This document shows positions 1 through 64,000 of a stretch of 64,000 nucleotides of DNA, in pieces. How positions within the stretch are numbered: position 1 is the stretch's first letter; each line of letters opens with the position of its first letter. The position numbers and the translations under genes are program-made. A model generated the notes under the pieces. It did no database searches, had not been told where the DNA came from, and was given only the letters and a program-made list of their open reading frames with translations. The stretch comes from Candidatus Thorarchaeota archaeon (GTDB taxonomy: Archaea > Asgardarchaeota > Thorarchaeia > Thorarchaeales > Thorarchaeaceae): assembly GCA_016933575.1 (NCBI GenBank), contig JAFGAR010000081.1, positions 201,020-265,019 of the forward strand, given 5' to 3'.

Positions 1-1252
1 TCATTCTAGCTTGTTTGATGGCAGTCATGCAACATACACGAGAGCAGTATTTGTTCGTCAGTTCATCACGGCTTCCTACACATTGTACGTAGACCATCTT
101 CTTTGGTTCTTTGAGGTCTGAGGGTCTCACCATATGACCCTGTGTAGGTCCTGCAGAACTTAGCATTCGCTCGACTTCACCGATATTGACAACATTTGGA
201 AACTCACCATATCCGTATTCTGGCTTTTTCGTAGCATCAAACAAATCGAATCCTGTAGCAACAATAATGGTACCTACTTCAATCTCGATTATCTTCTCAT
301 GATCATCGTAATTGATTGCCTCAGCATCGCATTTGTCCTTGCACTTTCCACATCTAACTGCATCTACACCAAGACAATTCTCCATATCGAGGAGATAGGC
401 TGATGGGACTGCTTGCGCAAATGGGATATAGATTGCTTTTCTGTAGGAGAGTTGGGCTTCAAACTCTGCGGGGACATCCACTGGGCAGACACTACTGCAG
501 TCTCCACATGATGTGCACTTTGCAACGTCTACATACCTCGGATGCTGTCGAATCTTCACCTTGAAATTACCAACATAGCCATCAACCTCATCCACCTCAG
601 CAAAGGTCAATAGTTCGATATTGGGATGAGCCCCGATCTCTGCCATTCTAGGAGTCAGAATACATGAACTGCAATCAAGAGTGGGGAATGTCTTATCCCA
701 ACGTGCCATCTTTCCACCAATGCTTGGTTCTTTCTCGACCATATAGACCTTGAAGCCAGCATTGGCAAGATCAAGGGCTGCAGAGATACCCGCAATTCCT
801 GCTCCTACAATCAGGGTGGACTTCTTGATTGAGACCTCTGGTTCTTCTAATGGTTCTAAGAGTCTTGCTCGTGCTACAGCCATGCGAATCAGGTCAATGG
901 CTTTCTCAGTTGCTGCGGCAGGATCATCTGAATGAATCCAGGAATCATGTTCTCTGATGTTAGCAATCTCCAAGAGAAATGGATTGAGTCCAACCTCACG
1001 CATCACTTGTCTGAAGGTAGGCTCATGCATTCTTGGAGAGCATGCGGCAACAACGACGCCATCTAATCTACTATTCTTAATGTGGTCCTTCACTATCTGC
1101 TGACCCGGTTTTGAACAGACATATTTGTAGTCATCAATAACTTCGACATTAGGAAGCTTAGCAATGGCTTCCTTGACTTTCTCAATATCAACAACACCAG
1201 CTATGTTACTTCCACAGTGGCAGATGAAGACACCAATCTTTCTATCAGACAT
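1..1252 (-). CDS. hdrA: Heterodisulfide reductase subunit A (5' part; runs off the window; absent from the ORF track)
   Basis: Manual translation from ATG at 1252: MSDRKIGVFICHCGSNIAG...ACSPRMHE...ANIREHDSW...GAGIAG...DKTFPTLDCSSCILTP...CTSCGDC...VQCVGSRD...YCSRVCC. No in-frame stop was seen. Confidence 0.95.
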   Translation of the reverse strand, partial: MSDRKIGVFICHCGSNIAGVVDIEKVKEAIAKLPNVEVIDDYKYVCSKPGQQIVKDHIKNSRLDGVVVAACSPRMHEPTFRQVMREVGLNPFLLEIANIREHDSWIHSDDPAAATEKAIDLIRMAVARARLLEPLEEPEVSIKKSTLIVGAGIAGISAALDLANAGFKVYMVEKEPSIGGKMARWDKTFPTLDCSSCILTPRMAEIGAHPNIELLTFAEVDEVDGYVGNFKVKIRQHPRYVDVAKCTSCGDCSSVCPVDVPAEFEAQLSYRKAIYIPFAQAVPSAYLLDMENCLGVDAVRCGKCKDKCDAEAINYDDHEKIIEIEVGTIIVATGFDLFDATKKPEYGYGEFPNVVNIGEVERMLSSAGPTQGHMVRPSDLKEPKKMVYVQCVGSRDELTNKYCSRVCCMTAIKQARM

Positions 1253-1437
1253 CTAAGGTTCCTCGGATTCAAGCATAGTGATATCAATGCGAATGGATAC
1301 AGGCGCCGTTGAATGTAGGCAATAAAGTGTTTCGGGAGCTGGCATAGCTCTTTAAGAACATTCTCTGAGGTGAGAATTCCTACCAAAAGCGTAAAAAGCG
1401 CATTTCACGGCACACTCAGCTACCCGGAGGCTATACT

Positions 1438-2211
1438 TTGCCTGGAAAGGTCTGGAACTATATAATCGATAAGCTAACAAAAGAAGGCGCCCTTCATTTC
1501 TCTTTACTGGACCCTGACCCTCTTTCCACAACCATCGAGGAAGTGGTTGAGCTGGCTGAGCTAGCAGAGAAGGCAGGGAGTGACGCAATAATGATAGGTG
1601 GAAGCACAGTCTTTGGTGTGATTGATGATGCAGTTGCAAAGATCACAGAAGCAGTAGATATTCCAACCATTCTCTTTCCCGGTAATATCACGGGGGTTTC
1701 AGAGCATGCTGATGCAATGTTCTTCATGACCCTACTGAATAGCACCAATCCCTATTGGATTATTGGTGCTCAGGCTCTTGCTGCTCCAAAGATCAAACTT
1801 GTTGGCATAGAGACTATTCCAATGGCGTATCTTATGGTGGCTCCTGGAAAGACAGCTGCATGGGTCGGAGATGCAAAGCCCTTTCTCCGTGACAAACCCA
1901 AGATACCTGCAATGTATGCTATTGCTGCAGAGTTACTTGGCATGAAACTCGTGTATCTTGAAGCAGGAAGTGGTGCTGAAGGCGGTGGAGTTCCTCCTGA
2001 GATGATTTCTGCTGTTTCCAAGTTCATTGACATACCTGTTATCACCGGTGGCGGTTTCAATGATGCAGAATCTGTTGTCCGAGCAGTTGATGCTGGAGCT
2101 TCCATTGTTGTCCAAGGAACCTACCTCGAGAAAAATGTCAAAAAAGATAAGGGCGAGGGACTCGCGAAGATTATAAAATCGTTGAAAGAAGCAGGCGCCA
2201 AGAGAGTTTAA
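1438..2211 (+). CDS. Geranylgeranylglyceryl phosphate synthase
   Basis: HFSLLDPD, IMIGGST, LFPGN, YLEAGSGA, GGG motifs of the GGGPS/PcrB family. Confidence 0.92.
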   Translation: MPGKVWNYIIDKLTKEGALHFSLLDPDPLSTTIEEVVELAELAEKAGSDAIMIGGSTVFGVIDDAVAKITEAVDIPTILFPGNITGVSEHADAMFFMTLLNSTNPYWIIGAQALAAPKIKLVGIETIPMAYLMVAPGKTAAWVGDAKPFLRDKPKIPAMYAIAAELLGMKLVYLEAGSGAEGGGVPPEMISAVSKFIDIPVITGGGFNDAESVVRAVDAGASIVVQGTYLEKNVKKDKGEGLAKIIKSLKEAGAKRV

Positions 2212-2261
2212 ATACTTGGCACCCCTCTTTCATCCAGTTTCAATGGGAGGTTAAAACACCT

Positions 2262-2657
2262 TTGTCTTCCAAGACCGATATGTTGAAAGAACTTTTATTA
2301 GATTTGAGTAGAGCCTCCCAAGGAAATGTGGAAGCTAGCGTTATCATCTCAAAGTCCCAGGGACTTCCAATCTATTCTCTTTATCCTGATGGTGTTGATG
2401 ACAAACGAATTCCCGATGAGGACGTCATAGCAGGGAGATCCACTCAGATACAAGAAGCCACACGAAAAGTCTTCAAGCAGTTAAAACGTGGCCCTCTAAT
2501 CCGAATGCTTATTGAAGGCGAAACTGGATATGTCATAATCTGTGATGCAGGGGATGATGCAATCCTTGTTGTTCTTACAAATAAGCGTGCAAATATTGGA
2601 TATATGTTCTTCTCGATGTCTAGAACTGCTCGTCGTATTCAACAAGTGTTGTCATAA
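2262..2657 (+). CDS. Roadblock/LC7 domain protein
   Basis: 131 aa; ASVIIS..GLPI, LIEGETGYVII..AGDDAILVVL, NIG pattern. Confidence 0.85.
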   Translation: MSSKTDMLKELLLDLSRASQGNVEASVIISKSQGLPIYSLYPDGVDDKRIPDEDVIAGRSTQIQEATRKVFKQLKRGPLIRMLIEGETGYVIICDAGDDAILVVLTNKRANIGYMFFSMSRTARRIQQVLS

Positions 2658-2712
2658 TCCTACGTCCCATCGTCACTTTTATCTATCCACTAAATGAGGA
2701 CCAATAAGACTG

Positions 2713-3654
2713 GTGATTATAGTGTCCAAAGAAAAGCAGAATGAAAACAATAGTGATACAGCATCCGAAGATGTGTGGGAGAAATGGCGTCGAGCAGGAG
2801 TAGTCGCCCGTGAAGCTCTTGCATTGGCACGACCGATGATTGAACCTGGTGTGAAAGTAATTGATATCATCGATACTGTAGAGAACTATATTCGTGAGAA
2901 TTCCTCGGGAACCTCATTTCCATGCAATGTATCGCTGAACAACATTGCAGCACACTATACCTCTCCCCTTAATGATGAAACAGTGATTGAGGCGGGCGAT
3001 CTTGTGACTGTTGACTGTGGCTCGCATGTTGACGGATGTATCGCTGACACTGCATTCACCATAGCTTTGAATCCTGACCATGAAGCTCTTGTCAAGGCAT
3101 CTGTAGATGCTACAAACGTAGCTATCAAGATGATGAGACCTGGTGCGAAACTCAATACTATTGGCGCCCTCATTGAAGACACTATCACTAGTGCAGGATT
3201 CAGGCCTATCAAACAATTGACTGGACACCAACTCAAGGAGTATGAGCTACACGCAGAAAAACAGGTTCCATGTGTATCTGGTAAATCAGAGGTTCTTGTA
3301 GAAGAGGGCGAGGTCTATGCTGTTGAGACCTTTGCTAGTACTGGTTCAGGGAATATCACTGACCTACCAAATCCAACTATCTATCAACTTCTTCCAATGC
3401 GCGTACCTTTGCGATTCAGCGGCTCCAAGCAGTTTGCAGGAATTGCTAGGAAGGAGTATCGTGAATTTCCATTTGCAGAGCGATGGCTTGCACAGCGTAT
3501 GAAGCATGCCACCCTAAAGATGGCTATCAGAGAGCTCCAACAGAATGGGGCACTCTTTGGTCACAAGATTCTTGCAGAGGAGAAGGGTGAGTTTGTGTCT
3601 CAACATGAGCATACAATAATCATCACAAAGGATGGTTATGAACAGACGACATGA
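2713..3654 (+). CDS. map: Methionine aminopeptidase type II
   Basis: FPCNVSLNNIAAHY, DCGSHVDGCIADTA, TGH, AVETF, SQHEHT. Confidence 0.95.
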   Translation: MIIVSKEKQNENNSDTASEDVWEKWRRAGVVAREALALARPMIEPGVKVIDIIDTVENYIRENSSGTSFPCNVSLNNIAAHYTSPLNDETVIEAGDLVTVDCGSHVDGCIADTAFTIALNPDHEALVKASVDATNVAIKMMRPGAKLNTIGALIEDTITSAGFRPIKQLTGHQLKEYELHAEKQVPCVSGKSEVLVEEGEVYAVETFASTGSGNITDLPNPTIYQLLPMRVPLRFSGSKQFAGIARKEYREFPFAERWLAQRMKHATLKMAIRELQQNGALFGHKILAEEKGEFVSQHEHTIIITKDGYEQTT

Positions 3655-3833
3655 GGTGCAGTATTTCGACACCCCCGACGATTCTCCGGTTCTTTCTTCG
3701 GTCAACACAGAAGTGTTAAAAGTCTATAATCTAAGTTATTCTATTGTGGGTCCCGGGAAACTGTCATCGGTGCTTTGACTTCTCTATGAATACTGGCGGT
3801 TACTAACCGGTTCCAACACTTGGAGGAGAGAGA

Positions 3834-4811
3834 TTGGACCGCATCCGTAGTACTGATGATAAGAAGGGAGCTGCCGAATCTTCCATTGAACTAATTTGTT
3901 GCCCAGAGTGTAAGTCTACTACCGTAGTTGAGGATACCACTCGAGGTGAACGAGTGTGCGGCGGTTGTGGTCTTGTACTATCCGACCATCGTATTGATAC
4001 CGGAGCCGAATGGCGTGCATTCAGTACTGAAGAGAGTGACTCTCGAAGTAGAGTTGGAGCACCACTTCGCTATACCGTGCATGATAAGGGACTCTCAACA
4101 GTTATTGACTGGAGAGATCGGGACACCTCTGGGAAGAAGTTGAGTCCGACACGAAGGTCGGAGATCTATCGATTGCGTAAATGGCAGATACGGTCTAGAG
4201 TACATTCGAGCATGGATCGTAATCTTGCACAGGCTATGTCCGAACTCGAACGATTGTCCTCACAGCTTGGAATCCCTGAACCAATTCGTGAGCTTGCAGC
4301 ACTTCTCTACAGAAAATCTATCATCAAGAAACTAGTCCGTGGACGAAGTATTGAAGCTATGGTGGCAGCAACGCTCTATGCTGCATGCAGGATACGGGAA
4401 AAACCCCGTCCTCTTGACGAGGTTGCTGATGCTTCGCGTATCGATAGAAAGAAATTGGGACAGTGTTATCGACTTCTTCTAAGAAATCTAGCAATCAAGA
4501 TCCCACTCTCTAATCCAGTCGCTTACATCTCCCGTTTTGCATCACAACTCGAACTCTCGAGCCCTGTGCAGCTCCGGACCGTTGAGATTTTGCAAAGAAG
4601 TCGCGATATTGGTCTCACAATAGGTCGTGACCCGCTTGGTCTTGCAGCGGCAGCAATTTACGTCGCCTCTATCATGTTAGATGAACGCCGGACACAACGA
4701 GAGATTGCTGAGGTCGCAAGGGTCACTGAAGTCACAGTACGCAATCGCTACAAAGAGATCGTAAAGAAGCTCAGTATTGATTCCATGGGTCTTGAACCTA
4801 TAGAACACTGA
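3834..4811 (+). CDS. tfb: Transcription initiation factor IIB (paralog 1)
   Basis: CPEC/CGGCG Zn ribbon, GAEWRAF, two cyclin repeats, VTEVTVRNRYKE. Confidence 0.95.
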   Translation: MDRIRSTDDKKGAAESSIELICCPECKSTTVVEDTTRGERVCGGCGLVLSDHRIDTGAEWRAFSTEESDSRSRVGAPLRYTVHDKGLSTVIDWRDRDTSGKKLSPTRRSEIYRLRKWQIRSRVHSSMDRNLAQAMSELERLSSQLGIPEPIRELAALLYRKSIIKKLVRGRSIEAMVAATLYAACRIREKPRPLDEVADASRIDRKKLGQCYRLLLRNLAIKIPLSNPVAYISRFASQLELSSPVQLRTVEILQRSRDIGLTIGRDPLGLAAAAIYVASIMLDERRTQREIAEVARVTEVTVRNRYKEIVKKLSIDSMGLEPIEH

Positions 4812-4867
4812 TCTCTCGCTCACTCTACCTGCAATAGTACTAACATGTGTTGAGGATTGGTTATATG

Positions 4868-5080
4868 CTACCTTCTTCCAGTCTGTTGGAATGACCAATC
4901 GACCTGAACCATTTGTTCTGGGAATCCAAGCTTTGACAAGACGTCTCCAATGACCCCTCTATGATCTCCTTGCAGTTCAATATGGCCATGTTTTGCGGCT
5001 CCTCCGCAAGCAAGCTTGGCTTTCAGTTTTGTAGCCAAATCACCAAGGTCAATATTCTTGTCAAAACCTTCAAGAATTAT
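4868..5080 (-). pseudogene. sui1: Displaced 3' fragment (70 codons + TAG, no start) of translation initiation factor aIF1/SUI1
   Basis: Translates IILEGFDKNIDLGDLATKLKAKLACGGAAKHGHIELQGDHRGVIGDVLSKLGFPEQMVQVDWSFQQTGRR*. By hand count, 58/70 aa are identical to 7886-8098. Confidence 0.93.
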
Positions 5081-5083
5081 GTT

Positions 5084-6208
5084 TTAGTTTCTAAAGAGTC
5101 CTAATGACATTTGGATGTGTTTTTTCATTTCTTCTGACATGCATATTACTTCAGATTGATACTTCTTGAATTCATCACGGGATGAGAAATCCAATGTGTG
5201 TACAGTAAAACCTGATTTTTTAAAAGCATCAAAGATGGTCTGTACATTCTGTTTTGAGTAATTATTAACAATCTTTCTATCCAAATTCTTAAGGATTTCA
5301 TAGCCGTATGCTGTGTAAAGAAACGTATCCCACTGGGGTCTGTTTCTAAGAACAGGTAACTTGATTCGCTCCATCTCTTCTTGTCTTATCTCTAGAATTA
5401 ATTTACTCAGTCTTGCACATTCTGCATTCTCAAGGAAATTGTCATTAATGACTATTCCCACAGTAGACCTTCCAGTTTCCACTTGGTCACACATTGTTTC
5501 AATAACAACAGGTTCGAGAGTTCTCTTTACATTTTCAATACTTGTGTCTGGAGGTATCTCAAGAATAAGTTCCAGCAAATCCTTTTCTAATAACCCATAT
5601 TGTCCAAGACTCAATCCGTTTAAGACACTAGTTTGAGCAGTGATATGTGATGTTCTTCCTTTCACAACCTCTAGCTGGGTATGAATAGGTTCCCAAGCCT
5701 GTATATTCTCTAATGGCTTATATTTTATCTTGTAAGGTGACCCTCTTGTGAATCCCCAGAAGTCATTTGTGTCAAGCCAAGTACTCACATCACTTCCTAT
5801 TTGAAAATAAACTGGGTCATCCTCTGATACGTGTTGGAGTGATTCAAAGAGTGGTGTGATATCCCAAGGCATACTCAGAAGTCCACAAACTGTCACATCA
5901 ATACTTCTAACATTCTTGAGTCTGGCCAAGGGGCATAGACTCATCTCTGTTAAGTATTGAAATCCATTTAGTTTTAATGACCTAAAATTAGTGAAGTCGG
6001 CGAGTCCGGAGAGGTCAATAGAAACGTATTTCGGTTCATTATAGCCCTGCATACTAGCTCCATACAGTTCGATATAGTCCTTTTGATATCCTCGTAAAAT
6101 TTCCTCTACTTCCGACTGGTGAATCTCTTCTTGTTCGGTTTTAAATTTCAGATATGCCTTTGAACTCATTACGTTGATTTTTACTGCATCAGTCAATTTA
6201 AGACTCAC
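5084..6208 (-). CDS. Hypothetical protein with a short LRR-like N-terminal segment
   Basis: 374-aa AT-rich ORF; IDLSGLADFTNFRSLKL / MSLCPLARLKNVRSIDV / DITPL repeats. Confidence 0.6.
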   Translation of the reverse strand: MSLKLTDAVKINVMSSKAYLKFKTEQEEIHQSEVEEILRGYQKDYIELYGASMQGYNEPKYVSIDLSGLADFTNFRSLKLNGFQYLTEMSLCPLARLKNVRSIDVTVCGLLSMPWDITPLFESLQHVSEDDPVYFQIGSDVSTWLDTNDFWGFTRGSPYKIKYKPLENIQAWEPIHTQLEVVKGRTSHITAQTSVLNGLSLGQYGLLEKDLLELILEIPPDTSIENVKRTLEPVVIETMCDQVETGRSTVGIVINDNFLENAECARLSKLILEIRQEEMERIKLPVLRNRPQWDTFLYTAYGYEILKNLDRKIVNNYSKQNVQTIFDAFKKSGFTVHTLDFSSRDEFKKYQSEVICMSEEMKKHIQMSLGLFRN

Positions 6209-6258
6209 TGTGATTGTTGATTTATCATCTCCTTGATGAATATTCGAGTGAAGCTAGA

Positions 6259-7032
6259 TTAATCATGCAGACTTCCAAAGGCGTACTGGTCACGAGATGC
6301 TGCGAAGTTAATTGCCAGTAATGGTTCATCTGTTGAGCTTGTGCTGAACACATTGGGCTTATCGAGGCCGCTATCAGTGAGCGACCATCCCACCATCTCA
6401 GTATAGCCGAAGTTGACATCATGGGGAACTGAGAGCTTCCCATTCATGCCCTCAGGGAGGTCTACGAACACATTGAGGATTGTAAAGAAGGAGAGTTCTA
6501 CATTCAGACCTGTATCCGTGAAGTTCACGTTCTCTGTGAAGATGATGTTGCAGATGCCTTCATTGGTACTGATTTTGACGTCCTGACCTGCAAGCTCTGC
6601 CCCATTGTCATAAATTAGTGTAACATTCAGATTACGACCATCAATGAAGACCTGATAGTAGGTGGCAGTTCCAAGGATCACATCAATAGATGCTATCTTG
6701 TAATCACCCATTCCATCAAGGACTAGATGGTAAGCATCTGGATCGTATGATGGCTCGTAGAGAGAGTAGTGATGATGCATTCCGGGTTCATACTGAACCA
6801 CATCTATGGAATAGAGAAGATTGGGATTGTCCACAAAGGTGATGGTGACGTTTGTCGATGGTGCGCGGAGGGCTCTTAGGAATAACACAGCATGTTTGGT
6901 ACTTCCAGCAGGATAGGCGCACTCGTAGTGGAAATGAGTCTGAACCAAGGGGATACCTACGAACACCACCAGACCCACCACTACAATGACTCCCACACTG
7001 ATTGAGACCATTTTTCTTCGTTCCATTCTCAC
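6259..7032 (-). CDS. Membrane-anchored protein with a beta-rich extracellular domain
   Basis: Basic N-terminus followed by one hydrophobic helix; several NxT sequons; GAGGTGA RBS upstream. Confidence 0.7.
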   Translation of the reverse strand: MRMERRKMVSISVGVIVVVGLVVFVGIPLVQTHFHYECAYPAGSTKHAVLFLRALRAPSTNVTITFVDNPNLLYSIDVVQYEPGMHHHYSLYEPSYDPDAYHLVLDGMGDYKIASIDVILGTATYYQVFIDGRNLNVTLIYDNGAELAGQDVKISTNEGICNIIFTENVNFTDTGLNVELSFFTILNVFVDLPEGMNGKLSVPHDVNFGYTEMVGWSLTDSGLDKPNVFSTSSTDEPLLAINFAASRDQYAFGSLHD

Positions 7033-7064
7033 TCACCTCTCACTTCTCGTGTTCGAATTTATGT

Positions 7065-7772
7065 TCATCGCATATTCCCCAGCATGACAGGGATACGCAT
7101 AACGAGCATAGCCATGTTCAGACTTAATGCAATTGAGGGAAGTATCAGTCTAGCCTTACTTGCTTGTATCCTTGTTGAACCGTCTTCCAAGGTGACAAGC
7201 GAGATTCCTCTCCTCCCCATTGCCCGAAGCAGTCCACTGGTGATGATGGAGAGCGTCATGGCAGTGAAGAAGACCTCTCCGCCGCCTATTGGTTGTGCGC
7301 TCTTATCATACCGGAGAACATTATCGAAGGCCATCTCAAAGATGACCTCGCCAACCAGTTCAAAATACTCTTTGACTCCACGATAGAGTAACGAGCCCAG
7401 CTCTCGGGCTGAACTCATCTGAGAGATCTTCTTCAGGGTACTACTGAAGCCGAGGTCAAGCAGGTCATCTATCGTTGTCCCGAATCGACTGAGAACACTG
7501 CTTCCAGTACGTCGTAGCCCTGCACCTAACGCTCCAAGGTCTGCAAAGTTCTCTGCAAGGACTCCACCGAACCTGTTCCCTGCCCACCTAGCAAATCTTC
7601 CAAGACCCTTCGCTGCGGCCCCAATGCCAAAGGAGATACCGTTTGATAATGCTTCGGTCAGGATGAGGTTCCATCCTTGGTCAGAAGTGATACCCCAGAT
7701 ACTGAAGTTACCGATGTAGTTCCTGTCAACTCCAAGAGCCTGCATGGCACCAAGCAGGATGTGGTCGAACAT
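7065..7772 (-). CDS. Gly/Ala-rich hydrophobic protein, possibly an orphan C-terminal fragment of a larger protein
   Basis: 235-aa ORF, GISFGIGAAAKGLGRF, two C-terminal hydrophobic segments. Confidence 0.55.
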   Translation of the reverse strand: MFDHILLGAMQALGVDRNYIGNFSIWGITSDQGWNLILTEALSNGISFGIGAAAKGLGRFARWAGNRFGGVLAENFADLGALGAGLRRTGSSVLSRFGTTIDDLLDLGFSSTLKKISQMSSARELGSLLYRGVKEYFELVGEVIFEMAFDNVLRYDKSAQPIGGGEVFFTAMTLSIITSGLLRAMGRRGISLVTLEDGSTRIQASKARLILPSIALSLNMAMLVMRIPVMLGNMR

Positions 7773-7791
7773 GGGCCACGATTTTTGTCCA

Positions 7792-7830
7792 CCCCTCCTA
7801 GTCCCCCGACCTCCACCCCCACCACTCCCC
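7792..7830 (-). other. G-quadruplex-type motif G4-N6-G5-N8-G5-N7-G4
   Basis: Plus-strand C tracts at 7792-95, 7803-07, 7816-20, 7827-30. Confidence 0.55.
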
Positions 7831-7885
7831 TTTTTCCTTTTTTGTTTCTAAGCATGTATAATTGAAACACGTTCTCGAATTGATT

Positions 7886-8230
7886 CTATCTTCTTCCAGT
7901 CTGCTGGAATGACCAATCTATGTTGATTGCTTCTTTTGGAAATCCGAGTTTTTCCAGAACTTCTCCTATATTTGCCCTATGGTCTCCCTGCAGCTCGATA
8001 TGACCGTGTTTTGCAGCTCCTCCACAGGCAAGCTTGGCTTTCAACTTCGTGGCAAGGTCGTTTAGATCGATATTTTTATCGAAGCCTTCTAAGATCAAAG
8101 TCAAACGACCCCATTTACGGCGCTCGACAGTCACATTAATTCTTGCCTCTTCCTGAGCGATTGTTTCGCACACACAGAGATCCTGAGGCAAACCACAATT
8201 CGGGCAGATTCCGCCTTCGTCGTTACTCAC
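7886..8230 (-). CDS. sui1: Translation initiation factor aIF1/SUI1
   Basis: CPNCGLPQDLCVC, KLKAKLACGG, IELQGDHR. Confidence 0.95.
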   Translation of the reverse strand: MSNDEGGICPNCGLPQDLCVCETIAQEEARINVTVERRKWGRLTLILEGFDKNIDLNDLATKLKAKLACGGAAKHGHIELQGDHRANIGEVLEKLGFPKEAINIDWSFQQTGRR

Positions 8231-8376
8231 GCATTTATGTACTCCTGAGATTTAGTTATAGCAATATGCTAAGGGAAGAGAGCCCTCTCGTACATATAAG
8301 TTATGCTTTACCCTATCAAAATAAAAAAGATGCGTAAAAGAGCAAGAATTAAGCGGAAAAACAGACCCAAGAAACT

Positions 8377-9969
8377 ATGATGTCCGACTCTGTACTCATC
8401 ATCGATGCATTAAGCGCTGGGTCTGGGAAACGAACCAGTTCTAGGGATTCTATCGGTTGTGGACCCAGAAGCGTAGCAGGGATTTTTGAGAAGCATGGAT
8501 TTGACTGCAGAATCTATAGGGCTGAAGAGATTCTTGAGAAAAAGAGTATAATGAGAAAGTTCGATCACATTGCTATCAGCTCTATGACCATGGACATGCC
8601 AGCTACTAGGAAGATCATGAACCTGTGGCGGAGCGGGGCTCGACATTCTGGTAGAGCTATTATTGGAGGTCCTATCGCTTCAGATTCTCGGGTGATTATA
8701 AAATTAGGTGCAGATCTCCTCGTTATTGGTGAAGGTGAGGCTACACTCGAGGAGTTGATTGAGCGGGACTATTTCCATGAGAAGATCGAGTTGTTGGACG
8801 TTCTTGGAATTGCTTTTGCAATCAATGGAAGAGTAGCATATACAAGGCCTCGTGAATTCATATCATCAGAATCTCTCTCATCTGATTTTCTACCATCCAC
8901 CACACGAATACTTGACTACAAGGCGTATCAAGCAAGTAAGGTCTATGTGGAGGTAACTCGGGGTTGCTCCAATTTTAGAAGGACTCGACTTCCCCTGTTA
9001 AATGGAAGTCAATGTTCTGAATGTGGAAATTGCGATGCTGACGAACCCGAAACACGTTTAGATTGCCCAGAAGATATTCCGCCTGGTTGTGGATTCTGTA
9101 GCGTTCCCGGAACGTGGGGCCCTCCAAGAAGCAGGTCTGCAGTGAGTATTGTGAGAGAGATCAAAGAACTTCTGGACTTAGGGGTCCATAAAATTGTCCT
9201 CGAGTCTCCTGGTTTCCTAGACTACTTCCGTGGATCCGAACCCCTCACAGATCCCTGTCATCCACCAGCTAATCTGTCTGCTATCAAGGATTTACTAGGG
9301 CAGATCAATAATCTGCCTCAAGTGATTGATGGAACTGCTCACATTACCATTGAGAACATGAAAGCGTGCCTGTTTACTGATGAGGTTGCACAGATGTTAG
9401 TTGAGTCAATGATGTCGAGTTCTCCAAATATTGGTCTTGAGACCGGTTCTGAAAAGCACATGCATCAGATCGGTAAATGTGGAAATCCGCAGGATGTCCT
9501 TTCTGCTGTGAAAATTGCGAGTAAGTATGGAATGAAACCCTTTGTGTATTTCATCTATGGTCTCCCTGGAGAGGATGAAGACAGTGTGAACGATTCTATT
9601 ACCATGATGCGGCAAATCAGTGAGGCTGGAGCTGAGAGAATAATTCTGTATGGCTTTAGATCCTTGCCTGGGTCTGCCTTTGAGAACTACCCCTCCTCCT
9701 CAACCAGTAATCCACTTGGGGCTATACTCAGGAGGGAAGCTGATAGAATCAATCGAGTGAAGAAGGATGACTACATCGGAAAGATTGTTCGTGGTATTGC
9801 AGCTGAACAATCCTGGGTCAATAGAGGATACACCATGGTCTATCCCTTGGAAGAAGGTCCCCTCATGACAGTGCCTGGCGGCTTTTCTGCAGGAACACTC
9901 CTGAACATTCGAATAACCAAGGTTCTTAGTAGCGGCCTCCTTGAGGGAGTGGCCCTTCAATCATCCTAA
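8377..9969 (+). CDS. B12-binding radical SAM protein with probable C-terminal TRAM domain
   Basis: IIGGP, GEGE, VEVTRGC...GCGFC, IGLETGS, FIYGLPGE. Confidence 0.85.
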   Translation: MMSDSVLIIDALSAGSGKRTSSRDSIGCGPRSVAGIFEKHGFDCRIYRAEEILEKKSIMRKFDHIAISSMTMDMPATRKIMNLWRSGARHSGRAIIGGPIASDSRVIIKLGADLLVIGEGEATLEELIERDYFHEKIELLDVLGIAFAINGRVAYTRPREFISSESLSSDFLPSTTRILDYKAYQASKVYVEVTRGCSNFRRTRLPLLNGSQCSECGNCDADEPETRLDCPEDIPPGCGFCSVPGTWGPPRSRSAVSIVREIKELLDLGVHKIVLESPGFLDYFRGSEPLTDPCHPPANLSAIKDLLGQINNLPQVIDGTAHITIENMKACLFTDEVAQMLVESMMSSSPNIGLETGSEKHMHQIGKCGNPQDVLSAVKIASKYGMKPFVYFIYGLPGEDEDSVNDSITMMRQISEAGAERIILYGFRSLPGSAFENYPSSSTSNPLGAILRREADRINRVKKDDYIGKIVRGIAAEQSWVNRGYTMVYPLEEGPLMTVPGGFSAGTLLNIRITKVLSSGLLEGVALQSS

Positions 9970-10027
9970 CAGCTCTAGGCAAAGCTTCATATTATCATAT
10001 CTTTGAGAAACTGAGTGGTGGTTCACC

Positions 10028-10171
10028 GTGGTATACACCTGTCATAATTGTCATAGAGAAGTAACCCCTGATGGTCTGAAGACCCTCCCAGGAGTCAAAT
10101 GTCCGTACTGCGGTGGTAGAATTCTCTACAAGGTTCGTCCGCCAGTTGTCAAAAGGGTCAAGGGTGCTTGA
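10028..10171 (+). CDS. rpoP: DNA-directed RNA polymerase subunit P (Rpo12), 47 aa; below the ORF-track cutoff
   Basis: MVYTCHNCHREVTPDGLKTLPGVKCPYCGGRILYKVRPPVVKRVKGA. Confidence 0.93.
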   Translation: MVYTCHNCHREVTPDGLKTLPGVKCPYCGGRILYKVRPPVVKRVKGA

Positions 10172-10189
10172 TTCGACTCCTTTTCTAAT

Positions 10190-10291
10190 CTATATTAGTC
10201 CCAGAAGTAACATTGTTGTGATTACTGTAGAGGCAATCAGCAGTACCAAGAAACAGACCGAATACACCTTTCTTCTAGTTTCGCGTTTCAT
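10190..10291 (-). CDS. 33-aa single-TM microprotein
   Basis: MKRETRRKVYSVCFLVLLIASTVITTMLLLGLI; ATG 2 nt after the Get3 stop, GGAGGA upstream. Confidence 0.6.
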   Translation of the reverse strand: MKRETRRKVYSVCFLVLLIASTVITTMLLLGLI

Positions 10292-10293
10292 TT

Positions 10294-11265
10294 TCAGTCC
10301 TCCGTGTGATTGTTTCCAATGAGAATTTCGCCAAGTCTAGTGAGCCCTTCAATACCTCTAATCTCACCATCAAACAGAGGTACTTCTGTAAGGTCTAAGT
10401 CTGAGTAGAGGTCCCTGATATCATTAAGGTTTGCCTGTTGCATCTCGTATCGCTTTGTACAGAACTGACAGGTAGGATTTGGTGGTACAAGTTGATTGAC
10501 AACCATATTATTGGCTGGAATGTGCCACGTATTCAGACTGGCTAAAAGTCGTTGAGTTTCAAAGACTGCCATTGCTTCCGGAATCATGACCACAACGAAC
10601 TGTGTTGTGTCCGGATCTGAGAGTTCAATTCTTGCCTGTCGAATCTTATCCTTTGTCTGTTGGATCATCTTCCAAGAATCGTCTTCTTGCTCTTGCCCCC
10701 CACCAAACAGTCCTCTTAGACCTCCAAGCATCGAACTCAACCTCTGGCGAAGTGTTAGCATTTTTCCCAGCCAGCTATCAAGAAGATCTGGCAACTCCAG
10801 AAGTTTCAAAGTATGTCCTGTCGGAGCAGTATCGAAGATGACCCTGTCATAGGACGAGTCTTCTATAAACTCCAAGATCTTGCCAAATGCCATAGCCTCA
10901 TCTGATCCCGGTGGTGACATTCCTGTCATATCCCCCATCAGATTCGCAGCCATCTGAGCTTCGGGACCAGCCATACCATCGCCTACTATGTTCTGAAATT
11001 CCTGCATACCCTTCTCAGCATTGATCTCCATTCCCCAAAGATTATCAAAACCCTTGATAGGAATAACTTCTCCGCCTGAGAGATCTTGGTCAAAACTATC
11101 ACTCAGACTATGAGCTGGGTCAGTAGATAGAACGAGTGTTCGAAAACCATGTCTTGCAGATAGTACTGCCATAGCCCCTGCACAACTTGTCTTTCCGACA
11201 CCACCCTTGCCTCCAGAGAGGATGAACTTGAGAGAGTCCTTGTATACAACATCGCGGAGAGTCAT
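10294..11265 (-). CDS. Get3/TRC40/ArsA family ATPase
   Basis: GGKGGVGKT, STDPAHSLSD, DTAPTGHT, Met-rich insert, C-terminal CQFC. Confidence 0.92.
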   Translation of the reverse strand: MTLRDVVYKDSLKFILSGGKGGVGKTSCAGAMAVLSARHGFRTLVLSTDPAHSLSDSFDQDLSGGEVIPIKGFDNLWGMEINAEKGMQEFQNIVGDGMAGPEAQMAANLMGDMTGMSPPGSDEAMAFGKILEFIEDSSYDRVIFDTAPTGHTLKLLELPDLLDSWLGKMLTLRQRLSSMLGGLRGLFGGGQEQEDDSWKMIQQTKDKIRQARIELSDPDTTQFVVVMIPEAMAVFETQRLLASLNTWHIPANNMVVNQLVPPNPTCQFCTKRYEMQQANLNDIRDLYSDLDLTEVPLFDGEIRGIEGLTRLGEILIGNNHTED

Positions 11266-11346
11266 GAATCGACCTCAATGTGGTCAAAAAACCGAATTCC
11301 ACATTAATCCTTCCATAGGTTAAAGAGGTCACAAGGAGCTCATAGA

Positions 11347-12156
11347 GTGAATGCACGCATCCAAAGACAGCTGACAAAACTTATTGAGTACTCTTTGGCA
11401 CCCAATTTACTGTATATAGAGGGAAGAGGAATGTCGTTTCCACAAGTCCGAACAACAGCTATCGAGTTCCCATCTACATTATTGGCACTCTTAGGACTTG
11501 AGATACCTGATGGTCTGTATCCTGCAAATGATGAACTGACCAAGAAGTTCAATCCCAAAGCAGTGGTTCTAGTTGTGATAGATAACTTTGGTCTCTTTGA
11601 GGCTGTAGTCTATAAACCGGAGGCTTTGATTAAGAATATGGAAGCCTTAGCACTCATAGAAACCGATGATCCCTATGCAGTTCCTCTGATGAAGACCATA
11701 TTTGCAGGGTCCCGTGACGGGTTTCACTTGATTAACTATGTAAAGAATTCTGGAAAGGTCACAAAGGTCATCTGTAGAGAGCAAGACATTGCCACTTTTG
11801 GGTTTGATCCTTCATATACTGTTAGTCCGCGCGATGACATGGCTACGTATATCGAATCAACTAAACATATCTTCAAGAGTGAATTACTATATCTTCACTT
11901 CTTGGACTTTGAGAGTCTTTACGCTCAATATGGGCACAGGACACCACCGAAGACCCTTCTTGAGAAGATTGTTAGACGTACAGATAATTGGATTAAGGTA
12001 CTACTACGTCAGGCACGTGATGATACTCTCTTTGTAGTAATAGGCAATCATGGGCGCCATCCTGTACCCTTAAACTATGAGGGGAAGCTGGCTGAATGGC
12101 GAAATGCCAATGCTCCTATTGCAATCATATTCCAGAAGCGAAAGTCGTCTACCTAG
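11347..12156 (+). CDS. Alkaline phosphatase superfamily-like protein (divergent)
   Basis: VVLVVIDNFG, YLHFLDFE, VVIGNHG. Confidence 0.55.
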   Translation: MNARIQRQLTKLIEYSLAPNLLYIEGRGMSFPQVRTTAIEFPSTLLALLGLEIPDGLYPANDELTKKFNPKAVVLVVIDNFGLFEAVVYKPEALIKNMEALALIETDDPYAVPLMKTIFAGSRDGFHLINYVKNSGKVTKVICREQDIATFGFDPSYTVSPRDDMATYIESTKHIFKSELLYLHFLDFESLYAQYGHRTPPKTLLEKIVRRTDNWIKVLLRQARDDTLFVVIGNHGRHPVPLNYEGKLAEWRNANAPIAIIFQKRKSST

Positions 12157-12962
12157 ACCAAAGGTAGGAGTGTTGGCAATCCAAATACTATTGCTATCAT
12201 GGCTAGGACAAGACAGAGCTTCCAGAAGCTGATTTTTCGAGCCAGGCGTAGCAGGAACTCCATGGAAAGAAGACCAACAACGAATACTATCAGCTCTATG
12301 AGTATCAGGTCTATGATATCTATGCTAGCTGGAATAGTATTGCCTGTAACTATCTCTACTGCAAGAATACCTAAGACTGCTGGAACACTCATCAAGAAGC
12401 TGAATCTAAGGGCGGTTTCTTTGTCAATTCTCTGCATGAGAAGAGCTGAAACAGTCACGCCTGATCGGCTCAGTCCTGGTAACACAGAGCTCCCTTGAAC
12501 AAGTCCAGTCACTAAGGCTTCCCGGTTGGTAGGTTCCCTTATCTCTGATGGTGTTGAATTCTCTTCAGTCTTTTGACGCGTTGGCAAGTAGAGCATAATC
12601 GCTGTGATCAGTAGAAGTACACCAACAAGGATGTTCAACATCTCTCCTTGGAAAGCAGCTATACTGTCCTTCAAAAAGACATACAGAGGAATCGCAGTGA
12701 TCGCTGTTGCTACTGTGGCAATAAGTAATAATCTTGTCAACTGTCTATCTTTGAGCGAAATGATGTTGAGGATGATCCTCGGGTACCGAACAATAACTGC
12801 TAGGGCAGTGCCCAAATGGAGCCAAACAACTAGGGAAACAATCTCACTTGCAGGGACTGACGTAAAATTATAGATAAAGAACACAACCTGTCCTTCACTA
12901 CTGATTGGCAACCATTCAACAAGTCCTTGCAAGAGAGCCACAATTATCTGCCAGAGCTCCAT
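12153..12962 (-). CDS. uppP: Undecaprenyl-diphosphate phosphatase (BacA/UppP family)
   Basis: QGLVEWLPISSEG, HLGT, PGLSRSG, FSFLMSVPA. Confidence 0.92.
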   Translation of the reverse strand: MELWQIIVALLQGLVEWLPISSEGQVVFFIYNFTSVPASEIVSLVVWLHLGTALAVIVRYPRIILNIISLKDRQLTRLLLIATVATAITAIPLYVFLKDSIAAFQGEMLNILVGVLLLITAIMLYLPTRQKTEENSTPSEIREPTNREALVTGLVQGSSVLPGLSRSGVTVSALLMQRIDKETALRFSFLMSVPAVLGILAVEIVTGNTIPASIDIIDLILIELIVFVVGLLSMEFLLRLARKISFWKLCLVLAMIAIVFGLPTLLPLV

Positions 12963-13038
12963 TTCTCATCAAATCCTACCCATTCGCGATATGCAGAAGA
13001 ATTAAAAAGATAGTCCAACCGACTCCAGCTTAACGTGG

Positions 13039-13710
13039 GTGCCTTCAATGGTGTTAGATAATGAACGATTCCTAAGTTCCGAACTTGCAAACATTAGTCA
13101 GATGCTGGAAGAGCATTTTCGAGCAGCTTTGTCGGCAAGTAAAATTGTGCACGTTGCAGTAACCGATTGGTTGAATGGCAAAAAAGCAATCGACCCGGAA
13201 GAGCTGCAAAAGGTCACTGCTCTTGAAGAGAAGGGTGATGAACTAAAACACACTATACTCAATGAACTGGCAAAAGCGAGTACATTGATGCAGCGCGAGG
13301 ACCTTCTCCGACTTGTACATTATAACGATAAACTTACAGATGGCGCTGAATGGTGTATTTACCACTTGTCAGCCATCATAGGTTTCTGGACTCCTGATGG
13401 TGAGATAAAGGATAAGATTGCTAAGATGAGTGATTTGGTGCTGGAGGAGATTACCCAGCAACGAGAAGCTGTGCGATTCCTTTCTATCAATATGCAAGAG
13501 TCTATGAAGCGTGCTGATGAAATCTGTAAGATTGAGAAACAGATAGATGTTCTTCAGAGAGAGATTGTGACATTGCTCTATCCAGCCCAAATCCCTCTTG
13601 CTGTGCTATTGAGATTCCGTGATTTTATCAATATGATGGAGGACATAGCTAACTTCGGTGAGGATGCAGCCATCACAATCAGGGCACTCTCACTCACTCT
13701 GAATATGTGA
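13039..13710 (+). CDS. DUF47 / PhoU-like helical protein
   Basis: LEEKGDELK, REDLLRL, IEKQID, EDIANFGED. Confidence 0.8.
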   Translation: MPSMVLDNERFLSSELANISQMLEEHFRAALSASKIVHVAVTDWLNGKKAIDPEELQKVTALEEKGDELKHTILNELAKASTLMQREDLLRLVHYNDKLTDGAEWCIYHLSAIIGFWTPDGEIKDKIAKMSDLVLEEITQQREAVRFLSINMQESMKRADEICKIEKQIDVLQREIVTLLYPAQIPLAVLLRFRDFINMMEDIANFGEDAAITIRALSLTLNM

Positions 13711-13728
13711 TTTAGCTGGTGTCATTGA

Positions 13729-14295
13729 TTGACTGAAGATAATCATGGGGTCGCAGTTGCCAAACTTATCGGTGATCGGGCAATAGTCTGGAATCCCGAT
13801 GATGGGATGCGGCTCTATGATCAAGGGTATTATGGACAACCTGTGGGCATAAGGAAACCCAAGTCACCAGTCTTTGATAAGCCTCTTGAGCTCTCGTTAG
13901 TAGAATGTGCTTACCTGACGCGGGAAAATATAGTACAGGTTGTCGACTCAACTGATAATCATATTCTTACCCTTGATGAGCTTCTTTCAATGGGATTGAA
14001 GATATCTGATGATTTCAAAGACAGATTCTTAGTCTATGCACAGCTGCGAGAGCGTGGTTACATTGTACGTCCCGGATTGAAATTTGGTACTGATTTTGCA
14101 GTATATGAGAAAGGACCTGGTATAGATCATGCACCTTTTCTTGTTCATGTGATTGCCCAGAAGACTGGTGTGGTTCCTCTGGATATTGTTCGTGCTGGAA
14201 GACTCGCAACCAGCGTAAAGAAGCGATTCATCATTGCCACGGTGAAGGAGAATGGGGAGATAGCTCATTATTCATTCATCTGGCACCGACCATAA
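13729..14295 (+). CDS. endA: tRNA-intron endonuclease
   Basis: LSLVECAYL, VYAQLRERGY, GLKFGTDFAVY, H, GRLATSVKK. Confidence 0.93.
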   Translation: MTEDNHGVAVAKLIGDRAIVWNPDDGMRLYDQGYYGQPVGIRKPKSPVFDKPLELSLVECAYLTRENIVQVVDSTDNHILTLDELLSMGLKISDDFKDRFLVYAQLRERGYIVRPGLKFGTDFAVYEKGPGIDHAPFLVHVIAQKTGVVPLDIVRAGRLATSVKKRFIIATVKENGEIAHYSFIWHRP

Positions 14296-14378
14296 TACCA
14301 GGATTATCCATGAGCAAAACAATTAAGTTGGCAATCGCGAAGATGATAGTAACATCTAGCCCCTGAGGATGAATCCTG

Positions 14379-14696
14379 ATGGCTAATAAAGCTGAGAACG
14401 CGAAGGCTTTTGGTTTGCTGTTGGCCGAAGCCTGGGAGAACACTCCCTCATTCATATGCAGCAACGAGGACTACATATATTGTTTGTATCCTGCCGATGA
14501 GACGAAGGTCAAGTGGGTGGAAGCATCACTCACCTTTCCAGATGGATCTTTGGATAAGAAAGATATTGATCCTGTCAAGGCGATAGCACTATTGGTAGAG
14601 GAACTTAAGGTACTCCCCAATTATGGTGCAGATACCATAGTGACTACGAAAGCCCAACTGGATGAAGTTGCGGGTCGCCTTGGTAGCCTGACATAG
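14379..14696 (+). CDS. Hypothetical protein
   Basis: 105-aa ORF, co-oriented with neighbours, GAGGA upstream. Confidence 0.7.
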   Translation: MANKAENAKAFGLLLAEAWENTPSFICSNEDYIYCLYPADETKVKWVEASLTFPDGSLDKKDIDPVKAIALLVEELKVLPNYGADTIVTTKAQLDEVAGRLGSLT

Positions 14697-14754
14697 TGCG
14701 ATGGTCTATGGTCCTTTGTTTGGGACCAAATCATGTCACGGACGGAGCGGGATT

Positions 14755-15564
14755 ATGCCGGAAGTACTAGTTGTATGTCCTTCGTGTGGAAAAGAAGTTC
14801 CTGAAGGGAAATTCTGTAATATCTGTGGGGAGCTCCTTCCTCCATTACAAGATGATATTGGTTCTAGGTCAGAGGATGTCACTTCTACTCAGAACCATGA
14901 TATGATTTCTACAGAAGATAAAGCCCCACTAGAGCCCCTTTCACTACCACATTTCGATGTGGTCATAGAGGATATGCCTTATGAAGCCGCAGTCATTCTA
15001 CTATCAAGTTCGGAGCTTGTTGAAATCGACAAAGAACTAGACCGGATAATAGAGCAGACAAAAGCAACGCGCCAAGCACTTCAGCTGCAACAGGCTGATA
15101 GGACCGTTCTCACAGCACGCGCAGAAACACTACGACAGCAGTTTGAAAAGACTCGAGAGCGTCGTCGCGAACTAATCTCAGTTAAAGATAGGCTCGTTCT
15201 TGAGAAGATTCTTGAGGCTCTTGACAAACAAGAAGCACGACTATCCAAACTGGATGAAATTGCTGGTACGCTGGATAAGGAGGTCTATCAGGAGCAACGA
15301 GTAGAAATTCTTCACGCGATCAAAGATCTCCGAATGAACCTCAAAGAGGCAACAAAATCTGGCACAAAGTGGTCTAAGGGCATTAAGACCACTCTGAAGA
15401 AGCTTGGTAAAGAATTGAATCGACTTGATGCTAAATTCAAGATTGGTGATGTTTCAAGAGAAAAATATGAGGAGTCAACATCAAGATTAGAACGAAGCGT
15501 TCGAATTGTCGAAGGTGGTCTGAAGCGACTAGATGAATCACTCAGTATAGCTAGGAAGAGATAA
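14755..15564 (+). CDS. Zinc-ribbon plus long coiled-coil protein (CdvA-like C-terminus)
   Basis: CPSCG..FCNICG; heptad helices ending AKFKIGDVSREKYE. Confidence 0.65.
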   Translation: MPEVLVVCPSCGKEVPEGKFCNICGELLPPLQDDIGSRSEDVTSTQNHDMISTEDKAPLEPLSLPHFDVVIEDMPYEAAVILLSSSELVEIDKELDRIIEQTKATRQALQLQQADRTVLTARAETLRQQFEKTRERRRELISVKDRLVLEKILEALDKQEARLSKLDEIAGTLDKEVYQEQRVEILHAIKDLRMNLKEATKSGTKWSKGIKTTLKKLGKELNRLDAKFKIGDVSREKYEESTSRLERSVRIVEGGLKRLDESLSIARKR

Positions 15565-15576
15565 GAAAATAGAAGC

Positions 15577-15897
15577 ATGATCTTGGAGCGTAAAAATATG
15601 GCAACAGGATATGTTGAATGTACTGCATTGTGCAAGAGTTTCAAGTGTGACAAACAACCTCCAGCTCTGAAGATTATCCAGAAGAGCGGTAAGAAAACAA
15701 TCTGGTGTACCTGGATTGATGAGGAATGTGACGGTCCATGGTGTAAATTTTCAAAATGCATGGAACGACGTATGACTGATGATGGACGATGTAAGCCTCC
15801 AATCAAAAAGGTCGAACCAGCAGTCCGTCAAGCCGATGACTTCGAATACCCTGATGCTATTCCAAAGGATATAGCTAAAAAACTCGGTAAGCGTTGA
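15577..15897 (+). CDS. Cys-rich small protein
   Basis: Eight cysteines in 106 aa. Confidence 0.7.
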   Translation: MILERKNMATGYVECTALCKSFKCDKQPPALKIIQKSGKKTIWCTWIDEECDGPWCKFSKCMERRMTDDGRCKPPIKKVEPAVRQADDFEYPDAIPKDIAKKLGKR

Positions 15898-15982
15898 GAC
15901 CTAGTGCCTAGACTTTTGTATAGGCCCCGCAATGTCTATAAGTAATACGAAGTCACTCGCACTCACACAAAGGTGAAATCAA

Positions 15983-16108
15983 GTGTTTGAGGAAATCCGT
16001 CCAGAGATGAGAGCTCTCATCTATTTCATGGTTGGAATATCGTTCTTAGGCATTGGCATCCTGTTAGGTCAGGCTGCTTTCGCTATCGGTTTTTTGACTT
16101 GGCCATAG
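15983..16108 (+). CDS. 41-aa membrane microprotein
   Basis: MFEEIRPEMRALIYFMVGISFLGIGILLGQAAFAIGFLTWP; AGGTGA RBS upstream of GTG. Confidence 0.65.
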   Translation: MFEEIRPEMRALIYFMVGISFLGIGILLGQAAFAIGFLTWP

Positions 16109-16142
16109 AAGCGCAGCGCCTGTAAGTCAGGGTGATTGCCTT

Positions 16143-17135
16143 TTGACACGAATTGATGATATTCTCGAACTATTGACCAATTTTGACGGCATTTCTCGTA
16201 AGTTTGTGTTACCATCAATTATAGACAAATTACGACTCAGTTCCTATAAGGGTGACACGCCCCATAGTTTGGGGGAAGACTCAGCTGCAATAGGTACAAA
16301 CTCTGATGACTTTGTCCTTCTCACTACTGATGCAATTGTTGAAGATCTCTGTCTCGGTCACCCGCGAGCGGCTGGATTCAATGCAGTTCTTGCTAATGCA
16401 ATGGATATCTATGCTGCGGGAGGTACTCCTACATCCTTTGCTGTTGCTCTTTCCTATGCAGATCCGAAGATAGGAGAGGCTATTCTGGATGGATTAATTA
16501 CAGGTTCTCATACATTCAAGATACCTATTGTCAGAGGCCATACAAATCCTCGTTCATCCTCTACATATGTTGTTGGATCTGCGACAGGAACTGTGCAGAA
16601 GAACAGTCTTCTTACAGCCGGTGGGGCCGAAGATGGTGACATATTGGTCATGCTCTTTGATAGGACCGGACAACGAGGGGCACATTATCATCTTGGATGG
16701 GATTCCGTAACGGATAGATCCTCTGAGAATGTTGTGAAACGATTGAGTGTTATGAATGAGATTGCTGGTAGACAATTAGTTACTGCTTCAAAGGATGTAT
16801 CTGTTGCAGGTATCGTTGGTACAGCAGCTATGATGTTGGAATATTCAGGAAAGGGGGGAACACTCGAACTGAATGCGATAGACAAAGCCAGGCCAAAAGA
16901 TATCCCTCTTGAGGACTGGTTACGTATGTATATCTCTCTCGGGTTCCTAGTTGCTACTCCTCTAAGCCATATCAATAACCTGAAGAAGATTGCACAGGCA
17001 CATGAGCTCTCTGCGTGTCGAATTGGTGTGGTCGATGATACCCGAGAGGTGAAGCTCTCACTTGATGGAGAGGTCCGTGTCATGTTTGATTTTACTAAGG
17101 GTCCTGTGTTGACTCCAAAGACTGGACATGTCTGA
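16143..17135 (+). CDS. AIR synthase (PurM/ThiL/SelD-fold) related protein
   Basis: GEDSAA, TTD, NAMDIYAAGG, GHT, KDVS; lacks the SelD N-terminal (U/C)xxK motif. Confidence 0.8.
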   Translation: MTRIDDILELLTNFDGISRKFVLPSIIDKLRLSSYKGDTPHSLGEDSAAIGTNSDDFVLLTTDAIVEDLCLGHPRAAGFNAVLANAMDIYAAGGTPTSFAVALSYADPKIGEAILDGLITGSHTFKIPIVRGHTNPRSSSTYVVGSATGTVQKNSLLTAGGAEDGDILVMLFDRTGQRGAHYHLGWDSVTDRSSENVVKRLSVMNEIAGRQLVTASKDVSVAGIVGTAAMMLEYSGKGGTLELNAIDKARPKDIPLEDWLRMYISLGFLVATPLSHINNLKKIAQAHELSACRIGVVDDTREVKLSLDGEVRVMFDFTKGPVLTPKTGHV

Positions 17136-17185
17136 TAGATAGCTGCGTTATAGTTATAATGTCCAAACATAGCTAGACTAGTGAA

Positions 17186-17410
17186 GTGTCCCAAGTGTCG
17201 ACAATCAAGGAGTGCAGCATTCTTGGCTGCAGAAAAACATCAAAGAGGTCTTTCGCCACAGTGCGAATCATGGAGAGTATCACCAACTCTAGTCTAAAAG
17301 TAAAGGACGCTCGAGCAAGGAAGATCTACCTGTGTGCAGATCACTGGAAGATTGTAAAGAAAGCCTTCAAGAAGGATACAAAGGGTGAGCGGCTTCGCTG
17401 GGGCCATTAG
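17186..17410 (+). CDS. Small basic Zn-binding protein
   Basis: CSILGC...YLCADHW. Confidence 0.65.
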   Translation: MSQVSTIKECSILGCRKTSKRSFATVRIMESITNSSLKVKDARARKIYLCADHWKIVKKAFKKDTKGERLRWGH

Positions 17411-17463
17411 TTTAGCATGGTATTGGAATGAGAGGCATTCCAATCAAGAGAAGGGGTGTTCCT

Positions 17464-17823
17464 ATGTCCAAACAGGGCAATAAACCTGGTGACCTAAAAC
17501 CAAACTTCAAACTCTGGTTTGAGAGCGATGATGAGTATATCTTCGGTCCCGGAGCCTGTGCAATTCTCAAGTCAATACATGAGGAAGGCACAATCACCAA
17601 GGGAGCTGAAAAACTTGGAATGTCTTACCGTTATGCATGGGGAGTAATTCGGAGGATCGAAAAGAAACTTGATACACATCTCATCGAGACATACAAGGGT
17701 GGACAGACTGGCGGGGGCGGTGCTCGAGTTACCGAATTTGGTCTACACTTGATCGAGACGTATACTAATCTAAACGATACACTTGAGCGTGCAGTTCAAC
17801 GGTCTGGTCATATTACTCTATGA
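17464..17823 (+). CDS. ModE-type winged HTH regulator
   Basis: IFGPG, GTITKGAE, MSYRYAW, GGQTGGGARVT. Confidence 0.88.
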   Translation: MSKQGNKPGDLKPNFKLWFESDDEYIFGPGACAILKSIHEEGTITKGAEKLGMSYRYAWGVIRRIEKKLDTHLIETYKGGQTGGGGARVTEFGLHLIETYTNLNDTLERAVQRSGHITL

Positions 17824-18879
17824 GAATCGTATAACAATTGCATCATTCGGACAGTGGCTCTTGCATTCAAGGCACATGATACAGTCAGGGCTATGCATGT
17901 GCTGATATGGAAATCTTCGAATTCTAATGTTCATTGGACAGACAACCTCACAGACATTACATGTATCTGGGGTACAACGTGCTGGGTTTCTTCCAATTCC
18001 TATCAATGCCTCACGAGAGAATACACTATAGAGCCATCCTGCTGGACAGATCCATCTACAAAACCATCTGGGTATCCAGAAAGACACGATGAATACGAAT
18101 ATCACGAAGGCTAGTTGAAGGAGTACAAAGCCCCATTGGGTGATATACCAAAGGGTTGCCAGGCTTGTTGGCCACAATCCTGTTGTCTGGTCTGGAAATA
18201 TCTCAAAGAGAATAGTTGCAGGATTGAATGGTGCAAATGCATCATTTGCAAAGGCTCCCAAGGTTGCCTCGAGGGCTGCTTCCGTGCCAGTTGCCTTAGC
18301 AAATCCATACCAGACAGCTAGTCCAACGACAATCACAAAGATGTAGATTTTGATTTTGCGTAGGTCCTGTTCAGTATTTGGGGCTGGTCTGACTTTCGTG
18401 CGCTTTGGTAAGGTGACAAAGTCCTGGATGGTTCCGATTGGACATATCCATCCACAGGGTGCCCGTCCAACGAAAATCAAGATAATAATCATAGCACCGA
18501 TGGTGAAGAAAGGAAATGCTCCTGAAGTGAATGTCCGTTGCATTACATCGAACGAACCTGCTATTACACCAAATGGTGCCTCCAAAGGAGCAATGATTGG
18601 TAAGGTTGGCAGGAGATCCCTAAATCCTGTCCAGAACGCTGTGATATAATCTGCACCGAACCATGCGGTGAAAATGTAGGCATTGATACCTATGAAGAAG
18701 AAAATCTGGACTACTCGACGAAGCATTCTCAAATTGAATATGAAGCCAAGAGGATTGCTTCTGACCTTCTTTACTTTCTCTTTGTCCTTCTCTTTGACTG
18801 GTTCTTCAACCAATTCTTCTGGCTCAAGAAGTTCTTCTTCCTCGCCAGTGTCTTCTAGCCTCTCGGCATCTTCTGCCAT
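17818..18879 (-). CDS. NapH/MauN-like membrane 4Fe-4S protein
   Basis: GRAPCGWICPIG, RWFCRWICPAG, two ferredoxin motifs, TM helices. Confidence 0.85.
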   Translation of the reverse strand: MAEDAERLEDTGEEEELLEPEELVEEPVKEKDKEKVKKVRSNPLGFIFNLRMLRRVVQIFFFIGINAYIFTAWFGADYITAFWTGFRDLLPTLPIIAPLEAPFGVIAGSFDVMQRTFTSGAFPFFTIGAMIIILIFVGRAPCGWICPIGTIQDFVTLPKRTKVRPAPNTEQDLRKIKIYIFVIVVGLAVWYGFAKATGTEAALEATLGAFANDAFAPFNPATILFEIFPDQTTGLWPTSLATLWYITQWGFVLLQLAFVIFVFIVSFWIPRWFCRWICPAGWLYSVFSREALIGIGRNPARCTPDTCNVCEVVCPMNIRIRRFPYQHMHSPDCIMCLECKSHCPNDAIVIRFS

Positions 18880-18990
18880 GAATTCATTCCTCGCCTGGAG
18901 CGCTGATGACGGCGAAAACTTGCGCCTGATTAAAAACGTTATGCTGGATTGAAAGAGCTTGGTTTGCATACAAATAATTGTCTATGCGGG

Positions 18991-19410
18991 TCAAATGAGG
19001 CTGTAAGTGATATAAATCACGTTTGATTCCAATGTAAAGGTCATGTTGTAATTTCCGGATTCAGTTGGTGGGCTAATTACGATTGGATGTAAGAACGTTT
19101 CAGACCAGATTGCATTACTTGCTGGAGGGTCCACTCCTAGATTCAGAGTTATGATTAGAGTGTAATCACTATCCGTCGTTATACTGATTCCTGCAGGTAG
19201 ATAGACCTGGATTGACCGGCTATCATACTCTCCCACGTCAACTTGTCGTGTAGCATTGAATATCTGTTGTGCAGCGAGCTCTCCTTCTTGCAGGTGTTGG
19301 GTCGTTGCCATTGTGTCAATTGCGTAGAGTAGCACCGGAACCCCAATAATCACTGCTGTTGAGAGTCCCACAGCAATCAGCATCATTTTTTCCAGAGACC
19401 GTGATACCAT
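18991..19410 (-). CDS. Pilin-like small membrane-anchored protein
   Basis: N-terminal SRSLE followed by a hydrophobic helix and a beta-rich tail. Confidence 0.5.
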   Translation of the reverse strand: MVSRSLEKMMLIAVGLSTAVIIGVPVLLYAIDTMATTQHLQEGELAAQQIFNATRQVDVGEYDSRSIQVYLPAGISITTDSDYTLIITLNLGVDPPASNAIWSETFLHPIVISPPTESGNYNMTFTLESNVIYITYSLI

Positions 19411-19497
19411 ATTTTTCTATCCGACACTCTCCCACATAAACTACTCTGAAACTAAAACAGCAGCGAGCAAGATTTTATCTTTGGTTCTACCAGTTGT

Positions 19498-20907
19498 GTG
19501 AGTGGCGATATTATGGATGCTCTAGTTCCAATTCATATTGGTCTCATGGGTCATATCGACCATGGTAAGACCGCTCTAGCTAGAGCATTGAGTGAAAGGG
19601 TCTCTACAGCTGGACTCGATAAACATCCACAGGCAATTCAGCGTGGTATCACAATAGACCTCGGATTCACGATGTTCATACTCGACAAGTACCTTGTGAC
19701 CCTTGTTGATTCACCAGGTCATGCAGATCTAATACAGAGTGTCGTTGCAGGGGCGAATATCATTGATTCCGCTATCCTTGTTGTGGCCGCTGATGAAGGA
19801 CCAAAGATACAGACTGGTGAACATCTCATAGTTCTTCGATCTATGGGTATCACATCAATTGTCGTGGTCATTAGTAAGATAGATCTTGTCACAGAAAAAC
19901 AGGTGCAAGATGTAGAGAACAGAATGCGATCAATAGTTCGTGATGTGGGCATTCAGACAGTCGAATACGTACATCTCTCCGCCAATGAAAAGAAGGGTAT
20001 CGATGAACTTCGGGATGCGATTCTCCGGATTATCACTCCTAGAGAACGAGTCACGAAAGGAACCTTACTAATGCCAATTGACCATGCGTTTCCCGTAAAA
20101 GGTCATGGTACTGTTGTCACAGGAACTATCCTTAGAGGGCATTTGAGCATCAATGATCAAGTGGAGCTTGTTCCTTCTGGCGCAAGAGGAAGGGTACGTT
20201 CAATTCAGACATTCAGCGAAAATAGAGCACTTGTGCAAGCAGGTGACCGTGTTGGTATTAATGTCCCTGAATTCATCCCTTCTGAAATAACACGTGGCGA
20301 CTACATATGTGCTCCTGGGACCATATCATCCTCTGACAAGGTCATTGTTCAAATCCGAATCAATCCTCTCTATAGAGGTCGTATCACAAAGAGAATGACA
20401 GTGAATGCAGCGATTGGGATGCCAATATCAACTGCACAGATTTTCCCTTTCATCGAACAGGACTCGTTGAGAGTCATCGTGGATGCTGTCGATACTGAGG
20501 ACTTCAAAGCAGCCTTGGTCCTTCAACGCCCAGTGGCTATAGATAAAGATGCAAAGATCCTGCTTCTCCGTACTGATCTGCCACCAACACAGATGAGAGT
20601 CATTGGCTCAGGATCCATAATTGAAATTCCACATGACGTTACACTCAACAAGAAGAAACTGAGAATCGGTAGAGTACAACGGATACGCGATGAAGATGTT
20701 CTTGTTGAGGGTCTTGCCTCTACAAAAAAAGTGGCTGAGGCTCTGATAAATGCAAGAGTCCAATCATCTGGAGGAGCGGAGGGTATTGTTAAGAGTCCAT
20801 TCGGAACACGAGGAGTTGTGTCTGTGATATTTAGCACTCCCGTTCGAGAGTCTGAAGATATCTACTATGAACGGTTTATCGAGGAGGAATACAGATTTGG
20901 ACAATGA
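19498..20907 (+). CDS. selB: Selenocysteine-specific elongation factor (SelB/EFSec)
   Basis: GHIDHGKT, RGITIDLGF, DSPGH, SKID; EFSec-like domain IV (FGTRG); Sec-cluster context. Confidence 0.93.
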   Translation: MSGDIMDALVPIHIGLMGHIDHGKTALARALSERVSTAGLDKHPQAIQRGITIDLGFTMFILDKYLVTLVDSPGHADLIQSVVAGANIIDSAILVVAADEGPKIQTGEHLIVLRSMGITSIVVVISKIDLVTEKQVQDVENRMRSIVRDVGIQTVEYVHLSANEKKGIDELRDAILRIITPRERVTKGTLLMPIDHAFPVKGHGTVVTGTILRGHLSINDQVELVPSGARGRVRSIQTFSENRALVQAGDRVGINVPEFIPSEITRGDYICAPGTISSSDKVIVQIRINPLYRGRITKRMTVNAAIGMPISTAQIFPFIEQDSLRVIVDAVDTEDFKAALVLQRPVAIDKDAKILLLRTDLPPTQMRVIGSGSIIEIPHDVTLNKKKLRIGRVQRIRDEDVLVEGLASTKKVAEALINARVQSSGGAEGIVKSPFGTRGVVSVIFSTPVRESEDIYYERFIEEEYRFGQ

Positions 20908-22219
20908 TGAGATTGAACGAGTTCTGGACAGAATCATCCCTGAGAGTATGACTCGTCGTGGTCATACAGCAATTGACGCCTTCACTGCTCCTATTAGGGA
21001 CGTTCTAAATCGGAGAATCTTTCCGGATGTCGCCTTGACAGACGACCAACTGAGATTGATGATCCAGATTCTCTCATCAATGGACACTGACAAAGATCCA
21101 AAGGCTGCAAGAGTTGGTGAAAGAGAGGCCCGTATTGCCTCTCCATTCATTGGTAGTCTATCTGCGGGATTCAATCATGGTATTGGAAGAAGTGGTCAAC
21201 TCACAGCACCTCAACCAAAGGCTGTAGGTGCGTCTCTTATGCAACAAGTAGCAAACAATGTTGCACTTGATGCTATTCGAAAGTTAGGCCTTAGTAATAC
21301 TCAAGCTGGTCTGGTCACTCCCCTGTCAACTGGAATGACAATTGCCTTAGTATTAAGTGCGCTCCGTAGGGAATTGGGTATCAAGACAGTTCTCTATCCT
21401 CGAATTGATCATATCTCTCCTCAGCGAGGAATATCTCTGACAGGTCTGATCGAACTCCCTGTCTTGACAACAATACGTGGCGATGCTGTCAATACAGATC
21501 TGAGTGATCTTGAGAAAAAAATATCCAAGAATGAGTCCTGTGCAGTCCTCTCAACAACAACTTTCTTTCCTCCTCGAGAAGCAGATCCAGTGAAGGATAT
21601 AGCAAAACTCTGCTCTGCTAATGACATTCCATTCATAATTAACAATGCGTATGGTGTTCAATCAGAAGCAACTATGAGTCTGATCCGATCTGCAATAGAC
21701 GCAGGTCGTGTGGATGCCGTAATCCAAAGTAGTGACAAGAACTTCATGGCGCCTGTTGGGGGATCTATTGTTGTGTCTCCCAATCAGGAGACAATCAATT
21801 GGATAGCTGACTCATATGCAGGTCGTGCGACAGCGGCACCGGTTGTGCAGACACTCGCAGCACTATTGGCTCTTGGTTTAGAACGGTACAAAGAACTACA
21901 AGGTCAACAAATTATCAATCATGCCTTCTTAAAAGAAAAGATGCAGGATATTGCCAATAAGCTTGGACAACGAGTGCTTGAAGTTGAAAATCATATTGCT
22001 GTAGCCATTACGATGGATGGTCTGAATGTCCGTGATATTGGCGCAAGACTGTATAATGCTAGGGTCACAGGACCTCGAGCAGTTGAGAAGGGAGCCTTTG
22101 GTTCGTCTGTTGACGACTACCCCCATAGCTATTTTGTCATGAATGCTGCAATTGGAGCAAGTCATGGTGATGTAGAAACAGCGACAACGAAGTTCTATAA
22201 GGAAGCAATCAATAGATAA
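20897..22219 (+). CDS. spcS: O-phosphoseryl-tRNA(Sec):selenocysteinyl-tRNA synthase (SepSecS)
   Basis: VGEREAR, HGIGRSG..APQPKAVG, NNAYGVQ, QSSDKNF (PLP Lys); TTG start after GAGGAGG. Confidence 0.95.
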   Translation: MDNDEIERVLDRIIPESMTRRGHTAIDAFTAPIRDVLNRRIFPDVALTDDQLRLMIQILSSMDTDKDPKAARVGEREARIASPFIGSLSAGFNHGIGRSGQLTAPQPKAVGASLMQQVANNVALDAIRKLGLSNTQAGLVTPLSTGMTIALVLSALRRELGIKTVLYPRIDHISPQRGISLTGLIELPVLTTIRGDAVNTDLSDLEKKISKNESCAVLSTTTFFPPREADPVKDIAKLCSANDIPFIINNAYGVQSEATMSLIRSAIDAGRVDAVIQSSDKNFMAPVGGSIVVSPNQETINWIADSYAGRATAAPVVQTLAALLALGLERYKELQGQQIINHAFLKEKMQDIANKLGQRVLEVENHIAVAITMDGLNVRDIGARLYNARVTGPRAVEKGAFGSSVDDYPHSYFVMNAAIGASHGDVETATTKFYKEAINR

Positions 22220-22245
22220 CAAGTCCTTGAGGGAGGGCTAGACAC

Positions 22246-22899
22246 GTGGATAAAACAGATGAAATGGTTGAGGTCTCTCAAATCCAGAAATACCTGTCTG
22301 AAGATTCTGCTACGGTCTTCAGAATCACTTGGTATGAGATCGCATCTAAACCCAATGTTCTTCTTGAGGAATATAATGAGGCTGAGAGTCAGGTATTCCA
22401 AGGTACTGCTCGATTCTCCTTGCAAATTGGCGGTGAGAAGGCCTTTGCTAGTGTCTTAGTAGATGGTAGCCAGTCCTCTACTGAGATACGAGCTCAAGGA
22501 AAGGATGAGGTTGCTCTCAAAATCTATCTGGACGCACTAATGGAATCATTAAAGGACGCTCTTGGAAAATATGAATCTCTTCCAGAAGAGGACCGGGCGA
22601 AGGTGAAGAGGGCACTGGTCGCGAAGACCTGTTGGGATAGAATGGTCAGAAAGATACTGAACAAAGAATCACTAGGTGCAGTCTACTACCAAGTTGCTCA
22701 TGGTCGAGAGATGTTCATCAAGGCTACTGAGGGTGAGAGTGGTGCGCACCCTGTTGCTCTCACAACATCTGCCTGGCTCTCTCGAATAGAGTCTCTTCCT
22801 CATGAAGAACCTATTCCCGGCAATATTGCCACAGAGCTTGCAAAGAAGAGTGTTGAATGGAAACGTGGAACCCAGGAAGTCATAGGCCGTTACATTTAG
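22246..22899 (+). CDS. Hypothetical protein inside the Sec cluster
   Basis: 217-aa ORF between SepSecS and tRNA-Sec, GGGAGGG upstream. Confidence 0.75.
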   Translation: MDKTDEMVEVSQIQKYLSEDSATVFRITWYEIASKPNVLLEEYNEAESQVFQGTARFSLQIGGEKAFASVLVDGSQSSTEIRAQGKDEVALKIYLDALMESLKDALGKYESLPEEDRAKVKRALVAKTCWDRMVRKILNKESLGAVYYQVAHGREMFIKATEGESGAHPVALTTSAWLSRIESLPHEEPIPGNIATELAKKSVEWKRGTQEVIGRYI

Positions 22900-22943
22900 A
22901 TTCGTTTTCATTTTGGTCTGAGTACTGCATTGGGTCTAATTTT

Positions 22944-23034
22944 GGCCTCCTACAGAAACGGTGGTCCGGTTCCGCGGGCTTCAAACCCGTGATCGTGCAA
23001 GCGATGAGAGTTCGATTCTCTTAGGAGGCCGCCA
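22944..23034 (+). tRNA. selC: tRNA-Sec (anticodon UCA), 9/4 fold, encoded CCA
   Basis: 9-bp acceptor GGCCTCCTA/TAGGAGGCC; 7-position D stem (one mismatch) with TGGT loop; anticodon arm CGCGGG-CTTCAAA-CCCGTG (TCA at 22981-83); variable arm ATCGT-GCAA-GCGAT; 4-bp T stem AGAG-TTCGATT-CTCT; G discriminator + CCA. Confidence 0.96.
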
Positions 23035-23784
23035 TCATAATAACTTCGAGAGATCTGCCCAGAGTATTTTCCGAATTCCTCTTACAGGTATCCTGCTCTC
23101 ACTTGCTCTTCCAAGAATACTGCGGCGGATAATTGATACTTCCCTATTCCCTCTTAGTTCAGGATATTTCTCTAAAAACTCTGATACTATCAATCGTGTT
23201 TCCACGTCCAGCCTCTCGTACTCAGTGCTAGTCACCAATCTTGGTCTAGGTCTTGTGGCAGGTTCTAATTCCTCAAGCACCCCTAAGAAATCATCCACAG
23301 CATGACCGAGTTCGTCTTTCTCCATATCCACTTCCAAGTCTGAATTATCCCAGAGATAACGCCTCCCAGGGTTGTCAAATCTCTCTGAGATATCCTCAAT
23401 GACACTATCCGGAATCGGTGTGTTAGGTCTCTCTCTGTTCCATCGTAGAGAGGTGGTTACCGGTGTAGTTACATGAATAATTACGAATCCACACCTGTTC
23501 TCTACAGCAATCTCAAACAACTCGTGTCTCATACTTGTGTAATAGTTCGTATCATCATGAATTACATTCTTACCTTCTATAATCAGTTGTCTGACCCTTG
23601 CTAATGCTCTCTCTCTGACAATTCCTTCCTTCTCGGGTTTCCAATCAGTATAATACGAGCTATCACGCCACTCATCGGTTCTCACAATCTCTACGTTGAA
23701 CTCCAAAGCCCGTTGGATGGCATCAGCAAGGGTTGATTTTCCAGAAGATGGTAGTCCACAGAGAGCCAAGATGAACTGGGTCAT
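23035..23784 (-). CDS. pstK: L-seryl-tRNA(Sec) kinase
   Basis: GLPSSGKST, DDTNYYTSMRHEL, WNRER, RYLWD; adjacent to tRNA-Sec. Confidence 0.92.
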   Translation of the reverse strand: MTQFILALCGLPSSGKSTLADAIQRALEFNVEIVRTDEWRDSSYYTDWKPEKEGIVRERALARVRQLIIEGKNVIHDDTNYYTSMRHELFEIAVENRCGFVIIHVTTPVTTSLRWNRERPNTPIPDSVIEDISERFDNPGRRYLWDNSDLEVDMEKDELGHAVDDFLGVLEELEPATRPRPRLVTSTEYERLDVETRLIVSEFLEKYPELRGNREVSIIRRSILGRASESRIPVRGIRKILWADLSKLL

Positions 23785-23866
23785 GATAATGTGAAAGAAG
23801 GATTTGCAACAAATGAATTTAGTGGATAGAAAAAGAGAGATGAGTGATTGGGAAAATACCCAACCA

Positions 23867-24820
23867 CTATGGTTTGATTGTAATCTTTAGGCTGTTTGCT
23901 AGGTCCTTGTAACGATTGCGCACTGTGACTTCTGTTACATTTGATGCTTCAGCAATCTCTCTTTGTGTGCGTCTATCATCCTCAATGATCCCTGCAATAT
24001 AGAGGGCCGCTGCAGCAAGACCGCCTGGGTCTTTTCCTGCTGTGATACCTCTGTCTCTAGCCTCATTGATGATATTCATTGCAGTCTGTACAGTCTTTCC
24101 ATCAAGATTGAGATCTGCTGAAATTCTTGGCATGAGGTCGTTTGCTGATGGTATTGGTACTTTTACATCGACATTTCGTAGGATGAGTCGTACACACTGA
24201 CCAAGTTCCTTCCTGTTAACCCTCGCCTCAGTAACGATCTCATCGAGTTGTCTAGGAATCTTGTGTATTCTGCAGGAGAGATAGATGGTTGCAGCTACCA
24301 TTCCCTCAATACTTCTGCCTCGGACAAGACGTCTGCTGAGAGCCTTTCGATAGATGAGTGCGGCTGTCTCCTTGGTCTCATGAGGAACTCCTAGCTGTGA
24401 TGTGAGTCTGTCCATCTCTGACATAGCAATGCTAAGGTTCCTGTGCTGAGAGCTATGAACAAGAGTTCTAATCTGCCACTTTCTCATTCGGTAAATAGCG
24501 GCTCTACTATTGGCTGCGATTGCACGTCCATTTGCATCTCTGTCGCTCCAGCCTATAGTTGTTGCAAGGCCCTTGTCAGCCATAGTCAAGGTCATTGGAG
24601 AACCTGTTCTAGCCCTTGCATTACGTTCTTCAGCAGTAAATGCTCGCCATTCAGGACCTGAGTCCATAACACGTTCGCTCATCACGCATCCACATGAGGT
24701 ACAAATATTCTCACCGCGAGTGAGGTCCTCATAGAATTCGCTGCCGCCACATACTGAACAGATAATCATCCCTTTCCGTCTATCAGCTGCAGCTCGTACT
24801 GGTCTTGCCATTTGTGTCAC
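23867..24820 (-). CDS. tfb: Transcription initiation factor IIB (paralog 2)
   Basis: CSVC/CTSCG, GPEWRAF, GKDPGGLAAAALY, VTEVTVRNRYK. Confidence 0.95.
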   Translation of the reverse strand: MTQMARPVRAAADRRKGMIICSVCGGSEFYEDLTRGENICTSCGCVMSERVMDSGPEWRAFTAEERNARARTGSPMTLTMADKGLATTIGWSDRDANGRAIAANSRAAIYRMRKWQIRTLVHSSQHRNLSIAMSEMDRLTSQLGVPHETKETAALIYRKALSRRLVRGRSIEGMVAATIYLSCRIHKIPRQLDEIVTEARVNRKELGQCVRLILRNVDVKVPIPSANDLMPRISADLNLDGKTVQTAMNIINEARDRGITAGKDPGGLAAAALYIAGIIEDDRRTQREIAEASNVTEVTVRNRYKDLANSLKITIKP

Positions 24821-25010
24821 CTATCGTGTCCTTCTTGGAAGATAGCCGCGGATGTACTGTACAGTCACATATAAAATCGCAGCCCAAGGAGGATTCTTCC
24901 CCAAGCGCCGCTTGAAGTATATATAAGTCTAAGCATGAAAGAGCTATTGTACAATACATCTCATATTTCAAAGAAAACATATTATCCTCAATAGTATGTA
25001 TGTACTTTTT

Positions 25011-25346
25011 TCACTGTATGACTATTCTTCCTGACACATTGGATGAATCTTCAACAAGTCCATCGAGAATCATCCTCCTCAGATGTGAGTTGAAGTACTC
25101 TTCTAACTCCTTTTCTGATCTAAGAGTGATTCTCAGCTTAGTTGTCGCAATTGAGTTGATTACCTCAACCTTTGCATCTTGTCCTGACTCTCTGAGTCTC
25201 TCAACCTCTCTAAGAGCCATGCGTACCTCTTCCCATCCAATCATGTAATTCTCATTCAGATCCTTCATCTCTTGAAACACAGTTGCACTCCCACTATATT
25301 CTTTGAATCTAGATTCTCCGGTTTCAATATAATCTCCTACAAACAT
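25011..25346 (-). CDS. Hypothetical protein (start uncertain)
   Basis: ORF with a protein-like C-terminal part; the longer ORF-track start overlaps a long hairpin. Confidence 0.55.
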   Translation of the reverse strand: MFVGDYIETGESRFKEYSGSATVFQEMKDLNENYMIGWEEVRMALREVERLRESGQDAKVEVINSIATTKLRITLRSEKELEEYFNSHLRRMILDGLVEDSSNVSGRIVIQ

Positions 25347-25374
25347 AGAAGTGATTTGATGAAAAATAAGGGGC

Positions 25375-25454
25375 GAGGTGAACGTCCGACAGCGAAAGGA
25401 AGTCCAGCTGTGTGGGGGCAGCCGGATCAAGGAGATGTTCGGACGTTCGACCTC
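25375..25454 (-). ncRNA. Long intergenic hairpin, candidate structured RNA
   Basis: GAGGT(C)GAACGTCCGA pairs with TCGGACGTTCACCTC; inner stem TCCGGCTG/CAGCTGGA. Confidence 0.5.
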
Positions 25455-25470
25455 AGGAATAGTGATGTTT

Positions 25471-26043
25471 CTATTCCAGACAAGCCCACTGTTTTACGGT
25501 GGCTTCTGGAATTATGTGGATATTTTCATAATACTCATGACCATCATCTAAGACGGTTTTAGAGAGGGCTATCTTGAGTAGACCATTGTCCTTACCAAGC
25601 ATGTATCCCGCTATGTATTGTAGGGGAACTTGTGCCTTCTCTGCCTCTTCTTTGGTCATTGCACAGCATTCAACACCAGGACTTTCAAAGATGACCTCGA
25701 TTGTCTTATGGTCCTCACATGCAGGTTGTCTCTCAAGCTGCTTTGTTCTCTCCTTTATACTATCGTCACCACTCAGGGACTCAACCCTGCTGTGGTCGTA
25801 GTGAAAGGGATCTCCTGTGAGTCGATGAATAGCTGAAGTCATGTAAATGGTCTTTTCTGAGAATTCTGCTACTTTGTCGCTGCCACTGTCTACAAATCGT
25901 TTCTCATTGCTCTCTCCCACGAGATAACGAATCTTGTAGTGCTTAGCATCGACTTTCTTCTTATCGTCACCCTCCTTAACGGTGACCATTGTGTTTTCCC
26001 ACATCTCTACAGGTGTGAAAGGATTTTTTGTTGCTTCTGTCAT
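25471..26043 (-). CDS. Hypothetical protein
   Basis: 190-aa ORF with AGGTGA RBS. Confidence 0.75.
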   Translation of the reverse strand: MTEATKNPFTPVEMWENTMVTVKEGDDKKKVDAKHYKIRYLVGESNEKRFVDSGSDKVAEFSEKTIYMTSAIHRLTGDPFHYDHSRVESLSGDDSIKERTKQLERQPACEDHKTIEVIFESPGVECCAMTKEEAEKAQVPLQYIAGYMLGKDNGLLKIALSKTVLDDGHEYYENIHIIPEATVKQWACLE

Positions 26044-26158
26044 TTATTGTTCACCTGAAAAGGAACATTAATTAACTATTGTTATTTACACAATAGTTAA
26101 CTTATAAGGATTCTGTCTTAGGCTTATGACTGGTCTATGATGTTATGAGGAATATCTA

Positions 26159-26737
26159 ATGATTGAATACCTAGTGATTGTTCTGGCATCGACTATCTTT
26201 GGACTCCAACATAGTGGCGTGTCATCATTGAGAGTAAAGAGTAGGATTATCGATAGATGGGGGAAGACCGGATATGGTAAGATCTTCAACGCAACAAGCG
26301 TATTGACCCTTCTTATCGCATTTCTATCAATGAACTTCTGGAACTGGCTCTATTTCATTACAGAACCAAGTCTAGTGCAACCCCTCCTCTTTATTCTTGG
26401 CATCTTATTGGGCATCTTCGGTGTAATCGTTGCCATGAAGGCTTCTCAAGTGATCTCTGTTAGCACTGTAGCAGATATGCGTACTGATAGAAAGCCGGAG
26501 CTCATAACAGGAGGAATTTACGCTAGGGTACGACACCCACTCTATCTTGCAACAATTATGGTCTTTGGTGCAATGGCTTTGATTTATCCCTTCTTAGTAG
26601 TCATAGTCTTTGCACTCTCAATGATCTTCTACACAATGATTGGTGCGTACTTTGAGGAACGGAAACTTATGATCCAATATGGGACTGAATATGAAAAATA
26701 CAAGAAACATGCTGGATTCATCGTTCCAAAACTATGA
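26159..26737 (+). CDS. Isoprenylcysteine carboxylmethyltransferase / PEMT-like membrane protein
   Basis: LITGGIYARVRHPLY, FEERKL..YG.EY..Y. Confidence 0.88.
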   Translation: MIEYLVIVLASTIFGLQHSGVSSLRVKSRIIDRWGKTGYGKIFNATSVLTLLIAFLSMNFWNWLYFITEPSLVQPLLFILGILLGIFGVIVAMKASQVISVSTVADMRTDRKPELITGGIYARVRHPLYLATIMVFGAMALIYPFLVVIVFALSMIFYTMIGAYFEERKLMIQYGTEYEKYKKHAGFIVPKL

Positions 26738-26753
26738 TTGGTCTATGCGAGAT

Positions 26754-27200
26754 TTACTCCAGCATTTTTTGAATCTTAGACAAGTGTCTTGAGTGTTTCA
26801 CGGCCTTGTCTGAGACTTCATAGACCTGTCCCTTTTCAACGACATAGTGATGTGTCGTAATCTCAGGTGCGAAATGTCGTTTGATATCTTCGATGCTGTA
26901 GTGTAATTGAACACAGTGGGGGCTTCCATCAACAGTAAGTACAGTGACTTCTTTGATGCCCGAGTATTTCACAATGGAACCAATCTTGAATCCAGCCTGA
27001 TTAGCATGGGTCTCTTCTAGACAGACATGCAGTACAGCTTGACCTCCATCTCGTTCTGAGAATTCCTTGATGATGTCTGGATATCGGTCCATGCAACTGC
27101 CAATGAGTAGCAGTCTTCCCTTACTCCGAAGTCTCTGATCTCCAACATTGATTCTCATGAGATGATTCGGTTCACAGCCCTCTTCATTCACAATTACCAT
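26754..27200 (-). CDS. Putative Fe-S-binding protein
   Basis: LLIGSC, HVCLE, VDGSPHCVQLH. Confidence 0.65.
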   Translation of the reverse strand: MVIVNEEGCEPNHLMRINVGDQRLRSKGRLLLIGSCMDRYPDIIKEFSERDGGQAVLHVCLEETHANQAGFKIGSIVKYSGIKEVTVLTVDGSPHCVQLHYSIEDIKRHFAPEITTHHYVVEKGQVYEVSDKAVKHSRHLSKIQKMLE

Positions 27201-28135
27201 TTCCTACGTTTTGGTACTGGTTCCTCCTCTTGAGTCTCAATTCGAGATCTATTGTCTCCAAGAGGTGGTGCCACTCGAGCAATAATATCCCCCTCAAAAA
27301 CATAGTTCATTCTGCTTAGAGACACAATGACACCATCAAATGGTGTTACGATTTCTATCTTATCTTGTATCGTGCCTATGATACCACCACTCTGAATATT
27401 TTCACCTAGATTGACCTGTGGTATGAAGAAACCCTCTGTGTCAATATTGATGTGTTGCATTCTTCCTGATAGGGTAACTGATGTTTCTATTCGCTCCCCT
27501 GAGATCATGTCCTTGAGCCGCATGAAGTTCAAGATTGCCTCTCGTACTTCTACTGCCGCCTGCGAGTCCACCTGGTCAATATCACCCCTCATCTCAATTG
27601 AAACGACAGGAATACCCTCGTGGGCAGCCTCAGTGAGCAGAGAACCCCGCTGCCCCGAACATTGAACTGCATTTGGCAGGGCTATCTGCGAAGCCAGATT
27701 TCTCACATGAATATACTCTCGATGCATCGCTACAATATGGCTGATACAATTCTGCCAGCCTGTTCTCAAGTGTATGATATAGTCTGCCTGTGATGCTCTT
27801 CTCCAGATCTCCCATGCAGTGCGTTCTGTCACTGTTCCATGCTCATCTCCCGGAAAGACAGAATCCAAGTCTTTGGAGTCTAGGGGTGATACTTTTGCTC
27901 CAAGTCGAAAAGCTAGCGGATTGGCTACTGGCAAGATAGTCACCGAACCGTAAATCCTGTCCAAACCCTCAAGATGCTTCAATATGAGATAACTTGCATA
28001 GACATCAGTAGCTGACCCACCATCCATGGCTGCGATGATTAAGAGGTTAGGTCTCTCTTCCCCAAATGAGTAAAAACCAAGGGTTGTTCCAGTCTTGGGA
28101 TCGATGTCCACTGCATCAACTATGGATTTCACCAT
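27194..28135 (-). CDS. Succinylglutamate desuccinylase/aspartoacylase family protein (divergent metal ligands)
   Basis: LPVANP, DLDSVFPG..GTVTER, SIEMRG; AAMDGG where HGxE is expected. Confidence 0.75.
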   Translation of the reverse strand: MVKSIVDAVDIDPKTGTTLGFYSFGEERPNLLIIAAMDGGSATDVYASYLILKHLEGLDRIYGSVTILPVANPLAFRLGAKVSPLDSKDLDSVFPGDEHGTVTERTAWEIWRRASQADYIIHLRTGWQNCISHIVAMHREYIHVRNLASQIALPNAVQCSGQRGSLLTEAAHEGIPVVSIEMRGDIDQVDSQAAVEVREAILNFMRLKDMISGERIETSVTLSGRMQHINIDTEGFFIPQVNLGENIQSGGIIGTIQDKIEIVTPFDGVIVSLSRMNYVFEGDIIARVAPPLGDNRSRIETQEEEPVPKRRKW

Positions 28136-28226
28136 GACAAGACCTTCTATCGACTGATGAGCTATTTGGGTTCTGTGATAATATGAAGCGGTGTATGACC
28201 TTCAATCGAGTTCCTTTCTATTGTGC

Positions 28227-28925
28227 CTAACAGTTGAAGAGGAACACATCTGTTTTGAAGTTCTTTTCTTTGAACGAGTCATGTCTGCTGAGTGCAAATC
28301 TACTATTGAGCTGTCTATGAGACCTCTGAAAGATATCTTGATGTCCGCACATCTCAGGATTCCCAATCCATGCTAAGGGAATTCCCGATACAGCGATTTC
28401 AATGCCAGTCATGGATAGATATGGTTCCCAACTCAGCACGATGAATGAAGGATTGTATTTCCTTATTGCTTCTAGAGCATCAAGTGTCTCTATCCACTTT
28501 GGATAGGCAATACTATACCTACCATCTTTTGCATCCGTTGCAATGACTCTTGTATGGACCTGTGTCTGGAGAAACTCCGTGAATCTTCCATCACCACTCA
28601 TCACTTCGAGGATGGTGCCCTCTTTCTCTTTTCTCAGTACATGGTTGATAACAGACACAAGTTCATCAATGAACTCCTTGCTATATATCTGGAAGAACCA
28701 GCGTCCCGCGCAATTAGACCCATTACAATATGATTTGACATCTCCATTTTCTTCGAGCTTCTCGAGGAACGTAAGAACGTCGCTATAGGGAAGCAAGGTC
28801 TCATGGATGTCTGCATATTCATTGTCGGGACACATAGGCACCAAGACCACAATCCAAGGTTGAGAACGAAATATCCCGTTCAAAATGGTTTCGAACTGAG
28901 CTAAAAATGCTCTTGGTATAGCCAA
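28227..28925 (-). CDS. Hypothetical protein, SAM-methyltransferase-like fold
   Basis: ILEVMSGDG, VIATD, VLSWEP. Confidence 0.6.
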   Translation of the reverse strand: MAIPRAFLAQFETILNGIFRSQPWIVVLVPMCPDNEYADIHETLLPYSDVLTFLEKLEENGDVKSYCNGSNCAGRWFFQIYSKEFIDELVSVINHVLRKEKEGTILEVMSGDGRFTEFLQTQVHTRVIATDAKDGRYSIAYPKWIETLDALEAIRKYNPSFIVLSWEPYLSMTGIEIAVSGIPLAWIGNPEMCGHQDIFQRSHRQLNSRFALSRHDSFKEKNFKTDVFLFNC

Positions 28926-29095
28926 TTCCAGCTAACCATAGCTCTAATAAGCAACCTTAGCCATTCCACACGAAGAGAGTGAAGCAGGATGGATTGCGTT
29001 CTCGATAACTGATGTACCCTCCTTTTGCGAGTCCTTTATAGCGGATACCATCTTGAACTCTTCTAATCCTTCAGTATCAACAGAGGTTACTGTAC

Positions 29096-31999
29096 ATGAG
29101 TGAATTTGCTAAGATTGAGAAGAAATGGCAGAAGCGTTGGGCAAAGGACAAGATCTTCGAAGCTGATCCAGATCCCAAGCGGAAGAAGTTCTTCTTGACT
29201 GTGCCCTATCCTTATGTTAACGGAGCATTGCATATTGGTCATGGTCGGACATACACCATTGGCGACCTGATAGCTCGATACAAACGTATGCAGGGTTTCA
29301 ATGTTCTATTTCCAATGGCTTCGCATATGACAGGAACCCCAGTCCAAGGTATGGTAGACCGCGTTCTAGCTGGTGACCCTGACGCAATAGAGATGTACAA
29401 ACGCGATTTGCGTCTCTACTTCGATACTGAGGAAAAGGCTGATGCGCAGTTAGCCAAATTCAAGGATGCTGCTACGACTGCCGCATTTTTTGCCAAGGTA
29501 ATCTCACAAGATTTTGATGCTCTAGGATATAGTATTGATTGGCGTCGAAGATTTACCACCGGAGATGCTACCTATAACAAGTTCATAGAATGGCAATATC
29601 ACAAATTTATGAAAAAAGGATACGTGAAACAAGGTGACTACCCACTCCTATACTGCCCGAAGGATGCAAATCCTGTTGGCGAAGATGATCTATTGGAGGG
29701 TGGTTCTGCAAAGATCAAGGAGTTCACTGCAATCAAATGGCCCTTCAAGGATGGTTACCTAGTAGCTGCTACATTGCGTCCGGAGACCATCTTTGGAGTG
29801 ACCAACATGTGGATCAATCCCAAAGCGAAGTACGTCTTGGCATTGGTAGATGGTGAGAAATGGATTATCTCTAAGGCGGCTGTTGAGAAACTCAAATTGC
29901 AGGCCAAGAACGTCGAAGTGTTGGAAACATTTCCTGGGTCTAAGATTATTGGAGAGAACTTCCGAGCAATTCATGATGACCACGAGATTCCAATCCTACC
30001 TGCAGCCTTCGTAAACCCACACAATGCTACTGGAGTAGTGTACTCTGTTCCTGGACATGCTCCCTTCGACTATATTGCTCTGAGAGACCTATGGGAGGAT
30101 CCATCCGGTCTTGAGCAGTATGGAATCTCAGCTGAGGATGTACGGAATATCAAGATTATTGGCATGATTGATATGAAAGGCTACAGCGAATACCCTGCTA
30201 AAGATGCTGTAGAGCGTAGAGGTATCAAATCTCAGAGTGAGGGTGAGAAACTGGAGGCCGCGACTCAAGAGATCTACAAGGCTGAATTTTATGATGGTGT
30301 CATGAAAGACAACTGTGCCCAGTTCTCGGGTCGAATGATCAAAGATGTCAAAGATGATGTTGTGTCCTGGATGAAATCGATTAATCGGTCAGATGTCATC
30401 TATGAGCCAGATCAACGACCAGTTATCTGTAGATGTGGGACAGAGGTTGAGGTCGGAGTTTTTGCAGGGCAGTGGTTCTTGGACTACCAGAGTCCTGGGT
30501 GGAAAGAATCCGCTTGGAACGCCCTGAATGAAATGAAGATAGTTCCTGACATCTTTCGGAATCTCTTCGAGGCAACTTTTGAATGGTTGGGACAACGTCC
30601 CTGCGCTCGGAAAAGAGGTATTGGAACACGATTACCCTTTGACCCTGATTGGATAATCGAGTCTCTATCAGACTCAACTATCTACATGGCATTCTATACT
30701 ATTGCACATTACATCCGAATGAATAAACTGAAGCCAGAACAATTGAATTTGGACTTCTTTGACTATGTATTCCTAGGAAAAGGAATCCCTGCAAAGGTGA
30801 CACAGACCACAGGTATTGATAGCGCTCTATTGAAGATCATGCGTGAAGAGTTCATGTACTGGTATCCAAACGATCAACGTCATACTGCGCCTTCACACAT
30901 ATCGAATCACCTGAGCTTTGCCATCTTCCATCATGTTTCGATCTTCCCTGAGAAATACTGGATACAGATGATAAGTATCAGTGAACATATGAATATGGAA
31001 GGGAAGAAGATGAGTAAGAGCAAGGGAAATGTCATTCCTTTGGTGGAGATTCCCGATAAGTATGGTGCAGACATCTTTCGTATCTATGTGATTTCAGCAG
31101 CAGAACCAGGAACCGTTATGGACTGGAGAGAGAAAGATGTGCCAGCCATGAGAAACCGAGTGCGTCAATTCATCGATATCGTCTCCAAATATAGCAAATA
31201 TCCTCCTCAGGTTCCTGCAAAGAAAGACAGACCCACTATGGTCACACAATGGATCTTGTCTAGGGTCAATTCTCTGGTTGCTGAATGTACTGACATGATT
31301 GAGAACTTCAAGCTCAGAGATTATGCAATCCATGCCTCATTAGAGATGGTCCGTGTAGTGAATCATTACCTGAACAGAACGGGCGTTCCCACGGATGAGC
31401 GTAATAGTACAATGGCCTACATCTGTGACATATGGGTTAGAATGATTGCTCCACTAACGCCTCATATCTGCGAAGAACTATGGTCGAAGATGGGACATGA
31501 TACATATGTCTCTCTCAGCACATGGCCAAGACCTGACAAAAAACTGATTGACAGAAACGCTGAGATGGCGCATGAAGTTGTAGAATCTACAATCAAGGAC
31601 ATACGTGAGATTCGTAAATTGCTCAAAGGCAAGAAGGCGACCAAAGCTCATGTCTATGTTGCCCCTGAGTGGATGTTCAAGGCAATGAATAGCATTCGAG
31701 AGGCGAAGGTCCCAACTATTGTTGGTGATATCATGAAGCATCTCATGTCCAATGAGGACTTCAGAAAACATGGTAAAGATGTCAAGAACATAGTCGACCG
31801 TATCGCAAAAGAAAATGGTCTTTGGGACCACTCAGCTAGTTCCAGGACTGAGATGGCAGCCCTGATCGACTCAGCGAGCCACATTGGCTCAGAATTGAAA
31901 CTAGAGGTGGTTGTTCATAGTTCTGAGAATCCCACGTACGATCCCCAGAACAAAGCACGATTTGCTTTGCCTGGACGTGTTTCACTCTTCTTAGAATAA
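29096..31999 (+). CDS. leuS: Leucine--tRNA ligase (archaeal type)
   Basis: PYPYVNGALHIGH, ATLRPET, VPGHAPFD, KMSKS. Confidence 0.97.
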   Translation: MSEFAKIEKKWQKRWAKDKIFEADPDPKRKKFFLTVPYPYVNGALHIGHGRTYTIGDLIARYKRMQGFNVLFPMASHMTGTPVQGMVDRVLAGDPDAIEMYKRDLRLYFDTEEKADAQLAKFKDAATTAAFFAKVISQDFDALGYSIDWRRRFTTGDATYNKFIEWQYHKFMKKGYVKQGDYPLLYCPKDANPVGEDDLLEGGSAKIKEFTAIKWPFKDGYLVAATLRPETIFGVTNMWINPKAKYVLALVDGEKWIISKAAVEKLKLQAKNVEVLETFPGSKIIGENFRAIHDDHEIPILPAAFVNPHNATGVVYSVPGHAPFDYIALRDLWEDPSGLEQYGISAEDVRNIKIIGMIDMKGYSEYPAKDAVERRGIKSQSEGEKLEAATQEIYKAEFYDGVMKDNCAQFSGRMIKDVKDDVVSWMKSINRSDVIYEPDQRPVICRCGTEVEVGVFAGQWFLDYQSPGWKESAWNALNEMKIVPDIFRNLFEATFEWLGQRPCARKRGIGTRLPFDPDWIIESLSDSTIYMAFYTIAHYIRMNKLKPEQLNLDFFDYVFLGKGIPAKVTQTTGIDSALLKIMREEFMYWYPNDQRHTAPSHISNHLSFAIFHHVSIFPEKYWIQMISISEHMNMEGKKMSKSKGNVIPLVEIPDKYGADIFRIYVISAAEPGTVMDWREKDVPAMRNRVRQFIDIVSKYSKYPPQVPAKKDRPTMVTQWILSRVNSLVAECTDMIENFKLRDYAIHASLEMVRVVNHYLNRTGVPTDERNSTMAYICDIWVRMIAPLTPHICEELWSKMGHDTYVSLSTWPRPDKKLIDRNAEMAHEVVESTIKDIREIRKLLKGKKATKAHVYVAPEWMFKAMNSIREAKVPTIVGDIMKHLMSNEDFRKHGKDVKNIVDRIAKENGLWDHSASSRTEMAALIDSASHIGSELKLEVVVHSSENPTYDPQNKARFALPGRVSLFLE

Positions 32000-32178
32000 T
32001 CGGGAGGTCTTCCTCCCTTCCTGTTTCTATTCAGGAAAAAAGTGCTATCACTGTAGACTATAGATATGCTAAATATTGCTGACCTATTACGCAAAAAGAA
32101 ACTAATATACGCTATTGATTTATATTAGGTTCAAGACGGTCTGATACTTAGATTTGATACGCAAGACCAAATCCCATA

Positions 32179-33483
32179 TTGGTGAGAAAGATGCAAGACC
32201 TACACCTCGTGTTAGACTATGTCATGGCAGTTGCTTTTATTACGTTCTATGGCACAGTCACATGGAGTCTCTTTAGATACTCCACGCGTAAGATGTATAG
32301 GTATTGGGCTTTGGGTTGGGTAGTTTACACTATTGGAGCATTTGTAGGTGTCATTATATCGTCAGATATTCTAGTTATTACCGACGTTTTTCCACTTGCT
32401 GCAATGTATTGTGGCGGAACTCTAATTGTAGATGGAAGTCTAGGAAAACAATTTACGAGAAAAAGAAGTATAATGTACATTCTCGGCGTAGCTATACTTC
32501 ATAGCCTATTGATCATAGGACTCTTTTTCTCATGGCCATTCTATCTTGTTTTCATTCCGCTAGGTCTACAACTGATCAATGTATGTTTCCGATCTGCAAA
32601 GACAGTATACGAAATTGAGGAGCCAGTTGGACAGCCAAAATATTGGTTAATGATCGGCCTGGCCACATGGGGCATTTCATGGATACTCTTTCCCATTGTC
32701 GCAATAATTCCTGAGTTCTATCTTGTGTTCATGGTCATCCAAGCTGTTGGTGTACTTGTATCAGGCGCATCCATGTTGACGCTGTTTATGAGAACCGTGA
32801 CATTGGATCTTGAAAGACAACACAGAGTTACTCAAATCATATCTGGACTTGTTCAACATGATATACGAAATTACATTCAAGTTGCAAAACTCTCTCTGGA
32901 ACTCATTGATAATCTAGGGATCTCGAATGACCATTGGATAGATGTTGCCTCAGATGCTTTAGATGGCGCAAAGGACTTTGTTGAAGAGATGCGTAGGATG
33001 ACCTATATGCTTGCTCGTGAAAAGATCAGATCAGAACCAGTTGTCCTACTAGATGTAATTCAATCTGTAGGGAGTAGGGTGGTATCCGAGTATTCTCTGA
33101 ACCCCGATCAAATTAGAGTTCAGGTATCAGAGGACACTAAAGTCCTTACCTGTCCCCTAGCCAAGGAACTCCTTTGGAATATTTTTGATAATGCTTTCAA
33201 ACACAAGAGCGATATCCTGATTGTTAATCAGAGATTCAGAGATAATTCGAGTGTAGATATAGAGATAATCGATCACGGCGGAGGACTACCAGATGATATG
33301 AAGAACTATCTGAATGATCCAATCTCTTTTTCAGAACAGACTGCACCCGGATTGGGTCTCGGAGTCCTACTTATTCAGGGATTATCAGCCATGTGTGGAG
33401 CTCGAATCCATGTCGAGGATGCAATTGAAGGTTCAATGGTCATTGGAACCAGATATTCATTGACTTTTCGCATAGCCAAGTAA
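32179..33483 (+). CDS. Membrane sensor histidine kinase
   Basis: About 7 TM helices, HDIRN H-box, NIFDNAFKH, DHGGG, GLGLG. Confidence 0.88.
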   Translation: MVRKMQDLHLVLDYVMAVAFITFYGTVTWSLFRYSTRKMYRYWALGWVVYTIGAFVGVIISSDILVITDVFPLAAMYCGGTLIVDGSLGKQFTRKRSIMYILGVAILHSLLIIGLFFSWPFYLVFIPLGLQLINVCFRSAKTVYEIEEPVGQPKYWLMIGLATWGISWILFPIVAIIPEFYLVFMVIQAVGVLVSGASMLTLFMRTVTLDLERQHRVTQIISGLVQHDIRNYIQVAKLSLELIDNLGISNDHWIDVASDALDGAKDFVEEMRRMTYMLAREKIRSEPVVLLDVIQSVGSRVVSEYSLNPDQIRVQVSEDTKVLTCPLAKELLWNIFDNAFKHKSDILIVNQRFRDNSSVDIEIIDHGGGLPDDMKNYLNDPISFSEQTAPGLGLGVLLIQGLSAMCGARIHVEDAIEGSMVIGTRYSLTFRIAK

Positions 33484-34800
33484 TCACTTGATTATTGGAT
33501 CCGGCAATTTTAGGCTCTCATGTGCCTTCTTCTCAAAGATCTGTTTGGCAGCATCCATTAGACTCTTCTCAATACCCGCAATATTGTTGTTTGTGGCAAC
33601 GACCATGTTGACCTTGGTGATGATGCCTCTCTCATCGGTCCAGTAATGATGGAGCAAAGTACCTCTTGGAGCTTCAACACAACCGACGCCATCGCCCTTC
33701 TTTGGTTGCACATCCGAGAGCTTCACATCAGTACTCACAATGTCTGGATCCTTCAGGAGTCCTTCAATCTCTTCCACAGCCTGAACAATCTCGATAACAC
33801 GTGCCCAGTGATAGGCAAAGGTCGCATGAATGGGTCGACCCAATGCATCTCGCATCTCTTGAAGTGCTTCTTGAGCGATAGGTGTAGCCATCTTATCTGC
33901 AACATTGACTCTGGCTAGTGAGTTTGCTCGCCAGATTCCGTCTGGGTATCCTACAGGCAAGTAATAGATATGAGTTGCATAGCTATGATTGGACACATAC
34001 TCTCCATAGTACTTACGATAGTCCTTCGGTTTGAAGTCCTCAACAATCTTGCCATCAGGATCCATCACTCTTAGGTTTCCATCATAGATCTCTAGGTTCC
34101 CTTTGTTGTGCATCCCCAGATAGTATGTCGGAGTGACTGCCAGTTTTGTAATCGGGTCCCAGTAGTCTTCAACCACCTTCTTTGCAAGGGCAACAGTTTC
34201 CATTGTCTGTTCCTTTGCTTTTTCTACACGTTTGAGGAAGAGATCACGCTTTTCTTCAGAGAACGGGTTCAACATTCCTCCTGGTGTCGAGGTCACTGGA
34301 TGGATTGCTTTTCCTCCCACTGCAGCAGCCAGATCCTGACCGAACTGCATTACTTCTAGGGCCATCTTACCAACATCTGGTAGTGCTTTGATGATAGCCA
34401 CCACGTTGCGGAGAGCAGGGTCTCCAAGGGGTCCAGCGAGAAAGTCCGGAGCTGCTAGGGCAAAGAAATGTAATGCATGACTGCTAAACTGCTTCGCATT
34501 GATCAGAAGTCTTCTGAGCTTCACAGCTGCTGGCGGCGGAGTCACATTCCACGCTGCTTCCACTGCCTTTGTTGCAGCTAGATGGTGTGGTTCTGGGCAG
34601 ATACCACAGATGCGGGGCGCGATTCGCGGAGCCTCTTCAGCAAAGCGTCCCTCTAGGAACTTCTCGAAGAATCGTGTAGAGGAAACATTGAACTGAACAT
34701 CTTTTACCTTACCCGTCTTGGTGAGTTTGATTGTGAGTTCTCCATGCCCCTCAAGTCTTGTCACGGGGGCGATTCTAATGGTCTTCTCATCATTACTCAT
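33484..34800 (-). CDS. mvhA: [NiFe]-hydrogenase group 3c large subunit, VhuA-type (no C-terminal DPCxxC)
   Basis: TRLEGHG, PRICGICP, EAPRGTL; ends KLPDPIIK*. Confidence 0.92.
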   Translation of the reverse strand: MSNDEKTIRIAPVTRLEGHGELTIKLTKTGKVKDVQFNVSSTRFFEKFLEGRFAEEAPRIAPRICGICPEPHHLAATKAVEAAWNVTPPPAAVKLRRLLINAKQFSSHALHFFALAAPDFLAGPLGDPALRNVVAIIKALPDVGKMALEVMQFGQDLAAAVGGKAIHPVTSTPGGMLNPFSEEKRDLFLKRVEKAKEQTMETVALAKKVVEDYWDPITKLAVTPTYYLGMHNKGNLEIYDGNLRVMDPDGKIVEDFKPKDYRKYYGEYVSNHSYATHIYYLPVGYPDGIWRANSLARVNVADKMATPIAQEALQEMRDALGRPIHATFAYHWARVIEIVQAVEEIEGLLKDPDIVSTDVKLSDVQPKKGDGVGCVEAPRGTLLHHYWTDERGIITKVNMVVATNNNIAGIEKSLMDAAKQIFEKKAHESLKLPDPIIK

Positions 34801-35711
34801 TTCTTCTTCTCACTCCTCTGTTTCTGCCGAATCTTCGAGAGGTATGAAGCCGCATAATCTGTGAAATAGAAGGATCCTAACGGGTCTGGGAATGACTTCT
34901 CAAGTTGTTCAGGCGTCATGTCAGCAATGGCACCTAGTGCTGAGATGATCTTTGCACCGTGGTCTGCAATACCCGGTGGGGGTCCAAAGCATCCCTTGCA
35001 TGGAGTATTCACTGTGGGGCACTGCGCTCCACAGAGCCCAATTGTCGCAAATCCAAGGCAGAGGTATCCCTGGTCAAGAAGGCAGAGATTGGGATCGATA
35101 TGACCCTCGTGCGCTCTATGGAATTGCTTGATGTTCTTCTCTTTTCGCTCCTTAGGACACTGGTCACAGACCGTCTTATTGGGCAGGTCATAGGGTTTTC
35201 CTGTAATGAGAGCAGTGAGCGCTTCAGCTGTGTTATCAGGAGTTGGCGGACATCCGGGGAGAATGACTTCGAAAGGTACAATGGATGGATTTGGAACGAT
35301 TTGCTCAGTGAATCCTGGAAGGTTTTCCGTAGGAATTCGAGAGTCAGTGATCGTATCCGCCAAGAGGAACTTTCTCTCAAGCAGATCCTCAAGGTCCCAT
35401 TGGTTTCCAAGACCCTGTACTCCACCATAGGCTGAGCATGAGCCCCAGGCCACAAGCACCTTGCTCTTCTCTCTCATCACCTTGAGGAGATGTTCATCTT
35501 CCTTTGTCCGACAGCTCCCTTCAACAAAACCAAAGTGAATGGAGTCCTTTGGCATGCTTTCTAGGTCTGCAAGTTTGTAGTCTACCACTGCTGGCCAATA
35601 GACAATCTCCAGCTGCGGCAGTACATCAAGAAGCCTGAGATGTAAGTCGACAAGGGACTGGTCGCACCCCCAGCAGGAACTGAGCTGTGCTAGTGCTATT
35701 CGCTTGACCAT
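34797..35711 (-). CDS. mvhG: F420-non-reducing hydrogenase small subunit
   Basis: SCWGC, GSCSAYGG, PGCPP, CLG..T..CGAQCP..CKGCFGP. Confidence 0.92.
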   Translation of the reverse strand: MVKRIALAQLSSCWGCDQSLVDLHLRLLDVLPQLEIVYWPAVVDYKLADLESMPKDSIHFGFVEGSCRTKEDEHLLKVMREKSKVLVAWGSCSAYGGVQGLGNQWDLEDLLERKFLLADTITDSRIPTENLPGFTEQIVPNPSIVPFEVILPGCPPTPDNTAEALTALITGKPYDLPNKTVCDQCPKERKEKNIKQFHRAHEGHIDPNLCLLDQGYLCLGFATIGLCGAQCPTVNTPCKGCFGPPPGIADHGAKIISALGAIADMTPEQLEKSFPDPLGSFYFTDYAASYLSKIRQKQRSEKKK

Positions 35712-35713
35712 GA

Positions 35714-36187
35714 TCAGGCACCTCTTGTCACGGGATTTGGACCAAGTTTCTTTACTCTCTCTACCATCTTGGTGATTCCTCGGGCGAAGACATCACCCTC
35801 TGCTGCAGAGGCCCACTGTAGGTGGACTCTCTCTGGCTCAAAACCCGCCTCAGCAAGAAGACTCTTCAATAGCACAAACCTCGAGCGTAATTTCAGGTTT
35901 CCGGATGTATAGTGGCAATCTCCCGGATGACATCCTGAGATGAGCACTCCGTCGGCTCCCTGGTAGAGGGCTTTTAGAATGAAGGAGATATCGATTCTTC
36001 CCGTGCAATTTACTCTAATAATGCGCACATTCGGAGGCATCTGCATTCGGCTTGTCCCTGCGAGGTCTGCCCCGGCATACGAGCACCAGTTACAGCAGAA
36101 CGCCACAATCCTGGGTTCAAAGCCTTTCTTTTTGCTCTTAGACTTGGTCTTTGCAGGAGCTGTTGATTTCGGAGTTATTGTGGTCAA
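35714..36187 (-). CDS. mvhD: Hydrogenase Fe-S subunit MvhD (Cys form)
   Basis: FCCNWCSYAGADLAG, CTGRID, GCHPGDCHY; TTG start after GGAGGT. Confidence 0.93.
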   Translation of the reverse strand: MTTITPKSTAPAKTKSKSKKKGFEPRIVAFCCNWCSYAGADLAGTSRMQMPPNVRIIRVNCTGRIDISFILKALYQGADGVLISGCHPGDCHYTSGNLKLRSRFVLLKSLLAEAGFEPERVHLQWASAAEGDVFARGITKMVERVKKLGPNPVTRGA

Positions 36188-36369
36188 ACATGGACCTCCG
36201 TTGAATGACTCGGCCTCATACTCCACCGCTATTAAGCTTCCTGCTTCGGGTTCAGAGAAAATCTTCATTACAGAGGAATGGCATTCCTTGCAGCAATAAG
36301 TGAATATTCGCCCTTAGGGAACATTTATGAAACACTTAGTATTGCAAGAAGTCCATAACCATAGGTGGG

Positions 36370-36612
36370 TTGTCAGTGATCATCGCATTCATTATGGCAA
36401 AAGTCGAGTCGACAAAGTCACGAAGCATTCTTGAAGAGATACGACATCTGGAAGAAGTTGAGGAAGCATACCTCATCTACGGAGCTTATGACCTTCTCAT
36501 CAAGTGTGTGTTCAAGACACCAGAGGCTTTGAGTTCCTTCGTTGTTAATGAACTCCGCAAGGTGGATGGTATCAAGGACACAATAACGAACGTGTGCGCA
36601 TCCTGCGACTAG
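36370..36612 (+). CDS. Lrp/AsnC ligand-binding domain protein
   Basis: VEEAYLIYGAYDLL, LRKVDGIKDTIT. Confidence 0.85.
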   Translation: MSVIIAFIMAKVESTKSRSILEEIRHLEEVEEAYLIYGAYDLLIKCVFKTPEALSSFVVNELRKVDGIKDTITNVCASCD

Positions 36613-36623
36613 AGGGTCGAACA

Positions 36624-36941
36624 ATGAGTGAAGTCTACAGCCGTAGAATCTACACCTTTACACCACGCTTCGGATATCAGCTCAATATGCAAGCAGCTGA
36701 GATCCGTGCTGCCGTGTTGAATATAGGGCATGAAGTTCTCGGGAATGAATTCGATGCTGAGATTCTCAGTGAGGACGATAACACAATTGAGGTCCGATGT
36801 TCTGCTGCGACTGGTCAGCTGGTCTACTCCATGGATACGCGATTGATGGTAAAGATAATCAATTTCTGCGAGACTCATAACCTTGACTTCTCTGTAGCAG
36901 ACCTAGAGGTCAAGACTCCAGATATGGATGAGTGGCAATAG
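36624..36941 (+). CDS. Hypothetical protein
   Basis: ORF with GAGGG upstream of the ATG at 36624. Confidence 0.65.
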   Translation: MSEVYSRRIYTFTPRFGYQLNMQAAEIRAAVLNIGHEVLGNEFDAEILSEDDNTIEVRCSAATGQLVYSMDTRLMVKIINFCETHNLDFSVADLEVKTPDMDEWQ

Positions 36942-36967
36942 TTACCGTTCATTGTAAGGTATACAAT

Positions 36968-37130
36968 CTTGGACACCAGAGTGAAGTGCTCCCAGAAACG
37001 GCACTGGGTGGACTCTGTGAGGTCAGAGCTGTGTTGTTTCGACCTCACGCTTGAGTCACCGGACTGGACTAGAAAAGGTCCACTATGATCTCTCAAAGAC
37101 TCATCTACGAGATGTCCAACATTGTCCAAG
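36968..37130. ncRNA. Candidate multi-stem non-coding RNA
   Basis: Closing stem CTTGGACA/TGTCCAAG enclosing three hairpins, between convergent genes. Confidence 0.45.
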
Positions 37131-37153
37131 GTTTCAGCAGCTGTTGACAACCC

Positions 37154-39016
37154 TCAGATGTCATCCAGGTCAAGTCGTTCCAGTGTTTTCTTTAGTGGGA
37201 GCCCTGTCGTAAGGTCCCAGCCCCTCACTCTATAGTACTCATCTAACATCTGGTCAAGTTCAACCACTTCTCCAGCAGATGGTCCAACTGGAGCTTTCTC
37301 TTTGGTCAGTCGGTCTGGAAGACAGTCATCTTTCCTGGTCACACCAAGTCGTGCATTGAACAATCGATTGAGATTCACGATACGTTCTCCAATGGTTTGA
37401 AGGTCCTCTCGTGTGAGGTCTAATCCATTGTGGACCCTTAGTGCTAATGCAATATCATCATAGTAGAACTCTGGTGGGATTTGTGTGCCATACTTGCAGA
37501 GCCCCACACTCTCGACCATGACCATGAAGTCTTCACATTCTTTTACCATGATGCCCTTATACTTTGGATTCAATCGATCCGCCATCTCTGGAAGGTATTC
37601 CTCACCAAAACGTTTCTTGATGTCTTCATCAAAACCTGCCTCATCAAGGACTGGAAATGCATAGAGGTGATCTGCACCTCTGGCTGCAGTCACTGCCGCT
37701 AGTCCCATGGACTTCTGAGCTCTAGGTTCTTGACCAGCAATCTCCTGTTTCTTCACAGTCATGACAAACTTGTCAGTACTTCGACCAATCCTCTCAGCTG
37801 CACGTTCACTTCCCTCTGCGAGGACATCGCCAAAACCCTCACGAAGTGCAATCATCTCTGTCAATCGCACAATGGTCTCTGCATTACCCCAGCTGAGGTC
37901 AATTCCTCCAGTGTCCTCTGCTGTCAGGAGACCCTCGTCCCATGCCTCCATTGCCCATGAGATCGTACCTCCTAGTGAGATGGTATCCATCCCATACTGA
38001 TTGGCAAGATGATGCCCATATAGCACAGACTCAAGATTGTCGTTTCCACACCGTGATCCCATGGATGATTGGGTCTCGAACTCTGGGGCTCCTCCTTCAA
38101 AGGCAAAGGGGCCACTTCGAACTGCAGTATATCTGCCGCACCTCTGTAGGCAGGACCAGTCGGCTCTTGCTTTTACAAGGTACTTCTCGTTGATCGCGTC
38201 ACCACTTATCTTATCGTACCCATCAAAGACACCCTGTCTCATATTATAGCTGGGAAGGCGACCAATGTGTTGCATCAGTTCGACAAGACTTGTTGTACCA
38301 TACTTAACACGACCCGGCGTGAAGGGATTGGCGAGCATTCTCCTGTAGAATTCATCCATCTGTTTCAGGTAGTTCTTTGGGTCCGCGACATCAATCTTAC
38401 CGCTTCCCCTTACAGCTATGGCTTTCAGTCTCTTGGAACCCATGACTGCTCCAAGTCCAGACCGGGCGGAGGCACGGTCTCGGTCATTCATCACCGCGGC
38501 AAATCGCACTAGATTTTCGCCAGCCTGACCAATTGAGAGTGTTCGGTATCTTCTATTATGGTCCTTTCGGAGAATGTCGTCTGTTTCAAAGACGTCTTTT
38601 CCCCAAAGATGAGTAGCATCAAGTAGTTCAACGTTTGCGTCTTGAATGTGCAGATAGACAGGATCCTTAGAGGCTCCAGTGAACATGATTGCGTCATACC
38701 CTGCAAGCTTCAGTTCTGGTCCGAAGAAACCTGCAGCATGGCTCTCACCCCAGACTTCAGTGAGTGGGGAGAGTGCGGCAACTACATGTCTTGATGACTG
38801 CGGGAACATGGAAGCAGTGAGAAGACCAGTAGCAATTCCCAGCACATTGTTCTTTCCAAGTGGATCAGTCCCTGCAGGAATCATATCATATAGGACCTTC
38901 GAGAGAAAACCAGCCCCTAGAAGATACTTATTGACAAGGTCCTCATCCAGAGGTCTCTTCTCGATATTTCCCTTTGTCATATCTACCCAGATGATTTCTC
39001 CTCCGACCCCGAACAT
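37154..39016 (-). CDS. Tungsten aldehyde:ferredoxin oxidoreductase family protein
   Basis: SPLT..WGES, GPELKLAGYD, GLGAVMGSKRLKA, PEFET, GMDTIS, RGADH. Confidence 0.93.
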   Translation of the reverse strand: MFGVGGEIIWVDMTKGNIEKRPLDEDLVNKYLLGAGFLSKVLYDMIPAGTDPLGKNNVLGIATGLLTASMFPQSSRHVVAALSPLTEVWGESHAAGFFGPELKLAGYDAIMFTGASKDPVYLHIQDANVELLDATHLWGKDVFETDDILRKDHNRRYRTLSIGQAGENLVRFAAVMNDRDRASARSGLGAVMGSKRLKAIAVRGSGKIDVADPKNYLKQMDEFYRRMLANPFTPGRVKYGTTSLVELMQHIGRLPSYNMRQGVFDGYDKISGDAINEKYLVKARADWSCLQRCGRYTAVRSGPFAFEGGAPEFETQSSMGSRCGNDNLESVLYGHHLANQYGMDTISLGGTISWAMEAWDEGLLTAEDTGGIDLSWGNAETIVRLTEMIALREGFGDVLAEGSERAAERIGRSTDKFVMTVKKQEIAGQEPRAQKSMGLAAVTAARGADHLYAFPVLDEAGFDEDIKKRFGEEYLPEMADRLNPKYKGIMVKECEDFMVMVESVGLCKYGTQIPPEFYYDDIALALRVHNGLDLTREDLQTIGERIVNLNRLFNARLGVTRKDDCLPDRLTKEKAPVGPSAGEVVELDQMLDEYYRVRGWDLTTGLPLKKTLERLDLDDI

Positions 39017-39504
39017 TAGGCCTCCTCCTTGTTGTAGAGCTCTGCCTTATGTCGTTCGTATAGGCTCTTCATCCTTCCGTCCTTGTCCCTCTTCGTTAAG
39101 TCTTCTTCACTAGTCATGAACAAGGCATCTGCGGGACAGCGGTCTACACATTGTCCGCACTGAATGCATTTTATCGCCTTACCCGTGTCTGGGTTGATAT
39201 GTATTGCATAGTACGGGCATGCAATGACACAATCACCTGTTCCCTTGCATTTGGCATTGTTCACGATGACAGTTCCCTTCGAAGTACGACTCAGAGCACC
39301 CTCTGGACATGCCGTGATACATGGTGCATCCTCGCAGTTGCGGCAGAATAACGGATAATCAAGCGCAGGTTCGATACGGAGCACTCTCACTCGCGACCGC
39401 TCAGGACCAATCACTTTGAAGTAATACATACTGCATACATTGACACACACCATACAGCCCGAGCAAATATCCGGGTCTCCAAAGACGAATTTCAATTCTG
39501 CCAA
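39016..39504 (-). CDS. 4Fe-4S dicluster protein (AOR partner)
   Basis: Four ferredoxin-type Cys motifs. Confidence 0.9.
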   Translation of the reverse strand: MAELKFVFGDPDICSGCMVCVNVCSMYYFKVIGPERSRVRVLRIEPALDYPLFCRNCEDAPCITACPEGALSRTSKGTVIVNNAKCKGTGDCVIACPYYAIHINPDTGKAIKCIQCGQCVDRCPADALFMTSEEDLTKRDKDGRMKSLYERHKAELYNKEEA

Positions 39505-39507
39505 TTG

Positions 39508-40917
39508 TTACTCTCCTGCTGGTCTTTCCCCACTTCCCATTGCCTGAAATCTACCATGTCCCGGTCTTGTCAGTATCTTTCCCTCTCCAAAGACCTGGAC
39601 TCCTCTCACGAAGGTCATCTCTGGACTGCCTCTCATGGTCATACCCTCATATAGAGTCCATCCACACTTCGAAAACATCATGTCCGCGGTCAATTTCTCC
39701 TCTCTATTGGGATCGAAGATCACAAAATCCGCGTCTGAGCCAACCCTGATGACACCCTTCTTTGGATAGAGCCCAAAGATACGGGCTGGATTCCGCGAAC
39801 TGACCCTGAGAAGCCTTGAGTATGATAATCTTCCCTTGTTTATTCCTTCTGAGAGCAACACTCTGAGTATCATCTGAGTCCCATCCACACCAGACCATGC
39901 TTCTCGAATATCCTCAAGACCTGCCTCTTTCTTTTCAATCGGACATGGTGCATGGTCACTGACTGTAATATCGATCATCCCCCGAAGGAGTGCTGACCAG
40001 AGGGCAGCTTTATCCTCTCTGGTTCTGAGTGGAGGGTTCATCTTGCTCATTGGTCCCAACCTGTTCATATCATCTCTATAGAACATAAGGTGATGCGGAC
40101 AGACCTCTGTGGTCACCATTATCCCTCGAAGTTTACCCCGCTCAATCTCATTGACTCCTTCCCGAGTGGTGACATGGGCAATATGGAGGTGTCCTCCTGT
40201 GTGGGAGGCAATGGAGATGTTCTGTCTTATTGCTAGAAATTCTGCAAGGTTCGGTCGGCTAAGTGAGTGGCTGACAGGTGCGTCCCATTCTCCTTCCATA
40301 TCCTTTTTGAACTCATCAAGTACACCTTGGTCTTCAGAGTGTATCGTAAGATGCCCGCCTACTTCAGACACCTCACTCAATGCCCGTGTCAATACCCCTG
40401 GATTAGTCTGATAGGGTTCACACGAGAATGCCTTGAATGCTCCAATCCCTCGCTCTACAAGAGTTGGAATGACCTTGTAATTATTCTCATTAATCATGCC
40501 TCCATAGAAGGAGAAATCGACCACTGAGTCTTCCTCACCCTGTCTGATCTTCTCTGTCACTATCTCTTCTGAATCTACTTGGTTTGTCAAGGGCATATCG
40601 ATGAAAGTTGTCACACCACCTCCCGCGGCCGCCCGTGATCCTGATTTGAAGCTCTCATGCGACAGCATGGTAGGATCGTTGATGTGTGCATGACCATCGA
40701 TTAATCCCGGCATCAATATCTTCTGACCCGCATCAATAATGACATCAGCATCAGGTAGATGCTCATCAGAGGCGATGACTGAAAATACTCCATCTGAGAC
40801 TCCAATACCTCCTCTGACCAGTCCTGATTCCAAGAGAAGGCGTGCATTATGCACAACAAGGTCGATACTTCTTCGTTCTGTTTGCTTCCTATGCTTTGAT
40901 GTGAGTGAACTACTCAT
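39508..40917 (-). CDS. Cyclic amidohydrolase (allantoinase/dihydropyrimidinase/dihydroorotase family)
   Basis: PGLIDGHAH, GGVTTFIDMP, AFKAF, HSED, KMNPPLR, SDHAP. Confidence 0.9.
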   Translation of the reverse strand: MSSSLTSKHRKQTERRSIDLVVHNARLLLESGLVRGGIGVSDGVFSVIASDEHLPDADVIIDAGQKILMPGLIDGHAHINDPTMLSHESFKSGSRAAAGGGVTTFIDMPLTNQVDSEEIVTEKIRQGEEDSVVDFSFYGGMINENNYKVIPTLVERGIGAFKAFSCEPYQTNPGVLTRALSEVSEVGGHLTIHSEDQGVLDEFKKDMEGEWDAPVSHSLSRPNLAEFLAIRQNISIASHTGGHLHIAHVTTREGVNEIERGKLRGIMVTTEVCPHHLMFYRDDMNRLGPMSKMNPPLRTREDKAALWSALLRGMIDITVSDHAPCPIEKKEAGLEDIREAWSGVDGTQMILRVLLSEGINKGRLSYSRLLRVSSRNPARIFGLYPKKGVIRVGSDADFVIFDPNREEKLTADMMFSKCGWTLYEGMTMRGSPEMTFVRGVQVFGEGKILTRPGHGRFQAMGSGERPAGE

Positions 40918-41200
40918 GCGAACCCCCTCCAACTGGTGGAAACAAGGCCACTGCATCATTATCAGTCAATTCTGTATCGTAGCCATTCAGAAGTTCAATC
41001 CGTTTTCCGTTGATCATACAGGAGTAGAACTGCTTCAGTCTACCAGTCTTGTCATCGAATACAGTGTTGGTGAATCTTGGCCCAAAGGATACCTTCAACG
41101 CTTCAAGAAGATCTTTGATGGTACTAGCTTCCATCTCCTTACTCTTCATACCAGTGATCTCCCGAACAGTTGCGAAGAATTTCACAGTGACCCGAGCCAA
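40910..41200 (-). CDS. MoaD/SAMP ubiquitin-like protein with C-terminal extension
   Basis: VKFFATVRE, INGK, VALFPPVGGG-SHE. Confidence 0.88.
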   Translation of the reverse strand: MARVTVKFFATVREITGMKSKEMEASTIKDLLEALKVSFGPRFTNTVFDDKTGRLKQFYSCMINGKRIELLNGYDTELTDNDAVALFPPVGGGSHE

Positions 41201-41328
41201 GGTCTCACACTCAATCCGATGAAATGGTTTCAATCGATTAAAACAATTGCCTTCTGTTCTGTTTTGACGCTGGCATAGAAGTTAAAGGGAAAATGAGCCT
41301 CACGCACATCGGTTAACCGCATTCGGTC

Positions 41329-42234
41329 GTGACATATTGCATGGAGCTTGTAGTTGTTGGTCATCTGAGTAGGGACTTGCTAATCACACCTACAACTACA
41401 AAGGAGGCATTGGGCGGAGGAACCGCATACGCAATGATAGCACCCTCAATTGGTGTTTCAAGTGGAATTGTCACAAAAGTAGGAGATGACTTCGAAACAA
41501 ATTATCACAAAACACTGGAATCTTCTGGTCTTAATCTCACGGGGCTCATTGCTGATGGTAAACGAACGACCCGCTTTGTTAACAAATATGATCCTGTGGG
41601 GAACAGAACGCAATTTGTCGAGGCAATCGCTCCACAAATATTACCTGAAGATTTCTCACAGCAACACTTGGAGTCTAAGATCATCCACTTCTCTCCACTC
41701 ACCGCTCATGATATTCATCCTACATGTATAGAGCAGGCACATAATACTGGGGCTTTAACATCGATTGATGTTCAGGGCTATCTTCGAGCAATTGACAAGG
41801 GTGGACAGGTTATCGCACAAGAATGGTCCCACCATGATAACATTCTGAAGATGGTTGATGTTGTAAAATTTCACCAAGACGAACTGCAAATGACTCTCAG
41901 AGCTGAGTCCGAACCCTCTGCAGTGAAGGCGATACTTGATTTGGGTCCCAAGATTATACTAGTGACTCGTGACTTGAGAGGTTCCACAATATACACACGG
42001 GAAGGATACGTGGACATACCCCTAATTCCAGCCAATGTGCAAGTTGATACGACTGGATGTGGGGATACCTATACCATTGGCTTCTTGGTTGATTACCTTC
42101 ATTCTGGTGATGTGAGACATGCAGGATTCTTTGCAGCAACCTGCTCATCATTCAATGTCGAAACCCTTGGTCCCTATGGGATGCCATCACGAGGGGATGT
42201 CGATTCTCGAATGAAGAGGTACTTCACAACCTAG
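41329..42234 (+). CDS. PfkB family carbohydrate/nucleoside kinase
   Basis: GGGTAY, DVQG, DTTGCGD. Confidence 0.9.
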   Translation: MTYCMELVVVGHLSRDLLITPTTTKEALGGGTAYAMIAPSIGVSSGIVTKVGDDFETNYHKTLESSGLNLTGLIADGKRTTRFVNKYDPVGNRTQFVEAIAPQILPEDFSQQHLESKIIHFSPLTAHDIHPTCIEQAHNTGALTSIDVQGYLRAIDKGGQVIAQEWSHHDNILKMVDVVKFHQDELQMTLRAESEPSAVKAILDLGPKIILVTRDLRGSTIYTREGYVDIPLIPANVQVDTTGCGDTYTIGFLVDYLHSGDVRHAGFFAATCSSFNVETLGPYGMPSRGDVDSRMKRYFTT

Positions 42235-42284
42235 ACAGAAGCCTTTTACAGCAAATTATTAGCTCTCAATTCTAGGCGAAAACA

Positions 42285-43469
42285 ATGCTCGAAGATCTTG
42301 ACCAGCTTATGGAGAAATATGGAATAGATGGTCTACTAGTCAATGGCAGTGCCTTTGAGAATCAAGACATCTATTGGCTAACAGGATTCCGTTCATCAGA
42401 TGAAATCATCTATCTCAAGAACCGGGGTGATGAGCCCTTGGTTGCTTCATCATTCCTCGCACTTGAGCGGGTCAAGAAAGAGAGCCTCATTACCCAAACC
42501 CATGATCTTACTGAGGTCCATCTACAGATCCTACGCGAGAAGAAGAAAGTCCGCGATAACCAGGATCGAATATATGGAGATCTTCTGAAGAAGCAGTTCT
42601 CTGGAAAAGTCCTCGGTGTTCCCGACATATTTCCAGCAAGTATTCTTGTCATGCTTCAGAAGATGGGGTACACAATCAAGGTTGTTCGAGACCTAGTGAT
42701 GGAAGCCAGGGCGACCAAGTCTCCACGAGAGATCAAGACTCTGAAGAAGGCTGGCGATGCCACGACCGCTGCAATTGCTCAAATCGTTGAGATGGTGAAA
42801 GAAAGTACAATTGGTCCCAATAAGATACTGATGCATAGAGGCGAGCCGCTCACAGTGAGGAAGGTCAAACTTGCTCTGGAGCACTTCCTACTCGATAAAG
42901 GAGCTGAATCTGCTGATGATGCTATTGTTGCTGTAGGAAAGAAGGCCTTTGACTGGCATTATCTTGGCGTGAGTGGTGACAAGTTCAAGAGTGAGACTCC
43001 CATCATTATGGATGTCTTCCCCCGTCTCAAACAGGAACGCTACATTGCTGATGTGACCCGTACAATAGTGAAAGGTTCTGTACCAAAGCGTGTACGCGAG
43101 ATGTTTGATGCGGTACATAGCGCAGCTGAGGCAACCGTTGATGCTCTTAGGGACAATGTAGTGATTGAGGACGTAAACCTTGCCTGCTTTAATACCCTCA
43201 AGAAACACGGGTTTGATTCAAAGGGACTCAATCCTGATGCCAAGGATGGAATGACACACGGACTGGGTCATGGAATTGGTCTTGATGTTCACGAACTCCC
43301 AAGTACCTACAGCTGTGAGGAGAGGTATGTTGAGGGAAATGTCATGGCCATAGAGCCTGGTGTATACCTAGCATCCATCGGTGGTGTTCGTATCGAGAAT
43401 GACTACGTGGTGACAAAGGGAAAAGCAAAACGGCTGACCACAGGTCTCGATGATATTATCTATGTCTAG
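42285..43469 (+). CDS. Xaa-Pro peptidase (M24B)
   Basis: ADVTRT, HGLGHGIGLDVHE, IEPGVY, GGVRIEND. Confidence 0.92.
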   Translation: MLEDLDQLMEKYGIDGLLVNGSAFENQDIYWLTGFRSSDEIIYLKNRGDEPLVASSFLALERVKKESLITQTHDLTEVHLQILREKKKVRDNQDRIYGDLLKKQFSGKVLGVPDIFPASILVMLQKMGYTIKVVRDLVMEARATKSPREIKTLKKAGDATTAAIAQIVEMVKESTIGPNKILMHRGEPLTVRKVKLALEHFLLDKGAESADDAIVAVGKKAFDWHYLGVSGDKFKSETPIIMDVFPRLKQERYIADVTRTIVKGSVPKRVREMFDAVHSAAEATVDALRDNVVIEDVNLACFNTLKKHGFDSKGLNPDAKDGMTHGLGHGIGLDVHELPSTYSCEERYVEGNVMAIEPGVYLASIGGVRIENDYVVTKGKAKRLTTGLDDIIYV

Positions 43470-44557
43470 TAACTGAGAGCATAATATGGACATACTGAAA
43501 CACACATCCCACAGGCTTCACACCTGTTTGCATCAATGGCAAAGAAGTTCTCAGCCTTATTCACCCTGATTGCTCCATAGACACAAGACTTCTCACATAG
43601 TCCACATCGTGTGCATCTCTCAAGGTCGACTGTCGGTGGTGGATCCAGAGAGACCCCCTCTTTCAGATTTGGAAGGGCAATTCCGCGTATCTCTTCCAAG
43701 GAAGTATATCCGTGATTATCCAGCCAGTCTTCTACCTCACCTGCAATCTTTCCGTAGACTGTATCTCCCTCAAGAATTGCCGCTGTACACACCTGCACTG
43801 CGGACGCTCCCACCATGAAGAACTCTATGGCATCCTCACCAGTCATGACTCCACCTACACCAATGACTGGAATCTTCACCACTTTGGCAATATCAGCTAC
43901 ACATCGTATCGCAATAGGTTTGAGGGCAGAACCACTCATCCACCCGTACCCACCATCGCTTCCCAATAATGGTCTCCCGGTCTCGATATCTATGCGAAGG
44001 CATGGACCAAAGGTATTGATTGCGGCTATGGCATCCACATGAGGTTCCAGGGCTTTGGCGACCTCCGCAACATCCACCTTGGGGCTTAGTTTTGCTATGA
44101 TGGGGATGTTCACTGCCTCTCTGAGAGCCTTGGCTATTTCGACATGACCACCGACATAGTGCGTACTGAACTCTATTGCTTTGACTCCTGCTTTCTCTAG
44201 CTTTGGTGCAATCTGGCGTACATCCTCAGGTGTGTATCCAACACTGGCAATCAAGGGGAGATTTGCACTGAGCGCTATCGGGTATTCTCTCTCCAACCAG
44301 GTTTCAAGGGGAAGCTCACTCCAGAGTTCTGCATTGAGTATTCCCCTCCTCGAACCAACTCGACCCTCCTTGAGTGCTGCCATGTTTGGTTTTGGGACAT
44401 CGGCAGGAGATACACTCACAGTCTTTGCCACGAGCCCTCCCACACCCCCCGCTGCGGCATTCAGGAGGGTCATTCCATCTCTTGATGTAGGGCCTGCGGC
44501 TGTGAGAACTGGATTTCTGAACTTAAGTCCGAGAAGATCAACACTGATGTCTGCCAT
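43466..44557 (-). CDS. Dihydropyrimidine/dihydroorotate dehydrogenase family protein with C-terminal 2x[4Fe-4S] (PreA-like)
   Basis: NPVLTAAGP, AKLSP, INT, SG.ALKP, GVGG, VQVCT, two ferredoxin motifs. Confidence 0.85.
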   Translation of the reverse strand: MADISVDLLGLKFRNPVLTAAGPTSRDGMTLLNAAAGGVGGLVAKTVSVSPADVPKPNMAALKEGRVGSRRGILNAELWSELPLETWLEREYPIALSANLPLIASVGYTPEDVRQIAPKLEKAGVKAIEFSTHYVGGHVEIAKALREAVNIPIIAKLSPKVDVAEVAKALEPHVDAIAAINTFGPCLRIDIETGRPLLGSDGGYGWMSGSALKPIAIRCVADIAKVVKIPVIGVGGVMTGEDAIEFFMVGASAVQVCTAAILEGDTVYGKIAGEVEDWLDNHGYTSLEEIRGIALPNLKEGVSLDPPPTVDLERCTRCGLCEKSCVYGAIRVNKAENFFAIDANRCEACGMCVSVCPYYALSY

Positions 44558-44601
44558 AATGTTACCTTATGGAACCTCCAACATAAACCATTCGTAGAAG
44601 A

Positions 44602-46476
44602 TTACCCAGACATACGAATAATCTCTGCAGGAGTAATGTCTTCCACATCAATTCCTTCTTTTTGCAGTTTGATGATGGCTAATTCGTATGCTTTGAGTAC
44701 GTCTGCTTTTGTGATGTAACCAATCATGACATCAGGATGCATAGGATCGACTATGACAGCATGTCCTTCATCACGTCTCATCATGGCCTGTACGACCCCA
44801 TCCATTGTGCAGTCCGGGGCTAGATGTAAGAAGTCTGGATTCATGAGGTCACGAACTCTAGTTTCATTGGGATTTTCATTGTGAAACAGGTCTTCAGCTA
44901 TTAGGATGCCAACTATCTTGTTGCTTTCAACAACTGGGAATTTAGTATGATGCGTCTTATCGATGATCTTGAAGACCTCGGTGGTGGTCATCTCCGGAGT
45001 GAGAATAGTAGGTTCCTTTGTCATTATGTCTTTCACAACAAGTGATTTCAGAGCACCAATATGTGTGCCCCTTCTGATGTGCACTCCACGTCGAGCCAGT
45101 TTCATGGTGTAGATACTCTCTGGTTCGATGAGTGATGAGACAAGAAAGGCTGAGGATACTGCGACCATTAGAGGGAGAATCAAGAGATAGTCTCCGGTCA
45201 TCTCCATAATTATGATGATGCAAGTAATCGGAGCTCTACCAGAACCTCCGAAGAGGGCTGCCATACCAACCAATGCAAATACCATGGCACTAGTGGGAGG
45301 AACAATCGTAGGTGCAAAGAAAGCAAAAATCCAGCCTAAGGCACCACCTAGACCTGCGCCAATGAATAGTGTTGGTGCGAATACACCTCCTGAGCCTCCC
45401 GATCCAAGTGTTGTACTTGTTGTTAGTACCTTGAAGACACTGAAGATGGCAAGAGTTCCAAGGAGAGCTAATCCTCCAGCTGTTACATTTGGAATGAGGA
45501 ATAGCGCATCAATGAAGGCGTATTCTACTCCCATGACTGCAGGGAAATATGGTTGATCGCCAAATGCTCCTGAATATGAAAATGCTTGCTCGAAGTAGAT
45601 TATAGATATGCCTAAGATTCCAGTACAGGCTCCACCAATAGCGGGCAAGAGGTACTTTGAGACTCGAATTCGTTCAAATAATCCCTCAATGAAATAGAAT
45701 CCTCTCATCCAGATCACACTCACAATCCCTAGAAAGATTCCGAGGATTAGGAAAAAGACTAGTTCTGCAGGATTGCTCATGAAGAAGGCTGGTGCATTGA
45801 ATGAAAGACTAAGAGAATGACCAAGAATTAGCTGTATGGATATCCCTGCAACTGCAGTAGCTACAACACAAGATAAAATGACAGGAAGAACTGAGAAACC
45901 AAGGATACCACCTGCGACAATCTCGATTCCGAAGAGCGCTCCTCCCAGAGGCGCATTGAAGGTAGCTGCAATACCAGACGAGAGTCCACAAAGGAGTAGG
46001 GTCTTAGTATCATTCTTTCCCATGTTCAACTTATTGGCAATGCCCGACCCTACGCCAGCCCCAATCTGTGCAATTGGTCCCTCTCGCCCACATGACCCTC
46101 CTGAGCCTATTGTAATAGCTGAGGCTAAGCTCTTGAGGGCTGGAACACGTAGACGCATCTTGCCTCCACGAATGACATATGATTCCATGACCTCTGGAAC
46201 ACCATGGCCCTTTGCCTCAGGTGCATAACGTACGACAATGAATGCAGTCAATAGACCTCCAATTGTTGGCACAATGATCCACCCAATCACTCCAAGGAAT
46301 TGAGGAATGACAACAAAGACCAGGCTGATACCCATGATGAGGAATCTGAAGAGTACAGCAACTAGACCAGAAACTGCTCCAACGAGAGCTCCAAGAGAAT
46401 AGAGGTAGACTTGTCGAGACATGTCTTGATTTGAAATCATCTGCGAGATTCGCCTTCTGTATACTAGTATAACCAA
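44602..46476 (-). CDS. ClC chloride channel/antiporter with CBS pair
   Basis: GHGVPE, GREGP, FNAPLGG, GGVFAP; CBS domains. Confidence 0.93.
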   Translation of the reverse strand: MVILVYRRRISQMISNQDMSRQVYLYSLGALVGAVSGLVAVLFRFLIMGISLVFVVIPQFLGVIGWIIVPTIGGLLTAFIVVRYAPEAKGHGVPEVMESYVIRGGKMRLRVPALKSLASAITIGSGGSCGREGPIAQIGAGVGSGIANKLNMGKNDTKTLLLCGLSSGIAATFNAPLGGALFGIEIVAGGILGFSVLPVILSCVVATAVAGISIQLILGHSLSLSFNAPAFFMSNPAELVFFLILGIFLGIVSVIWMRGFYFIEGLFERIRVSKYLLPAIGGACTGILGISIIYFEQAFSYSGAFGDQPYFPAVMGVEYAFIDALFLIPNVTAGGLALLGTLAIFSVFKVLTTSTTLGSGGSGGVFAPTLFIGAGLGGALGWIFAFFAPTIVPPTSAMVFALVGMAALFGGSGRAPITCIIIIMEMTGDYLLILPLMVAVSSAFLVSSLIEPESIYTMKLARRGVHIRRGTHIGALKSLVVKDIMTKEPTILTPEMTTTEVFKIIDKTHHTKFPVVESNKIVGILIAEDLFHNENPNETRVRDLMNPDFLHLAPDCTMDGVVQAMMRRDEGHAVIVDPMHPDVMIGYITKADVLKAYELAIIKLQKEGIDVEDITPAEIIRMSG

Positions 46477-46543
46477 TAGCCTGTATTTGGCGGCCTAAGT
46501 GATGTTTTATTAAAGTTGACCCTGTGGGAACTGGTTTTTTAAT

Positions 46544-48472
46544 CTACCTTGTCAATCCTTTGGGCTTGAGTTCATCTACAACAAAGTCTAAACCGAGTTC
46601 ATGTAGCTTGGTTTCTTTGGGGAATCCGGTTTCCTTGTCACATCCCCGATACTCATAGTATTCATCAAGCATCTCATCAAGATCTGGAAGACCGCCCTTT
46701 GCAGGTCCTGTGGGCATTGGTTCTTTCAAGAGTCTAGGTGGAAGTGTTTCCTCTTTTCTGGTCACTCCTAATCTGTGGTTGAATGCACGTCTGAGATGAC
46801 TAATTCTCTCTGCTGTCTGGCGTACGTATTTTTGATTACCCCACTCCTCCATCCCTGTTAAGGATGGAATGACATTCACAAAGGTATCAAAGTAGAACAC
46901 TGGAGGCCACATGGTTGCATATTTGCAGATAACTGCTGAGTCAACGAGGGCATAGAGGTCTTCCATATCCCACACAACCTGACCCTTATACTTCGGTGAC
47001 ATGATGTCAAGTATTTCATCTGCCTTCTCTTTTCCAAAACGTTCAATGACAATATCTGGATATCCGAGCTCTTCGAGACTTGAGAGGCTCCGGAGGTGAT
47101 CTGCTCCTCGTACATTAGTTGCATAAGTCAGGCCAATACTCTGGTGCGCCCGTGGGTCCTGTCCAGAGGCCTCGAGACCCTTCACATGCACTGCATATCT
47201 CCAGGCATCTCCACCTATCTGTTCTGCTGCCTTTCTAACACCATTTGCCAGGATCTTACCAATCCCTTTACGCTTTGCAATCAGCTCAACTAGCTGGACC
47301 TGAGCCTCTTGATTGCCCCATGTGAGTTCAATTCCATCAGTGTCTTTCTTTGTCAAGATACCTTTCTCATAGAGTTCCATTGCGAATCCAATGGTCTTTC
47401 CACAAGAGATGGTGTCAAGTCCGAGAAGGTCACACCGCTTCCCAAGGTGAAAGATAGACTCGATGTCATTGTTCAGGCAGTTCGAACCGAAGGCCATAAG
47501 CGTCTCATACTCCGGTCCTCCAATGGGATCTGTCGGATAGTCACCATCATTGACTCGGATGATGTATTTACAACCAACTGCACACCCATGACATGCTTCC
47601 TGTGCAATCCTGTATTTCTCAGCAATGATCTCCGGACCGATATCATCTGCAAACTCGTAGAATCCTGTCCAGTGGTTCTTTGTTGGTAGTCTTCCTATCT
47701 CATTGATGACTGCAACAAGGTCTGTAGTCCCATACTTACGGAGTGATGCCAAGGAGTCCTTCCAGAGTGGGTCACTGAGTTTCTCCATCTCACGAGCATT
47801 AGCCTCAAGATATTTGTCCATGTCGTAAGCTTCGATACCAAGCGAGCCCGAGGCTGCCAGACCCTTTACATTCTTTGAACCCAAAACAGCTCCGAGACCA
47901 GCTCTTCCTGCAGCACGATAGAAATCAACGATGACCGAGCTATAGGGTACGCCATTCTCACCTGCAGGTCCAATAACTGCAGTCTCTATTGTTGGGTCTT
48001 TAAGTCCCTCTCGAATCATCTGGGTTGTGATGTTTGTTTCCTGGCCCCAGAGATGTGATGCATCCTTGAGTTCAGCCTTTCCATCGTTCATGAAGAGATA
48101 GACAGGTCTCTTTGAACGACCATTGAAGATTACGAAGTCAAATCCTGCGTACTTCATCTCTGGTCCAAAGAAACCACCAACGTGACTCTCAGCCCATACA
48201 CCTGTTAGAGGACCTCTTGCTGCAAACATCATTCTCCCTGAAGGAGAGAACATGGAACCAGTGAGGGGTCCTGTTCCAACTATAAGTACATTATCTGGTG
48301 AGAGTGGGTCAGTCTTTGGTCCGGTCCGCTCCCAGAGAATCTTGGATGCTACACCACTACCTCCCAGGTATAGTCTAGCCCACTCTTTCTCCATCTCCTT
48401 TTTGTGAACGATACCTTTGGTGAGATCAACCTCGAGGTAATGGCCTGCATAACCCTTGTATGGAAATGTCAT
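46544..48472 (-). CDS. Tungsten aldehyde:ferredoxin oxidoreductase family protein (second paralog)
   Basis: GPEMKYAGFD, GPEYET, GLDTIS, RGADH. Confidence 0.93.
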   Translation of the reverse strand: MTFPYKGYAGHYLEVDLTKGIVHKKEMEKEWARLYLGGSGVASKILWERTGPKTDPLSPDNVLIVGTGPLTGSMFSPSGRMMFAARGPLTGVWAESHVGGFFGPEMKYAGFDFVIFNGRSKRPVYLFMNDGKAELKDASHLWGQETNITTQMIREGLKDPTIETAVIGPAGENGVPYSSVIVDFYRAAGRAGLGAVLGSKNVKGLAASGSLGIEAYDMDKYLEANAREMEKLSDPLWKDSLASLRKYGTTDLVAVINEIGRLPTKNHWTGFYEFADDIGPEIIAEKYRIAQEACHGCAVGCKYIIRVNDGDYPTDPIGGPEYETLMAFGSNCLNNDIESIFHLGKRCDLLGLDTISCGKTIGFAMELYEKGILTKKDTDGIELTWGNQEAQVQLVELIAKRKGIGKILANGVRKAAEQIGGDAWRYAVHVKGLEASGQDPRAHQSIGLTYATNVRGADHLRSLSSLEELGYPDIVIERFGKEKADEILDIMSPKYKGQVVWDMEDLYALVDSAVICKYATMWPPVFYFDTFVNVIPSLTGMEEWGNQKYVRQTAERISHLRRAFNHRLGVTRKEETLPPRLLKEPMPTGPAKGGLPDLDEMLDEYYEYRGCDKETGFPKETKLHELGLDFVVDELKPKGLTR

Positions 48473-48960
48473 TCTTGCCCCTCCTCAATCTGAATTCTTA
48501 GTGTTCTAAAGGCTGGAGTGACTCCTCTTCTTCGCTGTTGAAGACCTGATGGTTCTCGCTTTACTAGAGTGATAGCTCCATACTCACATGCCTTCGCGCA
48601 TGCAGGGTCTCCTGAGCATAGGTCACACTTCACTGCCTTCTTTGTCACTGGATCGATAGCAATGCCGCCATATACACATGCAGTCACACAGTTCATGCAA
48701 CCAATACAGAGCGCACTATCTACATAGAGAATACCATATTCGTTCTCAATAATTGCTCCATTGGGACATGCTTCTTGGCACAGCGGGTCTTCGCATTGGA
48801 GACATACCATTGGTAACAACATATTCCTCACCTCGTCCTTCAGAATCTGTATCCTTGACCGCTTAGGATTGAAGGACTGGGAGTGCACCACGGAACAGGC
48901 AAGTTCACAATTACGACACCCGGTACAACGATTGATGTCGATGGTAAGTATCTCGCTCAT
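48469..48960 (-). CDS. 4Fe-4S dicluster protein (AOR partner)
   Basis: CTGCRNC, CLQCEDPLC, CIGCMNC, KCDLC. Confidence 0.9.
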   Translation of the reverse strand: MSEILTIDINRCTGCRNCELACSVVHSQSFNPKRSRIQILKDEVRNMLLPMVCLQCEDPLCQEACPNGAIIENEYGILYVDSALCIGCMNCVTACVYGGIAIDPVTKKAVKCDLCSGDPACAKACEYGAITLVKREPSGLQQRRRGVTPAFRTLRIQIEEGQE

Positions 48961-49143
48961 GAGACAATCACTCCAGTGATTTAATCGGCTTCTTCCTTCT
49001 CTTTATCATGCCTTTAAGGTGTTCCTCTTGGACGCCATACATCCTACAAACATATTAGTGGAGCAGATTTTGATTTCCTATCTCAGCATATTGTGTTCAC
49101 TATGCCCTGAACTCGTAAAAGTAATAGCTGTAGATGTGGGACT

Positions 49144-50946
49144 ATGAGACCGTCATATCAACGAGAGCCGTCCCCAGAGAGGCTACAATTTAGACAAGTC
49201 GCAGATGAAATGCTCATACCAGTAGTTGAGTTCGATCTAGATTTTATTATGCAATATGCCAATCCTGCTGCCATCGAGATGCTGCAACTGAATGTGCATC
49301 GATTCAATGCAGGTATTCATGCTGATGATCTAGTACTTGCTGAACAACAGGCTCTTATCCATGAAGGTCTGAATCTTTTACGTGCCGGGTCTGTTCCCAC
49401 GTCAATCTCCCTTCGTCTCATCAAGGGGACTGGTGTAGCTATTCCTTCTCAAGTCTATGCTGATGCTATCACCAATGGGTCTGATGTGGCTGGATTTGTT
49501 GTCTATGCTGTTGACTTGACTCGGAGAGAGGCTGCAGAAGCAAAGATACTCTCTCGTAAAGAAGTCTTAGAGTTCATGGTTGACTATTACAGCTTTAGCG
49601 GCATTATCATCGTGGATAACAAGTATACCTTTGAGTATGTTAATGACAAGATGTGCGACATCCTTGGAAGGATGCGTAGTGAGGTCCTTGGGCATGACTT
49701 TCGTGAATTCCTCCATCACGATAGTGTTGATCTGGTGGCTGACCGCTATCGAAGGCGGCAGATGGGCGAAGAGGTTCCATCTGAGTATGAACTCAAGATT
49801 GTTCGGAAGGATGGAGAAATTCGTGATATTCGAATGAATGTGGGTGCAATTCAGGGAAAGGATGGAAAGACCCGGACGGTTGCTCAACTCCTCGATATCA
49901 CTGATGAGAATCGCCGTGCTCATGCGCTTGAAGAATCTGAACATAGATACCGTTCTCTCATCGAGACCATGGATTCTGGCCTAAGTGTTGATAATGGCGA
50001 TGGTAGGATGGTGCTGGTCAATAATGCTCTTTGTAGAATGTTGGGCTATGATTCTCCTCCAGAACTCATTGGTCATCGTATAACCGAGATTCTTCACGGG
50101 TGGACTGAAAACCATGTCCATGAGAAGGTCGAGGCACGAAAGGCTGGAAAGATCGAGCATTACGAGGCGCAACTTATCCACAAGACTGGCGGCGTGGTCC
50201 CGGTTGTGGTCACTGCCACACCAGTATTAGATAAGAATGGGCAATATATGGGATCCATGGGAGTCTTTACAGATATCTCTGAGCTCAAGAAGACAGAAGC
50301 AGAGGTACACTTTCTCTTGGACCTCCTTCTTCACGATATTGGCAATCAATTGCAATTGATCATCGCAGGTGGAGACTTCTTAGAAAAAGACATACCGTCT
50401 GAACAGATACTCCGATCAAAACGCTACATAATGGACGGAGCCTTAAGATGTCTTGAACTGATCCAAAAGGTGCGACGTGCTGAGGAGTCGAAGTCTGAAC
50501 CTTTATCTCCTACTCATCTGTGCACCGTAGCCGAGGCGGAAGCAGAGCTTCTATTCAAACAAAGGGGTGTCCGTGCAGACCTCTGTGGGTTGGAGCAAGA
50601 TGTCGTTGTCTATGCAGATCAGGCATTGAGCCAATTGATCTGGAACCTTCTTGAGAATGCAGTGATTCATAATAATAAGGAAGACAAAGACAAGAACATC
50701 GAGGTATCTGGACGGTCCGAGGATGACCAATTCATACTTACAATCGCTGATAATGGTCCCGGTATTCCAAATGGCAAGAAGAACGAGCTCTTTGACCCTA
50801 CTAGACGATACGGCGGGGTCGGCCTGCATCTGGTCCGTCGTCTTGCTGAGAAGTATAGTGGAAGCTCACCTATTGTTCGAGACCGTGTGACTGACCATCC
50901 CGAAGAGGGTCTGGCCATCGATATACGCTTCCGCGTAGTCAAGTGA
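49144..50946 (+). CDS. Cytoplasmic histidine kinase with three PAS domains
   Basis: PAS repeats, HDIGN, NLLENA, DNGPGI, GVGL. Confidence 0.9.
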   Translation: MRPSYQREPSPERLQFRQVADEMLIPVVEFDLDFIMQYANPAAIEMLQLNVHRFNAGIHADDLVLAEQQALIHEGLNLLRAGSVPTSISLRLIKGTGVAIPSQVYADAITNGSDVAGFVVYAVDLTRREAAEAKILSRKEVLEFMVDYYSFSGIIIVDNKYTFEYVNDKMCDILGRMRSEVLGHDFREFLHHDSVDLVADRYRRRQMGEEVPSEYELKIVRKDGEIRDIRMNVGAIQGKDGKTRTVAQLLDITDENRRAHALEESEHRYRSLIETMDSGLSVDNGDGRMVLVNNALCRMLGYDSPPELIGHRITEILHGWTENHVHEKVEARKAGKIEHYEAQLIHKTGGVVPVVVTATPVLDKNGQYMGSMGVFTDISELKKTEAEVHFLLDLLLHDIGNQLQLIIAGGDFLEKDIPSEQILRSKRYIMDGALRCLELIQKVRRAEESKSEPLSPTHLCTVAEAEAELLFKQRGVRADLCGLEQDVVVYADQALSQLIWNLLENAVIHNNKEDKDKNIEVSGRSEDDQFILTIADNGPGIPNGKKNELFDPTRRYGGVGLHLVRRLAEKYSGSSPIVRDRVTDHPEEGLAIDIRFRVVK

Positions 50947-51016
50947 ATTTTGAGTGACCGCAAGCATTATGTCATATCGTTGTAAGAGGTGACTCCGTAT
51001 TGGAGGAACATCGAAT

Positions 51017-52411
51017 ATGTGCCCAGACTCTATATTGATCAAGAACGGGTATATCCTGACCCTGAATCCACAACGTCACATCATTCAGGATGGTGCGATC
51101 CATATTGAGGGAAACAAGATTGTTGATATTGGAAAGACTGAGAGTCTAAAGAGACATAAGGCAGAGACCATCATTGATGCAACGAATAAGATAGTCATGC
51201 CTGGTCTTATTGACACCCACATGCACCTTGCACAGGCATTGATTCGTGGGTGTGCTGATGATGTATCCCTTGTTGACTGGTTGAAGAAGTATGTCTGGGT
51301 ACTTCAGGGCAACTTCACCAAGGAGGATGGTAAGGTCTCTGCAGAACTCTGTATGGCTGAGATGATCCGAACAGGGACTACATCATTCATTGAATGCATG
51401 ATTCATACACGCTATGGCTTTGACGGGATTGCCAAGAGTCTTGAGAGGGTTGGAATGCGAGGTGCCTTGTCTAAGATAGTGATGGACTCCACCGGATACG
51501 CTGATAGCTCTGAGATTATGTATCCCGGGATGGTCGAGGATGCCGAGGCATGTCTTGCAGAGGTTGAACAGATGTATCCTCGTTGGCATGGCAAGGCGAA
51601 TGGACGGATACAGGTATGGTATGGTCTCCGGTCTCTTGGTGGTGTCACTCCTGAGTTATTCCGAGAGGTTGCTCATCTGACCCGAGAGAAGAAGACCAAG
51701 ATGACCATGCATCTAGGCGAGGTGGTTGATGACGTCCGCTTTGTCAAAGATAACTATGGTACAAATCTTACCGGATTCGCAAGACAGAACAATCTACTTG
51801 GTCCTGAGATGATCTTCGCACACGGTATTCATTTTGAGGATGCCGAATTGAAGATCCTTGCAGAAACCCGATCGAACATCTGCCATTGTCCGGCAAGCAA
51901 TACAAAACTTGCCTCTGGATTTGCGAAGATACCTCAGATGCTAGAGCTCGGAGTCCCTGTGTCCCTCGGGTGTGATGGTGGTCCCAGTAACAATACCTAT
52001 GATATGATTCGCGAGATGCGACTTGCAGCTCTCATCCACAAACCCATCGCGAAGGACCCTCTTGTCGTGAGTGCTGAGGATGTCATCGAAATGGCTACTC
52101 TGGGGGGTGCAGTTGCCATGGGGACTGATGATAAGGTTGGGTCTCTCGAAGTCGGGAAACTTGCAGACATCATCCTGATAGACATGCATGAGTTAGGACT
52201 GACCCCTGCGGTGAATCCTGTGTCCAGTCTTGTATATAGCGGGAGTGGTCAGAGCGTCGACACTGTGATTGTTGATGGGAAGGCGCTCATGAGTGACAAG
52301 CAGTTGCTGACTCTTGATGTCGAGAGTATCATGACTAAAGCTCGGTCGCATATAGTTGATCTTCTAGAACGCTCAGAGGTGGACATCCATCCGAAGTGGC
52401 CTGTTCTCTAG
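51017..52411 (+). CDS. Amidohydrolase (nucleobase/nucleoside deaminase, MtaD/SsnA-like)
   Basis: DTHMH, HLGE, AHG, CPASN, LGCDG. Confidence 0.88.
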   Translation: MCPDSILIKNGYILTLNPQRHIIQDGAIHIEGNKIVDIGKTESLKRHKAETIIDATNKIVMPGLIDTHMHLAQALIRGCADDVSLVDWLKKYVWVLQGNFTKEDGKVSAELCMAEMIRTGTTSFIECMIHTRYGFDGIAKSLERVGMRGALSKIVMDSTGYADSSEIMYPGMVEDAEACLAEVEQMYPRWHGKANGRIQVWYGLRSLGGVTPELFREVAHLTREKKTKMTMHLGEVVDDVRFVKDNYGTNLTGFARQNNLLGPEMIFAHGIHFEDAELKILAETRSNICHCPASNTKLASGFAKIPQMLELGVPVSLGCDGGPSNNTYDMIREMRLAALIHKPIAKDPLVVSAEDVIEMATLGGAVAMGTDDKVGSLEVGKLADIILIDMHELGLTPAVNPVSSLVYSGSGQSVDTVIVDGKALMSDKQLLTLDVESIMTKARSHIVDLLERSEVDIHPKWPVL

Positions 52412-52415
52412 TACT

Positions 52416-53618
52416 CTATGAGATGATGGCCTCTCGTTCGAACAATTTTGCACCGATGAGCAGGAACACTATGGTAAAGCCCATCATGTAGGCGACATTG
52501 ATAGAGAGCCCTATTAGAGTCCCAGTCCCTGCGAGTACTGCATTCAGGAAGAGAATCGCATGACTGAATGGTATAGCAAGGATGAACCATCCTAAGACCC
52601 CGCCATATTGCAGAATACTTCCCGTGAAACCGAGTATTCCTATGACGAAGGTTGGGATGAGCATGACCATGCTGTTCACTGACTCTGCAGTTGCTCTGTC
52701 CTTTGCAAGGCATGATATCACCACTCCTATCCCGATCGCACACAGAAGTACCAGGAACTGACAGAACATGATGAGCGGAATTGTGTTCGCGTTCACTGTA
52801 TAGGTGTTGATGTTTACCTGTTGATATTCGGGGGGAAGTCCTGCAACTCTCAGAATGATTGAGTAGTTGTAGGTGAGAATTCCTACTGCGGTGAACACAG
52901 AATAGATTGCCGTGAGAGCCACGCCTGCAACAAGCTTTGAACCAAGTATCTTGATTCGACTCATTGGAACTACCAGTAATGCCTCAAGTGTCTTTGACTC
53001 TCGCTCCCCTGCAAAAGACTTGCTAATGTATGGTGCAGGCGCGAGAACCGAGGTCAACATGACCAGGAAGATGGCCAACTGATGTCCGTAATTTGCTTCT
53101 GGGGCTATTGTATACCAGTTCACACTGAGGTCTCGCACGACGATAACCTCGTTGATGACAATCTTTGAGAAGGCGTCTAATCGTGCTGCCGCAGCAGTTG
53201 CCCTGAAATTACCAGTATTCACCCAGATCACCATGGTGGTTTCGTTATTGAGCAGTAGATCTTGCGTAAAGTTCTCAGGTATCCACACCCACACCGAGAC
53301 CGTCTTTTCTATGACCATCCTCTCTCCTTCAGCCCGTGATACATTGACAAGGGGGTCAATCAGGAGTATTGTTTTGTTCTTCACAATCTCCTCGTACAAT
53401 GTTCTGGCCCATTCACCATCATCCTCAACAGTAATGTAGACCATCTCTGATTCTTCTGATGTTTGGGCAACAATGAAGGATAGAAATGCTCCTTGGAACA
53501 CCCACGCAAACATCGGACTGATGATGAAACCAAGGATGAGCCAACGCGAGCGGAAGACCTCCCTGACCTCTTTCCGTATCATCCAGAGTGTCTTGACATC
53601 TAATGCTGGCCGTTTCAT
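52416..53618 (-). CDS. ABC-2 type permease
   Basis: GERESKTLEALL..P, ILGSKL, TM helices. Confidence 0.88.
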   Translation of the reverse strand: MKRPALDVKTLWMIRKEVREVFRSRWLILGFIISPMFAWVFQGAFLSFIVAQTSEESEMVYITVEDDGEWARTLYEEIVKNKTILLIDPLVNVSRAEGERMVIEKTVSVWVWIPENFTQDLLLNNETTMVIWVNTGNFRATAAAARLDAFSKIVINEVIVVRDLSVNWYTIAPEANYGHQLAIFLVMLTSVLAPAPYISKSFAGERESKTLEALLVVPMSRIKILGSKLVAGVALTAIYSVFTAVGILTYNYSIILRVAGLPPEYQQVNINTYTVNANTIPLIMFCQFLVLLCAIGIGVVISCLAKDRATAESVNSMVMLIPTFVIGILGFTGSILQYGGVLGWFILAIPFSHAILFLNAVLAGTGTLIGLSINVAYMMGFTIVFLLIGAKLFEREAIIS

Positions 53619-54397
53619 AGTGCACCCTCTCCATACACTCCTTCACCTGTCACGAGACCGGTGAATACTTCCTCAAGATTAGCAGCCTTGAATTTCTCTT
53701 CCAATTGACTTGGTTTTCCTACAGCAATTAGCTTCCCCTCGTTGAGGATTCCCACCCTATCACAGAGCTCTTTCACCTCATTGAGGTCGTGTGTTGTGAG
53801 GATTATTGTCCGCTGCTCCTCAGCGCTCAGTTTCTTCAGAAGATTCCGAACCACTCGTGCTCCCAGTGTGTCTATTGCAGTGGTTGGTTCATCAAGGAAC
53901 AGAATCTCTGGCTCAATGACCAAGGCTCGTGCAACAAGCACCTTGCGTTTCATACCACCACTAAAACCCTTTACCTGATAGTCCTCTTTGTCTTTCAATC
54001 CTACTATCTGAAGCAGTCTATCAGCTCTCTTTTCCAGATCCTCTTCTGGGATTCCGTAGAGCCCTCCATAATAGACCAGGTTCTCTCGTGCCGTGAGTCT
54101 ATCGTAGATCCCTGCCTCTTGAGGCAGGAGCCCTACTCGTTCTCGAATGTAGTCGATGTCTTCAGTGACATCTTTTCCCAGAACGAATGCCCTTCCCTCA
54201 GTAGGGGTAAGCAAGCCTACCAGGATACGAATGAGAGTTGTCTTCCCGGCACCATTGGTTCCAAGGAGTCCAAAGACCTCTCCTCTGTGAATCTCTAGGT
54301 CGACGTTATCGAGAGCTCGCACTTCTCTCTTTTTGCCCTTCTCAAAGATCTTTGTGAGTCCTTCAGTTCTGATGACAATATCTCCTTCTATTACCAT
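53615..54397 (-). CDS. ABC transporter ATP-binding protein
   Basis: GTNGAGKT, FSGGM, LFLDEPT, TTH. Confidence 0.93.
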   Translation of the reverse strand: MVIEGDIVIRTEGLTKIFEKGKKREVRALDNVDLEIHRGEVFGLLGTNGAGKTTLIRILVGLLTPTEGRAFVLGKDVTEDIDYIRERVGLLPQEAGIYDRLTARENLVYYGGLYGIPEEDLEKRADRLLQIVGLKDKEDYQVKGFSGGMKRKVLVARALVIEPEILFLDEPTTAIDTLGARVVRNLLKKLSAEEQRTIILTTHDLNEVKELCDRVGILNEGKLIAVGKPSQLEEKFKAANLEEVFTGLVTGEGVYGEGAL

Positions 54398-54422
54398 GTC
54401 TTCTTGCTCCTTCTGGGCGGAA

Positions 54423-55199
54423 TTATTTTACATGCTCAACCTTTGGAAATGGTGGTTCGCCTTTCAGGTCAAGGAGATACTCGTAGGCTCTAGCGGTCTC
54501 CTCATCCCCACCCTCGATAAACAGAGTTACTGAACCCTCAGCTCCATTTACACCGCCTGCGGCAATTGGAATTGCTTCCACTTCAAAGAGTGCCTCTAAA
54601 GCCTCAATCTCTGTGAAGGTGATACCTTGCGTCACTGCCATAATGCCTACTGGAGTACCAATCGCATAGTCCCAGTCATCCTTGCCAAATTGACCGCAGA
54701 ACTCATCATATGATGCAGGAATGCACTTCTCAAGACCAACAGCCATGATGATTTTGATATTCTTCGCACAGGCTGCTCCAATGAAGGCTCCGACAGTACC
54801 CCCGGTGGGACTTGCAAGCAATACGAGTGGCGTGTAGTTCTCATCTATAGCATTTGCATTCTTGATGATGACATCATCCGGACCAAGCTTGTCCAAGATG
54901 TCCACGACCTTGGTGTTCTCCACATACTGGCCCTTATGGAAGATGGCATCTGTATACCTCTTTGTCCCATCTGTGATTGCTAGACCTTTCGGGACCACAA
55001 TACCTGCAATATGTCGTGTCTTGTCGTACTCTCCAAGTATCTCCTCGACGATGTATCCCGAGGTTGTCCCCATGGTTATACAGAGGTAGCCATTCTTTAG
55101 AGCATTCTGCACCACATTAGTCGCCAGAATACCTCTTGCTATCAGTCGTTTGCTCTCTGCTGGTGTCAGTGTCACGAGTAGTTTCTTCATTGGCTTCAC
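54423..55199 (-). CDS. Conserved-looking hypothetical protein
   Basis: 258-aa ORF overlapping the purB stop; LTPAESKRLIA, GGTVG, AAGGVNGAEG. Confidence 0.75.
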   Translation of the reverse strand: MKPMKKLLVTLTPAESKRLIARGILATNVVQNALKNGYLCITMGTTSGYIVEEILGEYDKTRHIAGIVVPKGLAITDGTKRYTDAIFHKGQYVENTKVVDILDKLGPDDVIIKNANAIDENYTPLVLLASPTGGTVGAFIGAACAKNIKIIMAVGLEKCIPASYDEFCGQFGKDDWDYAIGTPVGIMAVTQGITFTEIEALEALFEVEAIPIAAGGVNGAEGSVTLFIEGGDEETARAYEYLLDLKGEPPFPKVEHVK

Positions 55200-56551
55200 T
55201 CCAGTGTCTTTGTATATTCTAATTCTGCATTTTGGACGATATGTCTTGAAACCTCGCGAATGCTATTATAGTATTCTTCAATATTGACCTTGTCCATGTC
55301 AAGGATTTCCTTCAGCTCCGAGTCTGAGCGGACTGCATCAAAGAGTCCGGTCTTCTTCTCCTTTGCGTACACGCTGAATGACCTGAGCTTCTCATGCGCC
55401 TTTGGTCTTTCAAGACCAGCCTTCGTGAGCAGTGTGACAATGTACTCGCTGAAAATTGAATCGCCTGCAAGGCTGAGGTTCTTCTCTATTGCTGAGGTAT
55501 CAATCTCCAGTCCGTCAATCACACGGGTCAGTTCCCTCACAAGATAGTCTGTGAGGATGAATGCCTGGGGGATGACAAATCTCTCGGTGGAGGAGTGTGA
55601 TATGTCCCGTTCTTCCCAGCTCACTACGTTCTCAAGGGCTGGTGCTGCCAGAGCCCTCACTAGTCGTGCAAGACCTGAAATCTTTTCACAGGTCACAGGA
55701 TTTCTCTTATGGGGCATGGCTGATGAGCCTACCTGTTTTCCTCTAGCAAAGGGTTCGAAGGTCTCAGCAATCTCAGTTCTCTGAAGATTTCTCAGGTCTG
55801 TGGCAATCTTATCGATACTAGCTGAGAGATTAGCAAGAGCTGAGACCGCTTCCGCAATGCGGTCACGTTGGATGATCTGGGTTGTGGCAATCGGAACCTG
55901 TAAGCCTAGGTTCTCGAGGACCTTTTTCTGCATCTCAAGACCCTGCAATCCAAGCGCAGCATGACTACCAGTTGCTCCTGAGATCTTTCCAACCATTGTT
56001 GATAATTTTGCATTTCTTATACGTCTCTTGTGGCGGATCATCTCATCCAGCCAGACTGAGAATCTAATACCGTAGGTTATTGGTACCGCGTGCTGGCCAT
56101 GGGACCTCCCTACTGCAATCAGGTCCTTTGTTTCATGAGCCTTCATGAGAAGGGCTTCACATAGGATATCGATCTGAGGCAAGAGAACTTCAAAGGCCTC
56201 TTTCAATTGCAGTCCAAGAGCTGTGTCCTTGATGTCATTACTTGTCAGACCAAAATGGACCCATCGCGCTCCGGGACCCGAGCACTTCTCAGCAATCGCC
56301 TCGAAGAGTGCCGTAACATCATGTCTTGTCTTACTCTCAATCTCCATTGTCCGTTCAAGAGTGACAATGTCCGGTCGCGCAGTCTTCTTGATATCCTTTG
56401 CAGCCTCTTTAGGGATCATTGCTAGGTCTGATTGTGCCTCCGCTACCGCGGCCTCTATCTCAAGCCATAGTGCATGCCGCTTTTCCTCTTCAAAGATAGT
56501 GACCATATCTTGATGGCCATAACGTCCATAATCAATTGGGCTGACAGGCAT
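55196..56551 (-). CDS. purB: Adenylosuccinate lyase
   Basis: RHDV, HFGLTSND, GRSHGQHA, GSSAMPHKRNP. Confidence 0.95.
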   Translation of the reverse strand: MPVSPIDYGRYGHQDMVTIFEEEKRHALWLEIEAAVAEAQSDLAMIPKEAAKDIKKTARPDIVTLERTMEIESKTRHDVTALFEAIAEKCSGPGARWVHFGLTSNDIKDTALGLQLKEAFEVLLPQIDILCEALLMKAHETKDLIAVGRSHGQHAVPITYGIRFSVWLDEMIRHKRRIRNAKLSTMVGKISGATGSHAALGLQGLEMQKKVLENLGLQVPIATTQIIQRDRIAEAVSALANLSASIDKIATDLRNLQRTEIAETFEPFARGKQVGSSAMPHKRNPVTCEKISGLARLVRALAAPALENVVSWEERDISHSSTERFVIPQAFILTDYLVRELTRVIDGLEIDTSAIEKNLSLAGDSIFSEYIVTLLTKAGLERPKAHEKLRSFSVYAKEKKTGLFDAVRSDSELKEILDMDKVNIEEYYNSIREVSRHIVQNAELEYTKTLE

Positions 56552-56638
56552 GATACTTCCTTCTTACTTCTTCTTGAATTCTCATCCTTGATATGGTTTA
56601 CCTTCTATCCCGTACTGTACTATGAAACAGTTATCTGC

Positions 56639-57622
56639 ATGTTACGGCTTGTCATTCCTATGGACCACAAGACTGCCTCTGAGATTCTTCGTATTGCCTC
56701 AGAGATTGAATCCAATGGTTTTGCTGATGTTGCTAGAGGTATCACTGAATCAAAGGTTCTAGGACTGCTATTTCATGGTGCTACTCTCCGTGATAGTTCT
56801 ATCTGTAATCTTGCTGCTGCTAGATTGAATATGCAATCAGTCGACCTCAGTTGGAGCGATGTTGATTTTGCAGATTCCAACACCCTACTTGAGGAATTGA
56901 AGATGGCAAGTGATGCAGTAGACTTGCTTGTCACTATTTTTTCCGGTCATGAAACATTTGGCGAAGGAAGAAGGCTCACAACGAAGTTTCCAGATTATTC
57001 ATCGGTACCGGTCATTAGCCTCCGTGATGACATCTACGACTGGCAATCTGCTCTCTCTCACATCCGTGGATTCCAGAGAGAATTGGGGGATATTCAGGGG
57101 AAGCAGATTGTGATCAACTGGGCCTTCGGATCCACATTTGCAAGTCCTTCTATAGCCCATGGTCTGTTGGCGTTGAGTGCGCTCCTTGGAGCCAATGTCA
57201 GGGTGGTTGCACCACCTGAGTTCTCCCTTCTAAACCGCGTCCGACGGAAGGCAAAAGAGATTGCTAGTGAAACCGGTTCTACCTACGCAGAGGCCTCTCA
57301 ATTCGATGATGCCTTCAAGGATGCTGACGCGGTCTTTTCTCTGAACTGGTTTCGACTTGATGATTTCAACCATCCTGAGAGAAATCCACAGTATGCTAGC
57401 AAGTACAAGGACTGGTACATGACTCAGGAGATCATTCCTGAGCACTGCGTCTTCTCAACTGAGCCTACTATGCAGACAGATCTAACGCTTGATTCCTCTC
57501 TCCTTGGAGATTCACGGAATATCACAAGGTCTTGGCTAGTACGGCGTGTACGTGTTCTTGCTGCAGGAACTCTTCATACGCTTCGTAAAAACGGAAATGT
57601 AACTGATTCTTCCATTGTATAG
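56639..57622 (+). CDS. YgeW/ornithine carbamoyltransferase-fold protein lacking catalytic motifs
   Basis: GKQIVINWAF..SIAHG..LGANVRVVAPPEF, AFKDADAV; no STRT, HPxQ or HCLP. Confidence 0.7.
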   Translation: MLRLVIPMDHKTASEILRIASEIESNGFADVARGITESKVLGLLFHGATLRDSSICNLAAARLNMQSVDLSWSDVDFADSNTLLEELKMASDAVDLLVTIFSGHETFGEGRRLTTKFPDYSSVPVISLRDDIYDWQSALSHIRGFQRELGDIQGKQIVINWAFGSTFASPSIAHGLLALSALLGANVRVVAPPEFSLLNRVRRKAKEIASETGSTYAEASQFDDAFKDADAVFSLNWFRLDDFNHPERNPQYASKYKDWYMTQEIIPEHCVFSTEPTMQTDLTLDSSLLGDSRNITRSWLVRRVRVLAAGTLHTLRKNGNVTDSSIV

Positions 57623-57826
57623 TATCAATAATATGATAGGATGTCAAAGCGTATTCAATTAACTTCTCACTCAACTTCAAGCATATGTTTCTTGCTTTCT
57701 CCATTTTTTTTCAATTAGTAGCAACCTACGCAGCTGATAATACTGCTAGTTCATCGGAAAGTACCTCATCTACTTGTGGTAAGTTCAGCACGATGAAAAA
57801 TATCATAATACCTCATCATATTCTGT

Positions 57827-58237
57827 CTATTCTGTTCCAGTGGATTCATCCTCACTTTCGTCGTGGAGCGGATTCTCGATATTGATACCAAAGATTGAAC
57901 CTATCACAAAGCCAATGATTACAAAGGCTGGAAGTGCAATCCAGTACGATTCTAGTACCTCTAAGAAATATGAAGGTGTAAACAATAGTAAAACAGACCA
58001 TATTGTCACAATGACAAGACCAAAGTGCATCGCTGAAAACAGACCTTCCTTAACAGGACTATTGATATTATTTGCATACCATAATCCGCGTTCACCTTGC
58101 TTTATTGCTACGCTCTTCGACTGATTCGCTAGATTCAATCCCCACAGCTTATACCGAAACACGGCTAACCAGACGATAACCGCCATCAGAATGGCTACAG
58201 TCAAATAGCCAACCTCAACAGTACCTGATTGCATCAT
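57827..58237 (-). CDS. Small 3-TM membrane protein (candidate immunity-type gene)
   Basis: 136 aa, three hydrophobic segments. Confidence 0.7.
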   Translation of the reverse strand: MMQSGTVEVGYLTVAILMAVIVWLAVFRYKLWGLNLANQSKSVAIKQGERGLWYANNINSPVKEGLFSAMHFGLVIVTIWSVLLLFTPSYFLEVLESYWIALPAFVIIGFVIGSIFGINIENPLHDESEDESTGTE

Positions 58238-58269
58238 AATTCCACACTCTTTGCTTTAATCAATAAAAA

Positions 58270-58311
58270 GACAGCAGCTTTATAGGTTTGTATGACCCTA
58301 AAACTGCTGTC
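58270..58311 (-). terminator. Inter-cassette hairpin followed by a T-run
   Basis: GACAGCAGTTTTAGG-N10-CCTATAAAGCTGCTGTC then TTTT on the minus strand. Confidence 0.4.
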
Positions 58312-58344
58312 ATGATGTTCCTGCTTAGAAAATCGCATCTATTA

Positions 58345-58665
58345 TCATAATATCTCTCTAGTTCCTATGAAGGCAATAACTAATAGAAGTAATAGACAAC
58401 TCAGAGAGTTTGATACCACTTCTCCAAAAACAGTTGGGATCAACGCTAATGAAGTGAGCCAGAGGAAGAAGAAAGGAAACGAAAATACAAAAAGACTGAA
58501 TAAGCTATACTTGATTTGCTCGTTCAGCTTTCTTGCAAGGGTATGGAAAAAATTCACTCTTTCTAATTCAGAAATACGAAGCTGATTCCTCGCGCCTGCT
58601 ACCTTTAGCCAGATATAAAATAATGTGACACTCATAAGAGAGTCTATAATGATTAATTGCAGCAA
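58345..58665 (-). CDS. Small 3-TM membrane protein (candidate immunity-type gene)
   Basis: 106 aa, hydrophobic, GAGGGA upstream. Confidence 0.6.
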   Translation of the reverse strand: MLQLIIIDSLMSVTLFYIWLKVAGARNQLRISELERVNFFHTLARKLNEQIKYSLFSLFVFSFPFFFLWLTSLALIPTVFGEVVSNSLSCLLLLLVIAFIGTREIL

Positions 58666-58709
58666 GGCAAATCCCTCAGCTTCGATTAGTCAACAATAGA
58701 ACTACATTT

Positions 58710-59087
58710 CTAACTATCATTTCTCTTTTTTAGTATATAGGCAAACAATGCTATCAATATACTTGCAACTACTCCAAGTTCTATGATTATTGTAAAATTG
58801 GTTGGATCAATCACAAGAGATACCATACAACCAGCTAGTCCGAACAAGTCTGATAGAACTATGACTCTCGTATATGACACAAGAATTGAGTTCCAAAACC
58901 ATGGGAAATTTCTCATTGCTTCAACGAATCCGTATGACAGAAGGATTGTGAATAATGCTAGACACCACCCCAAGATAAAACTGAACATGTTCCAGCTCAA
59001 GGAGAGGGAGAATAAGTTCGAAATGGTTAATCCAGTTATGAGAATAGCATATATTCCAGCTAGTCTGTAACTACTTTTTTCCCCCAT
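58710..59087 (-). CDS. Small 4-TM membrane protein (candidate immunity-type gene)
   Basis: 125 aa, AGGAGG upstream. Confidence 0.7.
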   Translation of the reverse strand: MGEKSSYRLAGIYAILITGLTISNLFSLSLSWNMFSFILGWCLALFTILLSYGFVEAMRNFPWFWNSILVSYTRVIVLSDLFGLAGCMVSLVIDPTNFTIIIELGVVASILIALFAYILKKRNDS

Positions 59088-59149
59088 AGAATGCTACGAA
59101 CCTCCTTGGTCCATTTACGTATTTATTTTAGTAATACTACGAAAATGAA

Positions 59150-59452
59150 CTAACAGTACACCCATAAAAAGTACTGGATTACTATAGAACGAACAGTCCA
59201 TATTGTCCAAGTCTTCCATTTTTTCAGTGCAGCAGCGGTATTGAGCACTAACACGATAAACTCATTCATCTGGACTATCGTCATTTCGTTATCGAGTGCC
59301 GTATCACCTGTACTGTCTTCGAATCCTAAATTAAAGAAGAGATCGAAAGACATATGCAAGTCTGCAATCCCTCCAGCTAATGTGATAACTGACCGGAGTA
59401 TATGAACACGAAGCCACAACCCGACCCGGCACAAGATAATTTTGATTTTCAA
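59150..59452 (-). pseudogene. Truncated cassette fragment homologous to 61649-62458
   Basis: Ungapped 52-aa alignment with 15 identities (LWxRxH, LHxSxD, DTxLD, T, Q). Confidence 0.7.
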
Positions 59453-59496
59453 GTACCTCTCGTGTCCTCTTGCCTAGTACTTTTTGAGGGAAATAG

Positions 59497-59874
59497 TCAT
59501 GGTGAGTTGGAAATCTTGCATCTCACCCACCTTTCTATGAACAGACGTAATGGCACAATAGAGATGTATATGACTATCATGAATAGGATTAGAAACGTTA
59601 CGTAGCTTGAGATGGGTTCTTGCAGAATTGTGGGCCAGAGGATGAGTCCAATGAAGCAGGTGAATATTGGTATCATAAATACTACTGACTGGATTAAGCC
59701 ACCGTACTTACCTTGTACGAATCGACTAGCCCAAGTCTCGTACTTCGATTCGGGTCTGACTGCAACTCCCATTATCTGCAATGTGCGACGAAGCCTTATC
59801 CCCTGAAATAGCAGAGTAGGTAAGATGAATATTATAATGACAACGATATAAACAAGAAATAGTACAATTTCCAC
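59497..59874 (-). CDS. Small 3-TM membrane protein (candidate immunity-type gene)
   Basis: 125 aa, GGTGA RBS before GTG. Confidence 0.7.
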   Translation of the reverse strand: MEIVLFLVYIVVIIIFILPTLLFQGIRLRRTLQIMGVAVRPESKYETWASRFVQGKYGGLIQSVVFMIPIFTCFIGLILWPTILQEPISSYVTFLILFMIVIYISIVPLRLFIERWVRCKISNSP

Positions 59875-60030
59875 TATTCACCATCTCCTACAAAGAGTTA
59901 GATAAGGCAATGGGAATCCAATAATTGAAGAACAACAACCACGGGTCACCATGCATCAAGTTTATACCTCCAGTACTACAGCAGGTAAGACCCTCTTTGA
60001 ATCCACGCCTGCCATCTAGTCCTTTTGTTA

Positions 60031-60435
60031 TTAGGTCATCGAAGAGTTATTACCTGATAATGAGTCCTTTGAAAATAGCCCATTTTCCAATATATTATGC
60101 CTTATTTGATGTATCTTCCAGATGAACAAGGCTAGCAGAATCCACATAATAATTGTTCCTCCAATTGTAGTGTATGGAGGCGCATATCCTGTCAACACCT
60201 CAAAGATAAATGTCAGAAGATATGCGCTCCAAAAATAACTGACAACGAAAGATGGTATCAAAGACATAACGTCAAATATGTAATCGATCCTTGTTTGATG
60301 GCTTCCATATGTCTTCACATTATTTGTGGATGCTCCAATCCATCGAAATGTCAACCCTCCAATGAACGCAGGAATGCAAACTATAAGGATCCCAGTAAAG
60401 GTCAGAAGAACAATTCCTACTATCATGTCTATCAT
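60031..60435 (-). CDS. Small 3-TM membrane protein (candidate immunity-type gene)
   Basis: ATG 1 nt after the stop of the upstream cassette fragment. Confidence 0.7.
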   Translation of the reverse strand: MIDMIVGIVLLTFTGILIVCIPAFIGGLTFRWIGASTNNVKTYGSHQTRIDYIFDVMSLIPSFVVSYFWSAYLLTFIFEVLTGYAPPYTTIGGTIIMWILLALFIWKIHQIRHNILENGLFSKDSLSGNNSSMT

Positions 60436-60436
60436 T

Positions 60437-61066
60437 TTAGAAATCTCCCGTCCTGTATGCCAAAGCAAATGTCAGCAGCAATAGACCAGTCACGATTAGC
60501 ACAAGTCTAACTGCAAGTGAACCTATTGTTAATGCCTCTGCAACTTTCCAAATAAAGAATGTTGCTGGAGGATATAGTAGACTTATTATTGTTGCAGGAA
60601 TTGCTGCCAAGTACCCACCAAAAGCTGATATCAGACAACCAGCTCCGCAAACAAGACAGACCCAAGCTGCCCAACCTAGCCCCTTTAAACCTGACATAAG
60701 CCAAAGGTCAATGTTTATTCTCAGTGATACTATTGCAGCGACCCATAATCCGACTGCAACTGCTCCCACACCGCTAATAAATCCCAGTCCAGCTGTCGCC
60801 TCAATAAATTTAATCGTTAGAAGACAAAGGGTCATGAATGTTGAGAACGCGATGAATGGAGCCAATTCTTCTATTGCTTCTTCCCAAAATTCTTGTTCAT
60901 CATCTTCTTGTCACGACGAAGCTGGAGTAAATTCTAAAACCGTTGTTCTGTCAAGTAGATCACGTTTTGCATGGAAATAGATGTCTTCCATTTGTTCACC
61001 CTGTTCTGGATGCGCACGTCCAGCAGGAGGTGCTGGAATTGACGGGGTTTGAAGAGAGGCACTTGA
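60437..61066 (-). pseudogene. Cassette fragment with hydrophobic tip, interrupted by an in-frame TGA at 60911-60913
   Basis: Reads GRAH..YFHAKRDLL..*QEDDEQEFWEE..VAVGLWVAA..G..AAW, paralleling PRLH..LHFSVDIL..DDQIWE..VAILLWCAA..G..CAW in 61649-62458. Confidence 0.65.
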
Positions 61067-61648
61067 TTATGAATCTCTCTGTATATTGATTTTGTTTGAT
61101 AGTACATCCTGAGCCACGGAGCCGACCCAGTCGCTTCTTTTTGCTATTATTTGAATCGCTTCCTGATAGTATTCATACCCAGTATCTTCAACTTTCATGT
61201 GGTACATTAGAAGAAACCGCTTCAAGCTCTCTGAAGAACGATTCCATGTCCGTGCTCTGAAGATCCAAATGCTTGCTAATCGATTAGAGTAGGGCGGAAA
61301 CACCCATTGAAAAGATGGATGCCGGTACAATCCAGCAACAAGGACTCCATACGCGAGGATGATGAACATCCATTCTCCCATGGATATCAACAAATATGAG
61401 GATGTCACTTCTGATGTGATGCCGACTCCCAAACCAAGACGAAATCCGCTTAGATAACTCTTCGCGGTCCAGAAGACTATCGAAACAAGTAGAACATAGA
61501 GAATCAACGTTCGCTTGATTCCACCAAAGAACAAAACTCCTGTTCTTTGAATCAAGTACGGCCCTCGTTTCCAAGTAGAACTATAGTTCAGTATGGGCAG
61601 CACTACAACTGTGATGCACCCAAACACCGTCCAGAAAATCACATCCAT
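61067..61648 (-). CDS. 3-TM membrane protein with soluble C-terminal tail (candidate immunity-type gene)
   Basis: ATG directly abuts the TAG of the upstream ORF. Confidence 0.75.
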   Translation of the reverse strand: MDVIFWTVFGCITVVVLPILNYSSTWKRGPYLIQRTGVLFFGGIKRTLILYVLLVSIVFWTAKSYLSGFRLGLGVGITSEVTSSYLLISMGEWMFIILAYGVLVAGLYRHPSFQWVFPPYSNRLASIWIFRARTWNRSSESLKRFLLMYHMKVEDTGYEYYQEAIQIIAKRSDWVGSVAQDVLSNKINIQRDS

Positions 61649-62458
61649 CTATGCAGCCCCCACGTCTCTCATTGCTTGTTCATAGAAGATTCCATACATA
61701 TGTAAAGTTACTATCGCCACGGATATTTTTAAGGCTATCAGAAAGATAGCCCAATACCCCTTTAGACCATTGTTATCAAACAGCGATGGGAAATCTTCAT
61801 AGGTCTTTCCAAGCCAAGCAGCACCAGCCCAGAAACCAGCGAACAAAACAACATCGAAAAGAAAAGCTTCTTGGAAATTCGCCATCCAAGCACAGGCCTG
61901 TATTGCGGACAGAAATCCTTGGTTAACGTACTCAAGCATCCACCAAATCCATATACCGAACGCAGCGCACCATAAAAGAATCGCCACCGAAAAAGCAGTC
62001 TGTGTGCCAGGTACTAGCAATAGGGCCGCCAGTATATCTATTGCCGCAAGGGAATATCCAAGATATCGGCCAAAAGCAGCAAACCAACCGCCGCGAGCTT
62101 CCCAAATTTGGTCATCTACTGAGGCTTGAAGAGCTTCCAGCTGCTGTGTTGTAAGATCATCATCAAGTGTCGTATCATAGAGTATCTCTTCAACTCTCAC
62201 AGATCCTAAAATATCAACAGAAAAATGCAAAAGTAGAGAGCTTGTCGATGACGGTGCCGCAGTATAATACGCATGAAGTCGTGGCCAGAGTTGCTCCCAC
62301 CAATACAATGCATTTGCTGCCAGTGATAGAAGGTAGTTCGTTTGGGTTTTAGATTCTGGACTTTCTGGGTCATCTCCATCGTACGTCCCGTCCGCCACCT
62401 CCGGCTCAGGGACCAGGGTCTCCTGGTCAGCGTAGAGGTTGACCGCATGGAGACGCAT
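61649..62458 (-). CDS. Probable orphan C-terminal module: acidic linker, conserved motif, 4-helix hydrophobic tip
   Basis: 269-aa ORF; the frame continues upstream through stops in a GC-richer stretch. Confidence 0.65.
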   Translation of the reverse strand: MRLHAVNLYADQETLVPEPEVADGTYDGDDPESPESKTQTNYLLSLAANALYWWEQLWPRLHAYYTAAPSSTSSLLLHFSVDILGSVRVEEILYDTTLDDDLTTQQLEALQASVDDQIWEARGGWFAAFGRYLGYSLAAIDILAALLLVPGTQTAFSVAILLWCAAFGIWIWWMLEYVNQGFLSAIQACAWMANFQEAFLFDVVLFAGFWAGAAWLGKTYEDFPSLFDNNGLKGYWAIFLIALKISVAIVTLHMYGIFYEQAMRDVGAA

Positions 62459-62698
62459 CTGGTTAAGCGCATAGGTCCTCGGAGAGTTGAACGATAGTTA
62501 CCCCTGCACCGCTATTAGCGTTATCAGCTGTCCACGCAGTTACTGCGACAAGCTGCAGTGAAAGTTTCTCGGATGAGGCGGTGGGGGTCGGTCACTGGGC
62601 CAAGTATCAGTTACTTAAATTGAAAGAGCACATTACTTGGTTTCATCAAAGAATGAAGTTATGAAAATCTTTTCCATTAATGTTGTATCTTTGTTCCA

Positions 62699-63052
62699 TC
62701 ACTCATTACCATCAGCATAAGAATCACGAATCTGCTTTAAAAGAGGTTCTAGCTCAGGTATGTCTTCCTTTATCACGAGCCACACAGCTTCATAGTCAAC
62801 AGTAAAATAACTATGGATTATCTTATCTCTCATCCCTGCCATCGCACGCCATGGAATCGAAGGATAACGAGCACGCACCTCTTCCGGTATTTGTTTGGTT
62901 GCCTCTCCAATGACTTCAAGACATCGAATTGCTGCATCACTGGTCTTTTGATCGGTTGAGAATTCACTGAACGACAGCCCCTCAATATAGGTAGTAGCTC
63001 GTCCCATATATTCAATGATGTCATCAACATAAATCCGGATGGCCCTTTTCAC
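62699..63052 (-). CDS. HEPN/DUF86 ribonuclease toxin (HepT-like)
   Basis: LEVIGEA, IPWRAMAGMRDKIIHSY (RX4HXY). Confidence 0.92.
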   Translation of the reverse strand: MKRAIRIYVDDIIEYMGRATTYIEGLSFSEFSTDQKTSDAAIRCLEVIGEATKQIPEEVRARYPSIPWRAMAGMRDKIIHSYFTVDYEAVWLVIKEDIPELEPLLKQIRDSYADGNE

Positions 63053-63351
63053 AGAGGAATTGCCTCCCCTAATATGGCACGCCGTAGCTCCTGCCGTATA
63101 CTCCTTCTTAGGATGACATCCACTTGGACGCCCAAGAGATCGGTCAGATGATTCTCAAGGGAAATAATGTGAAGCAGACTGACTGGACTGGAAAACTCCA
63201 CTAGAAGATCCACATCACTCTCTTCTCTCTGTTGGCCTCTCACATATGAACCAAAGATAGCAATGCTCTTGACTTTGAATTGCTGTTCAAGTTCATCCCT
63301 ATATTGCTTGAGAATGGCCTTGACCTCATCTGCAGTCTGCAATAGAATCAC
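63049..63351 (-). CDS. Minimal nucleotidyltransferase antitoxin (MntA-like)
   Basis: IFGSYVRG..SDVDLLVEF; 4-nt overlap with the HEPN gene. Confidence 0.92.
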   Translation of the reverse strand: MILLQTADEVKAILKQYRDELEQQFKVKSIAIFGSYVRGQQREESDVDLLVEFSSPVSLLHIISLENHLTDLLGVQVDVILRRSIRQELRRAILGEAIPL

Positions 63352-63488
63352 CAGTGTCTAACATGAGTTCTTGTTCATATATCATTTACCAATAGCTCAA
63401 GGATAAGCCATTCGTTTCGTAATGGGGACTATCCTGCTAGACATCTATTCACAGGACACTGGTGCGGATGGCTCTAAATGAAGTGAGT

Positions 63489-63620
63489 TCATCTTCTACT
63501 GGCAATAGCTACGCACTTCAGGACACTCAGCATTCTCCCCTTTGTACGAACGATCAAAAATCCAAGCTTCTGTAGCACTTTAACCAGCTGTTGACCTTCG
63601 ATAACAGAAAGTCGTGACAT
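63489..63620 (-). pseudogene. hicA: Truncated HicA toxin
   Basis: MSRLSVIEGQQLVKVLQKLGFLIVRTKG then diverges exactly where GSH is expected; stops after 43 aa. Confidence 0.75.
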
Positions 63621-63670
63621 GTTTGTACCACCTGAAAGTAATATAAAAAAGAGAGCCACTAGAAAGGTCT

Positions 63671-63889
63671 CTACGGAATAATGATCTCTATCTCTCGGAA
63701 TCCAATGAATTGATTCAAACTAGCCACCTCTTCCCCTTCAAGGCACATATCGATGACTTCTCTCAGATTTTCCAGAGCCTCATCGATAGTTTCCCCATAT
63801 GAGTGGCATCCTTTGAACACGGGGCAACTCACGATATAGACCCCGTCCTCGTCGATCTCCACAAGAACAGGTAAGTTGAGTTTGCTCAT
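63671..63889 (-). CDS. hicB: HicB-like antitoxin
   Basis: DEDGVYIVSCP.FKGCHSYGETIDEALENLRE. Confidence 0.88.
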   Translation of the reverse strand: MSKLNLPVLVEIDEDGVYIVSCPVFKGCHSYGETIDEALENLREVIDMCLEGEEVASLNQFIGFREIEIIIP

Positions 63890-64000
63890 CCTCTACACTT
63901 CCACAAATCTATCCGCCATATCCAGATAAATTCCTTTGGAGATTTGACTTCATCTCTTCTGATATATCCATCATCATAAGAATGCTCTCCATCTTGAAAA

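Follow-up and report, generated by a model that had tools for sequence, protein, structure and literature searches.

A 3-kb insertion in the aIF1/SUI1 gene of a Candidatus Thorarchaeota archaeon leaves a start-less second copy of the distal gene part

The aIF1/SUI1 gene of a Candidatus Thorarchaeota archaeon (G000, GCA_016933575.1) has received a 3-kb block of DNA, behind which the distal part of the gene occurs a second time, diverged and without a start. The locus lies in a window of 64,000 nucleotides (JAFGAR010000081.1:201020-265019), which is the whole stretch of DNA that was analysed. The same layout, newly described here, is present at a second gene, FlpD/MvhD, in the same genome and in two congeners. 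Our best explanation, which we put forward tentatively, is the Campbell-type entry of a non-autonomous islet of 3,018 bp, with the working gene most likely a chimera and the stranded copy its native end. aIF1, which enforces the selection of start codons, is essential and present in a single copy.

The working gene matches the Pfam SUI1 model (PF01253) with an E-value of 1.2e-16 and 61.4 bits, above the curated cut-off of 25.5. Its product has 114 aa, the same length as in 22 congeners, and it is the single full-length copy in the genome, which places it in the aIF1/SUI1 family. The two copies of its distal part are arranged in direct orientation with their starts 3,018 bp apart. They agree in 58 of 70 residues and 71.9% of nucleotides, a duplication far above chance expectation. 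A preliminary description of the sequence had reported both copies, their positions, this protein identity and several codon pairs that differ between them, all of which proved correct. It had also described copy 2 as start-less, open and facing TFB; we find its 70 codons free of stops and frameshifts, and it ends 56 nt from the stop of the convergent TFB gene (Table 1).

Table 1. Features of the aIF1/SUI1 locus, in window coordinates
Feature	Position	Strand	Remarks
B12-binding radical SAM gene, conserved left-hand neighbour	8377..9969	+	Divergent from aIF1; Pfam, congener synteny
Working aIF1/SUI1 gene	7886..8230	-	114 codons, GTG start; ORF list, Pfam PF01253, sole full-length genome copy
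aIF1 proximal part, codons 1-44	8099..8230	-	Single occurrence
Distal copy 1, codons 45-114 and stop, within working gene	7886..8098	-	Genus-atypical
Copy 1 tail, last 10 codons and stop	7886..7918	-	Almost matches copy 2 tail
Spacer, 113 nt, 3' of the working gene's stop	7773..7885	-	No kinship with native SUI1-TFB spacers of congeners
ORF235, glycine-rich	7065..7772	-	Probably membrane-associated; G+C ~52%
ORF257, N-terminal membrane helix, partner of ORF235	6259..7032	-	Best database homologues 41-44% identical
ORF374, G+C 35-39%	5084..6208	-	TAA stop abuts copy 2 in frame
Distal copy 2, codons 45-114 and stop, start-less, stranded	4868..5080	-	Genus-typical; followed by native-position spacer, then TFB
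TFB gene, conserved right-hand neighbour	3834..4811	+	Convergent with aIF1; Pfam TFIIB and zinc ribbon

Homology of copy 2 is clear from codon 46 on, and its codons 44-45 are aberrant. The working gene is aberrant at codon 45 as well, carrying L at a position where all other Thorarchaeal sequences inspected have T. Comparison of downstream sequences across 22 congeners revealed that the spacer behind the working gene is unlike their SUI1-TFB spacers, and it shows no homology to the upstream portion of the 570-aa protein related to ORF235.

Comparing the tfb-sui1 locus in related genomes, we find that the preliminary description was right to see an insertion. The rSAM, SUI1 and TFB genes are contiguous, with no intervening genes, in about 20 congeners, where TFB lies ~30-100 nt from the SUI1 stop (394 nt in one). 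As these genomes keep SUI1 and TFB adjacent without any insert, the 3-kb block is a genuine insertion. The islet is single-copy, and the stranded copy is the sole second SUI1 match of the genome. Among the 87 Thorarchaeia class genomes searched, no other holds a second partial SUI1 copy, trivial contig overlaps aside. SUI1 contig breaks in G011 and G016 turned out to be trivial overlaps or strain SNPs and were rejected as insertions. The earlier proposal that SUI1 serves as an integration site for an Asgard element is not supported, given that no second SUI1 insertion was found in these 87 genomes, and neither is a dedicated att site in SUI1. Scanning metagenome contigs with a degenerate 41-mer spanning both copies gave no match.

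The layout repeats at a second gene. In this genome, contig C64 carries an FlpD/MvhD gene that is followed 4,422 bp downstream by a start-less copy, with five cargo genes in between, and the stop of the last cargo gene again abuts the start-less copy in frame. The bodies of the two FlpD copies are saturated (pS 0.795), the tails are homogenised (pS 0.467), and neither copy is atypical. Stranded FlpD copies also occur in the congeners G001 and G003, starting 0 to 4 codons from the same position, and the G003 locus carries different cargo. In G001, the intact FlpD gene follows its sister-species counterpart through the junction without a break (43/45 and 88/90 bases), and the stranded copy near the junction is foreign (74%). 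Database proteins suggest a second SUI1 case beside an ORF374 homologue, in which a frameshifted SUI1 fragment, P0053, starts at codon 46, the same point as the stranded copy of the window. A JGI metagenome contig of 4,877 nt seems to carry both P0053 and the ORF374 homologue P0057, and this is the sole hint that insertion at SUI1 has recurred.

This recurrence bears on whether the contig could be a chimera assembled from two strains or species co-occurring in the bin. The bin does have a contamination of 6.9%, and strain-variant twins occur among its contigs (C91/C92, 96% identical). A false join is nevertheless extremely improbable: a false return from the ORF374 stop into SUI1 codon 46 presupposes a k-mer common to both, which is absent; the contig is 265 kb long and syntenic on both sides; and the same FlpD layout is found in the independent assemblies of G001 and G003.

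A dN/dS-type comparison of the two SUI1 copies, which the preliminary description had seen to differ synonymously at many codons, gave pN 0.113 and pS 0.853, indicating divergence under purifying selection in separate lineages. Their third-position identity of 42.9% equals the saturation of TFB between species; across the genus, comparisons of third positions or of pS come so close to saturation that they cannot date the event. The values support reading the copies as alleles that diverged as working genes. A local origin, in which the distal part or the whole gene was duplicated, diverged in place and was later separated by inserted cargo, leaving the stranded copy as an old decaying paralogue, is very improbable on these grounds. 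The synonymous sites are saturated, yet the unexpressed copy is open and its protein consensus-like; such long drift would wreck a fragment, as has happened to the stranded ones in G001 (FlpD) and P0053 (SUI1). A second SUI1 is moreover present in 0 of the 86 other class genomes searched. What speaks for a local duplication comes from FlpD, a family rich in paralogues, and from G003, where two nearly complete copies of it are separated by 1.7 kb.

The preliminary description took the working gene for a chimera with an imported distal part and the stranded copy for the native end. We compared both copies with those of congeners, none of which is a sister of G000. The stranded copy behaves as congeners do among themselves (pN 0.093, pS 0.730) and agrees with the TFB-scaled expectation for a native gene (pN ~0.11, pS ~0.75). 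It differs from congener G006 at 1 of 27 bases in codons 46-54, its third-position composition is that of the genome, and for 22 of the 33 synonymous differences the genome's codon usage prefers its codon. The working distal part is the outlier. Its mean pN to relatives is 0.151 (pS 0.843), against congeners' own means of 0.069-0.121; its terminal branch measures 0.19 against a median of 0.016; the best database SUI1 reaches at most 81% identity to it; and it reads AINI where every congener has MVQV or MVQI. The otherwise invariant T45 is lost exactly at its boundary. The proximal codons 1-44 show ordinary amino-acid divergence (pN 0.054 vs 0.051 among relatives), with nucleotide identity slightly under the genus profile from about codon 16. 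Because the stranded copy is genus-typical and the working distal part an outlier, the comparison favours the polarity in which the working distal part would have been imported. In a tree of the distal 61 residues, the working part is long-branched, and both copies fall in the same subclade, hence no donor is named.

On the other hand, the ends of the two copies speak against a simple import. The last 30 nt before the stop are 28/30 identical between the copies, whereas the body is 68% identical. None of 62 similarly diverged congener pairs reaches this value, and each tail matches relatives at 24/30 or fewer positions. Both tails share a QQT ending that is absent from all relatives. The longest identical runs lie in the middle (~16 nt) and the tail (14 + 14 nt), with none at the proximal edge. 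In addition, the working gene falls short of the genus profile of identity by ~0.05-0.1 already in codons 16-45 and is normal in codons 61-80; its excess divergence does not set in abruptly at codon 45. The near-identical tails fit a distal crossover or repair tract, in which case the working gene would be native. Of the earlier reading, then, the genus-typical stranded copy and the outlying working part (by pN, branch and codon usage) stand, and the direction of transfer is challenged by the tails, the missing step and the opposite polarity of FlpD in G001.

The shared tail and the lack of a sharp step therefore make the reverse polarity also possible, although we find it doubtful on balance. 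Here the working aIF1 would be native, and the incoming circle would have carried the cargo together with a 5'-truncated aIF1 from an earlier congeneric host, gained for example by an aberrant excision that lost any integrase. Exchange in the last ~30 nt, through homologous recombination or break repair, would then leave the stranded copy as the imported homology arm. This account covers the 28/30 tails with their unique ending and the likewise homogenised FlpD tails, and it agrees with G001. Homologous exchange is feasible in the middle and tail, where the longest identical runs lie, and the absence of an integrase is expected. The cargo is of ordinary chromosomal types, and the SUI1-TFB and FlpD-GNAT spacers vary among congeners. 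An element-borne junction would also explain the common start point of the window copy and P0053. It would, however, make the aIF1 of G000 unusually diverged in codons 45-103 only (T45L, AINI), with TFB and the proximal part ordinary; the working distal part suits the genome's codon usage less well than the stranded copy; and a non-functional arm that had been carried for long should decay, whereas the stranded copy is pristine.

The slight divergence of the working gene upstream of codon 45 could also reflect a one-off, homology-facilitated illegitimate recombination. Linear DNA of another Thorarchaeon, holding most of its aIF1 and its downstream genes, would have crossed over within codons 1-30 and been joined at its far end to native codon 45. 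The genus-typical stranded copy and the combined absence of att core, integrase and target duplication are in keeping with such an event. It is improbable nonetheless, as it leaves unexplained the near-identical tails, the second locus with a cargo stop abutting a stranded copy, and the junctions at nearly the same codon in G000, G001, G003 and probably P0053. Furthermore, no sampled Thorarchaeon has such cargo behind SUI1.

The preliminary description had noted no integrase and no perfect att repeat, and both absences are borne out. The insert holds three ORFs and neither integrase, transposase, att core nor structured RNA. A search of the whole genome for PF00589 returned a single match, on another contig (C189). 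The longest run shared at the proximal boundary is 5 nt, so an identical att core is lacking there. Neither terminal repeats nor a target duplication were found at the insert, inverted repeats are at chance level only, and Rfam gave no match over 3500-9000. With respect to element classes, the locus resembles an icd-type element in being an insertion relative to empty sites and in carrying the distal duplication at both ends with the working gene intact, and departs from it in having no integrase in the element and no identical att core at both junctions. No transposase domain, TIR or target-site duplication marks it as a transposon or IS, and it is present in one copy. No IntI-like gene, as an integron cassette would have, was found near the locus. 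The cargo has zero PHROG matches, and a collection of viral contigs contains no relatives of ORF257, ORF374 or the distal SUI1 part. The locus does show what a Campbell-type pop-in leaves behind, namely flanking direct repeats and a tract of identity, seen in the tails of both SUI1 and FlpD.

The three cargo ORFs gave no match in Pfam or PHROG searches. ORF235 aligns with residues 362-564 of the 570-aa protein of congener G016 at 34% identity, and therefore seems to correspond to the C-terminal third of a larger gene. Homologues of ORF257 adjoin those of ORF235 on G016:C20 and, degraded, on G001:C4. Both are ordinary chromosomal settings, and no duplicated gene ends were found at these pair sites. 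ORF374 is a distant member of a multi-copy Thorarchaeal family, whose paralogues are 21-33% identical across the genus; one of them carries clear LRR text, and the LRR leads from the Atlas are weak. We rejected ORF374 as a recombinase, its family being LRR-like and multi-copy. Its sole close homologue is P0055/P0057 (58% identity). Searches for P0057 in metagenome contigs and for P0055 in genome contigs found nothing, and P0055 has only distant paralogues in the 87 class genomes. A Logan contig of 1,853 nt carries an identical ORF374. A read-through fusion of ORF374 with the stranded copy was rejected, as the in-frame stop could be chance and P0053, the probable second case, is frameshifted. 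The end of ORF374 and the spacer share a stretch of 13 nt, no more than chance would give.

Our preferred reading, still a tentative one, joins these observations as follows. The islet would consist of a diverged, start-less aIF1 segment (codons 45-114), the 113-nt spacer and the three accessory genes. It would have entered by a single reciprocal recombination between the chromosomal aIF1 and the partial aIF1 on the incoming DNA, and a recombination of this topology necessarily yields the cargo flanked by a full-length gene and a stranded distal copy. The working gene would be native in codons 1-44 and imported from codon 45 to ~104, its last ~11 codons having been homogenised later with the native copy. 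The stranded copy would be the native end of the gene, pushed aside only very recently. The recombinase would not be encoded by the islet: either an enzyme supplied in trans acted at a fixed position, or host homologous recombination did the work. We infer the circular donor, the polarity and the enzyme from this arrangement. Besides the objections given above, the chimera polarity needs an extra conversion event to account for the tails at both loci, and a longest proximal core of 5 nt is awkward for a tyrosine recombinase.

Taken together, the loci look like a repeatable, integrase-less mode of gene addition. We go further only as speculation, which we regard as unlikely, that Thorarchaeia carry a class of small integrase-less islets, each with a start-less replacement copy of the distal part of a particular housekeeping gene directly behind its last cargo gene and inserted at a fixed codon. 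Under this unlikely reading, the copies would comprise aIF1 from codon 45 and FlpD from ~codon 14, the essential gene would stay whole, and an in-trans or unrecognised recombinase would mobilise the islets. If true, Thorarchaeia would possess a gene-targeted cassette system unlike both integrons and elements that target tRNA genes. The recurrence at a second gene and the shared junctions point to a general route for accessory genes without a visible integrase. Cargo across the loci includes toxin-antitoxin pairs, LRR-like proteins and membrane proteins, and such a mode bears on the expansion of Asgard genomes. The layout also offers a signature to search for, in which an intact gene is followed within a few kb by a diverged copy of its distal part that lacks a start.

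The preliminary description drew a parallel with phage 21 and e14, which reportedly integrate in the icd gene of E. coli and keep it whole with their own diverged distal part. The likeness to the aIF1 islet is an insertion inside a housekeeping protein gene, kept whole by a diverged distal replacement, with the other distal copy stranded at the far end in direct orientation. In contrast, the islet is only 3 kb long and has no integrase or phage gene. It shows near-identical tails instead of an identical proximal core, and either of its two distal copies may be the replacement.

Archaeal integrative elements have attB in tRNA genes or, in documented cases, within protein-coding genes, and they use tyrosine recombinases of the SSV, pNOB8, pTN3 or SNJ2 types with identical att cores (PMC8371274). 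The Asgard elements known to date occupy tRNA genes or a short AT-rich motif (PMC8813620, PMC11529989). Like the archaeal elements, the aIF1 islet recreates its target gene uninterrupted and leaves a partial second copy; unlike them, it encodes no tyrosine recombinase and has no identical att core. In the best-matching literature on such elements, we found no mention of SUI1 as an integration target.

Pop-in, the single crossover of circular DNA used in archaeal genetics, produces flanking direct repeats and leaves a tract of identity at the site of exchange or repair, with no dedicated recombinase. The islet shares the direct repeats around inserted DNA and the tract of identity. However, its partners are ~70% identical with identical runs of at most 17 nt, and its junction positions recur across genomes, which simple homologous exchange does not predict.

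Rhs and CDI polymorphic-toxin loci keep displaced, start-less orphan 3' ends downstream. There, as at the aIF1 islet, a new distal part and accessory genes stand behind a conserved proximal part, and the old distal part lies start-less further downstream. The target differs, being a translation factor (and a hydrogenase-type subunit), not a toxin gene, and the distal parts exchanged at aIF1 are functional equivalents, whereas those of Rhs and CDI loci are alternative toxins.

The distal part of the aIF1/SUI1 gene is duplicated, as the preliminary description had proposed. The full-length gene is referred to as the working gene, its codons 45–114 as the working distal part, and the start-less second copy as the stranded copy. 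The two copies lie exactly 3,018 bp apart with three cargo genes between them, and share 58 of 70 residues, 71.9% base identity and 42.9% third-position identity; the reading frame of the stranded copy is free of stops and frameshifts. The window is C57:201020-265019 of a Thorarchaeota-type assembly (G000; 85.5% complete, 6.9% contamination), a placement given by the source names of its nearest database proteins. In this assembly, the insert is present once, and the stranded copy is the sole second SUI1 match. Codon 44 of the working gene followed by the stranded copy would make a gene of 114 codons, the length in all congeners.

Features of the SUI1 locus (window coordinates) and of the FlpD/MvhD locus (contig C64)
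Feature	Position	Strand or placement	Remark
aIF1/SUI1 working gene	7886-8230	-	114 aa, GTG start
Spacer behind working aIF1	113 nt, between aIF1 and ORF235	-	ORF list
ORF235	7065-7772	-	cargo
ORF257	6259-7032	-	cargo
ORF374	5084-6208	-	cargo, TAA stop
Stranded copy (SUI1 codons 45-114 and stop, start-less)	4868-5080	-	same frame, directly behind the ORF374 TAA
TFB gene	3834-4811	convergent with aIF1	its stop 56 nt beyond the stranded copy
B12/radical-SAM gene	other side of aIF1	divergent from aIF1	Pfam
FlpD/MvhD gene	C64 134671-135132	-	G000
Start-less FlpD copy (~codons 14-136)	C64 130249-130623	4,422 bp downstream	G000
Whole FlpD locus	C64:130249-135132 = L129:3250-8133	outside the window	G000

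The gene order rSAM, SUI1, TFB is found in ~20 congeners, where the site is empty, and in most of them the stops of SUI1 and TFB are ~30–100 nt apart. None of the three cargo genes was found at the SUI1-TFB locus of other genomes. We conclude that the SUI1 locus of G000 is a real, recent islet insertion inside aIF1.

The assembly graph of congener G019 forks exactly at the SUI1 stop (TAA versus TAG) after 75 identical bases (L052/L066, G019:C145:1-1000; L054, end of G019:C151); one branch continues into a 235-aa methyltransferase-like gene between SUI1 and TFB, and the other stops after 47 unmatched bases, which indicates population heterogeneity right behind SUI1. In G020 (L065:1843-2217, G020:C387), the spacer between SUI1 and TFB measures 394 nt and holds no recognisable gene; at synonymous sites, its SUI1 comes closest to the working distal part (third-position identity 54%). 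The sole SUI1 match of G055 (95% complete) runs from codon 43 at the contig start into TFB (L107, G055:C119:1-220), a break at most 2 codons from the window junction, and no match to the proximal 42 codons turned up in that bin.

Between the distal copies, pN is 0.113 and pS is 0.853, the latter beyond saturation. Almost all of the divergence therefore built up under purifying selection, while each copy was part of a functioning gene in its own lineage. TFB is saturated at synonymous sites to the same degree between G000 and every congener (pS 0.745–0.81, third-position identity 34–45%). An old local duplication is ruled out, because so long a drift in place would have left the copy in ruins.

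Which copy is native is a matter of weighing. In the preliminary description, the stranded copy was native and the working gene a chimera with an imported distal part, a reading to which we give close to an even chance. The stranded copy is unremarkable for the genus: against 21 congeners, it averages pN 0.093 and pS 0.730, and the congeners among themselves average 0.090 and 0.715. TFB of G000 lies above the genus mean (pN ~1.2-fold, pS ~1.05-fold), so a native SUI1 distal part is expected at ~0.11 and ~0.75. The working distal part (pN 0.151, pS 0.843) falls outside every congener's range (pN 0.069–0.121), and its terminal branch is 0.19 (stranded copy 0.043, median 0.016). It has L45, where every other inspected Thorarchaeal sequence has T, and AINI in place of the MVQV or MVQI of all congeners. 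Where the copies differ synonymously, genome codon usage favours the stranded copy's codon in 22 of 33 cases; the third-position composition of the stranded copy is that of the genome, and the working distal part is T-poor. Among 5.8 billion proteins, no SUI1 resembles the working distal part at >81%.

These features argue against the reverse polarity, in which the working body is native and the stranded body imported, and which we regard as possible at a lower probability. In its favour, the two copies agree at 28 of the 30 nt that precede the stop and share the ending QQTGRR, which no relative has; against relatives, neither tail scores above 24/30. Among 62 congener pairs of comparable body divergence, none reaches 28. 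Permuting codon columns gives p ~0.06. Exchange or break repair at the distal end would leave such a tract, and a distal exchange in Campbell topology would yield the reverse polarity. Moreover, the identity of the working gene to relatives is 0.05–0.1 under the genus profile already at codons 16–45, normal at codons 61–80 and lowest at codons 81–110, without sharp onset at codon 45. The chimeric reading of aIF1 is plausible and unproven: the typical stranded copy and the off-range working part agree with it, whereas the near-identical tails and the missing step at codon 45 do not.

Self-comparison of G000 for diverged direct repeats revealed one further case with the same signature, at FlpD/MvhD. 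Five cargo genes lie between its two copies (CHAT-like, prenyltransferase-like, Ras-like, an RHH/UPF0175 antitoxin and a PIN/DUF3368 toxin), and the PIN stop adjoins the stranded FlpD copy in frame, like the ORF374 stop at SUI1. The FlpD bodies are saturated (pN 0.073, pS 0.795) and the last 129 nt homogenised (pN 0.030, pS 0.467); neither copy is atypical. In G001, FlpD is followed by RHH (90% identical), PIN (71%) and a frameshifted stranded copy with a homologous junction. The intact FlpD of G001 matches that of its sister species G012 at 43/45 bases upstream of the junction and 88/90 downstream, and the first 90 nt of the stranded copy are 74% identical with the protein conserved; there, the junction-proximal part of the stranded copy is the foreign one. 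In G003, clear homology of the stranded copy begins ~4 codons deeper in the gene than it does in G000 and G001, and the cargo preceding it is different, a 323-aa membrane protein. G022 and G015 hold short FlpD 3′ remnants, and G006 has an empty site. An assembly error is unlikely, since the layout occurs in independent assemblies and the ORF374/SUI1 junction has no shared k-mer. The window itself contains a FlpD paralogue (35729-36115; G000:C57:236748-237134) that shares 51% identity with the C64 gene.

A second SUI1 case is probable. In the protein collection, ORF374 has just one close homologue, P0055/P0057 (58% identical), which was found in an NCBI Thorarchaeota MAG and on a 4,877-nt JGI contig. 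P0053, a 78-aa JGI protein on a 4,877-nt contig, is a SUI1 fragment with homology from codon 46 and a frameshift near codon 95; given the equal lengths, both very likely lie on one contig. If they are adjacent, another lineage would have related cargo beside a stranded SUI1 fragment that begins at the same point. Scans of contig collections gave no match for P0055/P0057, and relatives of ORF257 are not on the 4,877-nt contig. Two further database proteins are irregular: P0042 (90 aa) fuses an unrelated N-terminus to SUI1 from ~codon 52, and P0041 is a SUI1 without codons 20–51. The earlier proposal that SUI1 is an integration site for an Asgard element is unsupported as to a dedicated att site: no second partial SUI1 copy was found among the other genomes of the 87 class genomes searched, setting aside contig-end overlaps in G016, the G019 graph branch and the G055 contig starting at codon 43. 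We consider the wider pattern, islets that lack an integrase and duplicate the distal end of the gene they enter, the more interesting result.

Pfam and PHROG gave no match for any of the three cargo ORFs. ORF235 aligns with residues 362–564 of a 570-aa G016 protein, whose gene is followed by an ORF257 homologue (L084:14321-16829); corresponding to the last third of that protein, ORF235 appears 5′-truncated here. A degraded ORF235-ORF257 pair with stops lies between GDPD and GNAT genes on G001:C4. The two genes seem to travel together; no duplicated gene ends were found at the G016 and G001 sites, and both neighbourhoods are ordinary and metabolic. ORF374 (G+C 35–39% versus ~45%) belongs, as a distant member (21–33% identity), to a family with multiple copies in the genus, and some of its members have plain leucine-rich repeats. 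G000 contigs C91 and C92 (L122, L123; 1,710 nt each, 96% identical throughout) each encode an LRR protein of this family and a neighbouring gene, and are strain-variant twins kept in the bin, consistent with its contamination.

The absence of an integrase and of a perfect att repeat, noted initially, was borne out. The insert has neither an integrase nor an identical core; the single PF00589 match of the genome is on another contig, and at the proximal junction no run >5 nt is common to both SUI1 copies. No terminal inverted repeats or target duplication were found at the insert, no Rfam match at the locus, and no relatives of ORF257, ORF374 or the distal SUI1 part on viral contigs.

In its topology, the layout corresponds to one reciprocal crossover in which the chromosomal gene recombines with a partial copy carried by a circle. 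Junctions that recur within a few codons of each other, despite different cargo and without proximal homology, point to a site-specific recombinase supplied in trans. The homogenised distal tails, the lack of an integrase and the internal exchange point in G001 suggest homologous recombination or break repair instead, and the two sets of evidence point in different directions. A one-sided homologous plus illegitimate event is compatible with the SUI1 locus alone, but leaves the recurrence of the layout unexplained.

Unlike the aIF1 insert, Asgard elements described so far encode integrases, and they are located at tRNA genes or a short AT-rich motif (PMC8813620, PMC11529989). Among the best-ranked papers listed, none mentions SUI1 as a target. 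Phage 21 and e14 integrate in icd, and the aIF1 layout works alike. Archaeal att sites within coding genes have been documented (PMC8371274), and the layout also works like that of archaeal elements recreating their target gene.

Follow-up and report, generated by a model that had tools for sequence, protein, structure and literature searches.

The window, i.e., the complete stretch of 64,000 nucleotides of Candidatus Thorarchaeota DNA that was analyzed, carries a gene for a Get3-type ATPase and, immediately downstream on the same strand, a very small gene encoding a predicted membrane microprotein. The features of the locus are the following:

10294..11265, minus strand: get3, encoding a single-domain Get3/TRC40/ArsA-type ATPase of 323 aa, recognized by Pfam, NCBIfam and PDB matches
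10298-10303, minus strand: GGAGGA, a Shine-Dalgarno-like site within the final codons of get3, placed 6 nt upstream of the start codon of the microprotein gene
10190..10291, minus strand: microprotein gene, 33 codons plus stop, recognized from the ORF list, homologues behind Get3, profile matches and pN/pS
10028..10171, plus strand: rpoP, running convergently to the pair and encoding the 47-aa subunit P of RNA polymerase, with a match to Pfam Zn_ribbon_RPAB4 (1.6e-6)

The get3 stop codon TGA (10294-10296) is separated by two bases (10292-10293) from the microprotein start codon ATG (10289-10291), and the microprotein stop codon is located at 10190-10192. Since the rpoP stop lies 18 nt from the latter, the microprotein ORF occupies most of the 122-nt spacer between get3 and rpoP. 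NCBIfam RpoP models also match the rpoP product (E 6.5e-17), with scores under their curated cut-offs. Further genes in the neighborhood of the pair encode a radical SAM protein, BacA and a protein whose match to Phosphodiest (type I phosphodiesterase) is weak and remains under the threshold. Moreover, an aIF1/SUI1 gene is present at window positions 7886-8230 on the minus strand (Pfam SUI1, 1.2e-16).

The 323-aa ATPase matches Pfam ArsA_ATPase (PF02374) with an E-value of 9.4e-87 over residues 13-316 and contains the P-loop GKGGVGKT at residues 19-26. It exceeds the cut-off of the NCBIfam model TIGR00345 GET3_arsA_TRC40 (287.6 bits, cut-off 135) and remains far under the cut-offs of the two-domain arsenical-pump equivalogs (128 versus 650 and 152 versus 800). 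In a PDB sequence search, algal ArsA1 (5zme) was the best match (E 1.4e-127), accompanied by the archaeal Get3 structures 3zq6 (E 6.3e-76) and 3ug6 (E 8.1e-70) and by yeast and human Get3 (E 1e-50 to 1e-62). The CxxC dimer motif of Get3 named in the initial annotation was found as C266-x-x-C269, and both cysteines are invariant in an alignment of 40 Asgard Get3 sequences. The 'Met-rich insert of TRC40/Get3' that was likewise claimed combines two features that do occur, but at separate places. A Met-rich stretch with eight methionines lies within residues 79-125, whereas the segment usually named the TRC40 insert is the helix-7-to-9 segment, which corresponds to residues ~170-205 and shows a gap of only 2 residues relative to MtGet3 (3zq6; residues ~160-260 aligned). 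In length, P-loop, CxxC motif and helix-7-to-9 segment, the ATPase agrees with archaeal Get3 of M. thermautotrophicus (3ZQ6) and M. jannaschii (3UG6) and with eukaryotic Get3/TRC40. Based on these sequence matches, the protein is an ordinary archaeal Get3, of which the window's genome holds one full-length gene copy.

The deduced microprotein reads MKRETRRKVYSVCFLVLLIASTVITTMLLLGLI. Its residues 1-8 (MKRETRRK) form a basic N-terminus with K or R at five of eight positions, and a hydrophobic helix extends from approximately residue 9 or 10 to residue 33, leaving no residues beyond it (0-5 in relatives). The best 17-residue Kyte-Doolittle mean amounts to 2.58 for the window's peptide and ranges from 2.4 to 3.5 across the ORFs scored. 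A serine, Ser21 (codon at 10229-10231), is located in the middle of the helix. [quoted passage not shown] By the positive-inside rule, its N-terminus is predicted to be cytoplasmic. The initial annotation had described a small ORF starting 2 nt past the Get3 stop, with a basic N-terminus and one tail-anchor-like TM running to the C-terminus; these coordinates and this anatomy are borne out.

In order to evaluate the conservation of the ORF behind Asgard get3 genes, which had been named in the initial annotation as a point to be checked, the 3' flanks of 57 related Asgard loci were inspected, and a homologue of 30-36 aa was found directly behind Get3 in 39 of them. All 29 loci of a first set (25 from the same genus, four from other genera of the window's family, termed f1 in the following) feature an ORF of 32-38 aa with a basic N-terminus and one helix, starting -4 to +5 nt from the get3 stop. 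Among 28 further get3 flanks, 10 carry such an ORF, namely those of five more f1 genera, of f2, the sister family of f1 represented by its sole sampled genome (n=1), and of the families f12 (n=2), f6 (n=1) and f15 (n=1); the remaining 18 are devoid of it. ORFs were selected automatically (start at -30..+80 nt, length 25-45 aa, second residue K or R, 17-residue hydrophobicity >2.0), five starts were reset by hand and the f15 ORF was added by hand. The resulting set of 40 peptides, including that of the window, represents five GTDB families from more than one class. The alignment of these 40 sequences shows no variation at M1 and S21, whilst at least 90% of them keep K8, giving the consensus MKRxxKxKxxSxxFxxLFLASxxxAIYLxxxP. 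Furthermore, Ser21 is retained in all 12 further database representatives inspected.

Substitution patterns were analyzed for the 35 f1 sequences. In 99.7% of 595 pairs, pN was lower than pS, and the median pN/pS, which is 0.52 in frame, rises to 0.84 and 1.25 upon shifting of the frame. A dN/dS of 0.31 was obtained from the 233 pairs with finite dS. Codon-position entropies of 1.16, 0.76 and 1.61 identify third positions as the most and second positions as the least variable.

Searches of reference collections returned no established family. As an indirect gauge of annotation, nine of ten exact microprotein sequences, including that of the window, are absent from a collection of 15 billion proteins, and the single one present carries no name. 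The profile built from the 40 peptides yielded 13 matches at E<=1e-3 among 1.84 billion representatives; all are 32-36 aa long, and in none of these 13 is the peptide fused to Get3 or to any other protein. The window's peptide matched no Pfam or NCBIfam family at E<=0.01, and none of the 40 members reached a Pfam family cut-off; COX7a appeared below threshold for 10 of the 40 (best E 0.013, 16.4 bits versus a cut-off of 22.1). In the PDB, nothing above threshold was found with the peptide (best E 3.6), and the ESM Atlas returned 'hypothetical protein' clusters only (best score 0.80).

An ORF arising by chance in the spacer between get3 and rpoP, or non-coding conservation there (a terminator, 3' UTR or small RNA), would agree with most gene callers skipping the ORF, as seen from the nine of ten exact sequences missing from the protein collection. 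It is, however, scarcely credible in view of a frame that is open at all 40 loci, of the codon-position and pN/pS signals that are lost in shifted frames, and of lengths holding at 30-36 aa though identity to the window's peptide drops to 19-44% in 35 of 39 relatives. Moreover, no Rfam match was obtained at E up to 1. The sequence record thus comes close to refuting a non-genic origin, and the microprotein represents a clear case of a conserved gene missed by standard gene calling.

The spacing between both genes is narrow throughout. Start offsets from the get3 stop are -4 (five loci), 0 (one), +2 (24), +3 (two) and +5 nt (five), with +14, +31 and +43 occurring once each; accordingly, 37 of 40 ORFs, including that of the window, start at -4..+5 nt. 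Shine-Dalgarno-like GGAG, GAGG or AGGA motifs are present at -16..-4 in 33 of 40 loci versus 12% of random 13-nt windows from the same loci, and five of the seven loci lacking such a motif show GGTGA. For the window, the 2-nt gap and the GGAGGA site point to co-transcription and make translational coupling of the microprotein to get3 most likely. A programmed frameshift or read-through fusion with Get3 was considered and ruled out, as the frame of the peptide relative to get3 varies between loci. Two metatranscriptome runs of the same study provided 0 contigs at the locus, while two DNA runs covered only parts of it. Overall, the ORF is clearly conserved, evolves under purifying selection and keeps its tight coupling to get3 across the Thor class and three further Asgard families. 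That the microprotein gene is real and coupled to get3 can be regarded as nearly certain.

To determine the distribution of the gene, the 40-peptide profile was searched over 400 genomes of the phylum, 338 of which encode Get3 at E<=1e-60. The families with profile matches standing out from the background are:

f1, the window's family: 81 of 85 genomes, one copy each
f2: 1 of 1 genome, one copy
f6: 1 of 1 genome, one copy
f15: 4 of 4 genomes, one copy each
f12: 16 of 19 genomes, one copy each
f24: 6 of 6 genomes, weaker matches

In f1, the match lies directly 3' of Get3 in 82 of 82 genomes having one, the window's own included, as compared by eye between the tables; in 81 of these genomes both genes reside on the same contig, and in G382 the pair is split over two contig ends. 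Neither match was obtained for three f1 genomes (G021, G367 and G375) that are 71-80% complete, and in a fourth (G368) the contig stops inside Get3. Hence, among Thor-class genomes with a readable get3 3' flank, none is without the ORF. One genome of the window's genus, G011, carries the regular copy and, ~600 nt downstream of it, a second match that covers only profile positions 8-32 (G011:C292:6384-6458, minus strand, E 1.8e-8) and may be a local duplication. Among the matches listed, the peptide adjoins Get3 in 14 f12 genomes and in three of the four f15 genomes, the fourth being G063; in two f12 genomes (G152 and G159) a diverged copy adjoins get3. As the window's class consists of f1 and f2 only (87 genomes), f6, f12 and f15 belong to other classes, so that the conservation behind Asgard get3 genes extends to three families beyond the class. 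In most other Asgard families, the profile retrieved nothing convincing (e.g., f3 0/4, f7 0/5 and f13 0/3). Matches at E<=0.01 were recorded in 155 of 400 genomes in all, and those outside the six families given above are weak. In f9, weak matches were obtained in 18 of 135 genomes, and those listed are mostly inside long ORFs. Weak matches with E >1e-4 (f5, f9, f14, f21, f23, f29 and others) were taken as noise, most of them being inside ORFs of 145-2670 aa.

A Get3 tree was calculated from 40 rows, comprising 17 of the 35 f1 rows and every one of the 23 rows from other families. Get3 sequences accompanied by the peptide do not form one clade in it, and at least four gains or losses are needed. 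For example, f12 is sister to the peptide-free f3 and f15 to the peptide-free f8. This scattering implies that the pairing is old with losses, was repeatedly kept, or moved together with get3. By eye, no feature in the C-terminal Get3 region (residues 255-323) was seen to track the presence of the peptide. In two f12 genomes (loci L038 and L044), a gene for a zinc-ribbon protein of 68-71 aa with an RpoP-like end is located on the same strand downstream of the peptide ORF. Together with the convergent rpoP behind the pair in the Thor family, this indicates that the three-gene neighborhood seems to be older than the class.

The weaker matches in f24 derive from a look-alike ORF occurring in all six genomes (22.6-30.4 bits), in which a basic stretch is followed by ...LRRKILAIILILLFLG[S/T]... 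(ILILLFLG[S/T]). Two examples are located as follows:

L091, 717-833, minus strand: f24 look-alike in G166:C1, at ~2.779 Mb
L093, ~539-698, plus strand: f24 look-alike

In the closed genome G166, the look-alike (2.779 Mb) and get3 (1.906 Mb) are ~0.87 Mb apart. At the two loci inspected, it is situated between the gene for a 207-aa protein and that for a small Ras/Rab-like GTPase. Provided that the f24 look-alike is genuinely homologous, the peptide can be retained at a distance from get3. Short ORFs of like build, with a long basic stretch and a helix with a central Ser, were also seen in f26 and f9 at ~21-22 bits (L101 in G176:C297, L105 in G255:C60 and L109 in G258:C113). Among the matches listed, that of G176 is not beside Get3. 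These ORFs could be distant unlinked relatives or chance occurrences.

Candidate insertase components were located elsewhere in the window's genome, which has two Ylp1 genes and an EMC6-like gene, none of them at the get3 locus:

G000:C57:179990-180457, minus strand: Ylp1/DUF106 gene (EMC3/Get1 superfamily)
G000:C150:2686-3150, minus strand: Ylp1/DUF106 gene (EMC3/Get1 superfamily)

Two Ylp1/DUF106 genes are present in 34 of 38 Thor-class genomes versus 2 of 23 other Asgard genomes sampled, and in many Thor genomes one of them shares its contig with get3, at a distance of 26-34 kb. A correlation between Ylp1/DUF106 paralogue number and the peptide was rejected: f12, f15 and f6 possess the peptide and one Ylp1 gene, and the peptide-free genomes G044 (f9) and G051 (f14) possess two. 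According to the available parts of PMC8675477 and PMC5868721, archaea do hold EMC6-like and Ylp1/DUF106 proteins, which are distant relatives of EMC6 and of Get1/EMC3, respectively.

Based on gene arrangement and peptide anatomy, a chaperone of GET type that brings its own membrane microprotein is proposed as a candidate system, in which the peptide is predicted to act as a client or as a membrane-side partner. In the favored scheme, get3 and the 33-codon gene constitute one bicistronic unit encoding a single-pass membrane peptide of predicted N-in topology. The ribosome exit tunnel holds roughly 30-40 residues. The whole peptide is thus about as long as the tunnel, which would preclude co-translational capture and suggests insertion after release. 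The very hydrophobic helix would be shielded by Get3 translated from the shared mRNA, which would also deliver the peptide to the membrane. Once inserted, the peptide would remain part of the Get3 pathway, serving as a partner on the membrane side that is specific to the lineage. Its N-terminus, short, basic and juxtamembrane, with the conserved Lys8, would face the cytoplasm. The helix with the invariant mid-membrane Ser21 would pack on itself or on an insertase subunit (Ylp1/DUF106 or EMC6-like) and, so packed, might dock or regulate Get3 at the membrane.

A role as partner is suggested by the strict coupling, which is typical of subunits, by a cytosolic part too short to function independently and by the invariant mid-helix Ser, which suggests that the helix packs specifically. 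HHpred searches revealed no archaeal GET2 according to the available part of Lewis & Hegde 2021 (PMC8675477), and the membrane side of archaeal Get3 would on this basis be vacant, which was also counted for a partner. Several observations speak against it: Get3 lacks an adjacent peptide at 18 of the 28 further loci, the f24 look-alike is not beside get3, neither Get3 C-terminal features nor Ylp1 paralogue number track the peptide, and fused forms were not encountered among the 13 database matches. In addition, Get3 occurs on its own in most Asgard families, the two Ylp1 genes and the EMC6-like gene of the window's genome are not neighbors of the pair, and the N-terminus is far shorter than the 147-residue tether of Get2. 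Moreover, with only 8-10 cytosolic residues, the basic N-terminus is explicable by positive-inside topology alone. Taken as a whole, the statement that Get3 inserts a tail-anchor-type membrane peptide that then serves as its lineage-specific pathway partner is put forward tentatively, as a reading that may about as well fail as hold.

Two other explanations accept the gene and assign it differently. The peptide may be purely a dedicated client, i.e., cargo depending on Get3 as it is too short for co-translational targeting, with a job of its own outside the GET pathway, e.g., as a small subunit or regulator in some other membrane complex. Its tail-anchor topology, very hydrophobic helix (Kyte-Doolittle 2.4-3.5) and tight coupling to get3 are consistent with such a role, an invariant mid-helix Ser would fit packing on any membrane partner, and the unlinked f24 look-alike shows that such a peptide may live away from get3. 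Furthermore, archaeal Get3 binds tail-anchored proteins in vitro according to the available part of Farkas et al. 2019 (PMC6593721). However, a general chaperone normally needs no single client welded to its gene in more than 100 genomes, and it can be argued that one client made in coupled and near-stoichiometric fashion would be a competitor of all others. No candidate target complex was noticed among the nearby genes (rpoP, radical SAM, the weak Phosphodiest match and BacA) either. This explanation is doubtful, but deserves to be taken seriously.

Alternatively, the peptide could be a functionally unrelated passenger, namely a small membrane protein that shares the get3 transcript by gene-order inertia. 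Its absence beside Get3 in most Asgard families and its unlinked position in f24 would be accounted for in this way, as would the placement of get3, peptide gene and rpoP within a longer collinear block of Thor genomes, which includes, e.g., the Ylp1 gene 26-34 kb away. Against inertia, the pairing persists in other classes at 44-56% Get3 identity, and the start distances of -4..+5 nt in 37 of 40 loci go beyond what inertia usually leaves. A passenger is therefore considered improbable, and the peptide as a Get3-inserted partner in the Get3 pathway is retained as the tentative working model. The pairing with get3 holds in more than 100 Asgard genomes. For the question of how tail-anchored proteins pass from archaeal Get3 to the membrane, the peptide offers a concrete and cheaply testable object.

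With respect to known systems, the coupled gene sets the window's Get3 apart: in the main article texts available, no description of a small membrane-protein gene coupled to get3 was found for any archaeon. The initial annotation had drawn an analogy to the Get3 receptor Get2/CAML. Get2 has three TMs, and Get3 is caught by its N-terminal basic motif. Like Get2/CAML, the peptide is of membrane-protein build and has a basic N-terminus, which is predicted to be cytosolic; in contrast, it has one TM and a cytosolic part of ~9-10 residues. The three-TM architecture with an EMC6-like fold and the long basic N-terminal tether of Get2/CAML are both missing from the peptide, in which a basic cluster is present, and no homology to Get2/CAML was detected. 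In the available part of PMC9932932, the flexible cytosolic N-terminus of yeast Get2 comprises 147 residues and an antibody epitope of Get2 begins SELTEAEKRRL; likewise, the fold of Get2 is described as resembling EMC6 in the available part of PMC8675477. Given these differences and the many Asgard families that keep Get3 without the peptide, the resemblance is weak and an analogy at most, and a role as general Get3 receptor is excluded by the latter distribution. It is rather unlikely that the peptide is a minimal one-helix membrane receptor or tether for archaeal Get3, standing in for Get2/CAML and docking by its basic N-terminus beside a Ylp1/EMC6-like insertase. If true, a prokaryotic GET pathway would thereby gain its first component on the membrane side, and this within those archaea that are closest to eukaryotes.

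Other counterparts in build are the minimal tail-anchored clients of Get3/TRC40, such as Sec61-beta/Sbh1, sarcolipin and phospholamban. They share with the peptide one C-terminal TM, almost nothing past the helix, a cytosolic N-terminus as predicted for the peptide and a length too short for co-translational targeting. The peptide differs from them in having only 8-10 cytosolic residues and in being encoded within the chaperone's own operon. Small single-TM accessory subunits such as KdpF, Ost4 and COX7a/COX8-type proteins constitute a further class, resembling the peptide in their size of 30-40 aa, in a lone helix that keeps a small or polar residue and in being co-encoded with the machine served. 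These subunits serve membrane complexes, whereas the co-encoded partner of the peptide is a soluble targeting ATPase.

Follow-up and report, generated by a model that had tools for sequence, protein, structure and literature searches.

Pore-forming colicins (A, E1, Ia) and CdiA-CT(EC93) have small immunity proteins of 2–4 transmembrane (TM) segments. In Proteus mirabilis, strain identity is set by the polymorphic protein IdsD, a type VI secretion substrate, and its cognate small membrane protein IdsE; the variable regions of the pair lie in or adjoin membrane segments. Polymorphic toxin systems with orphan C-terminal/immunity arrays, such as CdiA-CT/CdiI, Rhs-CT/RhsI and MafB/MafI, were defined by Zhang et al. 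(2012; PMC3482391); caspase-like domains are known there as releasing peptidases, and classical systems of this kind are rare in archaea. The closest archaeal analogue is VARTIG of Thermococcales, a lineage-specific island which its authors likened to polymorphic toxin systems (Makarova et al. 2021; PMC8416519). It comprises a large secreted multi-domain protein with a recombination-made hypervariable C-terminal part and, after it, small variable proteins most of which are membrane proteins, and the authors found no counterpart beyond Thermococcales (PMC8416519).

The locus described here belongs to a Thorarchaeota archaeon and lies in a window of 64,000 nucleotides, the whole stretch of DNA that was analysed. 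Positions 57827–62604 hold spare and decayed copies of an exchangeable four-helix tail from a large lectin-like surface protein, termed the parent below. Features of polymorphic toxin systems were looked for after Zhang et al. (2012) and found present: a sharp boundary between an exported constant N-terminal region and a hypervariable C-terminal domain (8 parents), a gene downstream of each variable domain that changes with it and, in this genome (G000), stand-alone 5′-truncated cassettes with the boundary sequence. As in CdiA-CT/CdiI, Rhs-CT/RhsI and MafB/MafI, a large exported constant region ends in a short motif at the constant/variable boundary, where the Thorarchaeota D-G/A-T after the last lectin strand corresponds to VENN or PxxxxDPxGL. 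Wholesale replacement likewise takes in the C-terminus and the next gene together, downstream 5′-truncated spares retain the homology box, and partner genes outlast decayed tips; a caspase-like domain, known from bacterial carriers, is probable in the Thorarchaeota one. Unlike the bacterial systems, the Thorarchaeota one lacks CdiB, FHA, YD/Rhs and LXG components as well as a secretion system of its own. Where the bacterial tips are many unrelated enzymes, the Thorarchaeota tails all belong to one type of hydrophobic 4-TM domain, which is predicted to sit in the producer's membrane. The partner, too, is embedded in the membrane, none of the bacterial toxin or immunity families is matched, and the host is an Asgard archaeon.

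With the pore-forming colicins and CdiA-CT(EC93) it shares a C-terminal domain, putatively membrane-acting here, and a cognate small membrane protein directly downstream; colicin-style specificity in helix–helix contacts is presumed. The Thorarchaeota tails differ in that neither sequence nor profile comparison links them to colicin pore domains, and in being plain TM helices, whereas the colicin domains are water-soluble helical bundles prior to insertion. The resemblance to IdsD/IdsE consists in a polymorphic protein with a cognate small membrane protein and variability at membrane segments, but the Thorarchaeota locus has neither a type VI secretion system nor homology to the pair, and its array of truncated spares does not follow the Ids model. 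VARTIG is similar in being an archaeal lineage-specific island with a hypervariable C-terminus on a large secreted protein and small membrane proteins after it. The variable part is, however, an extracellular Ig domain in VARTIG and a 4-TM tail in Thorarchaeota, the carrier domains are Ig as against ConA-like lectin with a probable caspase-like head, and no sequence relationship was seen.

Stored tails and their partner genes

The array contains a complete tail (A1), a second tail that is truncated (A2), a doubtful remnant (A3) and six small membrane ORFs (B1–B6), and all nine lie on the minus strand, as the first-pass annotation had it. That annotation also called the array AT-rich, which is correct over 58001–61000 (GC 0.38–0.40 vs 0.42 genome-wide) and incorrect for the A1/B1 part (0.44–0.46). 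Synteny with another genome (G001) picks up again at window position 57487, beyond B6. At the other end, a HepT (HEPN RNase) and MNT toxin-antitoxin pair (62699..63351, minus strand; Pfam PF01934, 6e-31, and PF01909, 8e-18) sits between the A1 relic and a hicB gene with truncated hicA (63489..63889, minus strand; PF15919, 1e-9). Both pairs are flank genes outside the cassette system; a hicB/hicA pair also occurs within the array on contig C38 (8983–9491).

A1 (61649..62458, minus strand) is a complete tail ORF of 269 aa with the order junction, acidic linker, W-rich module (YWW..LWPRLH / VDILG), acidic linker and four hydrophobic helices. Its relatives in other metagenomes are 70–93% identical, A1-type tails have a mean column identity of 79%, and dN/dS against the L035 copy is 0.08. 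The junction module (62385..62497, minus strand) consists of the last β strand of the lectin domain (MRLHAVNLYA), a PEPE linker and an invariant D-G-T. Its profile matches A1 with 98 bits (E 5e-32), and the homology extends 5′ of the A1 ATG as far as the stop at 62498. At the DNA level, the A1 junction shares 84–88% identity over 73–80 nt with four further copies, which lie on C38 and C56 (blastn). The module is a homology box common to cassettes and parents.

Just upstream of A1, a relic of the 5′ end of a parent gene (62475..62564, minus strand), in a different frame from A1, covers the end of the signal peptide and the start of the mature protein; it matches residues 24–53 of the parent P0006, encoded on contig C56, in 24 of 30 positions. 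With E 1.3e-7 (tblastn, whole genome), it is the sole such copy apart from the C56 parent itself, and its DNA is 77% identical over 91 nt to C56 9420–9510 (blastn). In the third frame, a possible scrap of the lectin-domain end, LGPVTDPHRLIR (62569..62604, minus strand), aligns with profile positions 1–12 of the junction alignment (i-E 0.3, weak by itself) and has 8 residues identical to P0020. A1 is a relic of a resident parent after internal deletion of ~980 codons, with residues 24–53 left behind. The parent had been supposed to be encoded elsewhere; there is indeed a full-length copy on C56, but one was once also present in the window locus.

A2 and the possible remnant A3 are more decayed than A1, while the partner genes B1–B3 are still intact. 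A2 (60437..60910, minus strand) is a 5′-truncated tail with an acidic linker and hydrophobic helices, devoid of start codon and junction; the stretch 60437–61066, previously listed as one fragment, is not a single frame and is open only over 60437–60910. A2 was identified as a truncated tip because its 361-aa homologue in G364 has the junction followed by a 63% identical tail, after which comes a B2-like gene. A shorter A2-type remnant of 47 aa on C38 (68% identity) has a dN/dS of 0.92. A3 (59150..59473, minus strand) is possibly a tip remnant, judging from the resemblance of its LWLRVH...LHMSFDL to the WPxLH...VDLLG module; it reached i-E 0.8 against the junction-module profile (5-kb search) and 29% identity to A1 over 51 aa. 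The N-terminal module said to be common to these fragments is therefore present in A1, absent from A2, which retains only the hydrophobic tail, and weakly apparent in A3. Compared with TM segments elsewhere in the genome, the tails have much Ala and Trp, as claimed, but no excess of Gly, and GxxxG motifs are not enriched.

All six B ORFs are intact and 106–193 aa long, in agreement with the earlier description, and have 2–4 hydrophobic segments each. B1 (61067..61648, minus strand; 193 aa, 3 TM and a C-terminal soluble part) is the partner of the A1-type tail, and its start directly abuts the A1 stop, so that the reported 0-nt TAG/ATG abutment at 61649/61648 was found again, as was the 1-nt gap at 60437/60435. 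The zero-gap A1/B1 pair recurs in four other contigs (L035, L043, L045, L046) with a different 5′ truncation point in each; the B1 homologues are 61–95% identical with a dN/dS of 0.26. B2 (60031..60435, minus strand; 134 aa, 3–4 TM), starting 1 nt past the A2 stop, is the intact partner of the A2-type tail and 86% identical to its C38 copy (dN/dS 0.42). Genes of the B2 type occur on their own in G001 and in G015, and in G015 no junction module was found. B3 (59497..59874, minus strand) is an intact orphan partner whose tail is absent, homologous to the partners of a 297-aa tip on C38 and of the parent P0012; its dN/dS against the C38 copy is 0.30, and in G354 a B3-type gene comes after a tip. 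That partner genes outlive decayed tails, as proposed, is evident from B2 after a truncated tail and B3 without one; the dN/dS of these two partners is 0.3–0.4 vs 0.92 for the tail remnant.

The membership of B4–B6 rests on position and topology because no relatives of theirs were found that follow a tail. B4 (58710..59087, minus strand) is a 4-TM ORF of 125 aa with no match in 27 other genomes of the genus. B5 (58345..58665, minus strand; 106 aa, TTG start) is laid out like a partner, with a TM segment and a basic loop ahead of a TM hairpin, and is weakly similar to B6 (25% over 91 aa; jackhmmer E 0.007). B6 (57827..58237, minus strand; 136 aa, 3 TM), the last gene of the island, resembles a 128-aa array ORF at C38 3551–3937 (E 7e-7). 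The B proteins were described as mutually unrelated, which fails for B6 and for B3, a partner type present elsewhere.

The parent protein and the exchange of its tail

The first-pass annotation had predicted a long secreted protein ending in the module, variable tails and downstream TM genes, and all of these were found. The parent in this genome is P0006 (1294 aa, C56), which begins with a signal peptide; 31 further parents occur in Thorarchaeota metagenomes. In these proteins the head is followed by ConA-like lectin domains in tandem, then by the conserved junction with D-G/A-T at its end, and last by the 4-TM tail. Structural models predict a ConA-like lectin fold for the repeats (Foldseek E 1e-6 to phage Dit CBM2, calreticulin and galectins) and place the junction as the last strand of that domain, where it closes the β sandwich. 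The head is probably caspase-like. In a wide structural search of its model (pLDDT 67), a CHAT protease was the best match (Z 10.4), followed by legumain (8.6) and metacaspase (8.0), with generic Rossmann-like folds reaching Z 8–9; it has no Pfam match, His105 is invariant and Cys140 nearly so, and both follow a β strand. The tail was modelled with a pLDDT of ~50.

Searches of Pfam, NCBIfam and PADLOC gave no family at threshold for A1, A2, B1–B6 or the parent. Membership in the CDI class (CdiB/CdiA/CdiI) was rejected, as the parent has no CdiB/FHA-type Pfam domains, no CdiB-type transporter lies near five parents and VENN is replaced by D-G/A-T; no other secretion or injection genes were close to these five parents either. 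An Rhs/YD-repeat toxin was dismissed on the absence of RHS/YD Pfam matches and the ConA-like fold of the repeats. The tails were not assigned to the colicin pore-forming family, having no Pfam match and nothing in a PDB sequence search. VARTIG membership (arCOG07710-type, C-terminal Ig) was likewise discarded, with no Ig Pfam domains in the parent and the junction family confined to one Asgard family (31/400 genomes of the phylum).

Eight orthologous parents are 45–87% identical N-terminal of the junction and 8–32% C-terminal of it, and the hypervariability anticipated beyond the module is indeed found; for P0012 and P0013 the values are 87% and 18%. The loci L037 and L039 are 92–99% identical in DNA apart from a block of 1.5 and 2.5 kb, respectively, which begins at about parent residue 1073 (ADAT/S), after D-A-T, and contains the tail and partner genes. 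Tail and following small membrane gene are replaced wholesale between strains, while the length stays at ~180 aa with ~4 helices (median 179 aa, mode 4 TM, at least 31 sequence types). A small TM gene had been expected after each tail, and all 23 complete tails examined have a downstream ORF of 2–3 TM at a spacing of −26 to +129 nt. The expected co-variation was also borne out: among cassette pairs, which are not independent of one another, tail and partner are both similar in 8, the tail alone in 7 and the partner alone in none, and 238 pairs show similarity in neither. Such co-variation would also result from plain linkage between adjacent genes.

The downstream arrays are made of 5′-truncated tail and partner cassettes with the junction as homology box. 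This genome has 13 junction copies, one of which is in a full-length gene; the 12 besides A1 are confined to C38 and C56. Three of its orphan tails match those of full-length parents elsewhere, namely the parent in G001, P0013 and P0012 (77, 56 and 51% identity). Taken together, a cassette-exchange architecture is very likely.

Possible roles of tail and partner

The system probably serves conflict or recognition between cells, and our best explanation is a toxin and immunity system. The tail would be a toxin that forms pores in a membrane or depolarises it, and helix–helix contact with the cognate partner within the membrane would neutralise it, in analogy to the immunity proteins of pore-forming colicins. 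The lectin domains may bind the surface of a neighbour, the caspase-like head may cut the exposed D-G/A-T linker, and junction-guided recombination would switch the displayed tail. We put the probability of this full statement at roughly 45%. An immunity-like asymmetry is consistent with it: no tail lacks a partner, while B2 and B3 persist with a broken or missing tail. Several observations stand against a toxin. The four strongly hydrophobic helices and the Sec signal lead one to expect the tail in the producer's own membrane, and it has no evident route to another cell. The uniform tail length and topology would fit a recognition or structural role equally. Releasing peptidases usually adjoin the tail, and the caspase-like domain lies at the far N-terminus, distant from it.

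Kin or self recognition without killing, which we consider rather unlikely, would have the lectin-bearing protein mediate cell–cell contact and the variable tail, together with its matching partner, mark identity in a way that is read inside one membrane or from one membrane to another, similar to IdsD/IdsE, so that mismatched pairs block cooperation, fusion or exchange. The single tail architecture resembles allelic diversification of one interaction module, variation is limited to the membrane part and spares the exposed lectin domains, which are conserved, tail and partner co-vary, and self/non-self discrimination is among the hypotheses listed by the VARTIG authors (PMC8416519). Tailless intact partners and partner-only genomes are, however, easier to understand as protection than as identity tags, the transfer machinery has no known candidate, and a meeting of tail and partner in trans is without support.

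That the system has no conflict role at all, the tail serving to anchor a surface lectin/protease in the membrane and the small protein being a subunit for its assembly or stability, is unlikely. The tails are ordinary hydrophobic helices of no recognisable toxin family, the parent is predicted to remain in its own membrane, and the islands also contain toxin-antitoxin modules and decayed genes. The variation would then reflect relaxed constraint on lipid-facing helices and recombination in a repeat-rich island, but relaxed constraint gives no knife-edge drop in identity at one motif, leaves block replacement between near-identical strains unexplained and is at odds with the strong conservation within a tail type; 5′-truncated spares with a conserved homology box would be purposeless for a plain anchor.

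CHAT proteases function in bacterial defence systems, and we know of no defence system with arrays of spare truncated effector ends. An antiviral or stress suicide module, with an ectodomain sensing a virus or foreign surface, a tail opening as a pore normally held shut by the partner and polymorphism from an arms race with viral inhibitors, is very improbable in spite of the CHAT-like structural match of the head and the adjoining toxin-antitoxin modules, as the protease domain is extracellular behind a signal peptide, no PADLOC family is matched and partner-only genes would be functionless.

The stored tails of this Thorarchaeota stretch come with their own small membrane partner genes, in a layout that resembles a bacterial toxin/antidote locus, and they may serve in toxin/immunity or kin recognition.

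A parent protein with an exchangeable C-terminus

In its genetic design, the locus is a system in which a polymorphic C-terminus is combined with cognate neighbour genes and a store of spare cassettes. The first-pass annotation had proposed a large parent protein, encoded elsewhere, for the tail fragments of the window, and such a parent was found in the same genome. P0006, encoded on contig C56, is a 1294-aa protein with an N-terminal signal peptide and a long ectodomain, ending in an A1-like junction (MRLHAIQFSATQETLVP..DGT), the module common to cassettes and parents, and four C-terminal hydrophobic helices. The gene of a 122-aa TM protein lies 1 nt downstream. Paralogues of the first 90 residues of A1, the foremost tail ORF of the window, were found only on contigs C38 and C56, with 13 copies in the genome. 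Positions 1-232 of the C56 locus (L002, reverse strand) and 1-87 of the C38 locus (L001) have exactly 87 bp in common, within a tail gene; the contigs adjoin each other in a single array of ~15 kb, divided by the assembler.

In a structural model of the last repeat and the tail (pLDDT 70-87 for the repeat, ~50 for the tail), a beta sandwich with the junction as its last strand is followed by a small four-strand module, which corresponds in the model to the W-rich YWTGxWPxLH ... VDLLG motifs, and then by four long helices. The sandwich matched ConA-like lectin folds (phage Dit CBM2, calreticulin, galectins, alginate lyases) at Foldseek E values of 1e-6 to 1e-5. For the head of the parent (residues 36-330, pLDDT 67), a search of 48,161 chains gave the CHAT protease of SAVED-CHAT as top match (Z 10.4, 158 aligned residues), with legumain at Z 8.6 and metacaspase at Z 8.0. 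Both His105-Gly and Cys140 are preceded by a beta strand, and among 23 homologues the His is invariant and the Cys nearly so. The modelled head is a probable clan-CD peptidase, probable and not proven because generic Rossmann-like folds reach Z 8-9. An ESM Atlas feature search with the head returned weak leads (best score 0.80, CHAT 0.77), and a PDB sequence search with the parent returned a single chance-level match. The head module (about the first 470 residues) was also seen on P0009, P0028 and P0033-P0036, Thorarchaeota surface proteins of up to ~2090 aa, a set that carries DUF2341 and other domains and in which at least one member (P0033) has the junction near its C-terminus; thus the head is not tied to a single type of middle domain.

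The lectin domain and junction, employed as query in the locus search of genome contigs, gave no confirmed relative, and the relatives came from a separate genome search. A further 31 parents were identified, all in Thorarchaeota or Promethearchaeia metagenomes and all proteins without names. The proposed interchangeability of the C-terminus is well reflected in this set: eight full-length parents are 45-87% identical over residues 40-1105 and 8-32% identical after residue 1135. P0012 and P0013, the parents of two near-identical strains, share 87% identity before the junction and 18% after it. The DNA of their loci is 92-99% identical outside one block (1.5 vs 2.5 kb), which runs from parent residue ~1073, right after the invariant D-A-T, to before the next housekeeping gene and comprises the tail along with the small downstream genes. 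Since the block starts right after D-A-T, D-G/A-T is the boundary motif, a functional counterpart of VENN in CdiA.

A small TM gene was expected behind each tail and was present behind all 23 complete tails of nine loci, at -26 to +129 nt; these ORFs encode 111-193 aa with 2-3 hydrophobic segments. Among 253 cassette pairs, which are not independent of each other, tail and partner were both similar in 8, the tail only in 7, the partner only in 0 and neither in 238; linkage alone predicts part of this pattern of co-variation. More telling than the pair counts is that, by sequence comparison, the spares of one genome appear as the displayed tails of another. The tail of the 484-aa C38 orphan is 77% identical to the parent tail of G001, the 494-aa orphan of C56 is 56% identical to that of P0013, and the 297-aa orphan of C38 is 51% identical to that of P0012; in each case the partners also match. 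The junction of A1 shares 84-88% DNA identity with four other copies over 73-80 nt, and the junction may plausibly act as a recombination box.

The island of the window and its history

The window is the final 64 kb of contig C57 (genome of 3.47 Mb in 215 contigs; relatives of its housekeeping genes place the organism in the Asgard lineage Thorarchaeota), and its minus strand carries nine ORFs, all in one orientation, from 62604 to 57827. A1 (61649-62458, 269 aa) abuts the downstream partner gene B1 (61067-61648, 193 aa) with a 0-nt gap, and a single nucleotide separates the start-less A2 (60437-60910) from the B2 that comes after it (60031-60435). The fragment drawn at 60437-61066 in the first-pass annotation was rightly read as a start-less tail piece, with the correction that only 60437-60910, the sole open span of the frame, is open. 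Next come B3 (59497-59874), A3 (59150-59473), which weakly resembles the WPxLH...VDLLG module, and the small TM ORFs B4 (58710-59087), B5 (58345-58665) and B6 (57827-58237), placed by position and topology only. B6 is like an ORF of the C38 array and has no relative outside its own genome, and B4 has none in 27 genomes of the genus. The AT-richness ascribed to the island holds over 58-61 kb (GC 0.38-0.40 vs 0.42 for the genome) and fails over A1/B1, which show no drop in GC. Pfam, NCBIfam and PADLOC scans of every one of these window ORFs and of the parent gave no match above threshold. DNA repeats inside 57000-64000 were short chance matches only, so the cassettes are related only at the protein level or via the 80-nt junction. 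An out-of-frame, junction-like 13-mer in B2 (60153-60191, i-E 0.66) was taken as chance.

In A1, homology to the end of the lectin domain extends 5′ of the ATG up to a stop. Just 5′ of that stop, 62475-62564 encodes in another frame LSLQLVAVTAWTADNANSGAGVTIVQLSED, which is identical to parent residues 24-53 at 24 of 30 positions and is the sole copy in the genome apart from the C56 parent (tblastn E 1.3e-7). The survival of these residues shows that a full-length parent formerly started there, as it still does in G001, where a locus syntenic with the window begins with a 1319-aa parent and continues with tail/partner cassettes. A1 is a collapsed parent, shortened by the loss of ~980 codons from residue 53 to the junction. 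The purB and carbamoyltransferase-like genes are common to both loci, with DNA identity of 71-75% as far as window position 57487. The 382-aa gene bounding the island (56474-57622, plus strand) matches the Asp/Orn-binding domain of aspartate/ornithine carbamoyltransferase (E 1e-9), with the carbamoyl-phosphate domain below the Pfam cut-off, and is a divergent member of the carbamoyltransferase family.

Upstream of the A1 relic lie a HepT/MNT pair and then hicB with a truncated hicA; the same hicAB pair is also present within the C38 array. The window hicA (63489-63659, minus strand) encodes 56 aa and is divergent after ...VRTKG, the C38 copy (9213-9491) encoding 92 aa, while hicB (63671-63889, minus strand) is intact and near-identical to its C38 copy. 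The contig end at 64000 overlaps with no other contig end. X2, a contig from a second sediment study, spans hicB and continues beyond 64000, with 44 nt resembling the junction at 62399-62442 some ~130 nt on, and its order of junction fragment, hicB and hicA mirrors C38. This junction-like piece and the C38-like order indicate that the array probably extends upstream past the contig end.

Relatives of A1 with 70-93% identity were found in other metagenomes. In four loci (L035, L043, L045 and L046), an A1-type tail is followed with zero gap by a B1 homologue, and the point of 5′ truncation varies. Compared with the L035 copy, dN/dS was 0.08 for A1 and 0.26 for B1. The B1-type partners (B1, P0038, P0039) contain an invariant SYLSGFRLGLGVGITSEV and a second invariant stretch, RHPxFxWVFPPYS; such strictness is unusual for a small membrane protein, and these stretches likely mark a contact or functional site. 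A2 consists of an acidic linker and helices, nothing more. In G364, a genome of a different genus, a 361-aa frame combines the junction with an A2-type tail (63% identical) and precedes a B2-like gene. On C38, 47 residues are left of an A2-type tail (dN/dS 0.92) ahead of an intact B2 copy (86% identity, dN/dS 0.42). B3 (dN/dS 0.30) shares homology with the partner genes that accompany the 297-aa tip on C38 and the parent P0012, and its tail is absent in the window. B2-type genes are solitary in G001 and G015, and the junction module was not found in G015, a 90% complete genome. At L057 (G393:C236), a 369-aa ORF (1939-3045, minus strand) with about nine hydrophobic segments and without the junction module precedes a B2-like partner, and could represent another type of gene upstream of such partners.

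Distribution and diversity of the tails

The junction profile matched 31 of 400 genomes sampled from the phylum, all within the window's own family, where 30 of 85 other genomes in 13 genera have up to 12 copies each; 315 genomes of other families gave no match. The module is present in 201 of 1.84 billion representative proteins. In the best 150 of these 201, 126 tails are complete, with a median length of 179 aa (range 140-199) and four as the commonest helix count; these tails represent at least 31 BLAST-level types, and orphan-sized short proteins outnumber long parents by ~10:1. The layout, in length and topology only, suggests one fold family for all tails. Profile-profile comparison of A1-type with P0007-type tails gave no significant similarity (probability 0.3%) and so does not establish a common origin of all tail types. 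A glycine-zipper idea for the tails was rejected, as GxxxG was not enriched relative to other TM segments. About 15 orphan-sized representatives (e.g., P0106, P0114, P0115, P0131, P0141) start exactly at the conserved Met before R-L-H of the junction, like A1; this Met could serve the spares as an internal start, or could merely be the first ATG open after truncation.

Possible function and wider meaning

A membrane is the predicted site of action of the tail. The partner, which is likewise an integral membrane protein and has basic loops on the cytoplasmic side, would neutralise or recognise the tail helix to helix. A toxin/immunity role is our leading reading, with a probability of about 0.45. 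It is favoured because no tail occurs without a partner, because partners persist without tails under purifying selection and because partner-only genomes exist. It is disfavoured because the tail should insert in the producer's own membrane, because no delivery route for the tail is visible near the parents and because all tails are of one kind. Kin recognition, where the tail would be read by its partner, is a possible but clearly less probable role. It is rather unlikely that the tail is a plain variable anchor and the partner its assembly subunit, and a defence or suicide module is improbable. When the A1 tail and B1 were co-folded, the score was 0.00 and the fold of the partner uncertain, which speaks neither for nor against binding. 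The two metatranscriptomes of the source study had no contig on the window stretch, which is neutral as to expression.

The locus most resembles the bacterial polymorphic toxin systems with orphan arrays (PMC3482391); among archaea, its nearest analogue is VARTIG of Thermococcales (PMC8416519). The defining parts of the CDI, Rhs, colicin and VARTIG families were looked for without success, so the locus belongs to none of them. Polymorphic toxin systems of the classical sort occur rarely in archaea, which lack most of the immunity families (PMC3482391). We found no literature linking Thorarchaeota with polymorphic toxins, the mBio 2019 archaeal survey being outside the scope of that search.

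Speculatively, and with low confidence, Thorarchaeota may possess a previously undescribed mechanism of their own for discriminating or combating kin via the membrane. A neighbour in contact would receive or read the exchangeable four-helix tail of the lectin-bearing surface protein by membrane contact, vesicles or protrusions, without a secretion machine, and the matching partner alone would disarm or recognise it.

The logic of polymorphic toxins is here rebuilt from unrelated parts in Asgard archaea, with a constant carrier, a boundary motif, a swappable end, a cognate neighbour and spares, and the swappable part of the Thorarchaeota system is membrane-embedded. What the window contributes is the life history of a locus of this kind: its parent was lost to internal deletion, its tails are decaying and its partner genes are retained. 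With at least 31 natural tail/partner types, the family offers material to study specific helix-helix recognition in membranes. If a membrane tail is indeed passed or read between cells, this would be the first conflict or recognition system between cells in the archaeal relatives of eukaryotes, working as a lock-and-key within the membrane.
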